Shown here: one piece after another, positions 1 to 64,000 of the stretch
How positions within the stretch are numbered: position 1 is the first letter of the stretch
How the letters are laid out: each line of letters opens with the position of its first letter
Assembly: GCA_000165345.1 (NCBI GenBank)
Contig: CM000433.1
Location: 256,001-320,000 of the forward strand
Reading direction: 5' to 3'
DNA length: 64,000 nucleotides
Program-made: the position numbers and the translations under genes
Notes under the pieces: model-generated
The model's database searches: none
Told to the model about the DNA's origin: nothing
The model's input: the letters and a program-made list of their open reading frames with translations, nothing else

Positions 1-570
1 TTTGATTATGTCTTTAAGGAATCCATTACTGCATAATTTAGGCAAATATAATTGATTAATACCTAATCTTGAATTGAAAGGAACAAATTTTCTTTCTTGT
101 GTTATTGGGAATGCCAAATGATTTCTTGATATACTGTTTCTCTTTGGAATAATTACTTTATGCATAGGCATTATATCAAATCTCCAATTTAATAAATGAT
201 TTTCTGCTATTTCACTTCTTTCGTTAAAAATTTTTGATTGTAAACTAGAACTCGATTCATTATTGTATTCTTTATAAAACATAATTTTTTTTAATTGGTT
301 GGATATCCATTTTTTTTTGTGTATATTTTTTTCCTTAATATAAACATATTTTAATAGTTTAATGATAAAGTATATATCGTTATTTTTGTTTTCGCAATAG
401 ACATTTAATACAGATTTTGAATTTCTCAAATCATTTATGTTTACAATATTTAAAAATGACTTTTTATAAATTTTAAGAAATGGAAATATTAGATTTGAAA
501 TGTTTCCTTTCTTGTGATCAATTTCATTCGATTTACAACTTGAAAAAGAAGATAAAAATAAAATAGCCAT
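1..570 (-). CDS. Hypothetical protein, partial. The ATG is at 570..568 and the gene runs off the window start. N-terminal hydrophobic signal/anchor-like segment (MAILFLSSFSSCKS).
   Basis: Hand translation of the minus strand gives 190 open codons from the ATG at 570 to position 1 with no stop. It is absent from the ORF track because the stop lies outside the window. No family recognised. Confidence 0.45.
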   Translation of the reverse strand, partial: MAILFLSSFSSCKSNEIDHKKGNISNLIFPFLKIYKKSFLNIVNINDLRNSKSVLNVYCENKNNDIYFIIKLLKYVYIKEKNIHKKKWISNQLKKIMFYKEYNNESSSSLQSKIFNERSEIAENHLLNWRFDIMPMHKVIIPKRNSISRNHLAFPITQERKFVPFNSRLGINQLYLPKLCSNGFLKDIIK

Positions 571-758
571 TTTAATATATAAATATATATTGTAATAAAT
601 CGTGTGGAAACATTTTTTTTTAAATATATTTGTAAAATTTATTTTTAGTTTTTACATTTTTTTTAAATATATTTGGTGTGTAATTATGGGTGATAATAGA
701 TTAAGAAAAAAAATAGTATAATGCTTCATATTTGAATAAATGACTATTTCTAAGAGTA

Positions 759-2249
759 ATGAAAAATCATTATGAGAATAGTGGTTTATTTCAATCATGT
801 TTAGAAAAAGTAGAAGATTATTTTACTCTTGACTTGATTAAGCTGTCTTCAAATGGCTGCTATAATGATTTAGAATGTTTAGGTGGTCAGTTAAAATTTT
901 CATGTTTAACACTACCACCTAAAGGCTTGAATGCATCAAGTGAAGATATTATTGTAGGCATTCCTGTTGGAACATTCAATTCGAGTCAGCTAAGAAAGTT
1001 AGCAAAAATCGTGGAAAATCTTGTTATATTAGAGGAATTGAAGTTTTTCAGATTTTTCGATTTTTTTATTTCATTTTCAAATAAAGATCCAACAAAAAAA
1101 GAATATTTTTTGTTAGATCTTACCAAAAGTGATGGACTAAAATCTGATTTCAAAGAATCAAACGTTTTGATCGAGACAATATATAAAAAAAATTTGGATA
1201 ATTTAGAGTTAAGTGAGACACTAAAACCACTAATTCATGGTACTCTAAAGAAAAAAATAAATGTTATGCAAAGTTTATTAGACCATTTTACTAAAAATAC
1301 AAATTTATTAATTGACCAAGTCATGGATAAATTTGATGAAAAATCAATAAACTTGAACAGGAAACTCGAGACGGCACAAAACAAAATATTGTTACAGGAG
1401 GCAAAAGTAAATCGTCTTAATGATGTAGCTTGGAAAATTATTAAGCAATTTGGTGAATTAAAAGAACTGGATTTTTCAGAAAGTGAAACAATTTTTTGTG
1501 TGGATATAAGTAAGGAACAACTAGAAGAAAAAACTTATAGAGAAGTACTGACGTTACAAGAAGCACTTCAAATAAGAAGATCACATGGGGGAGAAGGATT
1601 GCCAGAAGATTTTGAATCACCTGACAAATTATTGCAGTTTGGAAGAGTTGAAGGTGGAGCTCCGAATAACTTTGAAGATGAAATTAGCCCACAGGAAAAG
1701 GAAGTAATTTCGAAAAATCTCCAAGAGGGTATTTGGGATCCAATGAAAAACAATACAAACTTAAATCATATGCACTTCCGTAAAATTGACTGGATGCAAA
1801 CCGACACCATACACCCTGCATTTATACAATTATTGAAATTAAAAACAAACAGTGAATCAAAAGATGAAATAAAAAATAAAATAGAAACGTGTTCAAGAAA
1901 TAAAATTTATGATCCAATTTCTGATTATAAAATTAAGAAATTAAATATGATAGATAACATGACTGAAAATAATAAACATTCAACTGTATTTAGTTATCTA
2001 GGTAGGCCAATTCCAAATTTACGTCATCAAGAAATGCCATGCATTCCAAGACAAAAAATTATTGAAAGCATACAACATTCCATGAATACAGAAGTTTCAA
2101 TGAATAAGAAATGGAAGAGCTATGGAAGACCAATAGTAAAAAGAGATATGAAACTTAAAAATCCTGAAGGGTTGAGGATTGAACCACTGAATACCAAAGT
2201 TAGTGACTTTGAAATTTCTAGTAAAGATGTTTATAATATACTGCTTTAG
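759..2249 (+). CDS. Hypothetical protein, 496 aa, no recognisable domain.
   Basis: Long ORF with ATG at 759 and codon usage typical of the window. It is divergent from the upstream minus-strand gene across a 188-nt AT-rich spacer. Confidence 0.5.
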   Translation: MKNHYENSGLFQSCLEKVEDYFTLDLIKLSSNGCYNDLECLGGQLKFSCLTLPPKGLNASSEDIIVGIPVGTFNSSQLRKLAKIVENLVILEELKFFRFFDFFISFSNKDPTKKEYFLLDLTKSDGLKSDFKESNVLIETIYKKNLDNLELSETLKPLIHGTLKKKINVMQSLLDHFTKNTNLLIDQVMDKFDEKSINLNRKLETAQNKILLQEAKVNRLNDVAWKIIKQFGELKELDFSESETIFCVDISKEQLEEKTYREVLTLQEALQIRRSHGGEGLPEDFESPDKLLQFGRVEGGAPNNFEDEISPQEKEVISKNLQEGIWDPMKNNTNLNHMHFRKIDWMQTDTIHPAFIQLLKLKTNSESKDEIKNKIETCSRNKIYDPISDYKIKKLNMIDNMTENNKHSTVFSYLGRPIPNLRHQEMPCIPRQKIIESIQHSMNTEVSMNKKWKSYGRPIVKRDMKLKNPEGLRIEPLNTKVSDFEISSKDVYNILL

Positions 2250-2263
2250 ATGAATTTGGAAAT

Positions 2264-3019
2264 TTAGTATGTTGATGAGCTAATATTAATTATAGAAAGT
2301 GGGTTAGGACTTGACCTTGATTGCGCTTGCTTTAGAAGATGTTGCACTTCAGGTGCATCGGGGTGCACTTTCATAGTATGCTGTGTAAGTCCACTTTGAT
2401 TTCTGCATTTTCTTTGGCAGTATCTACATATGAAATGTTCATTGTTCTGTGTCTGAATATAATTAGGACTTGAGGAGGAGTTTCCTATTGATATTCCTAT
2501 ACCGTTTTGAGGATCAAATTCTGGTGATATTGATGCGATAGGTTCATAACACAACTTTGATAATTGAGGATTTGAAATGATATTTGGGTTTTCACACGAT
2601 TGTAAATTTTGTTGGTCAGAAATTTTTTGGTCGTTTATCCTAAAGTCTACATTGTTAGCTTCAAAATAAATTGGTTGAGAAGTGTTTGATGATAAGATAG
2701 GCGAATTTAAAGCTATGTTTGGTGCTCTATTGGAAATTGTTTGTTGGGGAGTTGCCCTTTTATTTTCTGATGAATAATCACAGGAAAATACTGGTCTTAG
2801 AAGATCATTAACGGTTAGGTGATTTGGAGCCTTTGGCTGGTTACTTAAGTGCGCAAGCAAGAACAAATTTTTTTGTAGCCTTGAAAGTAATACTCTCAAA
2901 AATTCTTCATGTCTATCATTTTTTTTAAATGAGTTGATTCCGTAAATTAACTGTTTATTTTCCTGAATTATATTTTCTACCTGTTCATGCGAAAAAAATG
3001 ACTTATTTGAATACGGCAT
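2264..3019 (-). CDS. SS18/SSXT-family protein (SNH domain) with a C-terminal C2H2 zinc finger.
   Basis: IIQENKQLIYGINSF...FLRVLLSRLQKNLFLLAHLSNQP matches the SS18 N-terminal homology (SNH) domain of SS18/GIF coactivators. The C-terminus has C2H2: FICRYCQRKCRNQSGLTQHTMKVH. I moved the start to the internal ATG (MPYSNK, about 3019) because the upstream 52 codons of the track ORF are hydrophobic junk. Confidence 0.55.
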   Translation of the reverse strand: MPYSNKSFFSHEQVENIIQENKQLIYGINSFKKNDRHEEFLRVLLSRLQKNLFLLAHLSNQPKAPNHLTVNDLLRPVFSCDYSSENKRATPQQTISNRAPNIALNSPILSSNTSQPIYFEANNVDFRINDQKISDQQNLQSCENPNIISNPQLSKLCYEPIASISPEFDPQNGIGISIGNSSSSPNYIQTQNNEHFICRYCQRKCRNQSGLTQHTMKVHPDAPEVQHLLKQAQSRSSPNPLSIINISSSTY

Positions 3020-3408
3020 GATGCTAAATAGTGAACTTAAAATTTTTTTTGTAATAAATTCGTGCTTTATTATAAGACTGAATAAAACCTTCCCAAATAG
3101 CGAAAGCTTTATTATATACTTAAAAAGTATTTCAAAATGAATTAGATTGATCACCCAGATACAATATCTATGCAAGTATTATTAAAGGCTTTAATAATTA
3201 GTACACTAAGAATACACAAAATTAAGCTTTTTTGCTTTAATTACCTTTGATAAATTTCTGAAATAAACTTAATGAGCTTTTTGAATAGCATTAAATACTT
3301 ATTCTGTTATAGACTTCTGTTATGAATATTAAAAAACATTATTTGCCCTGCTATTTCTAAAGCGCTTAAAGAAATTAGCATTAGATTTGCGAAACAAAGT
3401 TAAACAAT

Positions 3409-5139
3409 ATGGGGCCCATCATTCGTGATATTTTGGGCGTCACTCCCAATATAAAAATAGTTTCCCAGATGAACGAGAAGCTGAAGAATGATGATTCACC
3501 TGGTAATTATGGAAAGAAAACACTTAAAAGTCCAAATTTGGAGATGGTTAGCATTCCTATTAATACTTCAATTGGAATTTCATCAAAACAAAAACCTATA
3601 TCTAATTGGGAATGGGTTAAATTTAGGAATAGCGCACGCAATGATTCTCTTAAATTATATCACTGGTCAAAAGTACAAAGTTCAAACAAGCAAGAGGTTT
3701 GCATTAGCGGAAATAAAGAATTGAATTTAAAAGATAAATTAAAGAAAGAAAATAACTCTGTTCTTACTCCCACAGATGATACTTTGCAAAAAGATAGCCA
3801 TACGAGTAATTATTATTTTTCGAAGTTCAATAAGCATCCAACCATTTATAGCATTCAATCAGACCAATACAACAAATTTATCAAGGATATAGATCCTGAT
3901 TGGACAGAAGATGATACTTATTTACTATTTGACTTGTGTAAGGAATTCGATTTAAGATTTATCGTTATTCACGACAGATATATTCCGCCATCTGGGAAAC
4001 AACGTACACTGGAACAACTTAAACAAAGATATTACTCTGTTTCAAAAAAGTTGGTTGAACTCAGCTTCGACTCTAGAAGGAGAGCTCTTGGAAATTCTCC
4101 TGACCCATCAATTCTTGCTTCTCTCAAGGAGGAACGTAATCGGCATCCATATATTAGGTATTCATATAATTTTGAGCAAGATAGAAATAGAAGAGTTGCT
4201 TTGATTGAAAGTTTTAGTGATCGAAATACAAGGAAAAATGCCAAGAAAATTATTTCTGATATTCATCCAAAGCCTAATCAACACAATAACAAGAAAGGGA
4301 GTATGTATATACAAAAATGCGTAGGGGATTTGGTTGAAATTGAAAATGAAATTGAGCAAGAGTTTAAGTTCATCTCAAAGCTAAAATTACATGATTCATT
4401 CGGCCCAAAGAAAAGCGGCGTTACGACCGTAGGAGCATTATGCTTTCAATATATTTCCAATCTTCCTAGGAAATTCTCTTCAGATGTAGAGAATTTTTTA
4501 AAACATTTCAAACTTGATATTTTCCCATTGCCATTTTTAAATATTGAAGTTGCAGAACAATACTGTGCAATGAGGTGCGATTTATTAATTTTACTTTCAA
4601 CCAGAAAAAAACTACAACGTCTAAATTCGTTCAAACATGCTTGGCAAGAAAAATTGAGGAATGCAATTATTCAAAATGATGAGTTTGGGCATGCAAATCA
4701 AGTTGAGCACGATGAAAAAAATAGAAGCTCTTTAGTCAATTCTTCAGGAAGACAATATCATGCTTCCGTTCCATCACCTGCTCTCAACACTTCAAGAAGT
4801 TTTTCCTCGAAAACTAGAGGCAAATCCATTAGAATGCAAGAGCAAACATCAGGCCAAATTGTTATTTCCGATGTAAATAATATTTCAATCGCAACACAAT
4901 TTAATCAAAATAATGAAGCAGTGAAGAGGGATACTGATTTAATTGAAAAGCCCAGGAAAAGGTCTAAATCAAATGTTTCAAGGTTTTTAACTCAACAAAA
5001 TGGGTTTTCTAATCAACATGGAACTCATTTGAGCTCCATACAAATATTAAATGGGCAAGCTGTTGCTACACCCACAAATTCTACACAGAACGAGCAGTTT
5101 TTGCTACATAACGACTCAATAATTAGAAGTGATATTTGA
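3409..5139 (+). CDS. DMAP1: DMAP1/SWC4 (Eaf2)-like SANT-domain protein, a component of NuA4/SWR1-type chromatin complexes.
   Basis: YYFSKFNKHPTIYSIQSDQYNKFI and DPDWTEDDTYLLFDLCKEFDLRFIVIHDRY...LEQLKQRYYSVSKKL closely match the conserved DMAP1/Swc4 SANT region ([27 protein letters not shown]). Confidence 0.75.
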   Translation: MGPIIRDILGVTPNIKIVSQMNEKLKNDDSPGNYGKKTLKSPNLEMVSIPINTSIGISSKQKPISNWEWVKFRNSARNDSLKLYHWSKVQSSNKQEVCISGNKELNLKDKLKKENNSVLTPTDDTLQKDSHTSNYYFSKFNKHPTIYSIQSDQYNKFIKDIDPDWTEDDTYLLFDLCKEFDLRFIVIHDRYIPPSGKQRTLEQLKQRYYSVSKKLVELSFDSRRRALGNSPDPSILASLKEERNRHPYIRYSYNFEQDRNRRVALIESFSDRNTRKNAKKIISDIHPKPNQHNNKKGSMYIQKCVGDLVEIENEIEQEFKFISKLKLHDSFGPKKSGVTTVGALCFQYISNLPRKFSSDVENFLKHFKLDIFPLPFLNIEVAEQYCAMRCDLLILLSTRKKLQRLNSFKHAWQEKLRNAIIQNDEFGHANQVEHDEKNRSSLVNSSGRQYHASVPSPALNTSRSFSSKTRGKSIRMQEQTSGQIVISDVNNISIATQFNQNNEAVKRDTDLIEKPRKRSKSNVSRFLTQQNGFSNQHGTHLSSIQILNGQAVATPTNSTQNEQFLLHNDSIIRSDI

Positions 5140-5153
5140 TATTCGAATATATA

Positions 5154-6473
5154 TTACGAATTTTCACTTTCTGAAGACCATACTCTAATGGTGCGGTCTA
5201 ACCCAACTGTGATAATTCTTTGTCCATTTGAAGAAATATCCATACCTGTAATTTTATGTGAATTAGTATCTACACGCTTTATGCATGAATAAGTTATACG
5301 GCTAAAGTCTGAATTAAAGTCAATTGTAGACTCATTCTTAAGCTTTGAAGTCGACCAAATTTTGATGCTTTCGTCTAAAGACGCAGAGGCAATGTATCTC
5401 CCTTTTTTTGGTTCGTACTGAACTTTTGAAATCTGTTTCGAATGCCCCAAAAGGCTAGATAACAAAGGTTTGTCAAATCTTCTTAAATCCCAAATCTTAA
5501 TATAATTATCTTGAGAGGATGTAATAAATGTAGCGTCACAGTTGGGAGAAAACTGAGAGGTAATGATTTTTTTTGAGTGAGCCAGCTGGGATAATATTGA
5601 CCTTCCCGTTCGGATATCCCAAATCCTGAATGCCCCTCCAGAATCTCCACTAACAACGAGAGCTCCATCTGGATGCACATCTAACCCGAAGATTGGTCTA
5701 GAATGACCTTCCTGAACTTGAACTTGATTTAAAGTTTCAATGTCCCAGATTCTCCATGTTTCGTCACTGCTAGCAGAAAATAAATGTTTTGAAAATGGAT
5801 GTATAACGATTTTATTTACCTGATCTTCATGTCCGATGTATTTATTTTCCACTTGACTGTTATTCCATAAAAATATGTTTGCATTTAAATCGCAGGAAAA
5901 TAGTTTTGAATTTCCCTCGTCTGTAACAATCCAGTTTACATCTGTAATGCTATGCTTATGAGACTTTAGGAAAAAGTCCTGAATTAATTTTTTTGAATCC
6001 CAAACTTTTAAGTCACCACTCAAGCCATATGTGGCAATTTTGTCTTCAAGCGGAGAAATGCTGCATCCCAATATATATCTAGTATCACACATTTCACAAA
6101 TGTTTTGTCTGATATTCAGCGTGAAACGGGTCAAAAAATCATCCTTTTCTTTTGTTAAGATTTTTTCAGAAAATTCTCTAGTATATTTTAATCTGTAATA
6201 TGATTTCTTAATCGATAGTGCGAGGATTTTCTTCCTAAAAGACATCAATTCATCTGTTCCTTCTGAAAAAAATGTCTCTTTTGCCAAGGGCTTGACAGAA
6301 TCCTTAATTACTTCAGTCGAGTTTTTTTGCCTTTCAATTAAATTAGATAGCCTTTCTCTTCTTCTATACTGATCTTCTCCAAAGTAGCATATCGGTTCTC
6401 CAAGTTCGCGAAGTTGAAGTTTTACAATTTCATCATTTGTAGAAACAGCCGAGTTGATAAATATGTAATTCAT
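5154..6473 (-). CDS. PRP4: U4/U6 snRNP protein PRP4: N-terminal PRP4/SFM motif plus WD40 repeats.
   Basis: The N-terminal LRELGEPICYFGEDQYRRRERL is the PRP3/PRP4 SFM signature. It is followed by multiple WD40 units (GH...WD dipeptides, e.g. ASSDETWRIWDI, FRIWDIRTG, IKIWDLRR). Confidence 0.75.
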   Translation of the reverse strand: MNYIFINSAVSTNDEIVKLQLRELGEPICYFGEDQYRRRERLSNLIERQKNSTEVIKDSVKPLAKETFFSEGTDELMSFRKKILALSIKKSYYRLKYTREFSEKILTKEKDDFLTRFTLNIRQNICEMCDTRYILGCSISPLEDKIATYGLSGDLKVWDSKKLIQDFFLKSHKHSITDVNWIVTDEGNSKLFSCDLNANIFLWNNSQVENKYIGHEDQVNKIVIHPFSKHLFSASSDETWRIWDIETLNQVQVQEGHSRPIFGLDVHPDGALVVSGDSGGAFRIWDIRTGRSILSQLAHSKKIITSQFSPNCDATFITSSQDNYIKIWDLRRFDKPLLSSLLGHSKQISKVQYEPKKGRYIASASLDESIKIWSTSKLKNESTIDFNSDFSRITYSCIKRVDTNSHKITGMDISSNGQRIITVGLDRTIRVWSSESENS

Positions 6474-6717
6474 ACTTGGTATGAAGACAACAAATTATAA
6501 CATACAAAGATTGATAATATTAAATAATCAAATCTTATACAAAGTAGCTCAAATATTAATCATCTCCTTAAAATTCACTGAATGATATCGATCTATTACA
6601 AGAATTTGGCTTTATTTGTTTTACTCCCCTTAAGTGAGGAAAATGATTACCGCAATAATTTAGAACAGCATTTTTTTCTTTTTTACGAGAAATTAAGAAA
6701 TATTAACAGTTGGATTT

Positions 6718-8052
6718 ATGACCGAAAATCAAGGATATAAGCAAGACATTTTGAGTAGTAGTACTCCAAATATGTCTAAAGAAAATAAAAATGAAAAGAT
6801 AAACACTACTTTTGACGCAGATCAAGATAATAGCACAAAGCCAATTATTGAAAAAATTCCATTACACACAGAAGCTGAATACAATTGCTGTGAAGATGTT
6901 AAAGTTAAAAATAATGCTGACTACCCAATTAGAGAGCATAATGGCGTAAATAACTCTCATAATGTTTCAGAGTATGCAGTTCAAGGAGAAGTTTATTCTT
7001 GCATGGAACCATTAGTTTACGATAAAAACAACAACAACACTATTGTTCTTGTTACTGGAGCAACGGGATTTATTGCATCACATATTGTGGAGCGATTGTT
7101 GCTTAGAGGATATAAAGTTCGTGCAACAACAAGATCGAAAAATAGCCAAAATTCGGACTCTTTATTAAATTTCCATTTTGCTGATGAGAATTTAATGCTT
7201 TATGAAGCAGATTTATTAAATAGTGAATGCTGGAAAGAGTTGGTTAAGGGATGTAGAATTGTGATTCATTGCGCGTCTCCATATAAAATGGATTGTAAGG
7301 ATCCATATGAAATTATAGATCCTGCAATTATTGGAACAAAAAATGTTATTCATGCATGCTGTATGTGCGATGATGTAAAGACTGTTGTTTTAACTTCATC
7401 AATTGCCGCGGTTGTAGGGGCTTATAAAGATGGAAAAGTATATTCCGAGATTGATTGGAATGAAGATTGTAATCCTTTGATACACCCATATTTGTACAGT
7501 AAGGTTGAAGCAGAGAAAATAGCTTATAAGGTAGTGGATGAATGCCGTAAGTCACTAAATCTAATAGTTGTGAACCCGGGCATGGTAATTGGTCCTTCTT
7601 ATAGAAGTGATGTAAATCAATCGGTTCAATGGATTTATAATATGATTACTGGTAGAATGCCACTGACTGTAGACTTACAGACAGGCTGGGTTGATGTAAG
7701 AGATGTCGCAGAAATACATATTAGACTTTTCGAGTCTGGCAAATTTTCCGGGAGATTTATTTGTATCGAAGGAATGTATACATTTCTCGATATTTCTAGA
7801 ATGATAAAACACATCTCACCTCAGCTAAACCCACCTAATCATTCCCTTCCTAATTTCATAGCCAAAATTATTCTTCCTCTATTCGCTTCAAAAAATGAGA
7901 AAGATTTTTTGAAAACATCATTAGGAAAAAGAATATTACTTAGCAATGGTAGGTTATTATCGCATCTACCTAATTACAAATTTTTGTCGACATTCGAATC
8001 GGTAAAAGATACATGTAATGATTTAACAAACAAGTTCGATATCAAAAAATAA
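6718..8052 (+). CDS. NAD(P)-dependent epimerase/dehydratase (extended SDR; cinnamoyl-CoA reductase / 3-beta-HSD-like ketoreductase) with an N-terminal extension of about 100 aa.
   Basis: Rossmann motif VLVTGATGFIASHIVERLL and the catalytic YSKVEAEK (YxxxK) motif. Overall length fits the family. Confidence 0.7.
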   Translation: MTENQGYKQDILSSSTPNMSKENKNEKINTTFDADQDNSTKPIIEKIPLHTEAEYNCCEDVKVKNNADYPIREHNGVNNSHNVSEYAVQGEVYSCMEPLVYDKNNNNTIVLVTGATGFIASHIVERLLLRGYKVRATTRSKNSQNSDSLLNFHFADENLMLYEADLLNSECWKELVKGCRIVIHCASPYKMDCKDPYEIIDPAIIGTKNVIHACCMCDDVKTVVLTSSIAAVVGAYKDGKVYSEIDWNEDCNPLIHPYLYSKVEAEKIAYKVVDECRKSLNLIVVNPGMVIGPSYRSDVNQSVQWIYNMITGRMPLTVDLQTGWVDVRDVAEIHIRLFESGKFSGRFICIEGMYTFLDISRMIKHISPQLNPPNHSLPNFIAKIILPLFASKNEKDFLKTSLGKRILLSNGRLLSHLPNYKFLSTFESVKDTCNDLTNKFDIKK

Positions 8053-8092
8053 AATTGAAATGATCTAGATATATTATTAGCTATTTCTACAA

Positions 8093-9253
8093 CTAGAGTC
8101 CTTTGCCTTCAAGGCTAATTTTCATTGCATGCTTAGATCTGTTCCTAGTGCGACTACTTCTGTTAATGCTAATATTTCCAATCGACTTATCTGTAAATGT
8201 GCTTGCATTGTGCTCTATACTTGAGTTATCGTTTTGCGGGATTACCTTGAAGTTATAGCCAGTATTAATTGGGATTCTCGCCGTTCTGGGTTCAATATGG
8301 AATGAACTTTTTTTAGAAGTTGACTCATTATTGTTAGATTTAATTTGTGATTTCAGGCTTTCAGGTGTAATTGGAACTTTATCAATTGTTTCCAAGGATG
8401 AGGGCCTATCTTTAGAAATAAGTCTCACCCAGCGTTGTATTAGCGTTCTTATAATTTGTCTATTCTCAATGGTCTCAGCAGAATTTTTCCAAAGTTTACA
8501 CAAAGTTTTTCCTAATTCTGTAGAGGTTATATCTTCTTCTCCCAAAGGAATGTTGCTTATTAGTTTTAAAATTTTATTTCGTATTGATAGGTTTGGAAGA
8601 GTGCCGTCTTTAAAAGGCGAAAGCCATTGACTTAGAACATCGAGCACCCCCTCAGAAATAAAGTAATTCGATAGGTTATTCATCGATACTCTTTTACAAA
8701 CTTCATCAATCATTTTCAGTTTTGAAATTGCAACTTTTCCATCAGAATAAGCAATTTCATCCTTATTAGCTGCATCTTTCATTAGTTGAATAAATTCCCT
8801 AATTTCAGTACGGACTTCCGTTTCAGAAAATTTCCTTCCAAGAGAATTTTTGTGAACATTCAAACTTGTGTCTTCAATAAAGTCATTGCTAATTTTCTCG
8901 TCGCATTCATCGTCTGATGATTTAATTCCTCCCTCGACTCGAATAATATCATCCTCATCAAAATCAGAAGACCCGTCTTCAACTATAAAGTCATCAACAC
9001 GCAAATCATCGTTATTAGGAAGAACAAATTTGTTATTTTTTTCATCATTTACATGAATTTGAGTGAAATGTTTTTTAATCTTTCTTTTTTTCCTTTTAAC
9101 TTCATGTAAGTTTTTGGTTTCTTGTTCTTTTTCCGGAAAAGTGTTGGAATTAAATTGCTCTGAAGTTACTAATTCAAGATCTATAATTGATTCACCAATT
9201 CTGTTCGTTCTATTGTTAGATATTCCGGAGTCGAATTCGTTAGTTTCAACCAT
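8093..9253 (-). CDS. IWS1: IWS1/Spn1 transcription elongation factor (TFIIS N-terminal-like domain).
   Basis: SEGVLDVLSQWLSPFKDGTLPNLSIRNKILKLISNIP...LGKTLCKLWKNSAETIENRQIIRTLIQRW matches the conserved IWS1 core (LevL..WL.PLPDGSLP.L.IR..IL..L..Lp...). Acidic and basic N-terminal region as in IWS1. Confidence 0.75.
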   Translation of the reverse strand: MVETNEFDSGISNNRTNRIGESIIDLELVTSEQFNSNTFPEKEQETKNLHEVKRKKRKIKKHFTQIHVNDEKNNKFVLPNNDDLRVDDFIVEDGSSDFDEDDIIRVEGGIKSSDDECDEKISNDFIEDTSLNVHKNSLGRKFSETEVRTEIREFIQLMKDAANKDEIAYSDGKVAISKLKMIDEVCKRVSMNNLSNYFISEGVLDVLSQWLSPFKDGTLPNLSIRNKILKLISNIPLGEEDITSTELGKTLCKLWKNSAETIENRQIIRTLIQRWVRLISKDRPSSLETIDKVPITPESLKSQIKSNNNESTSKKSSFHIEPRTARIPINTGYNFKVIPQNDNSSIEHNASTFTDKSIGNISINRSSRTRNRSKHAMKISLEGKGL

Positions 9254-9538
9254 AGGAAAAAAACAATTTTTAATGGCATTCGCCCGCTATGAATTTTAAG
9301 GAATAATTATTTATTAACAATTAAAAAAAAAGTCATTTTGGGGAAAGGAAAGGGCAGTTAATTAAGAATTATATCTTTTAGTTAACTCAGGAATCTGCTT
9401 CTAAAGGCTAAATTCAAGTTTTAGTCATTTTTGACTACCAGAGAACTAGGGTAACTCCAATTAATATTCTTGATCATCTGGTTAATTAATATGCGAATCT
9501 ATTTCAAAACAACTATAAATTGAAATAAAGTTTTTATC

Positions 9539-10828
9539 ATGCCTGTTATTAATTGCAGTTCAACACGTTTGAGAACTGACTTAATAGATTATATTTGGAC
9601 GATTGAAGATTTTCCTTTACTAAGAACGCTCGCAATGCAGCGTGCATTGCCTAATCACGACAGAATAATAAGTAAAAAATTTGGTGATCAGCATAATGGA
9701 ACTTGGTTTCTAACCATATTTCCTGCAGGAGTAAACTGCGATGGTGATATGCTATCAATTTATTTATTTTCATACTCTGAACAAATCAGGATTGCACAAT
9801 TTGAAATTTCTTTATTAGATGATAAGTTAAATATCATTGAGGGTACAACAGTCTCGCTTTCTCAACCTCGAATTTTCAATGTTCATGATTCAAGTTGGGG
9901 ATGGGAGGATTATATGCGAATTGATATAATCGACGATACTAGTTTAAATGACATGAGTATTAAAAATTCTCCAAGTCAAGCAATTCCCTCCCCATTTGGG
10001 AATGACCTGGGAAGAACGCTATCACCAGATGAATTAATTTATTTTTCGGATGAAGGCTTAGACACATATAGCGTTCAAAACCATTTATTAGATGGAAGCA
10101 GTGAAATAAAATCTTCTGAAGATAACATTTTGAATTGGGAGAGAACTGTACTTAAATATTTTATTTTTGGTGGTGCAATCCGTGTAAAAATAAATATCAA
10201 GTCATTTAAAGATTTTATTCATTCAGATGGGAGCGTAATGGTTCCTAATTTTTTATCAAACAGAATTGCTACTCAAGATTATTTATGGCTTGCAAACGAC
10301 ATTTCCAAACTTTCTAAAGAGTGCTCAGATAAATTATGCGAAAAAGTTACACTAAATTGCGGTACCGAGCTCTTTCATGTCCCCAAGTTTGCACTTGCTG
10401 CTAGATCGAAGTACTTCCAGAATTTTTTTTTATCAAACTTCTCAGATTCAAATGCTAAGTATTTTTCAATTCCAGTTGGCGATGCATCACCATATATTCT
10501 AAGAAATGCATTAGATTATATTTTAACTGGAGATTGCAGATTATTAAGTGATGAAAACATTAAAAACTGGAAGGAGATAATAGATTTATTCAGATTTTCA
10601 GACAAGTATGGAATTAAATCGTTGTACAATGCATGCGTGCCCGCAATTATTGCAAATATCAATTCAGAATCCGTATGGGCTACTATGATAATTGCAAAAC
10701 AATGTAATTCAGATAAAATTCTTAAATCAGTGGAACATTTTTTTAAGACAAGTGGGGATTTTTCTTTAATTGTAAATGCTCTAGTTGGCCACATATTAGA
10801 ATATAAAAACTCTATAGTTAAAGGCTAA
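9539..10828 (+). CDS. MATH-BTB (SPOP-like) protein.
   Basis: N-terminal MATH/TRAF-like region (YIWTIEDFPLL...GTWFLTIFPAG...LSIYLF). C-terminal BTB/POZ: VTLNCGTELFHVPKFALAARSKYFQNFF...SIPVGDASPYILRNALDYILTG. Confidence 0.65.
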   Translation: MPVINCSSTRLRTDLIDYIWTIEDFPLLRTLAMQRALPNHDRIISKKFGDQHNGTWFLTIFPAGVNCDGDMLSIYLFSYSEQIRIAQFEISLLDDKLNIIEGTTVSLSQPRIFNVHDSSWGWEDYMRIDIIDDTSLNDMSIKNSPSQAIPSPFGNDLGRTLSPDELIYFSDEGLDTYSVQNHLLDGSSEIKSSEDNILNWERTVLKYFIFGGAIRVKINIKSFKDFIHSDGSVMVPNFLSNRIATQDYLWLANDISKLSKECSDKLCEKVTLNCGTELFHVPKFALAARSKYFQNFFLSNFSDSNAKYFSIPVGDASPYILRNALDYILTGDCRLLSDENIKNWKEIIDLFRFSDKYGIKSLYNACVPAIIANINSESVWATMIIAKQCNSDKILKSVEHFFKTSGDFSLIVNALVGHILEYKNSIVKG

Positions 10829-10933
10829 AACGGCAAATCTGTGAAAAAAAAATCGGTTCTGTATTTTTTTTTTTTGTATTTATATAAAGTTATAATTTTA
10901 GTCTTAATTAAATTATGAATAGAAGATATATTC

Positions 10934-13183
10934 CTATTTATTTTCTAAAGTGTTAACAAAATCTGTAATCTCAACGTTCTTATTATCAATAAAAGACCAA
11001 GAAATTACTATTTTATTTACAACACTTTTTTTGATGTCAATGTTGGGTTGGTCAATAATTGCATCAGAAAGGTATTTATTAATGACATCTAGCTGATAGC
11101 TCTCAGCAGTAATTTTAACAATTAAACTTTTATAAGTAATAATAGTCAAATTGTCATAAAAATATGACTTGATTAATCGATTAATTTCTTCGTTGAAGTG
11201 CGGTTTTCTTAAACTACAATTTTTTTTCCTGATGATATATTTGCGAAATACATTACTTAACAAATTTCCAATTGCAATTAATATCTTGAAAATTTCGATA
11301 TCATATATATTTGAATAAAATGTCAAATTAAATTTATTGATGTTGTGAAATGTTTGTTTAATTTGGAATCTTTTAAATTGATATATTGTGATATTCGTTT
11401 CTGAAGTATCTTTATTTTTCTTTGAATGTTTTTTCATTTTCAATAGTTTCTTTTGGAAAATCTTTGACTTTCCTCTCAAATATGTATATAATTCATTTTT
11501 TGTCAAGATAAATGAATGTTTATGATCAGTGTATTTTGAAGTAAAAATGTAAATTGGAAATAGCTTTGGTATTCCATAATATTCAATTAACAACGAACGT
11601 AAATGACAAATTGAATGGGCACTATTTTCTAATAAACCAATAGTCGGATTATTAAGCTGTCTAATCCGAAACTTTTCAATAATATTTCTTGCTTTTAATT
11701 TATTCACTAATGAATTTTGTATTGAATTTATAGCGTTTATCAATGAATACTTTATTGAAAGGTAGCAAACATATTTGCAGTTCTCTTTAGTGGGCAAAGT
11801 GGTAATTGAACCATTATGTGGGCAGAATGTAGGAATTTTAAATTCAGAATTTATGAACGATGCCAAGTTTAGCATACCATGTCTTTCTCCGTGAACGAAT
11901 GCTATAGATTGTGGCTCTGAGTGAGAAATAAGGGATTGTATTCCGATAGAATCTGCGTGTGATGAAAAGCTGAGATACTTTACATTGCACCTTACTTCAA
12001 TACATGTGGTAGGATCTTTTTGGTCGATGTAAACTCTTTTTGCACCATTAATTATCTTTGAGCCAATAGTGCCAGATACGCAAAAGCCGGGAATAATAGT
12101 AAGATTGTTGGAGTCCGGTGCCCACATTTTAAAGGCTTGAAGAGAAAGCCCAGTATGAAGCATCCCAGGTGTTGCAAAAAGTACTGCAGGGCCTGAAAGC
12201 GTCAGAATAGATTTGTCATATGGCAGTACATGCGGAAAAGTAAAAATATTATCAGCGAGCGGCGTGTTAGTCCAGTTAGTAAATAATTGGTAATATGAAT
12301 TGGCCTTTTCCGTCATTGAGCCTCCGAAAAAAATTGGGAATCTTATTTGCATTCTACGCCAGTAAATTTCCAATAGTATACATAGTTCTTGCGCTCGACC
12401 AATTGCAAATACGGGTATCAATACTTTACCACCTCTCTTTAAGCAAGAGTATACCATTTCACAAAAGGTTCTCTCAGTTGAACGCCTTGAAGGCCGAATG
12501 TATGTTGCATATGTGCTTTCTGAAATTAATAAGCTTGGTAGTAGCTTAGGTATTAATGCTGGTCCTAGATGCCTATCTCTAACCATATTGAAATCACCAG
12601 TATAAACAATTGATTCGTCACTAACCTGTACGTGAAACATCGAAGCCCCCAAAACGTGACCTGCATAATATGGAGTAATTTTTATCCCTGAAATAACTAT
12701 GGTTTGATGAAGCTGAATAGCCTTTACCTTTTCCATGCAGCTCCATACATCAGAAACAGTGAAAAAACCATATTCATTATTATAAACTGTTTCATTTGGG
12801 GGAGCCACATCAACGTTTGTTTTTTGCAATAATAATTTTTGTTCCATAATTTTGCAGCAGTCAGAAAGTAAAACAGATGAAACAGATTTTGTAGGATAAG
12901 TCATTACTATTGGGCCTTTATAACCTATTTTCTCTGTAAAAAAAGGTAGTGCACCGCAGTGATCTAAATGATAGTGAGATATTATGACCAAATCGATATA
13001 TTCATTTATAATTAAAGGGTCTAGAGTGGCACTAATTAATCTAAAATCAGGATACTTTCTTTCATCTTTAAAACCCATATGCATTCCACAATCAAACATG
13101 ACTGTTTTTGATCCAATCTTTGCTATTATACATGATCTTCCTACATCTTGACCTGCGCCTAGTGGTATAATTGAAATTGTCAT
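10934..13183 (-). CDS. INTS11: Integrator complex subunit 11 / CPSF3-like metallo-beta-lactamase and beta-CASP RNA endonuclease.
   Basis: PLGAGQDVGRSC, DCGMHMGFKDERKYPDF, ISHYHLDHCGALPFF, YYAGHVLGASMF, VYTGDFNMVRDRHLG, KVLIPVFAIGRAQELCILLE and TEKANSYYQLFTNWTN match INTS11 motif for motif, and match INTS11 better than CPSF73 (which has DCGIHPG...LPW). Confidence 0.85.
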   Translation of the reverse strand: MTISIIPLGAGQDVGRSCIIAKIGSKTVMFDCGMHMGFKDERKYPDFRLISATLDPLIINEYIDLVIISHYHLDHCGALPFFTEKIGYKGPIVMTYPTKSVSSVLLSDCCKIMEQKLLLQKTNVDVAPPNETVYNNEYGFFTVSDVWSCMEKVKAIQLHQTIVISGIKITPYYAGHVLGASMFHVQVSDESIVYTGDFNMVRDRHLGPALIPKLLPSLLISESTYATYIRPSRRSTERTFCEMVYSCLKRGGKVLIPVFAIGRAQELCILLEIYWRRMQIRFPIFFGGSMTEKANSYYQLFTNWTNTPLADNIFTFPHVLPYDKSILTLSGPAVLFATPGMLHTGLSLQAFKMWAPDSNNLTIIPGFCVSGTIGSKIINGAKRVYIDQKDPTTCIEVRCNVKYLSFSSHADSIGIQSLISHSEPQSIAFVHGERHGMLNLASFINSEFKIPTFCPHNGSITTLPTKENCKYVCYLSIKYSLINAINSIQNSLVNKLKARNIIEKFRIRQLNNPTIGLLENSAHSICHLRSLLIEYYGIPKLFPIYIFTSKYTDHKHSFILTKNELYTYLRGKSKIFQKKLLKMKKHSKKNKDTSETNITIYQFKRFQIKQTFHNINKFNLTFYSNIYDIEIFKILIAIGNLLSNVFRKYIIRKKNCSLRKPHFNEEINRLIKSYFYDNLTIITYKSLIVKITAESYQLDVINKYLSDAIIDQPNIDIKKSVVNKIVISWSFIDNKNVEITDFVNTLENK

Positions 13184-13263
13184 AATTTTTTAATATTAGC
13201 TTTTATTCAAACAAAAAATGAGTGATCGCGGGTATAATAATTTCCAATTGAAATAAAAAATTA
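13184..13263. promoter_or_regulatory. An 80-nt divergent (bidirectional) promoter spacer between INTS11 (-) and TOP3 (+) containing the GC-box ATCGCGGG.
   Basis: The two ATGs face away from each other, 80 nt apart. tgatcgcgggtat is the only GC-rich element in the spacer and resembles the E2F-type CGCGGGA core. Confidence 0.4.
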
Positions 13264-15752
13264 ATGCAGAAAAAGGATAATACTAATTTGTTCAGCTACA
13301 AAAAAATTAGGAGGAAGACTTTTAAAAAAGACAACAGTGGCTGTAATTACAAGCCCACAAACTTTTTACCAAATAGCTGTATTAGAGGTGATAGGAAAAC
13401 AATTCTATGCGTTGCAGAAAAAAATTCTGTTGCAAAAGAAATTGCTAATATTCTCTGCCCAGAATTTCAATCACCAAATAAATTGAAGAGCAAAAGTAAG
13501 ACAAATGTTGCGTTATACTTCCCTTATGAATTTTGTGGGGATGAGTGTAACATGATAGTTACATCAGTAAGAGGCCATTTGAAGCAACTAGGATTTGCAT
13601 CAAAATATTCAGACTGGGGTTCGGTAAACCCTGTTGTGCTGTTGGATCTATCTACGCCAGTTATTAGTTCAATTTTACCTGACTGTATGGGAATTGCAGA
13701 TAACTTAACATATTTTTCAAAAATATCATCTTATTTGATTCTATGGTTAGATTGCGATAGGGAGGGCGAGAATATTGCATTCGAAGTACTAAGTATTTGT
13801 TTAAACTCGAACAAAAACCTGATTACTTTTAGGGCTCATTTTTCAGCGATTACTAAATTTGAGATTAACAATGCAATGAAAAAACTATCATTTCCCAATC
13901 GTGCATTAAGCGATGCTGTCGAGGCTAGAAAAGAAATAGACTTAAGAGTAGGGTCTTCCTTTACGAGGTTTTTAACTCTGAGGTATAGTAGGCTATTCCC
14001 GATTCCAGAACGCACACTTAGCTATGGAACATGCCAATTCCCTACTCTTGGATTCGTTGTAAGCAGATATAAAAAGATTATTAATTTTAGAGAGGAAGAT
14101 GAGTGGACGATCACATTGGAAGTTAAGATGAAGATTTATGAAGGGAATAACAAAGAAATGTCGAACGTAATTTTTGAATGGGAAAGAGGTAAACTTTTTG
14201 ATAACTTATTTACATTTATTATATATGAAACTTGCATAGAAAATTCAAATGCAAGAATTAAAGAAATAGTTAATAACAAGATCTTGAAAAGAAAACCCTT
14301 ACCACTTAATACAGTTGAAATGACAAAAATTGCATCTGATAAGTTAAAATTTTCTCCTATTAAGTGCATTAATATTGCAGAAAATCTTTATAGAAAAGGT
14401 TACATTTCATATCCAAGAACAGAAACAAATAGTTTTTCGGACAGCATTGATATCTCAAAATATATAAAAGAGCAAGAAAAAAGTAGCATATTCGGATCAT
14501 TTGCAAACGAGTTGTTGTATTTAAACAGTTTTTCAGTACCGAGAAAAGGCTGTAAAGATGATGGTTCTCACCCGCCAATCCATCCTGTAAAATGTTTGAA
14601 TAAGGAACAAGCTTCTTCAAATGAAGAATGGTTGTTATACGAGCTTATTACACGTCACTTTTTGTCCTCATGCTCAGAAGATGCTGTAATTATGGAAACA
14701 ATCGTTAAAGTTGATATTTCAGGCGAGACTTTCAAGACTAAAGGAACCGTAAGTTAATTAATTCAATCATCACACTAATTAATTTCTATTAGGTTATAAT
14801 AGAAGAGAATTGGCTAAAGATATACTATCCATTTGAAAGAATAAAAACAAAGATATTACCAGCATTTAATCTTGGTAATTTAGCCTTTCCATACAAACTA
14901 TTCCTACGTAAAAGCAAAACAATCCCTCCGACATTACTGAGCGAGGCAGAACTAATTGATTTAATGGATAAGAACGGGATCGGGACTGATGCTACGATGC
15001 ACGAGCACATTGAGAAGATACAAGTCAGACAATATGTTAAGAAAAATTCAAAATCATTACTTTCTCCAACGGCATTAGGAGTTGCTTTATATAATGGATT
15101 TGAACTAATTTCTAGAAAAATGGAATCAAAGATAGATAAAGCTAAACTTATTGGTGAAACGAAGTCGCTTTATTTAAATAATATACCGGCTTGCAACCTA
15201 ATGCATTTTAGAATTAGACAAATAATTGAAAGAAGTATCGAGAAAATAACTTCCGGTGAATATTCTAGAAGTTATGTTGTTGAGCAGATAGCTGCGTTCA
15301 TGAAAAATATATACGAAAAAATGCTCGAATTTATTAGCTATTTGGATTCAGCACTACATGCTTATTTCCCTAAATGGGATGCAAGCATCGTGATGACTAA
15401 TGGAAAGATGGTTAAACAAAATATATCTGAATGCGGGTTTTGCGGGTCTAGCATAAATGTATACGAAGTTGAAAAGAGCTTGAATGGGCTTCCGCCTATT
15501 ACTGAAGCAGAAGGCGATACTATCATTCGCATTTCTAAAGATGCAAAATTAGCAATTTGTAAAAATCAATCGAAAATAGAGTGTAATAGGCCTTTATTTA
15601 TTCCAGATTTTAAATCAATTAATATTACAAATGAATACTGTCAATTTTGTAGATTCAAAAAGATTAAAATTGAAATACAGAACTCAAAAAAAGTTAGCTT
15701 ATGCCTATATTGCTTCAGTAATCTAGAAAAGGGCATATATGCTAAATGCTGA
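13264..15752 (+). CDS. TOP3: DNA topoisomerase III (type IA), two exons: join(13264..14748,14793..15752); 44-nt intron GTAAGT...TTAG.
   Basis: TOPRIM motifs (TILCVAEKNSVAKEIA; LWLDCDREGENIAFEV), the active-site region GYISYPRTETN, and C-terminal zinc-ribbon cysteines. The two track ORFs join in frame through a 44-nt intron. The spliced protein reads ...KTKGT|VIIEENWLKIYYPFE...AELIDLMDKNGIGTDATMHEHI, which restores the conserved topo IA domain order. Confidence 0.85.
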
Positions 15753-15871
15753 ATTTGATAAAAGTTTTATTGCACATCTTCGAATTGCTTAATTATATAC
15801 AAATTAACAATTTCTTTTCGCGCTATAGTAATGCGGTTATAAAAAATTAGTTCTATCCAAAAATAGTAACA

Positions 15872-17023
15872 ATGGTTGAAAAAACATTTCGTAAGATTAC
15901 AGATGATACAGATGAAGGAAAGACTATATTCCTAAGAAATATCCCATTTGAAATGTCTGAATTTTCTCTTAAGGAATTGATTGAGGGAAAATTTGGAGAA
16001 ACGCTTTATGTAAAAATCGTTTTTTCAAAGCTAACCCAATTACCGAAAGGGGTTGCTTTCGTTAAATTCAAGAATATTGAATCAGTTGAAAAAGTTTTAG
16101 AAGGAGAGAAGGTTGCAGATAGATTTTATAATGACCATATTTTTAGACATAAGAGAAAGCCTATTTCTGATTCTGGGAATTTTAGTGCGATTATTTTACC
16201 TCCGGAAATTGGTATTCAATTTAATGGAAGAAGAATCTTTGCCCGTTTAGCTCTGAATAGAACAGAAATTGCAAATATTGAAAGTAGCAAATTATCTGAA
16301 AGTTCAGATAAGCTTAGTAAAAATTTGGATTTGCTTAAAAAAGGATTAATTCTACCTGGAATGAAAGAAGCTGAAGGTATTAGCAGCCATGATTTGAGGC
16401 TACGCGAAAATTCATGGAAAGAAATGAAAATTAAAATGAGCAACCCTAACTACGAGGTCAATAAATACAGGCTCTGCATTCGTAATATTCCAACAAAAAT
16501 AAAGTCAAGTGAATTAAATGATATTTTAATTCGAGAAATTTCAAAGATGCGCGACATTGAGGTTCAGAATTTGGGACATGAAATAGTCTCTGAGTTTGAG
16601 AAATCTGAAAATTCCAACTTTAAAAAAATTTTGATGTCATTGAGGCGAAACATTAACTCTCCCAAAAAGTGTAAGCTAGTATTTAAAAGGTTAATAAACA
16701 AAGTAAACATAGTTAGAGAAACTTCATCAAAATCGAGCAAGTCCAGAGGATTTGCATTTGTAAATACTAGTTCATTTTCTCTCTCGAAATCACTTTTGGA
16801 AGCTTTAAACAACAATCCAAAAATATTTACTTCAGAAAAAAGGCCTATAGTAGAATTTGCAATTGAAGATAAAAGGGCATTGTTTATTCAAAAAAAGAGA
16901 ATAGAAAACCTTAAACGGCGTGAAAAGAAGAGCAGCGAGATATGTGATAAAAAACCACGTAAATCGTATAATATTAGCAAAGTCGGCCGAGGGAGAAGGC
17001 AACGAATAAAAAATGCTGCTTAG
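15872..17023 (+). CDS. RRM-containing RNA-binding protein with a K/R-rich (nucleolar-type) C-terminal tail.
   Basis: RNP-type RRM: TIFLRNIPFEMSEFSLKELIEGKFGETLYVKIV...KGVAFVKFKNIESVEKVL. A second degenerate RRM has RGFAFVNTSSF. Basic tail KKRIENLKRREKK...GRGRRQRIKNAA. It may be Nop4/RBM28-related, but this is not established. Confidence 0.6.
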   Translation: MVEKTFRKITDDTDEGKTIFLRNIPFEMSEFSLKELIEGKFGETLYVKIVFSKLTQLPKGVAFVKFKNIESVEKVLEGEKVADRFYNDHIFRHKRKPISDSGNFSAIILPPEIGIQFNGRRIFARLALNRTEIANIESSKLSESSDKLSKNLDLLKKGLILPGMKEAEGISSHDLRLRENSWKEMKIKMSNPNYEVNKYRLCIRNIPTKIKSSELNDILIREISKMRDIEVQNLGHEIVSEFEKSENSNFKKILMSLRRNINSPKKCKLVFKRLINKVNIVRETSSKSSKSRGFAFVNTSSFSLSKSLLEALNNNPKIFTSEKRPIVEFAIEDKRALFIQKKRIENLKRREKKSSEICDKKPRKSYNISKVGRGRRQRIKNAA

Positions 17024-17103
17024 CACAATTTACTTTAGACAAGACATGATGTGTGCTGAATTTTAGAATCTAATTTTAATGGTTCAGTATAAGATTCGGC
17101 AAA

Positions 17104-19065
17104 ATGAATTCAAGTAGTCAGCTTGAAAGAGATGTACCAACAAACTCTAGTGAATTTGGCAAAGCCCCAGACACTACTGGAGGAGCTATATTTACAAGCA
17201 TTAACATTGCAAATAGTAAACAAAGCGGCAATAGCGATATTCTCAATGATGATCATGATGAGATTGTACCATGTTCATATTGTAATCAACCTACTTATGA
17301 AGAATCTTATATGTTACTTTCGTGTCTGCATAGATATCATTACTCCTGCGTTTTAAATAATATTAGCGCTGTTACACCTAGTGGGGATTTTATGATGTGC
17401 AAAGTTTGTGGATTTAAATCAGCTGTTTTGGGTAAAACTGGGCTCCCAGTAGCCCGTGACCTAGGTTTAATATCTTCAAAAAATAGTCTAGGTTCCATTC
17501 CAAAGGCCCCGTGTTCAACTTGCCAATTTAGAACTTCTACCGTATATTGTATCGATTGTTGTGAAGGATTTTGCTCAAAGTGCGTCAAGGAGTTTCATAA
17601 TAGTGTCTCTACACTACAGAGCCACGTAATAAGACAACTTGACACCAGTAATGATAGCGAAGCAGTTCAGATCAATTCTGCCATTGAACTTGTTAAAGCT
17701 GCAAAAGAAGAAAAGATTTTATCAGGAATAAATGGTACTGAAAGCAATATGAATACAAAGCTGATTCAGAAGAAAAAAAAACAATCAGCAGAGGAATATT
17801 GTATTGTACATAAACAAACAGAGGCGAAGTACTTTTGTTTAACATGCGAACATAATTGTTTTTGCGAAGTTTGTGCAACTGTAGGTATGCACCGCGATCA
17901 TAAAGTTTTGATGGCGAATGAAGCAATAGACTGCATAAGAGATATTTTAGGGAAGTTTCAACATTTTGCAATTAAACGTATTTCTGAACTGGATTCAGTA
18001 CAAGACTCAACATCTGAATGGAAGAAACAACAGCAATTATTTCTTGAAGAAGTAAAACCACAGCTCGAAACTAACTCATCCCAAGCTTGCCAAATATTGA
18101 ATGAAAACATAAGCAAATTTAAAAATGAGCTACTAAAGGAATGGTTTGACAACGAGGATATTATATTGAAGGAAATTAATGACGCAAAGAAAAAACATGA
18201 CGAAATTAAACAACTAATTACCTCATTGCATGCTTGTTTGGATAAAAATGACGATTATTTCATGATGAATTTCCTTCATGATAAGTATAAGGAAGTTTAT
18301 ATGTGGCTGGACAAACCGTTTAATGAAAGTGAATTTTCCAACTTTACAGATCCTGTAGTTTGCTATGAACGCATATATAACATGACCGACAGAATGAATA
18401 GAGAAACAGCTAATTTGATATCACAACAGATCGCATTGAACAGGTTGAGCTGTATATTTCAACCCAGAAAGTTCCAATGTAACTTTGAGAGTGATATCAT
18501 TACCTTTGACGATGATGGAATTGCAATTCCTGTATTATCAAGTGAAAAAATAAGTTACTCAGGAGGAAGTGGTGTTGATGAAAATAATTGCAGCGATAAA
18601 TCCATAATTAAAATTAGAGGAGAATTGTTTAATGACAGTATTTTTAGTAGGAAAAAGCAAGACATCCAGATTGAGAAGTCAGTTTCATTGGAAATCATTC
18701 ATAAAGAAGGAGAAGAAGATGAATTTGAAGATAATTCTTACGATGCTCTTTACGAGAAAATGGTATGGCTGCATCCAAGCAATCAGTCAATTAATGAAGC
18801 CCATTCAGAGATTAATGATGTGGTAACTGAAGAGATACCATCTAGCTCTGAAAATGATATGAGGTCCTCGTTAGATGATGTTACAGAATTTACCAAAAAT
18901 ACTTGTAATTATAAAGCCTTATCCAACACATTTTTTACAGATTTTTCAGAAGACGAATCTTTTGTTTCAAATCTTTGTATTGATTTGAAAAATGAATGTA
19001 TTAATGTGCTACCCAGATTTGATATTTTATATTCTAGAAAAAACAACCCATTTATCTGCAAATAA
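17104..19065 (+). CDS. RING-H2 / B-box / B-box / coiled-coil (TRIM-like RBCC architecture) protein.
   Basis: RING: CSYCNQPT...SCLHRYHYSC...MMCKVCGF (C3H2C3 spacing). Two B-box-like fingers: CSTCQFRTSTVYCIDCCEGFCSKCVKEFHN and CIVHKQTEAKYFCLTCEHNCFCEVCATVGMHRDHKV. A predicted coiled-coil segment follows. Confidence 0.65.
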   Translation: MNSSSQLERDVPTNSSEFGKAPDTTGGAIFTSINIANSKQSGNSDILNDDHDEIVPCSYCNQPTYEESYMLLSCLHRYHYSCVLNNISAVTPSGDFMMCKVCGFKSAVLGKTGLPVARDLGLISSKNSLGSIPKAPCSTCQFRTSTVYCIDCCEGFCSKCVKEFHNSVSTLQSHVIRQLDTSNDSEAVQINSAIELVKAAKEEKILSGINGTESNMNTKLIQKKKKQSAEEYCIVHKQTEAKYFCLTCEHNCFCEVCATVGMHRDHKVLMANEAIDCIRDILGKFQHFAIKRISELDSVQDSTSEWKKQQQLFLEEVKPQLETNSSQACQILNENISKFKNELLKEWFDNEDIILKEINDAKKKHDEIKQLITSLHACLDKNDDYFMMNFLHDKYKEVYMWLDKPFNESEFSNFTDPVVCYERIYNMTDRMNRETANLISQQIALNRLSCIFQPRKFQCNFESDIITFDDDGIAIPVLSSEKISYSGGSGVDENNCSDKSIIKIRGELFNDSIFSRKKQDIQIEKSVSLEIIHKEGEEDEFEDNSYDALYEKMVWLHPSNQSINEAHSEINDVVTEEIPSSSENDMRSSLDDVTEFTKNTCNYKALSNTFFTDFSEDESFVSNLCIDLKNECINVLPRFDILYSRKNNPFICK

Positions 19066-19245
19066 TATTAAGTATACTATTATTATAGGAGGATTTTGCG
19101 TTAGGAATAACTTGGAGAATTTATCAACTTTGAGTAAATTTAATATTACTAAACACGTTCTAAACGACTCATACTCTACAGATTTGAAAATAATATTTAA
19201 ATAGCGATAAACTTTAGATTATCTCATAAATTTGTTTATCTCAAT

Positions 19246-22065
19246 TCACTCATTAGATTGAGAACTATTTTTATCATTGTTTAATGAGGGCGGTGAAGAA
19301 TAACCAAATTTGACGGAGTCGGAAGTATCTTCGTTAGGAACAAACTTAGAGAATAAAGGCGCAACTTCCGTACCATTTAAGGGGGATAAAGCGAATTTGC
19401 CTTGAGAAGTGCCATTTGTGAGTATTAAGCTTGAACTAATGTATCTTTCATTATTTAAATTTGTAGTTTGATTCATTGTGTTTGAGCTTCCAGGCGCTCT
19501 ATCAAGCTGATCGGATTTATCTTTTATATAATTAGGATTAGATTCAGTTGAATTTAATGAATTGATATTGGTTCCATTGTATTGTGATTGACTTGAGTTC
19601 GAGACATTATTTATAACGTTAGCTGGTGTAGTTGTAGTTGTAGTGTACTTTTTGAAAATGTGTTGATTTTGTAATAAGTCTGTTTGCTTTTCTGACCTTT
19701 TATCTGTTGCATTATTAGATTGATTGATTCTATTTTTTGCATCAGAGTTGTTATCGTAAGTTTTATTCGTTTCCTTAGTCGCTTCAGGAGAAGTAGTATT
19801 TAATAACTTTTTTTGGGCTGGAATAATTAAATTTGAGTCATCATTTAACTGGGTGTTAGTAGGCTGTAATCTATTATTATTTTGAGATAAAAGCATTAAA
19901 GTATTTGAAAGCGAGCTGTTAATGCTAGCTGTGGTGGCGGTTGTTGTTGTAGTGGTAGTGGTAGTAGTTGTGGTAGTAGTTGTGGTAGTAGTTGTGGTAG
20001 TAGTTGTGGTAGTGGTAGTAGTAGTAGTAGTTGTTGTTGTTGTAGACGTTGTATAATATGGCTTAAAGAATTCCTTTTTTGGTAGGAAAGAAATATTGTT
20101 TAGATCTATTTGGTTAAAAAGAGATGATTTACTAGCTTTTTGAGAACTGTTTGTATTCTCTCTGAGCCTCCTATTCACAGATGCAATTTTGCCAACATTG
20201 GAAGCGTTCAAAAATAGGTTTGCTTCAGTAGTAGTAGTGGTTGTTGTGGTAGTAGTAGTTGTGGTAGTAGTAGTTGTTGTGGTAGTAGTAGTAGTAGTAG
20301 TTGTTGTTGTTGTTGTCGTAGTTGTAGTTGTTGTGGTAGTAGTTGTTGTGGTAGTAGTAGTTGTTGTGGTAGTTGTAGTAGTTGTGGTAGTTGTAGTAGT
20401 TGTGGTAGTAGTAGTTGTTGTGTAATATGGCTTAAAGAATTCCTTTTTTGGTAGGAAAGGAATATTGTTTAGATCCATTGGATTTATAAATGTTGATTTT
20501 ACAGTTTCTTGTGGGCTATTAGGACTNNNTNNNTANNNTNNNNNTTNTNNGANGCANTAGNANNANNNNNNGATANNNNNANNNNTNNNNNNAGNATNNN
20601 CNNNNNGNNGNNNTNGNNNNNGNNNNNGTANTNNNTNGNTNNNTNNNTAGNGGTGAANNGAGNANTGGTANTNGTGGTAGTAGNTGTNNTTGNGGNACGG
20701 TTGTAGNANTTNTNGTGGTGAGNNGTNNNANNTNNANNAGTAGNNNNGGTAGTANNNNNNNTTGNANNGTNTNGNANTANTAANGTTNNGNTANNGAANT
20801 ANNANTAGNTNTNNTAGTNNTAGTAGTAGTAGTAGTTGTTGTTGTTGTTGTGGTANTAGTAGGTAGTTGNTGNNGTTGTGGNAGTAGTAGTTGTNGTGGT
20901 GGTAGNAGTTGTTGNTGTTGTGGTAGTTGTAGTAGTTGTTGTGGTAGNTGTAGTAGTTGTGGTAGTAGTTGTAGTAGTAGTTGTAGTTGTGTAATATGGC
21001 TTAAATGGGATTCAAAAATTTTTCTTTCATTTGGAAAAATGGATTGTTTAAATCTATNGGAAGAAAAAAGTTTGGTTTTGCAATTTCCTGCGATGAATTT
21101 GAATTGATTTGTGAAACTTCATTGCTTGCTGTGATACCTAAACTTGGCGAGTTCAAAGCTAGACTTTCTGCAGTGGTAGTAGTTGTGGTAGTTGTTGTTG
21201 TTGTGGTGGTAGTAGTTGTGGTAGTGGTAGTTGTTGTTGTTGTGGTAGTGGTAGTNGTNGTTGTTGTGGTAGTGGTAGTTGTAGTAGTTGTTGTTGTGGT
21301 AGTAGTAGTAGTTGTTGTNGTNGTNGTTGTTGTGGTAGTGTAGTGGNTAGTTGTTGTAGTGTGGTGGGTAGTTGTGNTGGTAGTAGTAGTTGTGGTAGTG
21401 GTAGTAGTAGTTGTGGTAGTGGTAGTAGTAGTTGTAGTTGTTGTTGTGGTGGTAGTAGTAGTAGTTGTTGTTGTTGTCGTGGTTGTGGTAGTTGTAGTTG
21501 TTGTTGTGGTGGTAGTAGTAGTTGTAGTAGTTGTAGTTGTGGTTGTGGTAGTTGTAGTTGTTGTGGTAGTTGTTGTGGTAGTTGTAGTTGTAGTTGTTGT
21601 TGTGGTTGTGGTAGTAGTAGTTGTTGTGGTTGTGGTGGTAGTTGTTGTTGTGGTAGTTGTTGTCACTGGTCTAAATGGTCTAAAGAATTGTTCTTTCATT
21701 TGGAAAAATGGATGGCTTAAATCCATTGGATTAAAGAACGACGAGGACTTCACAGTCGAATCGTTTCCCAGTAACACTTTAGAACTATCCAAATTAGTGC
21801 TATTTGTATACTCAGTAGATAAAGGCATTCCGGGCAAATCGATGCCACCTATGCCAGTTAATATACCTTCAGAAGCATTTTTACTGTTTGTTACGTAGGA
21901 TTCATCTATATTACTTGGTGTGATTTGATTACCTCCTAACTCACTATTCCATGCCTCTGATTTATTTTCAGAGTATGTGATGGTATTAACTTCACATAAA
22001 GCATACTTTGAAAATTGAAGCAGAAGAAAGAAAAATAAAGTCGAAAAAACCTGTAGAAAATTCAT
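19246..22065 (-). CDS. Mucin-like secreted glycoprotein with modular poly-Thr arrays. It is probably one long gene that the assembly breaks with N's and an apparent frameshift near 21001, leaving track ORFs 21001..22065 and 19246..20478.
   Basis: Signal peptide at the 22065 end (MNFLQVFSTLFFFLLLQFSKYALC). It contains at least four modules of Ser/Asn-rich linker, a conserved motif (NPMDL / DLNN-I-PF(L/F)-KKEFFKPYY, seen 4 times), then 40-170 consecutive Thr from (ACT/ACC/ACA)n. The frame stays open from 20478 upstream into the N region, so the M of MDLNN is internal (F I N P M D L N N). The stop at 21001 sits where KEFFKPYY reads KFLNPI*, a 1-nt frame slip relative to the other copies. Confidence 0.6.
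19930..21665 (-). repeat. (ACN)n trinucleotide coding minisatellite encoding poly-Thr. Blocks at about 19930-20052, 20225-20421, 20527-20990 (N-rich) and 21172-21665.
   Basis: The plus strand reads (GTA/GTG/GTT)n, which is why the track shows spurious poly-Val and Cys/Gly/Ser ORFs. There is 3-nt periodicity with higher-order GGTAGT/AGTTGT units. Ambiguous bases occur at 20527..21377. Confidence 0.85.
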
Positions 22066-22258
22066 TCGAATTACTAAACTTCTAATAAATAAAGAATGTA
22101 AACAGTATTATTTGTTTTTTTGGAATCTGGTGGTGTGTATGTTATAAAATTATCACATCACAAAAATAACATATTCTCGAAATAGAGTAGTTTTGACATC
22201 TTTAAAGTCAACTTAAATCGAGACCGCGCAAGATTTTTTTTTTATTTATTTATTTATT

Positions 22259-23011
22259 ATGAGGAGACTACAATCATTCAAGACACCATCAAGGTTAAAT
22301 GAAAAGTTAAAGTTCTCAAACAAGAGCAATAGCATTAACGATGCTACGATAAACAACAGCACAAAATTTGTTCCAAATATAAGTGCGTTCGATTCTAACG
22401 AAGTTTTAAATAACAGCGCTCAAACAAATGATATTTCATTAAGAAATATAAAGTTTGACGAGAAGTCTGAACTGGAAGAGGTTGAACGGACTAATAGTTT
22501 GCAAAGCTTTGATTTGCCTTCAATAAAGGCTATTAAAAGATTTGAAGCTTTAAATAAATCAGGAAAACAAATTTTAATTTACGATCAGTCCAATAATATT
22601 TCTGTTGAGCCAACAATTGACAACCGAACCGTAGGTGTCTGCAATCATATTTCTGAATCTGGGATCGAAAATGTTCACAACAAATTAGAAGGCTGGTCTG
22701 TGTTTCAATTACCCAAATATATGCCTGAAAGTAAAAAAAACTACTGCGAGATTAGCAAAAATTCTACTCCTACATTACTACACGACACTCCCTCAGGTTC
22801 TATTGGTAAGCTAATATTTAGGCAAGACGGTAATATAGATTTATATTTAAATTCAAGCAAAGACAAAGAATGTACCTCGTTCAAAATAGACTGTATATCG
22901 AAAGACAATTCAGAGCAATTTATTGCTGCATTTTCAAAAATAAATGAACTAATTAACCTCGGGAAATGTGATTCATTATTAATTGCTACCCCTAAAATAC
23001 AAAAATATTAG
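22259..23011 (+). CDS. Hypothetical protein, 250 aa. Weak resemblance of the C-terminus to RNA polymerase III subunit RPC4/C53.
   Basis: ATG at 22259 preceded by a T-rich tract. The segment GSIGKLIFRQDGNIDLYL...SEQFIAAFSKINELINLGK is reminiscent of the Rpc4 C-terminal (iGkL.v.kSGk) region. This is a low-confidence assignment. Confidence 0.4.
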   Translation: MRRLQSFKTPSRLNEKLKFSNKSNSINDATINNSTKFVPNISAFDSNEVLNNSAQTNDISLRNIKFDEKSELEEVERTNSLQSFDLPSIKAIKRFEALNKSGKQILIYDQSNNISVEPTIDNRTVGVCNHISESGIENVHNKLEGWSVFQLPKYMPESKKNYCEISKNSTPTLLHDTPSGSIGKLIFRQDGNIDLYLNSSKDKECTSFKIDCISKDNSEQFIAAFSKINELINLGKCDSLLIATPKIQKY

Positions 23012-23025
23012 AGTATAGTCAGAAT

Positions 23026-25278
23026 TTAATTAATTCTAATGTTATTATCTTCGAACCATGTAATTGGGAACCACTTAGGGAATACTCGTTTATATAATGG
23101 CATTCCTACTACTTCGTTTTGCTGTATTGGTCTGCTGAATAAGCATTTCATATATCCATGCATGCCCAAAGGTTCTCTTATTATTCCTCTGATGCCGCTC
23201 CTAGTTCTCAATCCAACAGATTTGAACCACTTGACGTCTTCAGGATTGTTAAACATATTTCTTACAACAGCTTTCGATTTTCTTACTTTAAATAGGTTGC
23301 CAACTAGCACTATTCTTTTAACAATAACACGATATGGGTCTGCATCAAGGATGTCACCCCATGCGAGAGGCCAATCATTTAATGTAAAATTTCCAGGCTT
23401 GAAGTTTTTATAAGTAATTTTATTTTGAGAATTAGAGTTTATATCACGAAGTGAAAAAAGTAAAATAGGGCATGGGGGAAAAACGATTGTGCTGTAGCAT
23501 GAAATAATGTAATAATCTCCATGTAACAAGACTTTGCATTGCTTCAGTATCTGAGTCCTTTCTATTTTAGTCGCAGATGAAATACGAGGACAATTACTTA
23601 CTATGGGACATATGTAAAATCTCCTAAACCCTGCTTGTAAAACCAATGGTGTTTTATTCTTGATTAAATCATTATTCTCAGCTGTCCTTTTTATCCTAAA
23701 ATTCATAACCCCAACTTTTCTTTCAAAAGGTAAAATAGATGATAAAATTATTATTCGATTTGAAACATTCTTATCTTTTAATGCTCTTTGTGCTTCCGAA
23801 GATACAGGGGATAATTTAATCTCGCAATATTTACCTTTAAAATTTTCTTGGTTGCAATTATCAACATAGATTTTTCTGGAGATTTCTCCTGTCTTTTTAA
23901 ATGATTCGATTTCAAATATTTTGGAATATTCACTGGGAAGATTTTCAAACGGATCCCAGTTGGAAGTTCTCAGAGATTCTAATCCTCGATATTTTTTAAA
24001 ACGAGTACGGCAAATAGTTTCTATTTCAACTCTCTTTTCATCAGAAGAAATCTCATGCTCATCTTCAGATTCATCAGTCAGAATTTCGTGCATACTGTCA
24101 ATTTCTGATTCTAAATCTAAATTGTCTTCATAGTGTTCAATACCATTAGCAGATAAATTATTAGGAGTATCAATGTGCATAGACTCAGCATATTTACAGA
24201 AGTCTTCATGTGAGCTATCATCAAGAGAAATGGAATTTTCCATTCCAATGGTCCCAACAAGTTCTTTATTTAAAATTTCATTGTTTTTTAAGCCACTAGG
24301 AATAAATTTATTATGGCTGGAAGGAGGAGTAGAAGATTTATGTAGAGGATCATCTATGGGACGAATTTCGTCAATAACGAAATCGCCAATATTAGTTATA
24401 TGGACAGGAAAGTTCATGGATAATCCTACTCCACGTACAAAACCTCTAATGACGAGTTGACATTTTTCTTCATTAGAATAATTATTTACTACAATGCTAG
24501 ATGATTCCGAAAGCATGTAGCCTCTTCCTTCTCTTAAGCATATTTTTGAATAGCCCATATTAGGAATTGAAGATAACAAGTTTCGAATATCATTTTCTTT
24601 CTGTAGAGAGAAAAATTTCATATTCTTCTCAAATTCCATTTCGAATGATTTCTTAAATACTTTTTCGCAATCCAAAATCTTATTGCCGAAATTATGACTC
24701 TCATTATGGAAAAAAAGCCCTATGGTATCGGTTTGGCCTTGAAGTTTTATAGATTTTAGTAATTTATATCCAATTTCATCGAATGCTTGGAATTCATCGT
24801 TAAACCCAAATAAGGCCATGACAAAATCCGAGCATTTGATTAAGTCTAACGTATCAAAAATTTTGTTATATTCTGCAATACAAATAGATAGTTTATGCTT
24901 GCCTATGTTAAATGTGAATACACTATTTGAGTTATTTTGAAAATGAATCTCAGATTCAGAGTTTCCAGGATAATGAAGATAAATATAATTGGATAATACT
25001 TTGACAACTGAAATAGGATCGCAATAAGAGTTAAATGGAATAATTGTGCACAGTATTGGAGTTCCTAACTGACACGCCTTTTCTTCTTTCCTTAAGTTAT
25101 TAGAAATGATTTTATTTTTTCTGAGTTGATTTTTTTGATTTTCTCTATTTTTCCCAGAAAGTGGCTTTAAAAAACTTTCATTACACTTTCTAAGTCTTTG
25201 ACTTGATTTCTTGCGTATGGACGATCTACCTTTGAAAGGTTTGTTGGACTGTTTTAATATCGGTTTATGACGATGCAT
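23026..25278 (-). CDS. TSR1: Pre-rRNA processing / 40S biogenesis protein TSR1 (Bms1/Tsr1 family).
   Basis: N-terminus MHRHKPILKQSNKPFKGR matches the Tsr1 start. The C-terminal AARP2CN/DUF663-like region RIVLVGNLFKVRKSKAVVRNMFNNPEDVKWFKSVGLRTRSGIRGIIREPLGMHGYMKCLF...VVGMPLYKRVFPKW closely matches the Tsr1 C-terminal consensus. Confidence 0.8.
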   Translation of the reverse strand: MHRHKPILKQSNKPFKGRSSIRKKSSQRLRKCNESFLKPLSGKNRENQKNQLRKNKIISNNLRKEEKACQLGTPILCTIIPFNSYCDPISVVKVLSNYIYLHYPGNSESEIHFQNNSNSVFTFNIGKHKLSICIAEYNKIFDTLDLIKCSDFVMALFGFNDEFQAFDEIGYKLLKSIKLQGQTDTIGLFFHNESHNFGNKILDCEKVFKKSFEMEFEKNMKFFSLQKENDIRNLLSSIPNMGYSKICLREGRGYMLSESSSIVVNNYSNEEKCQLVIRGFVRGVGLSMNFPVHITNIGDFVIDEIRPIDDPLHKSSTPPSSHNKFIPSGLKNNEILNKELVGTIGMENSISLDDSSHEDFCKYAESMHIDTPNNLSANGIEHYEDNLDLESEIDSMHEILTDESEDEHEISSDEKRVEIETICRTRFKKYRGLESLRTSNWDPFENLPSEYSKIFEIESFKKTGEISRKIYVDNCNQENFKGKYCEIKLSPVSSEAQRALKDKNVSNRIIILSSILPFERKVGVMNFRIKRTAENNDLIKNKTPLVLQAGFRRFYICPIVSNCPRISSATKIERTQILKQCKVLLHGDYYIISCYSTIVFPPCPILLFSLRDINSNSQNKITYKNFKPGNFTLNDWPLAWGDILDADPYRVIVKRIVLVGNLFKVRKSKAVVRNMFNNPEDVKWFKSVGLRTRSGIRGIIREPLGMHGYMKCLFSRPIQQNEVVGMPLYKRVFPKWFPITWFEDNNIRIN

Positions 25279-25756
25279 TTCAAAATGTCAAAAATAACCG
25301 TAATAATTGCGGCGGTACGCTAGGATAATTAAGAAGACAAAATTATAAATTTATTTCGGTAATTAAGATCCATATAAAAACGAAAAAATATTTATGGTTG
25401 TATTTTGAAATATTATTTTTATTAGTTATTATTTTAACCTATAAGCTATTTTTTAAATATTGAATACAACGCATATTTTGTTGTTATACCTCTATTTTAG
25501 AAACTTATTAGTTAATTGTAACCTACAATCTTAGAATACTCATTGATACTTTATCAAATCAAATTAATCGCTTCTTAATCTCCTTTTACATACGAGTTGG
25601 CGACGCATTAAGTTTGCGTAAGATCTTCATAAAAGTTACATAGATGATAATATTTACAATGATAATACTTATGCATGTTTCATTCGTATTATAATTTGCA
25701 ATACTGTTTAATATTGGTTTAGGTTTTATATCTGACCTCAAAATAGAAGCGATTAA

Positions 25757-28075
25757 TCATTTGGGGAAATTTATCCAGTATTCAGAATAAATGGCTTTGA
25801 AATAGAATTTAAATTCAGAGTAGTAGTCTCGTTGAAATGCTGTACGTTTACTAGTGTAGCAAAAGATTTGATTCGAGTACTTTTTTGATAGAATGATATT
25901 TCGAATAGTTTGAAAAATAGTACGAATATTTTCTGTCGCTACAATACTGTCGATGCCTATTAACTCATTTTCAAAACAGTTAATTGTAATTTTAATGGGC
26001 TCATAAAGCTCTATAATTGAATTAAGAATTTCTGCGACAGGAGGAGCGGATATTTTGCCCTCTAGGCTGGATTTAAAAAAAGATATTTCATTATTACTAA
26101 TACATCTTTTGAGAAAAATATTTAACTTTTGAATTTCAGTAATTAATGAAAACTTAATTATAATGTAAATAAGTTCGGAATTTGATAACAAATTTTCATC
26201 TTTTAAACTTTCAATAATTAGTTTGAGTAATGATTTATGCATTAAAATTCCACAGTAGAATCTGTTAAAGAATCTCAAGTTAGATCTATCTCCATTATAA
26301 GTATTTAGCGAACAGTATATTTGACTACTTAAAAAAATTAAATAATGAGTAATTTTTTCTGCAACATGCCAATGAAAATTTTTCATGTAAATTGAAATAT
26401 TTTCAATAATAGAATAAATAATGCTACATAAATAAATGTCCTTACCAAATTTGTAGTTATAAAACATTGCTCTTAGTAATACAGCAATTAAAATATTACC
26501 AATAGATATTGAATGATTTTCTGATAATTCAAACCCACTTTTTTCCTTATTACCGCTACATTTATGAATCACTTTTTTAAGAGAGTCATCCTCTAGCCAA
26601 TGTGGGAGGCTTTCAATATAAGTATAGCTCAGAACCTTGCACATATTTAAATCATTTGTTAATCTGAGAATAATAGAGAGTAGAGCAATCAGCTGGCATA
26701 AATTAGTTTCATCTATGTCTTTTGAGATAATATAAACGGGTTCCAATAAAGCAAGTATTAAGGCATCTGGGTCAGCTCTTGATAAGCAATAGGAAATAAA
26801 ATAAGAGTTTGAATGCACCAAAGAATATAGGAAAAAAACAAAAAGATTGTGTTTTACGAGAACTCCATTAAAAGTTACCGAACGATAGGCTTGCTCAAAG
26901 TATGGAAAATCTACAAAGTCAGTTTTGTTGGCATCCACATCCGAGTCTGTGTTAGAATCTGATAAAATAAGGTTATCTGGAATAAATCTTGGATCAGAAA
27001 AATGATTAATCCATTCTGAATATATATTGAATTTTAATTCTGGTGGATTAAAAAGAATAGTTGAAAGCAATATAATTGACTTTTTTTTATTTAGTTCAAA
27101 TAATTGACATTTTTTTTCAAAATTGAGCGATTTTTTAATTAAATATTGCAAAAATAGGTACCTGTTATCTTGAAACAAGTCAGAATCGTCCTCACAATAT
27201 ATTAATTTTACAGATTTTATCGATGAGTGAACTTGAAAGCATGTAATAAATGTGTAAATGTCACCATTATCTATATGTTGATGATTTTCAACATTTGGCA
27301 AGAATAATACTAGCATAATATCCATTAAAGTATTCTGAAGGCTAATTAATAGATTGCAAATCTCGCTAAGTGAATTACTTTGATCAATGTACTTTTGAGA
27401 GCATACTAGGAATGAAGGTATATTTAAAAAAATTTGTTCAAATACAGAAAGATCTTCAAATGATGCCAATAAATGCTCATTTTCTTTTAAAAACTTCGAC
27501 GACTTAGATACATATTTGATTAAGTTAAGCTTGCTACTATTGTTTCCTTCTACTTCGTTGTATTTAAACAAAATAAATTTTTCGAGTTCACTTAATTGCT
27601 CACTTGTAAAATTCGAATCATTGACAAAATTAATATACTGTGTATGTTCTGCTGATTTTATTAGTTCATCTATTCCGAAATTCTTTAAATAGTGTATAAT
27701 TATAAACTTAATTACTATACCCAAACCAATTAAGTGATTTATACTAGTTATTAGACGATCGTATTGAAATCTATTGCTTTCAATAGAAATGTATAATTCT
27801 CTCTCTTTTTCAAGTAATATTTCAATGAAAAATAGAGTTAAAGAACGAAAATTTCCACTAGTTGCATTTCTTACAAATAGTTTTGAAGAAATATGTTCAA
27901 ATATAAATTGATCTGCGAATGAATTATCTTCGATTGGAGTAATAATTAACTTTTGTAACTCATTCAAAAGAGATAAATTGGTTCTAATATTTTCTTTTTG
28001 TAAAAATGGTTCAATAAACCTTAGGCAGTTTTGTGGTAAGGAATTATCCTTATCTTTAGAAATGGATGAACCCAT
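25757..28075 (-). CDS. DYM: Dymeclin (DYM)-like protein with a predicted N-myristoylation site.
   Basis: N-terminus MGSSISK fits the MGxxxS/T myristoylation consensus (dymeclin begins MGSNSS). TSGNFRSLTLFFIEILLEKERELYISIESNRF parallels dymeclin [29 protein letters not shown]. The later segments RADPDALILALLEPVY and LIALLSIILRLTND also align. Confidence 0.6.
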   Translation of the reverse strand: MGSSISKDKDNSLPQNCLRFIEPFLQKENIRTNLSLLNELQKLIITPIEDNSFADQFIFEHISSKLFVRNATSGNFRSLTLFFIEILLEKERELYISIESNRFQYDRLITSINHLIGLGIVIKFIIIHYLKNFGIDELIKSAEHTQYINFVNDSNFTSEQLSELEKFILFKYNEVEGNNSSKLNLIKYVSKSSKFLKENEHLLASFEDLSVFEQIFLNIPSFLVCSQKYIDQSNSLSEICNLLISLQNTLMDIMLVLFLPNVENHQHIDNGDIYTFITCFQVHSSIKSVKLIYCEDDSDLFQDNRYLFLQYLIKKSLNFEKKCQLFELNKKKSIILLSTILFNPPELKFNIYSEWINHFSDPRFIPDNLILSDSNTDSDVDANKTDFVDFPYFEQAYRSVTFNGVLVKHNLFVFFLYSLVHSNSYFISYCLSRADPDALILALLEPVYIISKDIDETNLCQLIALLSIILRLTNDLNMCKVLSYTYIESLPHWLEDDSLKKVIHKCSGNKEKSGFELSENHSISIGNILIAVLLRAMFYNYKFGKDIYLCSIIYSIIENISIYMKNFHWHVAEKITHYLIFLSSQIYCSLNTYNGDRSNLRFFNRFYCGILMHKSLLKLIIESLKDENLLSNSELIYIIIKFSLITEIQKLNIFLKRCISNNEISFFKSSLEGKISAPPVAEILNSIIELYEPIKITINCFENELIGIDSIVATENIRTIFQTIRNIILSKKYSNQIFCYTSKRTAFQRDYYSEFKFYFKAIYSEYWINFPK

Positions 28076-28225
28076 ATTTTACTAAAATGAATCTTGCGGC
28101 AATAATTATTACACATTCACACATGAATTAAACTAGAAATAAATTACAAAATTAGGCAATGAAAGCTGTCATTAATTCAATAATAATACTAAGCTATACT
28201 ATACTATATTCCAATAGTAGAAATT

Positions 28226-29122
28226 TTATTTACTCTTCGATATTTTTTTGTTTATTTTTGAAAGCTCACAAAAAGATTTTAATTGTTCATTGTTGTCCGC
28301 AAATCTAATTTCAGAAAAGTGCGTATAGTTAGGGTATTCAATTATTTCATATAGTTCTTCGTTAAAATTAGGCCTTATTATATTTCTTAAAGGTAGAAAC
28401 CACAAGTACTTGCTTTCACCGAATATCATTTTAAAGTTGTTGAAAAGTTTTATTTTCTTACCACGTTTATTTGTCATTGATTCTACGAGAGTGGAATTTG
28501 AAGAAATATAATCTATTTGATCAAATAAAAATATTACCGTAGTTAAAAAAATTATGATATGAATTATCAAATTAATGATTAAAGCTTGTCTCATTTCCTT
28601 GATTCCATTCTCTAAAGAAAATATAATTAACTTAGTTAAGAGGAAGAACGACGAGACTATAGTTAAAGAAGACGAGCAAGCCAAATAAAATAAAAAAAGA
28701 ATATAAATTTTTTGATTAGAATATCCAATGCAATTGTTTATAAGCATGCAATGATGGTCCATTTTGAAAATGCAAATATTACACGTTGTACAATGATGCG
28801 CTCTCGGGGGTTTCCATTTTCTTCCTGAGCATTTATTACAGTATCTAATTGTAGACTTAAACTCTCTCGGAGGATTATTGTCGCATTTTAGTGATTCCAA
28901 AGAGCCTGGGTCCTTAATAATAAGTATAGCAAAGGAATAAATGGTCAAGAGGGTCAAGATAGTATACCAAGTTAGTATTCCGCTCCAAAGGTAATAAAGT
29001 AAACTTGATTGATAAACTTTGAGACAAGCTATAAAGTTAAAAATTGTGTAGCAATTAATTAAAACTAATGTAATAAATATAAATAGTGAAGGAGATTGTT
29101 TAAGGATTGATTTAACGAGCAT
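28226..29122 (-). CDS. DHHC-type protein S-palmitoyltransferase (zf-DHHC), multi-pass membrane protein.
   Basis: CNKCSGRKWKPPRAHHCTTCNICIFKMDHHCMLINNCIGYSNQKIY contains the DHHC cysteine-rich domain with an intact DHHC tetrad, flanked by four hydrophobic helices. Confidence 0.85.
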   Translation of the reverse strand: MLVKSILKQSPSLFIFITLVLINCYTIFNFIACLKVYQSSLLYYLWSGILTWYTILTLLTIYSFAILIIKDPGSLESLKCDNNPPREFKSTIRYCNKCSGRKWKPPRAHHCTTCNICIFKMDHHCMLINNCIGYSNQKIYILFLFYLACSSSLTIVSSFFLLTKLIIFSLENGIKEMRQALIINLIIHIIIFLTTVIFLFDQIDYISSNSTLVESMTNKRGKKIKLFNNFKMIFGESKYLWFLPLRNIIRPNFNEELYEIIEYPNYTHFSEIRFADNNEQLKSFCELSKINKKISKSK

Positions 29123-29354
29123 TTGATTTATTCTGTATAAATATCAATGAATTGATTAATAAAACATAATATTTATCTAATGTAGTTCTGGTAGGTAATG
29201 ATTATATTAAATATTATATTTATAAACAATAATCCTTATAGTCTGCTGTATATTTACTATTTAGTGGCTTTGTTCGCATGGTTTACATTCTAATGATCAT
29301 CTTTTTAGTTATGGCGCATAAAAAAAAAAAAGAATTATTTTTATTAGTACATAA

Positions 29355-30482
29355 ATGAAAATGGCAGAGCAAGTTGATCAAGAATTAATGTACACAAAAT
29401 TTGTAAGATTTTTATTAGGCTCAAAGACCGGTGTACGAACTAAAGGCGCAATAGAAGTTGGGAGAAGAGCAGTTGATTATTTTCGTGGTATTGAGTTTAT
29501 CAGGTGGATGAGAAAAAATGAAGATCATATTAAAGAAAGTTATCCAGAAGTTGTCAAAAATATCTCTTTCGAATCTATTAATGATTTGAATCAAGTTGGA
29601 ACCGAGTTGATTAGGCGTTCATTTATCGTCAGGGCGGAATATAAACCGGTTGGAACCAACACTGGTGATTTGAAAATTCCTAAGTGGCCAAAGAGACTTT
29701 GCGTAACAAGCAATCAAAATTTTGATGAACACTCATTCTACATTATTACTTTCGATAGTAACAAAACAATGTCAAATATTTTAATGATATCAATTTTGGT
29801 TTCAGTTGTCGCGTTATTCATGTTCCCTGCTTGGCCTTTGGCAATAAAAATATCGGTTTGGTACATTTCCGTTGTATTTTTATCGGCGATGTTAATTGTC
29901 TTTTTTGGAAGATTGATAGTGTTCGCTTTTCTATGGTTCTTTGGCTTTGACTTTTGGATCCTTCCTAATTTATTTGATGAAGATACCGGAGTAATTGATT
30001 CGTTTAAACCACTCTATTCTATAATCAGAAGAGGAGACGATTGGTTTATGCTGTCTATACGAGTGTTCTGTGCAATATTTCTTGCAGGGGCAATTTATCA
30101 GTTAAGTAAGACTCACACAGCATCAGATGTAGGACAATTCGCAAGACAATCATTTTTGGATGTGTTGGATTGGGGACATAGAAAGATCTCTCCTCCGGAA
30201 GATTTTACACCTACGTTACATAACTCAAACATGGGAAGTAATGAACACATTGGAGAAAGAAATCTTTCTAATGAGGAGCACATTTGTATTACGAGATGTT
30301 TGAGGTTTGAATCTAAGGATGCAATATTAGATGAATGCGCAACAGATTGTCACTGCTTAAGCGAATTACTAAGTCTACCATGTCTAAAGTCTAGATCAAT
30401 TTGTCCTTCTGAATTCGAAGAAGAGCTTAATAATGCAATGGCAAAAAACTGTCAAAGTAATCAAGAAAAAAATGAGTTATAA
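29355..30482 (+). CDS. SEC62: Translocation protein Sec62.
   Basis: FPAWPLAIKISVWYISV...FWILPNLFDEDTGVIDSFKPLYS aligns with human SEC62 FPLWPAEMRVGVYYLSV...FWFLPNLTADVGFIDSFRPLYT. There are two adjacent TM helices, and an N-terminal GxRxxGxxVDYFRG segment like the Sec62 cytosolic domain. Confidence 0.8.
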   Translation: MKMAEQVDQELMYTKFVRFLLGSKTGVRTKGAIEVGRRAVDYFRGIEFIRWMRKNEDHIKESYPEVVKNISFESINDLNQVGTELIRRSFIVRAEYKPVGTNTGDLKIPKWPKRLCVTSNQNFDEHSFYIITFDSNKTMSNILMISILVSVVALFMFPAWPLAIKISVWYISVVFLSAMLIVFFGRLIVFAFLWFFGFDFWILPNLFDEDTGVIDSFKPLYSIIRRGDDWFMLSIRVFCAIFLAGAIYQLSKTHTASDVGQFARQSFLDVLDWGHRKISPPEDFTPTLHNSNMGSNEHIGERNLSNEEHICITRCLRFESKDAILDECATDCHCLSELLSLPCLKSRSICPSEFEEELNNAMAKNCQSNQEKNEL

Positions 30483-30485
30483 TTA

Positions 30486-33287
30486 TTACCAGAGTATTCC
30501 TCCAAATATATCTGCCTTTGATAAAAGCGATAGATTGTAGCATGCCATTTTTTTAAGTTTGATAAAATCATAGCTTCGAACATCAGTGATAGAGCTTAGG
30601 GAATTTATACATTTTATGTAACAGTTTATTGCGTTTGTTTTCAAATTAATTTGATGGAATGCGCGTGCGAGATTATAGAGGCATTCTGCCTTATAAATTT
30701 CATCATTAATATAAATACTCTGCCTTCCTTTTGAATATCTCATAATAAATGAAAACCCTTTTATTATTGCAAAAATCCGATTCTTGGATTCTTTGCTTGT
30801 TGCTACTCCTACCAACGAAACCCCAAGACAAAGAGAAATAAGATCATCGAAAGGAATTAATCTGTGGATTTTTAAGTATTCGGATGAAGCTTGGTTTAGA
30901 CGGTTGGAAAAAACGTAAAGATGGGCAGTAATAATTTGAAGCTCTAGATTATCTCTCGAATTTAAAATCTGTCTTTGTATCCACGATCTTGTTTCACCAA
31001 TAGTTTCTTTTTCGAGAATGAAATGGTTATTTAATTTATTTAATTTTGATGCAAATAAATTTGGCATTAAAATTAGGCTGCCTAACACTTTGCAAACACT
31101 TTTCTTATTGGATTTCTTGTTGAATTCTTCTCTCAAAAGTCCGAGTAATACACGCCAGATACCACCTTCAAATGAAAATGTAAGTAGTAGTTTTTGCAAT
31201 GAGTGTTTTCCTCTATTTAGTGAATCTCCGTTCATTTCAGGGCATAAGAACTTAAGGTTGTTAAGAAGCTTTTCAAATAATTCTACAGCAATGCTATTTT
31301 TTTTTGAATATTTTAAAAAAATTGCACCTAGCGATAGAAAATGCCAAAATTCATTTTCAGAGGCTAAAATACCTTCTAATGTAATTAAACCAAGCTCATT
31401 CCTAACTTTTGCCAATTGGATATTTGCTCTTTGCAGCCTTTTACTTGTATTTAATGTAGATGTTTCATTTGAATTTTTAGAATAGTTAGAAGTACTAGAT
31501 ATATCCTTTTCAATGCATTCTAAACTATTTTTTTTATTATTTTCATTATATTTCCTTGAATATATCAATTGGTTTATACGCTTTATGTCAATTATAAATT
31601 CATTAATTACATTGGCAAATCGATCTGCAAATAAATAAATAGAAATGTTATCAGGTTCAAAGTATATATTTGTGGTAATTGCAGTCTCCAAATATGGTTG
31701 AACTTCAATATTATTTGTAGTTTTTGCGATTTCTTTTTTCATGTCAGAAAATAAATCAAGAACGATTGTTATTCTCATTTCTTGCGGAATTGGAATTGAT
31801 ATATCTTTAGACTGTATTATTTCATCGTATTTCATTGTGTAGATCAACTCTTCGCTTAGACTATCGTAACCCATTTTCGAATATATGGAGGCTAAAAGCG
31901 TTTTCGCTCTGGAAATATTAAAATCACCAGAAACATCTTTATTTTTCTCCAATAATTTTTTAAGTACTGATGCAGCATCTTCATTTAAATTGAGTTTATG
32001 AAGCGAATAAGCATATTTAATATTAAAAGGAACATTAGATTCGAATGATTTTGAATTATATACAGTTACAAAATGGATATTTGCATTTTCATATTTACCA
32101 ATTTGAAAATATGCATCTCCTAATGTCAAATGTAAATCAATAAAATCTTCTAAGCTGTTATATTCATTTATAATTTTAGAAACTTGGAGTGCGGGAATGT
32201 AATTTCCAAAATTAAGATTTGCCACTGCATATTTGGTTGCAATATCAATTGGAACGTTTTTCAAAAATTGATTATCAATTATTTCATTAGTATTATGTTG
32301 AGTTAGTTGATTAAATATCGAATTAAAATCATTTGATTGAGTATTCATTTTTCCAAAATAATTATGAATTAGATCAACACACTTCTGGTATAATTTCAAA
32401 TCAATATAAACTTCGCATAACATATTAACGATATTTATGTCATCACAATACTCTATACAGCTTTCAAGAATTTCCGCTGCTAAGCTCAACTTTCCAATTT
32501 TATGATAGCATCTAGCAAGCTCTTTCCCCAAGAGTGGGTCGCCAGGGTGCCTCCAAAATAATATTTTTAGCTGTTGTATACACCTATTAATATCATTTAC
32601 TGAATAATATGCACTACTAAGTTCAAACCGTATTTCATCTTCTAATTGTGCAGCCGATTCTTGCCCACCTAAATTCTCAGAGTATTCTATGTTTTTAATA
32701 CATTTAGAGTAACAGTATATTGCTCTGTTCCAATCTTGAATTTCAGCACTCATTTGTCCTATTCTTCTCCATAAAAAAAAATCGGTGCTTACTAGGTGAG
32801 CAGCAACTAAGTAAAATCCAATTGCCTTTTCTTTATCATCTAGTTCTTGTTCATATATAAGACCCAGCATATGGAAAGGGTCATGTAATCCTGGAGCTTT
32901 GACAACGATTTCTTCGAGTATTTCGATTGCTAAGATGAATTTTTTTTCTAAATAAGCATCATTAGCTCGTTGCAACAATTTCTCGATTTCAGTTGAAACA
33001 TTTTGTTGTGACTTAGTTTTTTTTCGATGGCTTAAGTCTCTTCTTCTTTTCCTTTCATTTGAATATTTCGAAGTGCTAAATTCAAGTGAAAGCATGTTCT
33101 CAGAATCAGATTCGTCTTCCGAAAAATTATCAAAAAATTGGCTTAAAATATTTGAACTTTGACCATTTTTAAGCCCAGAATCACCAAATTTTAATAATTC
33201 ACCCATGTATGGCAGCTCTAATATATTTTGTTCATCATCGCCAATTTCATTGCTAAGTGAAGATGTAGTTGGATGAATTGTATTCAT
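30486..33287 (-). CDS. TFC4: TFIIIC TPR-repeat subunit (Tfc4 / GTF3C3-like).
   Basis: Acidic N-terminus followed by TPR repeats. PFHMLGLIYEQELDDKEKAIGFYLVAAHLVSTDFFLWRRIGQMSAEIQDWNRAIYCYSKCIK matches the conserved first TPR block of Tfc4/GTF3C3 (PYHTLGLIYEE.GD.EKAL.FYLLAAHL.P.D..LW.RLA.LS...G....AIYCYSRA). Confidence 0.65.
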   Translation of the reverse strand: MNTIHPTTSSLSNEIGDDEQNILELPYMGELLKFGDSGLKNGQSSNILSQFFDNFSEDESDSENMLSLEFSTSKYSNERKRRRDLSHRKKTKSQQNVSTEIEKLLQRANDAYLEKKFILAIEILEEIVVKAPGLHDPFHMLGLIYEQELDDKEKAIGFYLVAAHLVSTDFFLWRRIGQMSAEIQDWNRAIYCYSKCIKNIEYSENLGGQESAAQLEDEIRFELSSAYYSVNDINRCIQQLKILFWRHPGDPLLGKELARCYHKIGKLSLAAEILESCIEYCDDINIVNMLCEVYIDLKLYQKCVDLIHNYFGKMNTQSNDFNSIFNQLTQHNTNEIIDNQFLKNVPIDIATKYAVANLNFGNYIPALQVSKIINEYNSLEDFIDLHLTLGDAYFQIGKYENANIHFVTVYNSKSFESNVPFNIKYAYSLHKLNLNEDAASVLKKLLEKNKDVSGDFNISRAKTLLASIYSKMGYDSLSEELIYTMKYDEIIQSKDISIPIPQEMRITIVLDLFSDMKKEIAKTTNNIEVQPYLETAITTNIYFEPDNISIYLFADRFANVINEFIIDIKRINQLIYSRKYNENNKKNSLECIEKDISSTSNYSKNSNETSTLNTSKRLQRANIQLAKVRNELGLITLEGILASENEFWHFLSLGAIFLKYSKKNSIAVELFEKLLNNLKFLCPEMNGDSLNRGKHSLQKLLLTFSFEGGIWRVLLGLLREEFNKKSNKKSVCKVLGSLILMPNLFASKLNKLNNHFILEKETIGETRSWIQRQILNSRDNLELQIITAHLYVFSNRLNQASSEYLKIHRLIPFDDLISLCLGVSLVGVATSKESKNRIFAIIKGFSFIMRYSKGRQSIYINDEIYKAECLYNLARAFHQINLKTNAINCYIKCINSLSSITDVRSYDFIKLKKMACYNLSLLSKADIFGGILW

Positions 33288-33440
33288 AATTATAAGTTTA
33301 GTATATGCCGCATTTTAAAAAATATGTATTAAAAAAAACCAAATAAAATTTCAAAAAAACACTTGAAATTGTTTACTCATGAAAATAATCACATCCCATT
33401 TTCTTTGGGATAAACAAACATTTTAGTAATAGCCTGGAGT

Positions 33441-36360
33441 TCATTCATTAAAATATTTTGTTTTCAATACTTCTGCGCAAGACCAGTTGAAGTCTAATTT
33501 TGTATCTTGGAATTGCTTGCACTTATTGGAAAGACTGATAGTACTTAAGTCATTTTCGAATGGTCCCAACTGATTAATTTTTTCAATGTAAAATAGGGAT
33601 CTCTTAAAATCCTTGTTAATGAAAAATATCAATGCTTTAGTATGAAATTTAGATTTTAAAAGCGAAATCGGATCGGAATCATTTACAGTATTCAATACAT
33701 GATAAATTACTGTAGGGTTGCTTTTCCCTTGCACAACAACAACATCCAATGGGCATATTACAAACCTTTTCTGCACTTCTTTATTTACGAAGACATTGTT
33801 ACTTATTATTATGTCTGCAGAATAACGCCTAGTTAAAGATTCGATTCTACTGGCCAAATTAACTCCATCACCCATAATTCCGTACTTCATTCTTTTACTG
33901 CATCCAATGTTCCCAATCAGGACGTGATCTGTATGAATTCCACACTTAATGTTAATTTCTGGAATGTAGTTATTTCCGAAAGATCTAGATTTTAATTTTA
34001 ATTGCTTTTTCATTTTTAAAGACGCAGCTACCGCAGCTGCTGAATGGTTTTTAACAGCCATAGGTGAATTCCAAATTACTAGGATTGCATCTCCAGCAAT
34101 TTCTAGTAGGTTACCATGAAATTCTTCGATTATTTTAACCATTTCATCAAAATAATTAGTTAATAAGTAAAACAGTAATAATGGGTCAATCCTTTCTGCA
34201 ATACCAGTAAAACCAACAATATCTGAAAATAGAATTGTTATTTCCTTATACTGAGGACTAAGTGTTGAAAAGTCAAACTTCCTTAAGAGTGACGCTGCGA
34301 CACCTTGCGGAAGATATTTAGAGAGCGAATCCACATATTTTTTCAGAGATTCTGCGCAATGATTGGATAAAAACTCTGATAAATAGTCATTCATTGATAA
34401 ATTAATCTGAGAATTATCTTCATTAGAAAAAGACAAATTCTTTTCAGCTAACTTCAAATTACCATAAATCAAATCATACTTGTTTATTATTCGATTGTAA
34501 CTTTTCAATGATGAAGAAAAATACATCTGATCTACTTTAAGATGAAATATTGAACTTAAAAAAATAATCAGAAAATAAAAGTATTTCTGAATTATAGATG
34601 CAGTACAGTTGGCTTGAGAATATTTGTTGCCATAACTATTAATGATCGTCTCTATAGTAGAAATGAAAGTTACTGCTGCGAAAATAAATAATGTAATGTT
34701 GTAAAACGATTGTTCAAAAATAATTTTTCTATTCAAAAGTAAGCAAGACCCATTAGTAATGTCAAATAAATTGGTGTGGCAATCAATTCTATTCAATAGC
34801 TTTTTTTTGCAGTCCAAAGAAACTAATAACATCTCAAAATCTTCATAAGTTAGTTTTTTCTTGTTTGAAATGTATTCCTGATAACTTGAGATGCCAGTTT
34901 TCCTGTAAAAGCATATAAAACCATTAAATTCCTTACTGAACAGCCTCGGCAACCTGCGATCATTAAACTTCAGAGAAATAAAGAAAGATTTAAGAATAGC
35001 GAGTATCTGTGACTTACAAAATAAACAAAGTTTAAGGTAAACTAGTTTAAAATGTGAATAAAATTGATTATAAATTAGCATGAAACGTTGATTATTATTT
35101 GAATTTTTTGTAAATTTTCGTTCCTTTAAAGATAAAGTGGGAATATTGTATTCTAACCCGAAGAATTTATTTTGAATCCAATCAAAATTTTGAAACAAAA
35201 TATGTATACAATGATTGGTTAACCAGATTGCTTTGATCAAAAATATCGATTCCTAACTTTGTACAAATACTTTCGAATTCGGAAGATGAAATCATTGAAC
35301 TTATATCATTGCTAATAGAATAAAAAATTTGCTTGAGCTGAGTCCTGATAATTTCCGTAACTTGGAATTTATTATACTTGTTAGTAAATTTGCACTGAAG
35401 AATGAAAATAATACGATAAATATATGAATAATATAAAAGTTGAGCATAAATATTAAAAAATTCTTTAATTAGGCCCTCACTGCCATAAAAGTATAGAGTT
35501 GTTAAAATCAAATGGATCATTTCTATAGCCATGCCCATTTTTGGTATAGATTTCCAATTAAAAATATAGAAAAATATATCGAAGCAAATATTAATTACAG
35601 ACAAAGCAATAATTATAATCTCTGAGAGATGATTAATGGATATATATTTGCTTCTCAATATATTTATGTTCATAATGCGTATAACTTGAATTGCTAACTC
35701 TATTAATGATTTGCTACAAATTTTATAATATTCATTCAAAAACTTTAACAGGATAATTGAAACTTTATTATTTTCATGATTTGAAAATAACTGGACACCT
35801 TTTTTTAAACCAAAAAAATTATTAATGTCGTGAATAATATACTTATCAATATTTTTAATCTCAATACCAGGTGATGAATGATCTTGCCTCAAAGTATTAA
35901 GATTTTTTATATGTTGAAAATTTAAATCAGAAAGTTGTAACCGATTAACATGATTAATTAGTAAGTCAAATAACGGTAAGATACAGTTTCTGTGCGTTTT
36001 TATATTAATTACTCGACGCAGACGCCTTTGTTCCTTTACCAAATGCTGATTTTCATTTATGTATATTAATTCCAAAAAATCAAAATCTTGATAGGTCGAT
36101 AAAGATTTAGTGCTATTCAATATATTTTTAAAAGAGCATAAAAAATTGATTTCCTTTCTAAACGAGAGTTTTTTCAAATTAGTATTACATTTTTTTAAGT
36201 AATTTTCTTTCCGATTGGGACTTTGTGTAAACGCAAAAAAGTCTAATTTCGTCCCGGTTCTAATTATAGTTTCAACATTATTGCCCAATAAATTGGTGAA
36301 AGTTGAGTTTAAATTATTGGAATAAAATTTAATTCTATAATTACTATGGTTAATCTGCAT
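33441..36360 (-). CDS. Membrane-anchored class III nucleotidyl (adenylyl/guanylyl) cyclase: N-terminal multi-pass TM region plus C-terminal cyclase catalytic domain. Tentative model complement(join(33441..35230,35271..36360)).
   Basis: Cyclase motifs: ITILFSDIVGFTG (metal Asp), AGDAILVIW (second Asp) and GDGVNLASRIESLT (Asn/Arg transition-state pair). Upstream ORF 35182..36360 encodes TM helices (IIIALSVINICFDIFFYIFNW; MGMAIEMIHLILTTLYFYG). The downstream ORF has no ATG and opens immediately after a TAG. A 40-nt candidate intron (GTATTT...AAAG, 35231..35270) joins ...SSSEFE|T|IWLTNHCIHILF in frame; the alternative is a frameshift. Confidence 0.6.
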
Positions 36361-36453
36361 ATATTACATATTTGCCACTAAGTTGCAGCTATTAAACAAA
36401 TACTTGATTATGCGGTATCAAATAAAAATACAAAATATGTGGTTAATTATATA

Positions 36454-37269
36454 TTAAAGTTCTTCTCTAGCTGTTGAGATTACATCATTTTCGAAGCTGT
36501 CGGTATTATTAAGAACGTTTGATGTCTTTGTTCCATTAGATATGCTTGAATTTGCTGTCAAATTTTCATGTTTTTCCTTCATTTCCCACCAAACGTGCAT
36601 ATTTGGAATTTTTAGTTTTTGGTCCTTCAATAATCTTGGCCAAATAGTATTAGGCTCCTTCTTAACTAGAGTGCAGGATAGCTTTCCAACAGATCCAAAT
36701 GACCATTCAGATAAATCTGAATCAATATTATCGAATAGCTCGAGTTTAAGAACATATTTTTTTTTTTCGTGTGAATGCGATCCCATTGCAGAAAAAAAAA
36801 ATATATTATCACGAATTGAGACAGTTTCATTTTCTATTTTCAATGCACCCGGAGCATTCCATCTGTAAGTAAACTTTATGTTCAGATATACTTGATCAGA
36901 TGATTGTGCCCATTGAAATGCAGGGGATAATGTTGCAATCTCACTGTGTTTTTTGTTTAATAATCTAGTTAGTTCATTTAACTCTCTTCTAATTGAGAGT
37001 TCCACAGAACGAACAACTGGACTTAAATCAATACCCTGCTCATGCGTTTTAATAATTAATTTCCTTGAGAGTATCCACCAACCTCTCGAAATTGAAGTAT
37101 TTAAATCATCTGCAATTATATTTCTTGTTAATTTTTCAAATATCTGTATTGCATCTGCTTCAGTTTGAGAACTAGCAAAGATAGATGTGTTATTATGCCC
37201 TAGCTGTTCACAGAAAGTAAAGCTACCTAGGAATACAATTAGAAACAAAGAGAAAAAGTAAGTTAGCAT
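36454..37269 (-). CDS. Secreted or ER-resident protein with a p23/CS-like (HSP20-fold) domain and a C-terminal REEL.
   Basis: The real ATG is at 37269 (the track start is TTG). Signal peptide MLTYFFSLFLIVFLGSFTFC. The CS-like core is AFQWAQSSDQVYLNIKF...YVLKLELFDNIDSDLSEWSFGSVGKLSCTLVKKEPNTIWPRL. The last four residues REEL resemble a K/HDEL-type ER retrieval signal. Confidence 0.5.
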   Translation of the reverse strand: MLTYFFSLFLIVFLGSFTFCEQLGHNNTSIFASSQTEADAIQIFEKLTRNIIADDLNTSISRGWWILSRKLIIKTHEQGIDLSPVVRSVELSIRRELNELTRLLNKKHSEIATLSPAFQWAQSSDQVYLNIKFTYRWNAPGALKIENETVSIRDNIFFFSAMGSHSHEKKKYVLKLELFDNIDSDLSEWSFGSVGKLSCTLVKKEPNTIWPRLLKDQKLKIPNMHVWWEMKEKHENLTANSSISNGTKTSNVLNNTDSFENDVISTAREEL

Positions 37270-37466
37270 ATTTTTCAATATTCTGAAGAAATTCCAATAT
37301 TACCGCAATTTTATCATCAAGCCTAAATTTCATTTAAAAACAAATTAATAAATTAATATCCAATATGGAATTAAATTAACGATATTTTTGTACTTAAGCT
37401 AACCAATTAATCTTATTTTATTCTTATGAAATTTTTATATACTGAGTGCGGATAAACTTTTATTAA

Positions 37467-38769
37467 ATGAATAAAGTTCTGGTAGTAGATAATGGCTCAT
37501 ACACCATTAAAATTGGATATTCAGGTGAAGAATTACCTAGGTAAGTTGAATTTCTTACCAAAAATATTTTAATTCTCTTAGGCATTGCTTCCCAAATTGT
37601 ATCGGAAAAGTTCGAAGAAAAGATAAAATTTATACATCTGATCAAATTTACAGCTTGAATGAATATTTTTCTTATTGTCCATTTTCTGAAGGCTTACTAA
37701 TTGATGTTTCAATGGAAAATGATATTTGGGAATATATTTTTAATAAAATGAATATTTCTCCAGGGGATATTGGTTTATTAGTCACTGAACCATTTCTAAA
37801 CCCATCCTCACTTCAGCATTCTCTTTTCGAAATAATCTTTGAGCAATTTGGTTTTAATAAGGCAATAGTTACAAATCCTCCTGCAATATCACAGTTTGCA
37901 TTCAATCCACAGCTAATTCCCAATACTGAGCAGCAAGTAATTAATCCTTGCTATTTGATTTTAGACTGTGGCTATCAGTGTTGTTTTAGTGTCCCATTTT
38001 TTCAAGGCTCACCAATTTATAAAGCTTGTAGAAGATTGGATATTGGCGGATATCACTTGGATCTTGCATTAAAAAATTTTCTTTCACTCAGACAAGTTGA
38101 TTTATCTAGAAGCTCTTTAATTGTCTCAAAAATTAAAGAAAGTTGCTGCTATATTTCTAAAAATTTTGATCTTGATATTAGCAGGTCGCCAGGAAATAGT
38201 CCTGATAATTTGGTGGAGCAGATATATCAACTCCCTGAATTAAAACCAAACAGTAAGAATTCAAACTTCTACTCTCAGGAGTGTATATCTCCAGATAATA
38301 TTGAACTTGAGAATTTCAATTTAAAAATGGAATCCGAATCTAGCGTGAATTGCGACCCTAGCAGAATCATTAAACTTTATTCTGAAAGGATTACTGTTCC
38401 GGAACTTTTATTTAGTCCTTCAAACGGAGGTTATAACTTTACAGGAATTGCCGACATGGTATCAGAGTCAATCTTATCATCCCCAAAGCATCTCCAAGAG
38501 CTTCTAGCGAATAATATATTGTTAATAGGAGGCTCTACTAAATTCAGAAATTTCGAAGCGAGATTAAATAAGGAGCTTTCCTCTCTACTACCTTCGGTAA
38601 GTTTAAAACTTAAACACTATCATTCAACTAACTTAAGAAGTCGTGGAAAATAAAAACAAGAAAATGCAATCAAAGACCTGACTTCACAACATGGGCAGGT
38701 GGCTCAATTTGGGGAGAAACAAACTTTGATACATATGCACTTTCAAAAAGTAAATACAATGAAATCTGA
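37467..38769 (+). CDS. Actin-related protein (Arp), three exons: join(37467..37540,37582..38596,38638..38769); two 41-nt introns, both GTAAGT...(T/A)AG.
   Basis: Exon 1 (MNKVLVVDNGSYTIKIGYSGEELPR) matches the actin N-terminus ([22 protein letters not shown]). Exon 2 has LLVTEPFLNPSSLQHSLFEIIFEQFGFNKAIV, ITVPELLFSPS and LLIGGSTKFRNFEARLNKEL. Exon 3, joined in frame by a 41-nt intron, gives the actin-fold C-terminus ...PDFTTWAGGSIWGETNFDTYALSKSKYNEI*. The subfamily (Arp4/6 or actin-like) is not resolved. Confidence 0.75.
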
Positions 38770-38844
38770 CAAAAATTTTGTAAACATTACAATTGTTTGA
38801 TATAAATCAATTTATTTGAATTATTTAAGCGGCCCAAAAAAGTT

Positions 38845-38861
38845 CCCCGTCGCACGCGGGG
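38845..38861. promoter_or_regulatory. GC-rich palindrome CCCCG-N7-CGGGG (ttCCCCGtcgcacgCGGGGat) 53-69 nt upstream of the Tra2-like ATG.
   Basis: An isolated GC island in an AT-rich spacer with perfect 5-bp inverted arms. The half-sites resemble E2F-like TTCCCGC/GCGGGAA. Confidence 0.35.
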
Positions 38862-38913
38862 ATAACTTTCTGTTTTTTCTACCCATTTATACTTTTCACA
38901 TTTCCTTCGTAAT

Positions 38914-39675
38914 ATGCCAGAGGCAAAAAAACGGGGAAGAAAACCAATTTTTCGAAAAATGGAGGAGGATAATTCTGAGCCACAAACATGCCAAGCTGAA
39001 GAAGGCAATAGCCAAACCCAACATGAATTGGAACAGGCTGAACCAATTCAAGAAGCTACAAATGCGGAGTCAGATGAGAAGAACCAAGTAGCCCCTCAGA
39101 TTGAACGAAGTAATGATCCTTCATGTACACTCTATGTTTGCAGGCTTTCTTTAAAAACAAAAGAAGATGACTTACGCCGGCTATTTGAGGATTATGGTGA
39201 AGTAACTGATTGTCATTTAGTTACTAATCCATTATCTGGCGAAAGCAGGTGTTTTGGGTTCGTAACTATGGGTAATGAGGAGGAAGCAGCGCGTGCAAAA
39301 GATGCACTGGATGGGAAAGAATATCAAGATGCAAGTTTGAAGGTTGAGACAGCAAGACGTGCTAAGCCATATGATCCCACTCCAGGAGAATATAAAGGGC
39401 CCCAATATCGATCAATTAAATATAATTCAAGAACTGGGTATTCTCGTTCTTCACATCGTGGCAATTCATTTAGACATTCTACTAGGAGTAGATATGACTA
39501 TCCACCGCCATCTCATTCGAGGGGTGATCAATACAACAGACACAATGATGACTATTACAACAGATACTATGATAGCAGATACCCTAGACCGGATGATTAT
39601 CACTCCTCTAGGTACCACTCACCGCCACGTTATTCTAGAGCAGATCCGTACGACTCAAGATATAGCAGACGATAA
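38914..39675 (+). CDS. Tra2-like / SR-type splicing factor: a single RRM plus an Arg/Tyr/Asp/Ser-rich tail.
   Basis: RRM: TLYVCRLSLKTKEDDLRRLFEDYGEVTDCHLVTNPLSGESRCFGFVTMGNEEEAARAKDALDG. The RRM-distal motif KPYDPTPGEYKG resembles Tra2 (RPHTPTPGIYMG). The C-terminal tail is built of RY/RS/DY repeats. Confidence 0.65.
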   Translation: MPEAKKRGRKPIFRKMEEDNSEPQTCQAEEGNSQTQHELEQAEPIQEATNAESDEKNQVAPQIERSNDPSCTLYVCRLSLKTKEDDLRRLFEDYGEVTDCHLVTNPLSGESRCFGFVTMGNEEEAARAKDALDGKEYQDASLKVETARRAKPYDPTPGEYKGPQYRSIKYNSRTGYSRSSHRGNSFRHSTRSRYDYPPPSHSRGDQYNRHNDDYYNRYYDSRYPRPDDYHSSRYHSPPRYSRADPYDSRYSRR

Positions 39676-39837
39676 AGTTATTAATCAAACTAAAATTAAC
39701 TAAATTTACTGTTTTTACAATATCCAGTCTAGAATAGAGTTTTGTACATTTCAAATTTTCCCGTCTTCTTATTCAGATTCCGCTTATTTCCCGTATTTTC
39801 CCCTTTTGTTCCCCCTTTTATTTTTATTTTATGAAAG

Positions 39838-40659
39838 ATGCAAGAAATTGATTACAAGTTGGTGAATGGAACTCATAGTCTCTTGACAACTTACTTTCTC
39901 GTCTCGACTGTTGCTGTAATTTTTTCCAGCGTGGTCCGGTTTGCTAATTTGATCACGACTCACGGTAAACTTCGCAAGAAGAATTTATCCTCAGAGAATA
40001 TTGGAAGTACCTCAACTGATAAGGTAATTTATTTAATATTGGGGTTGAGCGTGAATAAAGGGTGGTTTCGTTATTTCTATCTAGTTGGGGTATTCACAAC
40101 ATTAATTTGCGTATATTTAGGCTATCCAAATTGCCACAGATTACTTTTTTTTTTAATACATGTGATTAGAAGGCTATATGAAGAAGTATTTATTTCATAT
40201 CATAACACAAATTATAGTAAAATGAGTATTTTTGTATTTTTATTTGGTATATCATACTATATTATAATGCCTATAACATTATTGGCTACCCAAGATTTCT
40301 ATGGGAAATTTGTAGTTTTGCAATATATATCTTTCGCAGCATTTTCTTTAGTTCAATATAAAAGTCATGTTAAACTTTCAAACATTAGGAGAGCAAATTC
40401 CGAGGAGTATGGTATTCCTTATGGTGGTATGTTTAAATTTGTTAGTTGCCCACACTATTTCAGCGAGATTGGAATATATATATCATTATTTTTTGATGCT
40501 ATTTTTAATTCAAATAATTTGCATATTGCGGCCGCTCTATTATATATTATTAGTTGTATGTATTTAAATGCAATACGAGCACATAAATGGTATATTAACT
40601 ATTACAAGGAGTCATACCTATCTCTAAATCGCAAAGCAATTATTCCATATATTGTTTAA
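39838..40659 (+). CDS. Steroid 5-alpha-reductase family membrane enzyme, most likely polyprenol reductase (SRD5A3/Dfg10-like).
   Basis: C-terminal family signature YGIPYGGMFKFVSCPHYFSEIGIY, with multiple TM helices. Its stop codon overlaps the stop of the convergent gene downstream. Confidence 0.7.
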   Translation: MQEIDYKLVNGTHSLLTTYFLVSTVAVIFSSVVRFANLITTHGKLRKKNLSSENIGSTSTDKVIYLILGLSVNKGWFRYFYLVGVFTTLICVYLGYPNCHRLLFFLIHVIRRLYEEVFISYHNTNYSKMSIFVFLFGISYYIIMPITLLATQDFYGKFVVLQYISFAAFSLVQYKSHVKLSNIRRANSEEYGIPYGGMFKFVSCPHYFSEIGIYISLFFDAIFNSNNLHIAAALLYIISCMYLNAIRAHKWYINYYKESYLSLNRKAIIPYIV

Positions 40660-43600
40660 TTTTCTGATAATATCATTTTTAGGCGTCCATCCTTCCAAGA
40701 TTCATACGGATTTCTGATTATTCTAAATTCAATGTCATTTAAACTTAAATTTGGTGCATTAAGATTAACACCTAGAATGTGAAACAACCAATAATTATTC
40801 TGTAATCTTTCTGCGAGCTTCCATTCATTGAAAGAAATACGAAAAAAGTTCTTTTCTTTTTTTGATGATGATTTAACTTCAACAAATATTTCCTCCTTTG
40901 TTCCTCTTGTTTTATCCATGAAAACTAAAATAATGTCGTAAGGAAGACCCGATTCTGCTGTTTCATTAACCCAAGTTATATTGAAATAATCAATTCCAAG
41001 CTCGTTACTAAACTTTTCTTTCAAGGAATCAAAGGCTAGTTTTTCTCCCATCTTACCTATTTCTAAAATATCTTTTTTGGACAGTTAGTATTATATTCTA
41101 TTTGAAGTTCTTCGTTTAATTGAACATCATTGCTCAATTTAAGAGCAGCATTATCCACATAATCAGATAATAGAAAATACTTTAGATCAATTTTAATTCC
41201 AATTTCTATTTCTATCTTCTTAATCCAATTAATTATAAATTTATCCCAAGCCATTTCATTTCTCGAAGATTCGAATTTCTTGATTGCATCTTTGAATATA
41301 TGTTTTGTTACCATGATGCTTTTTAAGTTTGGATAATATTTTGGAAAGAAAGAAGTAATAAATGTGAGGATAGATAAAAGTGCCTCTTCAATCTCATCAC
41401 CACCTAATTTATTTTGGTGTTTAACATACAGCTTATTTGTTTTAAAATCGAATAGAGCAGGAGTATAAAATGATTTTTCCAAGCATTTAATAGAAATATT
41501 CGTATTAGAAACCACTATATTGCTTTTTGAAATTAATTCGCTCCAATTTTTTCTTTTTTTAACTTTATCCTTAATAGATTCTTCATACAGTGGCCCAAAT
41601 ATATTAATAATTATTTCAAAATAAAAGGTTGAATCTAAACTGAGCTCAGTATTAGGATAAATATCTAAACTTAGATCTTCTGAATTCTTAAATAATTGAA
41701 AACAAATAGTATTCCAATCGTGGGTTAGTTCATCAAAATCTAAATTTTGCATATTTAAACTTGGCTGCATAATCGTAAACATGATAGGGGACCATACGAC
41801 TTTTTTTTCTGAAAAAAACCTATATGCAAAATGATGAAATAACATGGAATTTGAAAATATAACTTCATTATTATCTCTAATTAAATCTGCATTTAACCAT
41901 ATACAATAATTATTTTTTTTAATAGTTGGCAAATTTAGTAAACCATATAGAATAGTTTTGTCATATTTATATAGTTGAGTAACAATACTTACATATGTCA
42001 ACAATTGTTTTGAGTCTGCTTCAATTCGCTTTATTTTATATATTTCTATTAAATGAGCGATTAGATGCTTTCTTTCAGGATTTAAGGGAACTCCAAGTAA
42101 TAAAAAGAAACTTAAAATATCATTGATTGAAATACTTAATTTGTAAATATTAGAAAATTGGTAAAACAAGGAGTGGCTTTTTGGTAATATATTCTCATCA
42201 CTCCAATATAACTCCTCTAGATTCTTCCAAATTAAATTCTTGCATTCATCTTGAAAAGGAAACCGCAAATTTTTCCTTAAAGTGTCTAAAGAATTCATTG
42301 ATATGTTTGATTTAGATTCTTTAATTATTAATTCTAGCAATGAAATATATGAACTTGGATTTATTTGATTTAAATTATATAAACTTATTTTGTAGAAGCT
42401 GGGATTATGTAAAGCTTCAATTAATGAACATAAATACTCCAAGCTAATTTCTGTTATAGTAGAAAATGCATCTGATAAGGTAATCGACATGTTTTTTTCT
42501 GTATTATCCAAAATTAAAAAATTTACAAATTTTGATATTACTTTGTGATGCTGAGTATTAGTATATAACGTCAACATTTTTGGTGGACAAAGGTGTTGAA
42601 AAATGAAATTGTTGTTTGATAGGTATTTCGAGACAAAAATTGGATATGATGAAAACTGAAGCTGTACAAATGAAGGCTTTTTTATAATTTCATGAATATT
42701 GATAGACCAATATATTTGAATTTCTTCCCAGAAATCGCAAACACAATTTATTATTTGATTTGATATTGTCGTTAGTGTCTCTTCAAAATATTCATTTCCA
42801 GTATTTTTTGATAACATATCATTCATTATTATTGCCAGTGACTCTATTCCATGACAGTAGAAATCTGTTATTGATATAAAATTTGATTTTTTAACATTAT
42901 AAATAGATTCAATATGTTGATCTATTAACTCACTATTGTTTAACTTACTAACTGACCTGAGATGCTCCTGATAGTCATTTAAATTATTAAATTCAACTTT
43001 TTCAAAATAGAAAGGTAAAATTGACACTCCAAACTTGCTAAAATATGAGTTCCAAAATGATTCATCAGCATACTGGAGATATTTTTTGCTAAATGCGTGA
43101 TAAGAAAAATTGTTAATTAAATCCTCATTTTTACTATCCAAAATCCGTTTAATGTTTTCAATTAGCGAATACTTCTTGCTGGTAACAAATAAATGAAAAT
43201 TTTTTGGTGATATTGGTAATAATTCATCATTTGAGTCAGCTGCAAGTGTCTGTTTATTGCTGGTCGGACTATAATTTGATTTTGCAAGTAAAAAAGTAAA
43301 GAAAATATGATCATCTGTGCTAATGTCGTTGCAGTCAGCAAGACTTTCATAAATTATTTCATAATACTCATCAACTTTAAGGAATGATGGCCCAAGAATT
43401 TGAATAAAATTAATTATCTTGCTATAAATAAATAGTTCATCTTTAAAAAACTCTTTTAGTTGAGAAATAAAGTCTCTCTTAATAAAGTGTATTCCCAACT
43501 TTGAAATTGAGGGCATATCCTCTTCCATAATAAATAACTGTTTTTTAGAATTAGTATCAATTGGTTCTATATATCGACCTTCTTCTGTTAGAAACAACGG

Positions 43601-46600
43601 TAAGCGTTTTAGCTTTTGCAAATCAAAATTAATATCTGCATAAGAATCAATTAAATTTTCAATCAAAAGAAAAAGATTAAAATACCATTCATAATTTCTG
43701 CCAAAATAAGAATAATCAGAAATTATTCCTTTAATTATATCAACCAAAATATCTATATTGAATTCAGTTATTCCTAAATCTCTCAATAAAATATTCTCTG
43801 TATTATTTGCGAATGCATTATTAATTAAAAACTTATTAGAATATTTTTTTAACAAATAAGAAAATTCATTAATATTTGGAAAAATATCTAATAATATTTT
43901 AAATGTCCTTGAGTCATTATTTATAAAAACAGAATTTGAAGGTTGTATGAATATTTTTTCGCATGTATAAATACATTTTTCATTTATTAAAGCTTTATTA
44001 ATTTTGGGAATTATTGGTATGAAAAATTCGTCTATATTATCAGCTTTTGTTGGTAATATTCCTAGAAACGACTTCTTTAATAAATGAAAACCATTTGTTT
44101 CACGTAACTTTGATATTAAATAAATAATTGCATTAGGTATAATTTCGCGAATATAAATGTTCCAATTTGAATCAATTGATATTGATTCCCTAGATGATGT
44201 AAGCTCGAAGTCTGCTTGAAGTATAAATTTCAATCCATATGACCTAATAGGCAAAAATGAAAACACCTCTTTATTGTCATAATTACATTCTCCATCAAAT
44301 GTATCTGATTCGTTATTTATTTCTATTCCAATAGCCAAATTGTTTAATTTTTTATTTTTAACCAAGTTTGAAATATTTTTGGGAATTTCAAAATTATAAT
44401 TCACAATTAAAAATGATTTTGTAATATTTCTATTGGATGAAAGTTTTCGCTTCTTATTTGTGGGATCACACATTATGTGTTTAAAAATATTTACCAAGAT
44501 TAAATCTTTTGAAATTAACTTTTCAGATCTTGTTATTACCGTAACCCTATCATTAGTAATTAGTTTAATTCTTTTTAATTTATTTGTAAATAGGATTATA
44601 TTATCATTTAATTTTAAATCTTCAAAAATTATATCTTCTTTATAAGGGAGCCAAAATTTAGTTTTATAAGTAGAAACTTCTATTTCATACTCATTATGAA
44701 ATTTGTGATTTGGAATTAAATTATATAATTCTTCATCAACCCATTCCGGAAAAATATAGGATCCATGCTTTGAATTTAAGTTGAACTTGAAACAATAGCC
44801 ATTACTAAAAATAAATGGAGTGTTTGTAATTAAAAATACGCTTTTAAATCCGATTCCAAAGCAACCAATTTTCTTTTCATTAAAAACTTTTGAGCTATTT
44901 CCAATATCACAAATTGAACTAATATCTCCTTCAGTAAATCCAATTTCATTATTAATTACAAGCACACCATTTTTGTGAAATACAAAAATAATTGAAGGTA
45001 TTTTTCCAATACAAGAACAATACTGGTTATCATCAGCATTTTGTATCAACTCGAATATAAAGTGATTAATTTTCGTGTAAAGTTTAATTGATAGATTTTT
45101 GCATGATTGATTTATTATACTAGTGTAATTTTGAATTATCTGGTTATAATCTTTATCAAGAGCTTTTTCTGAAATACCAAATTTTTGTTTTTGAATAGAC
45201 AAAATAAAACTTTTACAGTCAAAAATATTTATGGACTTATAGTTTGAACAATATTCACATCTTAACTCTTCAAAAATAAATTCATCTTCAGTAGACATTT
45301 TTACTAAGCATTCATTTTCTTCCAAACTATCTTCAACTTCAAGCGATATTGTTAAGTTTAAAGAATTGCAATAAAACTTGTTATAAAAATCATTTCTGAT
45401 TTTGGAAGGTAAAACCTGAATTAACTTATTTAGTTCAGAAATATTGTTATTTTTTGATATGCTTTCAGATAATGATTTAACAAATTCGTCTCTTTCAACC
45501 TTTAAAACAAAAAGAATTGTCATTAATAAGTAGTCCCATAAGTCCAAATATAGAACTGGAGGGCAAATTCGCAAAATGCAAGAAAAAAAATCAATTAAAT
45601 TAAATGATTTACAAATACATGATGATATATCAGTTCTTAGTATTTCTTTTGGAAATAATTTAATAAAGTTTTCAACTCCATTTTCTTGAATACATCCGCC
45701 TATAAAATAATTTAAAGTGTTAATCTCATTACATTGAGCTATTGAATCAATCATCAAGGAATAATAAGCATGTGCTGTAGAATATTTTTCACTATTAGGC
45801 TTTAAAATTTTATATATGCATATTTGGCAATTATTAATTTTTACGTTTGTTGATTTAGGCTTATTACCATTTTTTGAAAATTTGATAAAATTAAAATGTC
45901 TTAATAACTCGTTATCAATATTCTTATCTAAAAATTCTGTTAACTCTCCATATCTAATATGGTTATTTGCTGAATACCAAAATAAATGATCATATAAATC
46001 AATTAATATTGGTGCTGAATGAATAATTTTTACTAAATTATTTGAGAAAAAACCATCGTTAAGAGAATCATTTAAGCTTGAAATTAATAAGTCAGTCTGA
46101 TTAATTTTAAGAGATAGTAAATCAACTACTCGATTATTTTGTTTTACATTGCTTTCGACAAGAAACGCTTCTCTAGTCATATCTTCAAGGCTTAAACCTA
46201 ATAAGTCTAAATCTAATCCAAATTCCTCTATTAAAATTAAATTAATTGATTCTTTGATAAATTTTTGATCAGTTTGATTTAAATATCTTTTAACCGTTTT
46301 AAAGATTGTATGAAAAAATTTACAATCAAATTGATCAGACTTTTTGCCTAATTTTTCATCTTCAAATCGTAAACAAATACCATATGTCGAAAAAAACTCT
46401 AAAATTCCACTAGTTAATATTTCTTTGTTTGTATTTGATATTGTTTTTTGACTAAAAATCTTACTTAGAACATAAAAAATACTGGTAGAATTGAAAATTC
46501 CTATTCCTTCCAAAGAACTTGACTCTATTGCCTGAAGAAAGTCAATAATTGTAGAATAATCGTTTCTATTAATATTTGATAATGAAAAATTTATCGAGTT

Positions 46601-47134
46601 CAATAACGAGTCTACTTCAATCGAATTTCTCATATGATTTGCATAATTAATTGAATTAATAAAATTGTCATCTTTTGTTTTTATTAAATGATATCTCCAT
46701 GAAATTGAGCTTAGAGATTTTAAAATAGCATAAAGTACTCTTTTATATCTTTGTTTTGATTCTAGAGAGAACAGATCTTGATTTTCTAGAAAATTATTGA
46801 AATGAAAAAGTCTATTTATTGATTTCAAAAACAAGTTGAAATGATTTTCTGCCTTATCATAGCATGATGCAAATGAATTTTTTGTATTAATATCGTTTAA
46901 TATTGAATATATGTTAAATATCTCGCGACTATATCTCGATTGAAATTTTTTTGAGACTGCTCTAATATGTGAACAAAATGACTTATCTTTGCTTGGGCAA
47001 GTACACTCAAAAAGAAGCATATCTACAATTCGATAATCTGTGCTGAATGAGCAAACATTATAAATATCTGGGTCTTTATCACAAAGCATAATGCCATGGG
47101 GGTTTTGAGTAATAATATCAACTTTCTTATTCAT
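40656..47134 (-). CDS. NO VEIN (NOV)/sacsin-like giant protein: N-terminal SWIM zinc finger, GHKL-type ATPase-like motifs and a C-terminal DUF3883 domain. The reading frame is broken by a 1-nt shift near 41066-41080 (A6/T6 homopolymer).
   Basis: SWIM finger: FECTCPSKDKSFCSHIRAV (CxCx8CxH). HATPase_c (sacsin/NOV type): FIFELIQNADDN ... KIGCFGIGFKSVFLITNTP. The small ORF 40656..41051 (IGKMGEKLAFDSLKEKF...GLPYDIILVF...EIFVEVKSS...FRISFNEWKLAE...YWLFHILGV) is the start and body of DUF3883. Its frame is open upstream to within 11 nt of the large ORF's TAG, and a single-base indel in the ccaaaaaag run would fuse the two. The first ATG of the large ORF is at 47134 (the track start is TTG). Confidence 0.65.
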
Positions 47135-47203
47135 TGTTTCGAAAGTTATCACATTTTTCAAATTAATTTAATATTCCGCGCTAAATAATATTTAATATTA
47201 ATC

Positions 47204-48028
47204 ATGAGAGCATATTCGATTATTATTTGTAACGAAAATGATGAAAGCAGTGTTAAAATACTGTCATCCTGTTATTGTCTTTCTAGGTACGGTGAAATAC
47301 CCCCATTTTAAACATTAAATTTGCAAGATTAGATTTTCCTATTTTGAACGAAGTTATATTAAAGAAATTTTTATTTTTATTGTAAAATCCATTACTCCAA
47401 AGGTAAGTAAATTATTATCTTTATATCCAACATATTTTCCATAGCTAAATTCAGGAGTGCAGGAAATAATTACCCATGATGAGTATACAATATTTTCATA
47501 TAAATGGAGTGATGGACTTTCAATATCTATGATATGTGACGATGACTTCCCTGCAAGGTAAGTATGAATTAAAAGACTTAAGTAAAACTATATTCTTTAG
47601 GATTGCATTTTCATCTATATTTGAAGCTTATATGAACATTAAAGATAAAAATCAACATGAATTGTCTTTATTAGACGATAAATTAATTTACAGAACAATT
47701 TTTACAATACTGAATAAATATAAAGTAAGTTGAATAAGTAGTAATTGATACTTCAAACTATTTGAATAGGAACCTCTAATTTCAGACGCAATTACTGAAT
47801 CTCAAATAAAAATTGACAAGGCTCGAGTAAGTTTTTTTTTTCTTAATTTATTCCCTTTCCATTTTATTTTTTCTACAGGAAGCTATTAATGTTTCACTTA
47901 AATCTTTTTTAGATAGAGGAGAAAATTTGGATGAGCTTATACAAAAAAGCAACGATTTGTCTGACTCATCGAAGAAATTATTCAAAATGTCTAAAAAAAC
48001 AAAGAGGCCATGTTGTAGTCTTCAATAA
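47204..48028 (+). CDS. YKT6: R-SNARE Ykt6 (longin domain, SNARE motif, C-terminal CCxxX lipidation box), six exons: join(47204..47286,47333..47402,47445..47557,47601..47724,47770..47826,47879..48028).
   Basis: The spliced 198-aa product is MRAYSIIICNENDESSVKILSSCYCLS R FSYFERSYIKEIFIFIVKSITPK LNSGVQEIITHDEYTIFSYKWSDGLSISMICDDDFPA R IAFSSIFEAYMNIKDK...NKYK EPLISDAITESQIKIDKAR EAINVSLKSFLDRGENLDELIQKSNDLSDSSKKLFKMSKKTKRPCCSLQ*. It parallels Ykt6 throughout (MKLYSLSVLYKG..., SFSFFQRSSVQEFMTF, DEYPSRVAF, SNARE motif ERGEKLDDLV..S..L) and ends in the CCAAX-type box. Introns are 46, 42, 43, 45 and 52 nt, with GTACGG/GTAAGT donors and (T/C)AG acceptors. A pure ORF scan cannot see this gene. Confidence 0.8.
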
Positions 48029-48031
48029 TAT

Positions 48032-48075
48032 TGCATGCTGCATGTAACTTAATTATTATTGCATGTGCATGCATT
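48032..48075. promoter_or_regulatory. Cluster of GCATG / TGCATGCA motifs (4 cores in 44 nt) in the 105-nt spacer between YKT6 and the downstream membrane-protein gene.
   Basis: tgcatgctgcatg at 48032..48044 and tgcatgtgcatgcat at 48060..48074, with a perfect TGCATGCA at 48066..48073. TGCATGCA is a known ApiAP2-type cis element in apicomplexans. Confidence 0.45.
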
Positions 48076-48133
48076 CCTTTTTATTTTCGTTTTCAAATAA
48101 ATTGATAGGTATTATTTTGTGCAGATAGCAAAA

Positions 48134-49333
48134 ATGTTTTTTAAAGAGAAATCTGTAAAAGAAGTCCCAACTGCTCCAGCTAGCCCTTCGATATTACCGT
48201 TGAGAGATGCCAATCTCCCTGAAACCGTAATAAAGGAAGTCAGCAAAATATTATATTTTGGTTTTGGAGGTTTTTTAACCATTTCAATAATTTCACTTGC
48301 AGTGCTTCAGGCTAATACAAATGCAGTTTGTGATCGGGTAAGTTCTAATAAAAAGTTTAATCGACAATTTTAAATCGTGTAGAATCTCGATGAAACTAAT
48401 GGGTTATCTGCAATATTTTCACTTTCAATGTCTCTGGTCTGTTCTCTCATGCTTTTATTACCGGATCAAAGAGACGCGTTGATCAAGGCATTTAAATATA
48501 ATGAATTTCCTTCCATGAAAAAAATATCAATTTGCAGCTGGGCTAGTATTATTTCGTTTATTTTGGTTCCTGCAGTTGTGATAATGCATGATAGTAAGTA
48601 AAAAGCTATAATTAAAGAATTATAAAAACTTTTATAGTTGGTGGATTCATAAAAATTTCTGAAAGTAACTCTTGTAAATATACTGCACCGGGACTATATA
48701 TTGGTACGTTAACTTAATAATGGTTATATATCTATATTAATAATTTCAGGAACTTCAATTGTGCTGAGCTTTCAATTGCTAATCATACTCTTATTAACTA
48801 TGGCACTTTTTTCCTCTAATTTAATGGACTTAATTAGTTCGCTTCCATCCATAAATTTAGAAAAAATTAATATATTCATTGATCATTTGGCAGGATTTTT
48901 CAGCTATACAAAATCCATATTTAACTGGATGATAAATCAATCAATTGATTTTATAAGAAAGCATTGTTTCTCAAACTGTGCCGAACTATATTCAAAATTC
49001 GTGACAAATTTTAAAAATCTGGGATGTTTGCTTTCTTCAATTACCAGAAAATTTACTGAAGCATCCAAAAATGTTGGCAGCAAGCTTCAAACTTTACTTG
49101 AAAATATTAGTAGGCTAAGCAAAGATACAATTGAAAAAACTAATCTTTTCGGTAAAGAATTGTGTGTCTTTGGAAAAGAAATATTCATAAAAGTCAAATC
49201 AGCCATATTGGCTATAAAAGAAGGATCGGCAGGTAAGTTTTTAGAAGTATATTTGGGACAATTTACCTTTTTTAGGTTTCAACTTAGAGACTATCCCGCT
49301 ATTACCAAAGTAGTATGCAAACTAGTCTGTTAA
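48134..49333 (+). CDS. Multi-exon gene for a putative multi-pass membrane protein of unknown family: join(48134..48337,48383..48593,48638..48703,48750..49232[,49276..49313?]).
   Basis: Exons a-d join in frame through introns of 45, 44 and 46 nt (GTAAGT/GTACGT...AG). Predicted TM helices are FGFGGFLTISIISLAVL, LSAIFSLSMSLVCSLMLLL, SIISFILVPAVVIM and LSFQLLIILLLTMALF. A possible terminal 43-nt intron at 49233..49275 is uncertain. The start is taken as the ATG at 48134. Confidence 0.45.
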
Positions 49334-49392
49334 TCATTATATTTAATTAAAAGTATTTGCGCAAATATTTTTTTTCTAAATGCTTTAAATCC

Positions 49393-50457
49393 TCAAGGTA
49401 AAAATGAGTCGGAATTTGCTTCAGCAAAAACAGAAGAAAATTCAATACATTCTTTAAATTCGATGTTATTAATCTGACCCCTACCTAAATTATGCAAACT
49501 TTCTTTATGATAAATCGTCTTATTGCAATAAACTTTTCCAAGCTCATGAATGATGCTTGAGATCTCATGAAGATAACTATTAATATATTGCCAATACTCC
49601 AATCTTGCCAAATTTATTTCACTAATGTATAATTCTGGATATTCTGCAACTTTCCTCCATTTATTCAATAATTGTTTAATTTCAGTGCTAGGGTCAAGAT
49701 CGATATTATTAGAAAAGCAAGATAAATTATTAGATTCTTCCCAACGTAAATTTGATTTATTAATATTGAAACCCTTCCCAAGCAAAGGTTTGTTTTCTAA
49801 TTGAGGTTGAATTAAAAAGTTTTTCGTATTTTCAGAATCGTGTATGCATTTTAAACTTTTTTGTTTGGTTACCCCACTGTTTCTGTCATGTGATGTGATT
49901 ATTTCCAAATTAGTAATTTCGTCATTTTTATTGCCAGAAAACATTGAGCTTTTAGCTGTGTTTTCAGATTCAGAAGTTGTTTTTTCAACTAATTTTACAT
50001 TAGGATATTTGTTTAAATTAATTCCTCTCGTGAAAGGAAGCGTATATATTCTCTCCTGCCTTCTTTCTGCAAGTCCATGAATTAAATGGCAGTAGTAAGT
50101 TTTGCATTCGCCTTTTTGAAATGCTGTGCATAATTCTGACTTATAAATTAACGGATGATAAATTACTTCTTCCATCGAATGAGAATATGGACAATACCCT
50201 CCCCTGTTGCAAAAGTTTGCAACTTTTCCAGTTTCATGATCTAAAATTGTAATATCTGGGCAAATATCAGGTAGATATCTTAATGCAGATCGGTCGGATA
50301 AGTAAAATGGGCATCTTCTTGGCCAGTAAACATTATGAGAATATTGGCATCTTAGTGGGCCGAAATCGCAACCTTCCCTAAGACTTCTACGACATAACTT
50401 AGTCCGAAATCTAGTAAGCTCTTCAATACTCAATAATGCGTTTGCCATAATTTTCAA
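49393..50457 (-). CDS. CCCH-type zinc finger protein (three tandem C-x7-C-x4/6-C-x3-H-like fingers), a putative RNA-binding protein.
   Basis: FRTKLCRRSLREGCDFGPLRCQYSH; CPDITILDHETGKVANFCNRGGYCPYSH; YKSELCTAFQKGECKTYYCHLIHG. Confidence 0.65.
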   Translation of the reverse strand: MKIMANALLSIEELTRFRTKLCRRSLREGCDFGPLRCQYSHNVYWPRRCPFYLSDRSALRYLPDICPDITILDHETGKVANFCNRGGYCPYSHSMEEVIYHPLIYKSELCTAFQKGECKTYYCHLIHGLAERRQERIYTLPFTRGINLNKYPNVKLVEKTTSESENTAKSSMFSGNKNDEITNLEIITSHDRNSGVTKQKSLKCIHDSENTKNFLIQPQLENKPLLGKGFNINKSNLRWEESNNLSCFSNNIDLDPSTEIKQLLNKWRKVAEYPELYISEINLARLEYWQYINSYLHEISSIIHELGKVYCNKTIYHKESLHNLGRGQINNIEFKECIEFSSVFAEANSDSFLP

Positions 50458-50531
50458 AACCTATTTATGTAGCAATATTTAAATAAAAATCAACTAACAA
50501 CTCATATGGATATTGTCGCTATTAAATAATT

Positions 50532-50640
50532 GTGTATTGGATTAATACACACGGTCATTTTTTCTTGAATCATTTTCCTTAACCCCTCTTCTTTCAAGTA
50601 TTTCTCCAGCCAATTAAATTTATATATCGTTGCAACGATA
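50532..50640. other. Structured elements in an unusually long (533 nt) spacer: hairpin GTGTATT-ggatt-AATACAC followed by T6 (50532..50563), and a perfect 16-bp palindrome TATCGTTGCAACGATA (50625..50640).
   Basis: Seen directly in the sequence. The spacer 50458..50990 lies between two divergent genes (CCCH finger and PRELI) and is 3-5 times longer than typical spacers in this window. Confidence 0.4.
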
Positions 50641-50990
50641 AAACCAGTGGCGTGATAGACATAACGTTGAAGATTGAAGTAGTTTAGATTAATAAAATTA
50701 ACGTGATATAAATTAGGAATATGAAATAAAAATAAATGAAATATAGCCTAAGTATTTATTGAATAGATACCTCAGCTCTTCTCAACTCAAGAATTTGAAA
50801 ATATCCTACTATACTTGGCTTTTCAACTTATCTTTTTGAATTTAATGTCATAAACTTGACGTGATATTTATCTTCATTTACTTTTTTCTACAATTCGTAG
50901 ACTTCTAGCATATTATATTTGATTATTCTTTTTTTATTAAATTAATTTTTTCTAACAAAAAAATAAGTTGCGGTATTTGCTCTAATACTG

Positions 50991-64000: not shown

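What the first reader, a model, noticed from the sequence alone, without database searches (positions are those of the whole stretch)
19246..22065. Modular poly-threonine mucin gene, probably one long ORF fragmented by N's and a 1-nt frame slip
Two track ORFs and an N-riddled stretch between them all read, on the minus strand, as one protein. It has a signal peptide at the 22065 end, followed by repeated modules of Ser/Asn-rich linker, a conserved roughly 16-aa motif (NPMDL... / DLNN(I)PF(L/F)(P/Q)(K/M)KE(F/Q)F(K/R)P(Y/F)Y, four copies), then 40 to 170 uninterrupted Thr. The M that opens ORF 19246..20478 is the internal Met of FINPMDLNN, and the frame stays open upstream into the N region. The stop at 21001 is a 1-nt slip of KEFFKPYY into KFLNPI*. 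Such heavily O-glycosylatable poly-Thr surface mucins are typical of Cryptosporidium-like parasites, where they are attachment and invasion ligands and often vary in length. The conserved motif before each Thr block is unusual; it may mark a processing or cleavage site, or the site where O-glycosylation starts.
Basis: partly seen in the sequence, partly recalled or inferred. Interest (0 to 1): 0.65.

Follow-up and report, generated by a model that had tools for sequence, protein, structure and literature searches.

The report
Split Cryptosporidium female-stage mucin gene
The two reading frames and the N-filled stretch between them are one known Cryptosporidium parvum mucin gene (cgd5_1220 + cgd5_1210, "Muc14") broken by poor base calls; it is switched on in female gametes rather than invasive stages, and carries a conserved, undescribed 25-residue motif before every poly-threonine block.

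Summary
On the minus strand, 19246..22065 reads as one secreted, modular poly-Thr protein. It is interrupted only by sequencing artefacts: an extra C at 21007-21009, which creates the stop at 21001, and several more frame hops inside the N-riddled stretch 20527..20990.

The window is C. parvum chromosome 5. The two ORFs are the legacy models cgd5_1220 and cgd5_1210, called "Muc14". Three gap-free assemblies carry one uninterrupted ORF: CpBGF T2T (1201 aa), GCA_048859185.1 (1237 aa) and C. meleagridis TU1867 (1120 aa).

Each module is a linker, a conserved motif (KS[ST][FL]Fx[PQ][MI]D[LI]NNxPF[LI]xxK[EN]xF..F[KR]P) and then 40-615 Thr. The motif copies are diverged paralogues (60-85% DNA identity). 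They keep the same order in C. meleagridis and also occur in C. ryanae, where the gene had been reported lost.

Published data show both halves are about 400-800-fold female-gamete specific and are detected in oocyst proteomes. The protein has no TM or GPI signal. It is therefore more likely an oocyst-associated structural mucin than an invasion ligand.

The gene, its mucin nature and its indel hypervariability are already known. Only the single-ORF curation, the motif and the C. ryanae orthologue are new. Interest is modest.

The parts
19246..22065 (-). Whole gene: legacy models cgd5_1220 (21001..22065) plus cgd5_1210 (19246..20478), which are one mucin ORF ('Muc14').
   Evidence: Searches give the reading. 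Searches show a continuous ORF in three other assemblies. Searches give the gene identity.
21994..22065 (-). Signal peptide MNFLQVFSTLFFFLLLQFSKYALC, with likely cleavage after ALC.
   Evidence: It is the only 19-aa window with Kyte-Doolittle above 1.6 in the protein. The cleavage site is inferred from the -3/-1 rule and was not computed with SignalP.
21751..21993 (-). N-terminal unique region, Ser/Asn-rich, with no recognisable domain.
   Evidence: No Pfam hit. It is 93% identical to a 106-aa C. hominis fragment.
21664..21750 (-). Motif copy m1: KSSSFFNPMDLSHPFFQMKEQFFRPFRPV.
21172..21663 (-). Thr run 1, about 163 ACN codons with 8 N's. It is a collapsed join of T-run 1 and T-run 2 of the 5-module allele, and module m2 is missing.
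21082..21171 (-). Linker AESLALNSPSLGITASNEVSQINSNSSQEI. This is the linker type without RRLR.
20991..21081 (-). Motif copy m3: AKPNFFLPIDLNNPFFQMKEKFLNPFKPYY. An extra C at 21007-21009 creates a false stop at 21001-21003.
   Evidence: One search aligns it to L002 and C. meleagridis.
20527..20990 (-). Low-quality stretch with 151 N's. It holds a Thr run with at least 5 frame hops and an unreadable linker; in other assemblies that linker is ITAARGAESNFAISTISANASKNRRLRE.
20422..20502 (-). Motif copy m4: VKSTFINPMDLNNIPFLPKKEFFKPYY. The ATG of the legacy model cgd5_1210 (20478) is its internal Met.
20227..20421 (-). Thr run of 65 codons.
20134..20226 (-). Linker EANLFLNASNVGKIASVNRRLRENTNSSQKA, with the RRLR dibasic site at 20161..20172.
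20053..20133 (-). Motif copy m5: SKSSLFNQIDLNNISFLPKKEFFKPYY.
   Evidence: The same module is found in C. hominis, C. meleagridis and C. ubiquitum.
19939..20052 (-). Thr run of about 38 codons (TTSTTT...TTATT).
19249..19938 (-). C-terminal unique region of about 228 aa. It is hydrophilic and predicted disordered. Its last ~45 aa (GKFALSPLNGTEVAPLFSKFVPNEDTSDSVKFGYSSPP) are conserved as far as C. ubiquitum and recognisable in C. ryanae.
   Evidence: AF2 mean pLDDT is 44.5. There is no TM or GPI-like hydrophobic tail.

Best explanation
SHOWN. 19246..22065(-) is a single protein-coding gene of C. parvum chromosome 5. It is annotated in the 2004 Iowa II reference as two genes, cgd5_1220 and cgd5_1210, and is listed in the literature as mucin 'Muc14'. 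The split is an artefact. A one-base insertion at 21007-21009 and a stretch of very poor base calls (151 N's, several indels) lie inside trinucleotide (ACN) repeats that also collapsed in assembly.

The true product is about 1,100-1,240 aa and 50-63% Thr. It consists of a signal peptide, an ~80-aa unique region between the signal peptide and m1, 3-5 modules of [~30-aa linker + ~27-aa conserved aromatic motif + 40-615 Thr], and a 228-aa hydrophilic tail without a membrane anchor.

SHOWN BY PUBLISHED DATA. Both halves are transcribed together, almost exclusively in female gametes (macrogamonts). Peptides of both halves are present in oocyst material.

INFERRED. The protein is made in the female and routed through the secretory pathway, most likely via wall-forming bodies. 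Its Thr runs are densely O-GalNAc-glycosylated into stiff, protease-resistant, hydrated rods. It is then deposited in or under the oocyst wall, in the fibrillar glycoprotein layer, in sporozoite tethers or in the glycocalyx.

The short, unglycosylated, F/P/D-rich motif at the N-terminal edge of every rod is the part under purifying selection. It most plausibly acts as a 'sticker' between mucin 'spacers', that is, a docking or self-association site that ties the rods into a network or to another wall protein. The ACN repeats make the gene prone to unequal recombination, which explains the variation in length and module number.
For: Single ORF:
- Uninterrupted ORFs occur in CpBGF (L011 6205..9810, 1201 aa), GCA_048859185.1 (L002, 1237 aa) and C. 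meleagridis TU1867 (L006 5280..8642, 1120 aa).
- The extra C is shown by alignment and the frame hopping in the N stretch.
- Contigs of the C. hominis TU502, C. meleagridis UKMEL1, C. ubiquitum and C. ryanae assemblies and Logan run-assembly contigs of C. parvum end inside this gene.

Identity:
- The neighbours are cgd5_1200 and cpbgf_5001230.
- Muc14 = cgd5_1210. It is described as repetitive and as an INDEL hotspot.

Female expression:
- Tandel 2019 supplement, log2 values for asexual, female in vitro and female in vivo: cgd5_1210 3.5, 12.1, 12.9; cgd5_1220 3.5, 13.2, 13.9. For comparison COWP1 goes 5.2 to 16.1.
- 85.9% of the expression signal is at 48 h.
- cpbgf_5001210 is classed as 'female exclusive' and lies on a multi-gene long-read transcript.
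- A review places mucins in the second wave of female expression.

Protein: both halves are quantified in excysted oocyst material.

No anchor, one Cys, no Pfam domain, disordered tail.

Motif constraint:
- The same five modules occur in the same order in C. meleagridis.
- The core is retained in C. ryanae (PIDINNIPFI.NKNLFF), although the rest of the protein is barely alignable there (E 1.4e-4).
Against: - No localisation, glycosylation or knockout data for this protein were found in the searchable library.
- The wall or tether destination and the 'sticker' role are inference only.
- Detection in excysted oocyst lysate does not distinguish wall from sporozoite.
- The Mauzy qPCR shows a small 2-h signal, about 10-50 times the 6-36 h level. 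Some message or role in sporozoites is therefore not excluded.
- Module number is uncertain: 3 in CpBGF and IOWA-ATCC, 4 in this window, 5 in GCA_048859185.1.
Confidence: 0.62

Rival explanations
1. Sporozoite or merozoite surface adhesin. This is the first reader's view: a gp900- or gp40/15-like attachment and invasion ligand with antigenic length variation.
For: - Poly-Thr mucins of Cryptosporidium include proven invasion ligands such as gp900, gp40/15 and Muc4/5.
- The protein is present in excysted oocyst material, which contains sporozoites.
- There is a small 2-h transcript signal.
- The gene is highly indel-polymorphic.
Against: - Transcripts are about 400-800-fold female-specific and near background in sorted asexual stages.
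- Expression peaks at 48 h together with other sexual-stage genes.
- There is no TM domain or GPI-type tail, unlike gp900, which has a single TM (abstract).
- The gene did not occur in the Tandel supplementary file of sporozoite-expressed genes (file 8 had no match).
Confidence: 0.15
2. Polyprotein precursor. The linkers carry a furin/subtilisin-type R-R-L-R site, so the product is cut into separate mucin peptides. Each peptide would begin with about 20 aa plus the motif and end with a Thr run. This is compatible with the best explanation as an additional step.
For: - NRRLRE is conserved in 3 of the 4 inter-run linkers in C. parvum and C. meleagridis.
- It is also found in the C. hominis and C. 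ubiquitum modules.
- From my own knowledge, gp40/15 is made by furin-like cleavage of a precursor.
Against: - The C. ryanae linkers read FFLRES at that position and have no dibasic site.
- The m3 linker lacks the site.
- No proteomic or blot evidence was examined.
Confidence: 0.2
3. Two independent genes (the legacy annotation), or a genuinely frameshifted pseudogene in the Iowa II isolate.
For: - Iowa II, IOWA-ATCC and CpBGF annotations all keep two models.
- IOWA-ATCC DNA also has frameshifts inside the Thr run.
Against: - The CpBGF DNA is one open frame although it is annotated as 783 (partial) + 410 aa.
- The 410-aa model starts at an internal Met of the motif and has no signal peptide.
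- The two halves have near-identical expression profiles.
- The stop at 21001 sits in a region of N's and is absent from two other assemblies.
- The ATCC shifts lie in long-read-error-prone repeats.
Confidence: 0.03

Closest known systems
C. parvum Muc14 (cgd5_1210 / Chro.50263 / cubi_01812), as listed by Liu et al. 2016 (PMC5146892, Table S2)
   Same: It is this gene. The locus, the neighbours and the C-terminal 410 aa are the same.
   Different: - The published entry covers only the 3' third. cgd5_1220 is treated as a separate uncharacterised gene.
- The gene is reported as lost in C. bovis and C. ryanae, yet C. ryanae has a syntenic orthologue.
- No motif has been described.
GP900 (cgd7_4020) and cgd3_720 (Muc11), the other poly-Thr INDEL-hotspot mucins of C. 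parvum
   Same: - They have a signal peptide and very long Thr runs encoded by ACN repeats.
- They show indel hypervariability.
- cgd3_720 shares the 48-h expression peak.
   Different: - GP900 is a micronemal type-I TM protein of invasive stages (abstract). Its Cys-rich domains are from my own knowledge.
- Muc14 has one Cys, which lies in the signal peptide, has no TM, and is female-specific.
- Whether cgd3_720 carries the motif could not be tested.
Toxoplasma gondii CST1, the cyst-wall mucin
   Same: It is a secreted protein whose Thr-rich mucin domain is O-GalNAc-glycosylated and gives a parasite wall its rigidity (abstracts). It is the closest functional analogue for a structural 'wall mucin'.
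   Different: - CST1 has SRS domains and one mucin domain of short tandem repeats.
- It shares no sequence similarity and belongs to a different life stage (the bradyzoite cyst).
Metazoan gel-forming mucins (MUC2, MUC5AC), in which small CysD domains interrupt the PTS domains (own knowledge)
   Same: Long glycosylated PTS stretches are punctuated by small conserved non-glycosylated units that mediate non-covalent cross-links. This is the architecture proposed here.
   Different: - The punctuating unit here is a ~27-aa linear aromatic motif without cysteines.
- There is no vWF-type multimerisation domain.
- This is an analogy only.
COWP family and Eimeria GAM56/82, the classical wall-forming-body cargo
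   Same: - They are female-specific secreted proteins destined for the oocyst wall.
- Their induction is of comparable magnitude: COWP1 log2FC 10.9 and COWP9 5.8, against 8.6 and 9.6 here.
   Different: COWPs are Cys-rich, with a Cys every 10-12 residues. GAMs are Tyr-rich (own knowledge). Muc14 is neither.

Membership tests
Mucin-type secreted O-glycoprotein (PTS-domain protein) | N-terminal signal peptide | tested here: met
   MNFLQVFSTLFFFLLLQFSKYALC is the only hydrophobic segment. SignalP itself was not available.
Mucin-type secreted O-glycoprotein (PTS-domain protein) | Extended Pro/Thr/Ser-rich domains making up a large share of the protein | tested here: met
   Thr makes up 50-63% of the protein, in runs of 41-615 residues.
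Mucin-type secreted O-glycoprotein (PTS-domain protein) | Dense O-linked GalNAc on those domains | not testable with these tools
   Inferred from gp900 and gp40/15 glycoproteomics (PMC5549699 abstract). There are no data for this protein.
Muc14 orthologue group (cgd5_1210) | Sequence identity and a syntenic position between cgd5_1200 (RING/B-box) and cgd5_1230 | tested here: met
   The same synteny holds in C. hominis, C. meleagridis, C. ubiquitum and C. ryanae.
Membrane-anchored invasion mucins (gp900 or gp40/15 type) | TM domain or GPI-anchor signal | tested here: not met
   There is no hydrophobic segment apart from the signal peptide. The last 30 aa have mean KD -1.64.
Membrane-anchored invasion mucins (gp900 or gp40/15 type) | Expression in sporozoites or merozoites | tested here: not met
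   The asexual log2 value is about 3.5 against 12-14 in females, with a 48-h peak. These are published data, not my own experiment.
COWP oocyst wall proteins | Cysteine-rich type I/II repeats | tested here: not met
   There is one Cys in the whole protein, inside the signal peptide. No Pfam hit.
Oocyst wall or wall-forming-body cargo (functional class) | Female-specific expression plus a signal peptide | tested here: met
Oocyst wall or wall-forming-body cargo (functional class) | Localisation to wall-forming bodies or the oocyst wall | not testable with these tools
   The only evidence is detection in whole excysted-oocyst lysate.

The most novel reading that the evidence does not exclude
The ~27-aa aromatic motif (KS[ST][FL]Fx[PQ][MI]D[LI]NNxPF[LI]xxK[EN]xF..F[KR]P) that precedes every poly-Thr run is a new functional element of apicomplexan wall mucins. 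It would be a multivalent docking or self-association site, or a priming site for the O-GalNAc transferases. Its copy number (3-5) and spacing (40-615 Thr) vary between strains by unequal recombination, and this would tune the mechanical or tethering properties of the oocyst.
Probability: 0.25. Interest if true: 0.5.

Novelty: already known. Interest (0 to 1): 0.3.

Why it matters
This is mainly a curation result with knock-on effects. The community reference annotations (Iowa II, IOWA-ATCC and even the T2T CpBGF) still carry two gene models for one ORF. That split has probably produced at least three secondary artefacts:
- two separate orthologue groups for one gene;
- a reported 'loss' of Muc14 in C. 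bovis and C. ryanae;
- inclusion of cpbgf_5001210 among 'polycistronic' transcripts.

Biologically, the result moves one of the three most indel-variable mucins of C. parvum from the 'invasion ligand' class to female-gamete and oocyst biology. The composition of the glycoprotein layer and of the sporozoite tethers there is poorly known. It also gives a defined, conserved, mutable motif to test by CRISPR.

Tried and rejected
- **Motif profile (A1, 13 modules) against 5.8 billion proteins.** 916 candidates, none with E<=10. HMMER's composition filter on poly-Thr proteins is the likely cause, so the question of whether the motif recurs in paralogous mucins remains open.
- **Degenerate motif scan of JGI metagenome contigs.** 104 pattern matches, none confirmed.
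- **Motif regex on six-frame translations of the window and all loci.** It occurs only in this gene.
- **Pfam on the N-terminal region, a module and the C-terminal region.** Nothing.
- **AlphaFold2 of the C-terminal region with 4 orthologues.** Mean pLDDT 44.5 and pTM 0.12, so no fold search was run.
- **Exact-sequence cluster look-ups of the mucin products.** These failed. DNA references carry the stop codon, and hand-pasted poly-Thr lengths were off by 1-3 residues.
- **First guess cgd3_1180, from a T2T paper remark.** Rejected. The neighbours prove chromosome 5.
- **Muc25 (cgd6_40) and AGP1/2 (cgd4_32, cgd7_4330).** Checked and excluded.
- **Dityrosine cross-linking through KPYY.** Considered and down-weighted, because YY is absent from m1 and from the C. 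ryanae modules.
- **Upstream intergenic comparison, C. parvum versus C. meleagridis.** 94% identical throughout, so uninformative for regulatory motifs.
- **Chatterjee 2010, hyperLOPIT and the single-cell atlas.** These could not be read.
Full report
**1. What is in the sequence**

On the minus strand, 22065..19246 reads as follows.
- A hydrophobic N-terminus, MNFLQVFSTLFFFLLLQFSKYALC.
- About 80 Ser/Asn-rich residues.
- Motif copy m1, KSSSFFNPMDLSHPFFQMKEQFFRPFRPV, at 21750..21664.
- About 163 ACN (Thr) codons.
- The linker AESLALNSPSLG...QEI.
- Motif copy m3, AKPNFFLPIDLNNPFFQMKEKFLNPI*, with the stop at 21001-21003.
- A stretch, 20990..20527, that holds 151 of the window's 159 N's.
- ...SPNSPQETVKSTFINPMDLNNIPFLPKKEFFKPYY (m4). 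The ATG at 20478 is its internal Met.
- 65 Thr.
- The linker EANLFLNASNVGKIASVNRRLRENTNSSQKA.
- SKSSLFNQIDLNNISFLPKKEFFKPYY (m5).
- About 38 Thr/Ser/Ala.
- A 228-aa hydrophilic tail ending at 19249, followed by the stop codon at 19246-19248.

The four motif copies are 60-85% identical at DNA level. They are old paralogues, not assembly duplications. TRF sees imperfect ACN arrays with 76-86% matches.

**2. The breaks are artefacts**

At the slip, the window has GAATCCCATTTAAG. A second C. parvum assembly and C. meleagridis have GAAT-CCATTTAAG. Removing one C gives MKEKFLNPFKPYYTTTT, which is the sequence seen elsewhere.

Within the N stretch the Thr frame goes 1->2->1->2->1 and then returns to 0, as expected from a single bad read.

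K-mer chaining shows that the window jumps from nt 602 to nt 1671 of the 5-module allele. Part of T-run 1, module m2 and part of T-run 2 have therefore been lost or collapsed.

**3. Independent assemblies**

The neighbouring 653-aa RING/B-box protein led to syntenic loci.
- GCA_048859185.1 (L002) has one ORF of 1237 aa with five modules, m1-m5.
- The T2T CpBGF assembly (L011) has one uninterrupted ORF of 1201 aa. It is nevertheless still annotated as 783 aa (partial) + 410 aa.
- IOWA-ATCC (L001) is colinear with CpBGF but has indels inside the Thr run.
- C. meleagridis TU1867 (L006 5280..8642) has one ORF of 1120 aa, with the same five modules in the same order.
- Contigs of the C. hominis TU502, C. 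meleagridis UKMEL1, C. ubiquitum and C. ryanae assemblies, and Logan run-assembly contigs of C. parvum, simply end inside the gene.

**4. Identity and prior knowledge**

The flanking proteins are cgd5_1200 (RING finger, PMC2408969) and cpbgf_5001230 / CPATCC_002127. The two ORFs are therefore cgd5_1210 and cgd5_1220.

What the literature says:
- Both are named as 'large repetitive sequences' (PMC4407392).
- cgd5_1210 is a mucin-like INDEL hotspot, together with cgd3_720 and gp900 (PMC9317183).
- It is 'Muc14' = cgd5_1210 / Chro.50263 / cubi01812, absent in C. andersoni (PMC5146892 Table S2).
- It is 'lost' in C. bovis and C. ryanae (PMC7371110).
- No functional study was found.

**5. Stage of expression**

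- Mauzy 2012 qPCR: 85.9% of the cgd5_1210 signal is at 48 h. It sits in a list with cgd3_720, other Thr-mucins and CCp3.
- Tandel 2019 sorted-cell RNA-seq (headers verified), log2 values:

| Gene | asexual | female in vitro | female in vivo | logFC |
|---|---|---|---|---|
| cgd5_1210 | 3.52 | 12.14 | 12.93 | 8.62 |
| cgd5_1220 | 3.55 | 13.18 | 13.94 | 9.63 |
| COWP1 (for comparison) | 5.2 | 16.1 | 15.7 | 10.9 |

- A preprint lists cpbgf_5001210 as female-exclusive and as part of a 'polycistronic' long-read transcript. Its authors acknowledge misannotation as a confounder. Here one mRNA for one ORF is the simpler reading.
- A 2026 review places mucins in the second wave of female gene expression.
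- Both halves are quantified by TMT-MS in excysted oocyst material.

**6. Protein properties**

- Thr makes up 50-63% of the protein, and there are 21-24 N-x-S/T sequons outside the runs.
- There is a single Cys, inside the signal peptide.
- There is no second hydrophobic segment, and the C-terminus is hydrophilic. The protein is therefore secreted and not anchored.
- Pfam finds nothing.
- AF2 of the tail is unconfident, with pLDDT 44.5.

**7. The motif**

An alignment of 13 modules from five species gives this pattern: K-S-[ST]-[FL]-[FIL]-x-[PQ]-[MI]-D-[LI]-[NS]-[NHQ]-(x)-[PS]-F-[LFI]-x-x-K-[EN]-x-[FL]-(0-3)-F-[KRG]-[PQ]. It is followed at once, or after 1-2 residues, by the Thr run.

A profile of the C-terminal tail searched against 1.84 billion representatives found only one further relative, P0013 (E 1.4e-4). 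P0013 is a 236-aa gene model in C. ryanae (VHLK02000023.1) that lies next to the same RING/RRM/TopoIII neighbours.

Upstream of its annotated Met the frame stays open to the contig end. It contains ...LFFGQP-T(~90)-GESGFFLRESNAQGGKDFEVKSSSFLYPIDINNIPFIANKNLFFGQP-T(~85)-GESGFFLRES...KSSSFLHPIDINNIPFITNKNLFFKQPP-T8.

The gene and the motif therefore exist in the C. bovis/ryanae lineage, and the reported loss is an annotation artefact. The motif core survives where the rest of the protein has diverged almost beyond detection. That is the main argument that the motif is functional.

The KPYY dipeptide and the RRLRE site of the linkers are not conserved there.

**8. Interpretation**

Shown: this is one gene, it is secreted and unanchored, it is female-specific, it is present in oocysts, its motif is under constraint, and its repeat length and module number are variable.

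Inferred: it is a structural mucin delivered by the macrogamont to the oocyst (the wall's glycoprotein layer, sporozoite tethers or glycocalyx). Its O-glycosylated Thr rods act as spacers and the aromatic motifs act as interaction sites.

Processing at RRLR is a possible add-on (0.2). Two genes or a pseudogene is very unlikely (0.03).

**9. Unresolved**

- Module number differs between C. parvum assemblies: 3, 4 or 5. IOWA-ATCC and CpBGF agree with each other and replace m2/m3 with a 615-residue Thr run that contains internal ~340-363-nt duplications. The 2004 Iowa II sequence clearly contains m3. Real polymorphism cannot be separated from assembly error without reads.
- Whether the motif recurs in other mucins could not be tested.

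**10. Verdict**

The structural interpretation is right and the functional guess is probably wrong. The gene is already known. The added value is curation (one ORF, a C. ryanae orthologue) plus a conserved motif worth testing. Interest is 0.3.

Noticed in passing
window 13264..14757 (+) and 14964..15752 (+): The Toprim/Topoisom_bac (topoisomerase III-like) gene appears as two ORFs of 497 and 262 aa. The annotations of IOWA-ATCC and CpBGF give one 814-aa product over the same span. This is either a spliced gene or another split model.
   Followed up: no
window 22259..23011 (+), and the intergenic region 22066..22258: cgd5_1230 (250 aa) is transcribed divergently from the mucin across only 193 bp. 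It is itself female-upregulated (log2 5.4, 8.6, 9.1 in the Tandel supplement). It has a sub-threshold Pfam RNA_pol_Rpc4 match (E 1.5e-4, 22.5 bits against a 26.5 cut-off). The intergenic region is 94% identical to C. meleagridis.
   Followed up: partly
L012 1..1665 (C. ryanae VHLK02000023.1): This is a syntenic orthologue of Muc14 with at least two motif + poly-Thr modules, and its ORF runs off the contig end. [quoted passage not shown]
   Followed up: yes
L011 6205..9810 (CpBGF CP141122.1): The T2T reference encodes one uninterrupted 1201-aa ORF but keeps two legacy-compatible gene models (783 aa partial + 410 aa). The 'polycistronic transcript' containing cpbgf_5001210 (PMC11761812) is probably this single mRNA.
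   Followed up: partly
L011 about 8000..9400 versus L002 12143..15856: The 615-residue first Thr run of CpBGF contains segments repeated 2-3 times at ~340-363-nt spacing. Those segments are single-copy in GCA_048859185.1, and the run lacks modules m2 and m3. Module number is 3, 4 or 5 depending on the C. parvum assembly.
   Followed up: partly
L010 (ENA metagenome scaffold, C. hominis-like) and L009 (TU502): In C. hominis the module in front of m5 has an m2-type linker (GRNENNRISIASINSSKNRRLRENPNSPQEIVKST). C. parvum and C. meleagridis have the m4-type (ITAARGAESNFAIS...) at that place. This suggests module shuffling or loss between species.
   Followed up: no
Mauzy et al. 2012, supplementary table S6 (PMC3305300): cgd5_1210 is described there as a CaM-dependent protein kinase. 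This is evidently a row shift in the table, because the sequence has no kinase domain.
   Followed up: no
window 21082..21171 (-): Iowa II reads AESLALNS where GCA_048859185.1 and C. meleagridis read AESLVLNL (two nucleotide differences, GCT/GTT and TCG/TTG). These are either base-call errors near the low-quality zone or real SNPs.
   Followed up: no

Follow-up and report, generated by a model that had tools for sequence, protein, structure and literature searches.

In Cryptosporidium parvum Iowa II, two adjoining minus-strand gene models of the 2004 assembly, EAK88118.1 ("hypothetical protein") and EAK88117.1 ("adenyl cyclase with 2 TM regions"), are very probably the two parts of a single intron-less gene, whose product is a membrane-anchored class III nucleotidyl cyclase of 972 residues and which is split by one surplus T that explains the break entirely. 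The window, i.e., the whole 64-kb stretch of that assembly that was analyzed, contains the gene at positions 33441..36360 of the minus strand (2920 nt, including the stop codon at 33441..33443). Both minus-strand open reading frames described in a first-pass annotation of this DNA were found, the frame at 36360..35182 (392 aa) being identical to EAK88118.1, and that at 35240..33441 corresponding to EAK88117.1 (546 aa). A TAG precedes the cyclase frame, as described, and was located at 35255..35253. The same annotation held that this frame lacks an ATG, but the first one is found at 35081 and gives the 546-residue product of EAK88117.1.

The surplus T sits in the minus-strand run ACATA-TTTT-G, which corresponds to the A-run at 35197..35200 of the plus strand and is one base longer than in every other assembly. 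It breaks the reading frame between the codons for Tyr387 and Leu388, and there are two public gene models because of this break. Deletion of one T yields a single open reading frame of 2919 nt whose 972-residue translation is identical, residue for residue, to QOY41564.1, WKS77783.1, WRK32275.1 and KAL5368559.1 from newer C. parvum assemblies. The corrected gene equals CPATCC_0023100, and the gene of the window is presumably cgd5_1290 plus the adjoining upstream model. The newer assemblies thus agree with the first-pass proposal that the two halves are one gene, in which a polytopic membrane module is fused to a class III cyclase. As for the frameshift that had been offered as one way of joining them, the frame break is real, but it is very probably an assembly artefact rather than a biological event.

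Comparisons with other assemblies and species support the corrected model. Over the 8.9 kb (8920 nt) around the gene, alignment with CP044418.1 and CP029784.1 showed one gap and no mismatches, and a third locus, taken from a read-set assembly, showed two mismatches. Similarly, the surplus T is the sole indel between the 2920 nt of the window and C. hominis, in which the gene forms one uninterrupted 2919-bp open reading frame with the same neighbor genes. The intact protein was present on 24 contigs examined, and nine Cryptosporidium orthologues of 917-978 residues are all single open reading frames that continue across the junction; C. hominis, C. tyzzeri, C. ubiquitum, C. canis and C. felis are among the species with an orthologue. 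Gene order is also that of the newer C. parvum assemblies, namely an actin-like gene, a CS-domain protein, the cyclase, a TFIIIC-like TPR protein and Sec62. In those assemblies the gene (QOY41564.1/CPATCC_0023100, WKS77783.1 and WRK32275.1) is named "membrane associated adenyl cyclase" and has the sequence of the window minus one T, the extra base being the sole difference from these 972-residue models. The gene is therefore not new as such, since the correct model is already present in newer annotations of all three species, C. parvum, C. hominis and C. tyzzeri. No part of the gene has a dN/dS outside 0.17-0.48 between C. parvum and C. hominis, and thus both halves are under purifying selection.

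The corrected protein consists of a soluble part of about 210 residues, four membrane helices (TM1-TM4), a loop, two further membrane helices (TM5-TM6), a long helix, the catalytic domain and a helical tail. The catalytic domain, as delimited by Pfam and PDB alignments, spans residues 702-883 (33711..34256, minus strand, as are all features below). The cyclase motifs listed in the first-pass annotation, FSDIVGFT, GDAILVIW and GVNLASRIE, are all present, and the C-terminal half matches the Guanylate_cyc family as anticipated there (PF00211; E 8.3e-24, 84.6 bits for a cut-off of 21.9 bits, profile positions 4-177 of 183). The best-scoring solved relative is CyaB of Pseudomonas aeruginosa, a homodimeric class IIIb adenylyl cyclase (PDB 3R5G, E 5.4e-28), followed by Cya2 of Synechocystis PCC 6803, a homodimeric class III guanylyl cyclase (PDB 2W01, E 9.4e-24). 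Metal-binding residues Asp713 (34221..34223, in FSDIVGFT) and Asp757 (34089..34091, in GDAIL), as well as transition-state residues Asn834 (33858..33860) and Arg838 (33846..33848), both in GVNLASR, align with their counterparts in the two structures. The presence of both metal-binding Asp and of the transition-state Asn and Arg within one domain is characteristic of the homodimeric type. Because the metal, transition-state and substrate residues all lie in that single domain, the protein is predicted to work in the manner of bacterial class III cyclases, two copies pairing head to tail into a homodimer whose two active sites are equivalent.

At the substrate-specifying positions, which the first-pass annotation had singled out for inspection, the protein has Glu753 (34101..34103) and Gly827 (33879..33881), a pair of the guanylyl cyclase type, although two residues alone do not make the substrate preference certain. 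They align with Glu488 and Gly of Cya2, respectively, so that the Cya2-type combination of Glu and a small or non-acidic residue is found in the alignment with 2W01. The adenylyl cyclase combination of Lys and Asp, or Lys and Thr in class IIIb, was not found in any of the nine orthologues, in which Glu753 and Gly827 are invariant. The pair E...G also occurs in the closest eukaryotic relatives, while bacterial matches of the adenylyl cyclase type have K...T. Cya2 itself carries the E-G pair, and Glu is found in guanylyl cyclases where adenylyl cyclases have Lys (PMC4215837). In particular, the E488K substitution by itself turns Cya2 from a guanylyl into an adenylyl cyclase (PMC5995499). As Glu753 and Gly827 correspond to the Cya2 pair, and not to Lys/Asp or Lys/Thr, the sequence predicts that use of GTP, or of both nucleotides, is likelier than the name "adenylyl cyclase" implies.

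It is nevertheless quite conceivable, if rather less than probable, that the annotation is right in naming the protein an adenylyl cyclase of the ordinary kind, and that the Glu/Gly pair does not set its substrate. The public names read "adenyl cyclase", and a review lists three adenylyl cyclases for C. parvum, one of them cgd5_1290, presumably the same gene, in passages that give no basis for the listing (PMC10865986). A review is also the only place in the literature where the gene identifier was found, and a search for biochemical data on the C. parvum protein returned none. The affinity of Cya2 for ATP equals that for GTP, and in other cyclases mutations of the specificity residues often reduce activity without switching the substrate (PMC4215837). 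Moreover, the Tyr of the VNLTYR motif, which boosts the guanylyl cyclase activity of Cya2 (PMC4215837), is missing from the C. parvum protein, which has Ser at the same position (VNLASR). Against these points stands the Glu that all nine orthologues and the closest eukaryotic relatives have in place of Lys, a guanylyl cyclase hallmark at this position, and one whose exchange for Lys suffices to convert Cya2 (PMC4215837, PMC5995499). Use of GTP, or of both nucleotides, hence appears to be the more likely reading.

Like Cya2, the C. parvum protein is membrane-anchored and combines a homologous catalytic domain, all catalytic residues within that one domain, and the Glu/Gly pair. On the other hand, Cya2 has a CHASE2 sensor, a simple membrane anchor and the Tyr of VNLTYR, whereas the C. 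parvum protein has a module of four plus two helices, an EF-hand-like loop, a conserved C-terminal tail and the Ser of VNLASR. CyaB differs from the C. parvum protein in its substrate pair, which is Lys and Thr as opposed to Glu and Gly.

The catalytic domain is followed by a conserved helical tail (residues 886-972, 33444..33704), which ends in NWSCAEVLKTKYFNE. Pfam searches with the tail matched no family, and a TPR assignment was not confirmed. Its signature W.G.EVL..K.F is common to a set of predicted cyclases from uncultured eukaryotes and Rhytidocystis (P0046-P0056; EukProt GHVS01108892), which are 36-45% identical over 54-99% of the catalytic domain and tail. They share the sequences EFIGDA and KYGV[LM]GDGVNLASR as well as the terminal W.G.EVL..K.F, but their N-termini, where present, lack the Cryptosporidium module and have a HAMP-like linker together with one or two membrane helices. 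A bacterial origin of the cyclase, hinted at by a first search, was discarded when a search restricted to the domain returned closer eukaryotic relatives.

The N-terminal soluble region (residues 1-210, 35731..36360) has no known domain, and within the genus it is marked by the conserved motifs GNNVE..IR.G, ILPLFD.L and IDKYIIHDINNFFG. The first membrane cluster, TM1-TM4 (35395..35721), comprises residues ~214-236, 245-267, 273-293 and 303-322, and the second is the TM5-TM6 hairpin (34539..34706; residues 552-574 and 587-607); these helices are supported by hydropathy and by the orthologue alignment. An additional helix at residues 440-463 was considered and rejected as a conserved membrane helix, as C. 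felis and P0044 both have a deletion there. The TM4-TM5 loop of about 230 residues, which the inferred topology would place in the cytosol, carries an EF-hand-like motif (residues 350-363, SNDISSMISSSEFE, 35272..35313) that is a lead only. Its ligands follow the canonical D-x-D-x-D...E pattern in C. felis and are degenerate in C. parvum, Pfam EF-hand families match just two of seven members (E 0.12-1.4), and hhalign places the loop in register with EF-hand 1 of calmodulin at P 0.007, with a probability of only 5.6%. Reading of the alignment indicates a second conserved helix-loop-helix-like motif, LTYEDFEML (residues 503-511, 34827..34853), which is implausible as a Ca2+ site because its loop is Lys-rich.

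The first-pass annotation compared the membrane module to ion channels, and a related proposal is that it is a divergent channel module and that the protein is related to the alveolate K+-channel/adenylyl cyclase fusions (ACalpha). The overall plan is indeed that of Paramecium AC, Plasmodium ACalpha and Toxoplasma ACalpha1-3, with a polytopic N-terminal module, a single class III domain and a C-terminal extension, and in a low-confidence model TM1-TM4 may resemble the S1-S4 bundle of channels, a fold-level likeness that is a lead only and the one hint in favor of the channel idea. However, sequence comparisons gave the channel idea no support, be it from Pfam, the PDB, proteins outside the genus or a pore loop. 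Pfam searches found no family above noise, Ion_trans included, for the N-terminal half or for the 680-residue module of seven orthologues. A profile of the module had no matches in the PDB at E <= 10, and among 1.84 billion representative proteins it matched only Cryptosporidium-type proteins, with no detectable relation to the membrane modules of the ACalpha fusions. The sequence TTLYFYGSEG, pointed out in the first-pass annotation, is present as residues 287-296, running from the last part of TM3 into the loop before TM4, but it is not conserved among the orthologues, in which GSEG is replaced by CDSKN, CHITN or YDHSY.

The module also differs from the ACalpha fusions in having neither an S4-type charge pattern nor a pore or GXG element. 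No regularly spaced basic residues were found in the manner of S4, TM4 (LLYYSYIYRIIFILQCKF) having one Arg that is not conserved in C. felis, and the variable TM5-TM6 loop of about 12 residues is too short to accommodate a selectivity filter or pore helix. Structure prediction was of low confidence. AlphaFold2 gave a mean pLDDT of 32.7 for the full-length protein (seven orthologues), in which even the cyclase domain was unfolded, and of only 46.7 for residues 196-692 (eight sequences); a Foldseek search of the PDB with the low-confidence model returned nothing significant, and since pLDDT reached only 46.7, the fold searches provide leads at best. Kinship with the apicomplexan P4-ATPase-guanylyl cyclase fusion, which combines a P-type ATPase domain with two cyclase domains, is not apparent either, as Pfam finds one PF00211 match and no ATPase family. 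The guanylyl cyclase of C. parvum is listed as cgd3_1110 in a review (PMC10865986), and the C. parvum homologue of the alveolate K+-channel/cyclase fusion has been reported as a different protein, XP_626352 (PMC3283738). A divergent channel module is thus improbable. The genus-restricted module probably anchors the predicted dimer and regulates it, possibly with Ca2+ input, and would conduct no ions.

Could the surplus T be a true mutation of the sequenced Iowa II line, leaving either a pseudogene or two polypeptides, with the cyclase half initiated at Met 35081? The window matches the GenBank Iowa II models exactly, and the ATG at 35081 is in frame. This possibility is nonetheless very unlikely, given that over the 8.9 kb nothing but that base distinguishes the window from the IOWA-ATCC assembly CP044418.1 or from another complete C. 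parvum assembly, that the protein is intact on the 24 contigs, that purifying selection acts on both halves, and that there are signs of a draft consensus elsewhere in the window. Thus, a repeat within the same 64 kb contains 159 N, which indicates draft-quality consensus, and indels and frameshifts that split genes are on record for older Cryptosporidium references (PMC8744675). Programmed frameshifting was dropped as well, as the surplus base is missing from every other isolate. The split is very probably a one-base homopolymer error confined to the 2004 assembly, with neither splicing nor recoding involved.

The first-pass annotation also offered a 40-nt intron as the link between the halves, and the segment in question (35231..35270) does start with GT and end with AG in the minus-strand direction (35270..35231), so that its excision would rejoin the two frames into a 959-residue protein. 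That a spliceosomal intron exists there can be dismissed almost with certainty: the segment encodes SICTKLGIDIFDQSNLVNQSLYTY within residues ~364-377 (SICTKLGIDIFDQS), 13 residues that every orthologue conserves without interruption and that the intact C. parvum models contain; the orthologues exceed the predicted spliced product by those 13 residues; the frame is unbroken across the segment in other C. parvum and C. hominis assemblies; splicing would remove part of the EF-hand-like helix; and one surplus T, 31 nt downstream of the segment, accounts for the frame problem in full. The 959-residue product was built, and was discarded after comparison with the orthologues and the other assemblies.

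As a finding on gene structure, the single reading frame has no importance, the split being a 2004 assembly error. Its consequences concern the protein, whose predicted six-helix architecture would have stayed concealed for years by the break in the reference assembly. To users of the Iowa II models the cyclase appears in truncated "2-TM" form beside an orphan "hypothetical protein", so that the real architecture is masked, and surveys of cyclases with membrane modules may have missed the gene. Motility and egress of apicomplexan parasites are driven by cGMP/PKG signaling, and Cryptosporidium is not known to possess more than one guanylyl cyclase. We tentatively propose, as a possibility more doubtful than probable, that the "adenylyl cyclase" of this locus (presumably cgd5_1290) acts like Cya2, as a guanylyl or dual-specificity cyclase, and would provide a second source of cGMP, independent of the P4-ATPase-guanylyl cyclase, under the control of a genus-specific sensor made of an S1-S4-like bundle and an EF-hand-derived loop. 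If this sequence-based prediction is true, a second enzyme of the guanylyl type would alter the reading of cyclic-nucleotide experiments and of drug work directed at PKG and PDE.

On the minus strand of the window, the cyclase locus is read as an upstream ORF of 392 aa with an ATG start (36360..35182) and a downstream cyclase ORF of 599 aa counted from its first TTG (35240..33441), whose frame is open from a TAG at 35255..35253. The motifs quoted in the first-pass annotation are all found in the sequence, and the cyclase frame does open right after that TAG; the statement that it has no ATG was mistaken, an ATG at 35081 giving a 546-aa product. By exact-sequence look-up, the 392-aa ORF equals a C. 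parvum Iowa II 'hypothetical protein', EAK88118.1/XP_626079.1. The partner public model is EAK88117.1/XP_626078.1 (546 aa; 33441..35081, minus strand), a 'membrane associated adenyl cyclase with 2 transmembrane regions'. Since this model retains just the TM5-TM6 hairpin of an intact protein with about six membrane helices, the '2 transmembrane regions' of its name are a by-product of the split. These identities mark the window as the 2004 Iowa II assembly.

The two halves are one gene, as had been proposed. In a protein search, seven Cryptosporidium species yielded full-length orthologues (955-978 aa), all unbroken across the junction, and in C. hominis the gene is a single 2919-bp ORF with the same neighbours as in the window. 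The gene's 2920 nt in the window, aligned with four C. hominis loci, show 97.5% identity and exactly one gap, a surplus T in ACATA-TTTT-G on the minus strand, which corresponds to the plus-strand A-run 35197..35200. Removal of one T yields a 972-aa protein identical to those of newer C. parvum assemblies (QOY41564.1 (CPATCC_0023100), WKS77783.1, WRK32275.1 and KAL5368559.1). An 8.9-kb part of the window differs from CP044418.1 and CP029784.1 by the single-T gap only, and the intact protein is carried by 24 contigs examined. The dN/dS values between C. parvum and C. hominis are 0.17-0.48 in each part of the gene.

The frameshift that had been offered as one explanation is thus real in the window, but it arose as an artefact of assembly or consensus and is not biology; indels and frameshifts that split genes have been described in older Cryptosporidium references (PMC8744675). 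At most, the extra T is private to the DNA that was sequenced in 2004. The other explanation, a 40-nt intron, could invoke a GT...AG segment (35270..35231, minus strand) whose excision would connect both frames, but it is refuted by the unbroken orthologues, by the intact ORF of newer assemblies, and by the fact that the segment encodes SICTKLGIDIFDQS, followed by NLVNQSLYTY, both kept genus-wide, including in P0044, a distant 917-aa orthologue. The original observation is real and its explanation partly wrong; neither the gene nor its correct model is new, and as a gene-structure call the case is ordinary. In a review, three C. parvum adenylyl cyclases are listed, cgd5_1290, cgd2_1270 and cgd4_3100, and a single guanylyl cyclase, cgd3_1110 (PMC10865986). 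Judging from the chromosome, cgd5_1290 together with the split model next to it presumably makes up the window gene; in the literature searched beyond that review, no mention of the identifier cgd5_1290 was found.

Elsewhere in the window, a mucin-like gene region (19246..22065, minus strand) harbors poly-Thr tracts of great length, seen on the plus strand as GTT/GTA triplet arrays, which account for the GC-skew spike at 20-22 kb. Its repeats contain 159 scattered N (20527..21377) and a frame break, for which reason two ORFs are listed for it (19246..20478 and 21001..22065); both features are another sign of a consensus left unsettled in the old assembly, and the real gene structure probably differs from the listed ORFs. 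Upstream of the cyclase, and separated from its start by about 90 nt only, lies a gene (36454..37278, minus strand) whose product barely reaches the CS-domain cut-off (E 5e-4; 21.4 bits, the cut-off being 21.3); its 274-aa TTG-started ORF is absent in that form from the protein collection, and other assemblies call a 271-aa product. An actin-family ORF (37655..38653, plus strand; 332 aa from TTG) is called at 313, 381, 405 or 409 aa among C. parvum, C. hominis and related loci, which suggests an intron or an uncertain start. The downstream neighbour (30486..33287, minus strand) is a 933-aa TPR protein, EAK88116.1, annotated as a Tfc4p-like TFIIIC subunit, whose synteny is kept in both C. hominis and the P0002 species.

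In the intact protein, hydropathy and alignment place four consecutive helices, TM1-TM4, at residues 214-236 (weak), 245-267, 273-293 and 303-322, followed by a loop of about 230 residues and the TM5-TM6 hairpin (552-574 and 587-607). The hydrophobic residues 440-463 were rejected as a conserved membrane helix, the region being deleted in C. felis and P0044. A cytosolic cyclase would put the N-terminus and the long loop in the cytosol as well. The loop has an EF-hand-like helix-loop-helix; C. felis shows canonical Ca2+-ligand positions in it (DDDMDSMISTQE), whereas those of C. parvum are degenerate (SNDISSMISSSE). Only two of seven members gave a match to EF-hand families of Pfam (E 0.12-1.4), and the hhalign alignment, which is in register with EF-hand 1 of calmodulin, has a probability of 5.6%; an EF-hand identity may be taken as a lead.

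The channel-like nature suggested for the membrane module found no support in any sequence test. The module matched no Pfam family, nor did the upstream 392-aa ORF; no PDB sequence matched the module at E <= 10, and its profile retrieved Cryptosporidium-type proteins only among 1.84 billion representative proteins. TTLYFYGSEG is not conserved in the orthologue alignment, TM4 on direct reading lacks spaced basic residues, and the TM5-TM6 loop, about 12 variable residues, is too short to accommodate a pore helix and filter. Structure models were of low confidence because the alignment is shallow (mean pLDDT 32.7 at full length and 46.7 for residues 196-692, reaching 55-74 in the TM1-TM4 region only), and a Foldseek search of the PDB gave nothing significant (best E 0.43). 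TM1-TM4 were modelled as an S1-S4-like bundle, a hint worth pursuing that does not amount to evidence for a channel. For C. parvum, Prole and Marrion (PMC3283738) give XP_626352 as homologue of the alveolate K+-channel/cyclase fusions, a protein other than the window cyclase; their screen could not see the full gene architecture because the reference models are split. The second most useful outcome is the prediction that the true architecture is a genus-restricted module of 4+2 helices, where the old annotation has '2 TM'.

The downstream ORF matches PF00211 (Guanylate_cyc, E 8.3e-24), and the solved structures nearest to its class III catalytic domain (residues 702-883) are P. aeruginosa CyaB (3r5g, 5.4e-28) and Synechocystis Cya2 (2w01, 9.4e-24). 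A search with this domain plus the C-terminal tail, which matched no Pfam family, retrieved a tier of eleven proteins with 36-45% identity (E 7e-60 to 4e-39) and 54-99% query coverage (97-99% in seven). One belongs to the transcriptome (GHVS01) of Rhytidocystis sp., an apicomplexan (PMC10304595); another lies on a 32.6-kb environmental contig whose ubiquitin, CH and Notch-type genes identify it as eukaryotic DNA. Together with the Cryptosporidium cyclase, they have E/G signatures and a C-terminal ending W.G.EVL..K.F in common, and so by sequence the catalytic unit is a member of an uncharacterised group of eukaryotic E/G cyclases; a recent bacterial acquisition was rejected on the same grounds. 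The N-termini of these relatives, in contrast to the Cryptosporidium module, comprise one or two membrane helices and a HAMP-like linker. This group, the closest to the Cryptosporidium catalytic half, comes from Rhytidocystis and environmental eukaryotic contigs (P0046-P0056; L009 8001..8750). EFIGDA and KYGVVG also occur in some bacterial receiver-domain cyclases (P0063-P0070).

A single domain holds all the catalytic residues, namely the metal-binding Asp713 and Asp757 and the transition-state Asn834 and Arg838. Such a full set within one domain is typical of class III cyclases that work as homodimers, and a homodimer is predicted by analogy with the family. The substrate-selecting positions, which the first-pass annotation proposed to inspect, hold not Lys/Asp but Glu753 (LLE-IAGDA) and Gly827 (KY-G-IMGDGVNLASR), which a HMMER alignment places on Glu488 and a Gly of Cya2. 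Guanylyl cyclases generally have Glu where adenylyl cyclases have Lys, and Cya2, whose pair is E-G, is a guanylyl cyclase that E488K alone turns into an adenylyl cyclase (PMC5995499; PMC4215837). Among the tabulated hits, K...T is found in bacterial adenylyl-cyclase-type relatives, and E...G in 9/9 Cryptosporidium orthologues and their nearest relatives. The match to the Cya2 pair and its presence in all nine orthologues make GTP or dual specificity appear likelier than the annotated ATP specificity, with the caveats that Cya2 binds both nucleotides and that a Tyr boosting its guanylyl cyclase activity is replaced by Ser in the Cryptosporidium cyclase. The most useful outcome is a prediction, that an annotated 'adenylyl cyclase' would carry guanylyl-cyclase-type substrate residues, kept across the genus.

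What the first reader, a model, noticed from the sequence alone, without database searches (positions are those of the whole stretch)
47204..48028. Six-exon YKT6 gene that is invisible to ORF scanning; its introns of 42-52 nt fit a tightly constrained splicing regime across the window
Hand assembly of six small exons yields a complete Ykt6 R-SNARE (longin domain, SNARE motif, CCSLQ lipidation box). Every intron I could define in this window falls in 40-52 nt: TOP3 44; Arp 41 and 41; YKT6 46, 42, 43, 45 and 52; the membrane-protein gene 45, 44, 46 and possibly 43; the small tail-anchored gene 46; the cyclase candidate 40. Donors are GTAAGT, GTACGG, GTACGT or GTATTT, and acceptors are preceded by a T/A-rich tract ending (T/C/A)AG. 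Such a narrow size band implies intron definition by length. It also gives a practical rule for re-annotating the rest of this genome, where ORF-based calling will miss short-exon genes like this one.
Basis: seen in the sequence. Interest (0 to 1): 0.55.

Follow-up and report, generated by a model that had tools for sequence, protein, structure and literature searches.

The report
Known six-exon Ykt6 gene, Cryptosporidium parvum

Summary
The window is Cryptosporidium parvum chromosome 5, apparently the 2004 Iowa II assembly. It gives a 198-aa protein 100% identical to the annotated protein QOY41570.1. That protein aligns end to end with human/rat/yeast Ykt6, has a longin domain, an R-SNARE motif with the zero-layer Arg, and a C-terminal CCSLQ box. 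Its predicted fold matches Ykt6 structures best. The five intron positions and phases are conserved in C. ubiquitum and C. ryanae.

The window-wide intron list is mostly right but not entirely:
- Supported introns span 41-55 nt (n=14, mean 45.4).
- The "cyclase 40-nt intron" is an artefact of a one-base frameshift in this assembly.
- The second Arp intron is 44 nt, not 41.
- The "small tail-anchored gene" is probably the 5' end of an 864-aa gene that has a further 55-nt intron.

Published genome-wide mean intron lengths are 84-104 nt, so 40-52 nt is a common size, not a limit. The finding is correct, ordinary and already known.

The parts
47204..47286 (+). YKT6 exon 1 (83 nt, starts at the ATG; longin domain N-terminus, MRAYSII...)
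   Evidence: The N-terminus aligns to residue 1 of human YKT6.
47287..47332 (+). YKT6 intron 1, 46 nt, GTACGG...TTAG, follows phase 2
   Evidence: It has an in-frame stop if retained. The same position holds a 47-nt intron in C. ubiquitum and a 49-nt intron in C. ryanae.
47333..47402 (+). YKT6 exon 2 (70 nt; FSYFERSYIKEIFIFIVKSITPK)
   Evidence: Aligns to human FSFFQRSSVQEFMTFTSQLIVER. The rival 184-aa model replaces this segment with non-homologous residues.
47403..47444 (+). YKT6 intron 2, 42 nt, GTAAGT...ATAG
47445..47557 (+). YKT6 exon 3 (113 nt)
47558..47600 (+). YKT6 intron 3, 43 nt, GTAAGT...TTAG
47601..47724 (+). YKT6 exon 4 (124 nt; end of the longin domain and linker)
47725..47769 (+). 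YKT6 intron 4, 45 nt, GTAAGT...ATAG
47770..47826 (+). YKT6 exon 5 (57 nt; start of the SNARE motif)
47827..47878 (+). YKT6 intron 5, 52 nt, GTAAGT...ACAG, T-rich
47879..48028 (+). YKT6 exon 6 (150 nt including TAA; SNARE motif with zero-layer R162 in LDRGENLD, and the CCSLQ lipidation box)
14749..14792 (+). TOP3 intron, 44 nt
   Evidence: The only solution for the 814-aa product. That exact protein is public as EAZ51284.1.
37541..37581 (+). Actin-related protein intron 1, 41 nt
   Evidence: 405-aa QOY41566.1
38597..38640 (+).
48338..49275 (+). Span holding the four introns of the downstream membrane-protein gene (CDS 48134-49313, 333 aa): 48338-48382 (45 nt), 48594-48637 (44), 48704-48749 (46), 49233-49275 (43)
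   Evidence: WRK32282.1/KAL5368566.1. The first three have identical lengths in C. ubiquitum.
57516..57709 (-). Span holding the two introns of the 864-aa 'HCD family secreted protein' gene (55285-57980): 57664-57709 (46 nt, GTAAGG) and 57516-57570 (55 nt, GTAAGT...GGAG)
   Evidence: QOY41576.1
35197..35200 (-). One-base insertion in this assembly (run of four versus three) that splits the 972-aa cyclase ORF. This is the cause of the false 40-nt intron at 35231-35270.

Best explanation
Positions 47204-48028 (+) hold the Cryptosporidium parvum orthologue of Ykt6. Ykt6 is a lipid-anchored longin R-SNARE of 198 aa, here encoded by six exons separated by five canonical GT-AG introns of 42-52 nt.

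Inferred from the Ykt6 family, not tested here: the C-terminal CCSLQ box is prenylated on the CaaX cysteine and carries a second lipid on the neighbouring cysteine. The longin domain folds back on the SNARE motif in the soluble form. The membrane-bound form supplies the R-SNARE helix for fusion in Golgi and endosomal traffic.

The introns are ordinary short, AT-rich Cryptosporidium introns with a strong U1-complementary donor (GTAAGT) and no clear branch-point consensus. They sit at about 45 nt, which appears to be the common (near-minimal) size for this genus. Recognition across the intron is the likely mechanism, but this is inferred. The 41-55 nt band seen in this window is that common size, not a hard limit.

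The gene, this exact model and the short-intron character of the genome are already in public annotation and literature.
For: Organism and locus:
- The window is 99.99% identical to C. parvum IOWA-ATCC CP044418.1. The gene corresponds to roughly 325,022-325,846 there.

Gene model:
- A unique splice solution reproduces P0001.
- P0001 is QOY41570.1/WRK32281.1, named 'Synaptobrevin/SNARE protein'.
- The paper describing that annotation states its introns are 100% supported by RNA-seq (PMC8744675).

Protein identity:
- phmmer against PDB gives YKT6 6j74_C at E=1.9e-23, residues 1-197 to 1-197, with no gaps at the exon junctions. VAMP7 scores 6.9e-6 and Sec22b 6e-4.
- Pfam Synaptobrevin scores 31.6 bits (cut-off 26.4) and Longin 26.7 bits (cut-off 26.2).
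- The AlphaFold model has pLDDT 78-91 over the longin domain. The top five Foldseek PDB hits are all Ykt6.
- R162, C194, C195 and Q198 are invariant in six Cryptosporidium orthologues.

Comparative support for the introns:
- Intron positions and phases are identical in C. ubiquitum (47/42/44/48/44 nt) and C. ryanae (49/43/48/44/49 nt).
- Exon identity is 82% and 68% for those two species. Intron-core identity is 67% and 53%, against a shuffled background of 51%.

Intron regime:
- 14 supported introns in the window span 41-55 nt, and 11 of 14 have a GTAAGT donor.
- One further 45-nt intron lies just outside the window.
- The literature reports 84% GTAAGT donors and no clear branch point in C. 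parvum (PMC2483917).
Against: - No transcript data could be examined here. RNA-seq support is taken from the paper's general statement, not checked for this gene.
- The Pfam Longin score clears its cut-off only narrowly.
- Lipidation and SNARE function are untested in Cryptosporidium.
- Several public annotations carry different models of this gene: 184, 190, 120, 271, 509 and 525 aa.
- Published mean intron lengths of 84-104 nt show many annotated introns are longer than any in this window. The 45-nt common size is inferred from a small local sample.
Confidence: 0.93

Rival explanations
1. The correct transcript is the alternative 184-aa model found in some C. parvum and C. hominis annotations (KAL5368565.1, WKS77789.1). 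It uses a 78-nt intron 1 (47287-47364) and a 52-nt intron 2 (47403-47454).
For: This model exists in public annotations. It is a valid GT-AG solution on the window.
Against: It replaces the segment FSYFERSYIKEIFIFIVKSITPKLNS with NFYFYCKIHYSK. The replaced segment aligns to human Ykt6 and is conserved in five other Cryptosporidium species. The model uses a weak AAAG acceptor. The 198-aa model aligns end to end with Ykt6 and belongs to the annotation described as RNA-seq supported.
Confidence: 0.03
2. YKT6 and the downstream membrane-protein gene form one longer gene, as in the 525-aa C. hominis and 509-aa C. meleagridis 'synaptobrevin YKT6' models.
For: Such fused models are public. The two genes lie only 105 nt apart on the same strand.
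Against: The TAA stop directly follows CCSLQ. A CaaX box has to be C-terminal to work (established family knowledge). The stop and the box are conserved in six species. The annotation paper warns that reads overlapping neighbouring genes create false fusions in this compact genome.
Confidence: 0.02
3. The narrow 40-52 nt band reflects a hard, length-measuring constraint on all Cryptosporidium introns. Longer annotated introns would then be annotation errors.
For: - All 14 supported introns in the window, plus one neighbour, are 41-55 nt.
- No intron-containing gene in the window has span-minus-CDS length left unexplained.
- 13 orthologous introns in two other species are 42-49 nt, although intron sequence has decayed to background.
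- The mis-modelled 184-aa variant creates a false 78-nt intron. This shows how annotation errors can inflate intron length statistics.
Against: - One supported intron is 55 nt.
- Published statistics give median 61 and means of 82-104 nt, including RNA-seq-guided annotations.
- The sample is small, comes from one 64-kb region, and 9 of the 14 introns come from two adjacent genes.
- No mechanism was tested.
Confidence: 0.12
4. The locus is a pseudogene or a chance assembly of short ORFs.
For: Many GT..AG combinations keep a frame open in this AT-rich DNA.
Against: There is full-length homology to Ykt6 at E=1.9e-23. Exons are conserved across species more than introns. The functional residues are invariant.
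Confidence: 0.01

Closest known systems
C. parvum IOWA-ATCC protein QOY41570.1 (CPATCC_002139; also WRK32281.1), 'Synaptobrevin / SNARE protein'
   Same: 100% identical over 198 aa. Same 825-nt gene span and same five introns.
   Different: Nothing differs. The window is simply an older assembly of the same locus, and I found no 2004 GenBank protein for this gene.
Mammalian and yeast Ykt6 (PDB 3KYQ, 6J74/6J7F, 1H8M, 3BW6)
   Same: Same length (198 aa). Longin domain plus R-SNARE motif plus CCaaX box and no transmembrane helix. End-to-end alignment and best fold match.
   Different: About 24-25% identity over the structurally aligned region. The box is CCSLQ rather than CCAIM/CCIIM. Function and lipidation are untested in Cryptosporidium.
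Plasmodium falciparum Ykt6.1 / Ykt6.2 (prenylated SNAREs; PMC5141570)
   Same: Apicomplexan Ykt6 proteins with CCSIM / CCSLY boxes. PfYkt6.1 is a confirmed prenyltransferase substrate.
   Different: Apicomplexans are reported to have two Ykt6 paralogues, A and B (bioRxiv 10.1101/2022.12.12.520010). I did not determine which one this is. I found only one Ykt6 family within Cryptosporidium.
Short, near-minimal spliceosomal introns of compact eukaryotic genomes (e.g. fission yeast, Pneumocystis, Paramecium; from my own knowledge), and published C. parvum intron features (PMC2483917)
   Same: AT-rich introns of about 45 nt, a strong GTAAGT donor (79% here, 84% published) and no clear branch-point motif.
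   Different: Published C. parvum length statistics are broader (median 61, mean 82-99 nt) than the 41-55 nt seen in this window.

Membership tests
Ykt6 (lipid-anchored longin R-SNARE) | N-terminal longin domain | tested here: met
   Pfam PF13774 scores 26.7 bits against a cut-off of 26.2, which is marginal. phmmer to the yeast Ykt6 longin domain (3bw6, 1h8m) gives E about 1e-9 over residues 1-137. The AlphaFold model has pLDDT 78-91 over residues 1-100, and its top Foldseek hit is 3bw6 with target-normalised TM-score 0.77.
Ykt6 (lipid-anchored longin R-SNARE) | R-SNARE motif with a zero-layer arginine | tested here: met
   Pfam PF00957 scores 31.6 bits against a cut-off of 26.4 over residues 136-194. 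R162 in LDRGENLD aligns to the Arg of human LERGEKLD. R162 is invariant in six orthologues.
Ykt6 (lipid-anchored longin R-SNARE) | C-terminal CCaaX lipidation box in place of a transmembrane anchor | tested here: met
   The protein ends ...KRPCCSLQ followed by the stop codon. C194, C195 and Q198 are invariant. It aligns to the CCAI(M) box of human YKT6. Only the sequence motif was tested.
Ykt6 (lipid-anchored longin R-SNARE) | Closer to Ykt6 than to the other longin SNAREs (Sec22, VAMP7) | tested here: met
   E=1.9e-23 for YKT6, against 6.9e-6 for VAMP7 and 6e-4 for Sec22b. The top five Foldseek hits are all Ykt6.
Ykt6 (lipid-anchored longin R-SNARE) | Actual prenylation/acylation and participation in SNARE complexes | not testable with these tools
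   Needs biochemistry. The nearest precedent is Plasmodium.
Canonical GT-AG spliceosomal introns | GT...AG boundaries, and removal restores a homologous ORF | tested here: met
   Five of five introns are GT-AG. Four donors are GTAAGT and one is GTACGG. A unique solution gives the public protein. There are no alignment gaps at the junctions.
Canonical GT-AG spliceosomal introns | Intron positions conserved in orthologues, with sequence diverging faster than in exons | tested here: met
   Positions and phases are the same in C. ubiquitum and C. ryanae. Exon identity is 82% and 68%, against intron-core identity of 67% and 53%.
Canonical GT-AG spliceosomal introns | Split-read or cDNA evidence for the junctions | not testable with these tools
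   Indirect evidence only. The identical model belongs to the IOWA-ATCC annotation, whose introns are stated to be 100% RNA-seq supported.
Canonical GT-AG spliceosomal introns | Recognisable branch-point motif | tested here: inconclusive
   No YTRAY motif lies at a consistent distance from the 3' end in the 14 introns. This agrees with the published 'not clear' for C. parvum.
Genome-wide length-restricted (minimal) intron regime | All genuine introns fall in one narrow size band | tested here: inconclusive
   Met locally: 14 of 14 window introns are 41-55 nt and 13 orthologous introns are 42-49 nt. Published genome-wide figures disagree: median 61 and means of 82-104 nt. I could not obtain a genome-wide histogram.

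The most novel reading that the evidence does not exclude
Cryptosporidium spliceosomes may accept only introns of about 41-55 nt. That window would be held across the genus even after intron sequence has randomised, so most annotated longer introns would be annotation errors. In that case intron length itself would be a usable recognition signal.
Probability: 0.1. Interest if true: 0.4.

Novelty: already known. Interest (0 to 1): 0.15.

Why it matters
Very little is new.
- The gene and its exact exon structure are already public.
- The short-intron, strong-donor character of Cryptosporidium genes has been published.
- RNA-seq reannotations have already recovered missed introns and genes.

There is some practical value for annotation quality control:
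- At least six public Cryptosporidium annotations still carry truncated, mis-spliced or fused models of this Ykt6 gene.
- The older assembly represented by this window contains single-base frameshifts that can be mistaken for introns.
- A histogram of read-supported introns would show whether about 45 nt is a hard window or just the common size.

Tried and rejected
- **Brute-force intron enumeration.** Listing GT..AG sets that keep the ORF open gave 440 or more models for YKT6 and many for other genes. ORF preservation alone therefore does not discriminate, so I used exact matches to public proteins and homology instead.
- **The 326-aa membrane-gene model.** I could not reproduce the IOWA-ATCC model ending at 49289. 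It turned out to be flagged 'partial'. The 333-aa model fits.
- **The 'small tail-anchored gene'.** Searches of the intergenic gaps for a two-exon gene with a 46-nt intron found nothing convincing. The best candidate is the 5' part of the 864-aa gene. The stand-alone 127-aa product is not in the protein collection and has no Pfam hit.
- **The cyclase.** No intron model reproduces the annotated 972 aa. A one-base deletion does.
- **Branch-point search.** Looking for YTRAY motifs showed no consistent position.
- **Homologues outside Cryptosporidium.** A profile search returned only one nematode protein. I could therefore not compare intron positions with Toxoplasma or Plasmodium, nor assign the Ykt6A/B paralogue.
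- **Literature.** Searches for a C. parvum intron-length distribution or a gene ID for this Ykt6 found nothing specific.
- **RNA scans.** Rfam and tRNA scans of the window found nothing.

Full report
**Source of the window.** The window is AT-rich (about 25-35% G+C). It is 99.99% identical over 20.8 kb to Cryptosporidium parvum IOWA-ATCC chromosome record CP044418.1. Several features point to the original 2004 Iowa II assembly of chromosome 5:
- scattered N's in a repeat region;
- three single-base indels relative to long-read assemblies;
- a cyclase split exactly as in the Iowa II proteins EAK88118.1 (392 aa) and EAK88117.1.

**The observation.**
- All introns are GT-AG. Four donors are GTAAGT and one is GTACGG. 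The introns are 67-79% A+T.
- Four of the five have an in-frame stop within the intron if retained; reading through intron 5 meets a stop just inside exon 6.
- No + strand ORF in the gene exceeds 65 aa, so 'invisible to ORF scanning' is fair.
- Frame preservation alone is not evidence, because at least 440 alternative GT..AG combinations also keep a frame open.

**What selects the model.**
- The 198-aa product is 100% identical to a public C. parvum protein, P0001 = QOY41570.1/WRK32281.1. The gene there has the same 825-nt span.
- The paper describing that annotation states that its introns are 100% supported by RNA-seq (PMC8744675). I could not inspect reads myself.
- The rival 184-aa model present in other C. 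parvum and C. hominis annotations uses a 78-nt and a 52-nt intron. It destroys a segment that aligns to human Ykt6 and is conserved in other Cryptosporidium species.
- Fused models of 509-525 aa and truncated models of 120-190 aa also exist. This gene is evidently hard to annotate.
- I found no protein for it from the 2004 Iowa II GenBank annotation, although the neighbouring genes have them.

**Identity of the protein.**
- phmmer against PDB sequences aligns residues 1-197 to residues 1-197 of YKT6 (6j74_C, E=1.9e-23), with no gaps at the exon junctions. VAMP7 and Sec22b score far worse.
- Pfam Synaptobrevin and Longin both pass their cut-offs, Longin only narrowly.
- An AlphaFold model (mean pLDDT 73, with 78-91 over the longin domain) has Ykt6 structures as its five best PDB matches.
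- The zero-layer Arg (R162) and the CCSLQ box (C194, C195, Q198) are invariant in six Cryptosporidium orthologues.
- All sequence-level defining features of Ykt6 are met. Lipidation and fusion activity are inferred from the family. The nearest apicomplexan precedent is P. falciparum Ykt6.1/6.2.

**Comparative support for the introns.**
- In C. ubiquitum the five introns lie at the same positions and phases, with lengths 47/42/44/48/44 nt. In C. ryanae the lengths are 49/43/48/44/49 nt.
- Exon identity to C. parvum is 82% and 68% respectively. Intron-core identity is 67% and 53%, and the latter is indistinguishable from shuffled sequence at 51%.
- Intron length has therefore stayed within about 42-52 nt while intron sequence randomised.

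**The window-wide intron list.** I compared gene spans with product lengths in the IOWA-ATCC annotation, enumerated introns and looked up exact proteins.

| Gene | Reader | Result |
|---|---|---|
| TOP3 | 44 | 44 nt, confirmed |
| Arp | 41, 41 | 41 and 44 nt; the second has a tandem AAG\|AAG acceptor |
| YKT6 | 46, 42, 43, 45, 52 | confirmed |
| Membrane-protein gene | 45, 44, 46, possibly 43 | all four confirmed; public 333-aa model |
| 864-aa 'HCD family' gene | 46 ('small tail-anchored gene') | 46 and 55 nt |
| Cyclase | 40 | not an intron |

This identification is my guess.
- All other genes in the window have spans equal to their coding length.
- The cyclase 'intron' has a GTATTT donor and a CAAAG acceptor. 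The window carries one extra base near 35197, and without it the gene is an uninterrupted 972-aa ORF identical to proteins from four C. parvum assemblies. C. hominis and C. tyzzeri have proteins of the same length.
- The 14 supported introns span 41-55 nt (mean 45.4, SD 3.6), and 11 of 14 start with GTAAGT. One more intron just outside the window is 45 nt.

**How general is the rule?**
- Published figures for C. parvum are 213 introns with median 61 and mean 82 nt, 84% GTAAGT donors and no clear branch point (PMC2483917).
- Isaza et al. report a mean of 84 nt for 237 introns in the old annotation and 99 nt for 688 introns after RNA-seq reannotation. Intron-containing genes have 2-10 exons, mean 2.6 (PMC4637869).
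- A gastric Cryptosporidium species averages 104 nt.
- So about 45 nt looks like a common size with a tail, not a bound. Mis-models such as the 78-nt intron above may inflate those means.
- As a predictor, the pattern GTAAGT followed by a [T/C/A]AG trinucleotide ending 40-55 nt from the donor G (the span counts both signals) marks 18 sites in the window. Eleven are real introns and none of the others is intergenic. About 13 sites are expected at random.
- The rule is therefore useful, but it revealed no further hidden genes here.

**Verdict.** The gene model, the organism's short strong-donor introns and the need for RNA-seq-based reannotation are all already published. Of the 15 listed introns, one is a sequencing artefact and one has the wrong length. 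One listed gene is mis-identified, and one 55-nt intron was missed. Novelty: already known. Interest is low.

Noticed in passing
window ~35197, ~41069, ~52007: Three single-base indels relative to long-read C. parvum assemblies. The first splits the 972-aa adenylyl/guanylyl cyclase into two ORFs (392 and 599 aa in this window; Iowa II annotates them as 392 and 546 aa). The second changes the C-terminus of the 2022-aa SACS-domain gene. The third truncates a 337-aa gene to a 232-aa ORF. They are probably assembly errors of the older reference.
   Followed up: partly
window 20527-21377 (gene ~19897-22065, - strand): There are 159 scattered N's in a strongly GC-skewed repeat-rich gene. Its annotated size differs between assemblies: 722 aa in IOWA-ATCC and 1237 aa in GCA_048859185.1. 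It is a collapsed or variable repeat region.
   Followed up: no
window 55285-57980 (-): The 864-aa 'HCD family secreted protein' gene is annotated in three ways: one gene with 46- and 55-nt introns, two genes of 128 and 735 aa, or 843-aa variants. A 43-nt alternative acceptor for the second intron is also in frame and would add four residues.
   Followed up: partly
window 48134-49313 (+): The membrane-protein gene downstream of YKT6 (locus name 5g1370) has introns of 45/44/46 nt, exactly the same lengths as in C. ubiquitum. A published table lists cgd5_1370 with Ka/Ks of about 1.2 between C. parvum and C. hominis, though probably on the old partial 177-aa model.
   Followed up: no
whole window, both strands: Outside real introns, GTAAGT followed by a suitable acceptor 40-55 nt away occurs 7 times, against about 13 expected at random. 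This hints that cryptic strong donors are avoided in non-intron sequence. The sample is small.
   Followed up: no
window 47135-47203 and 48029-48133: The spacers around YKT6 are extremely short. There are 69 nt to the divergently transcribed SACS-domain gene and 105 nt to the next gene on the same strand. This probably explains the fused YKT6-plus-membrane-protein models in other annotations.
   Followed up: partly
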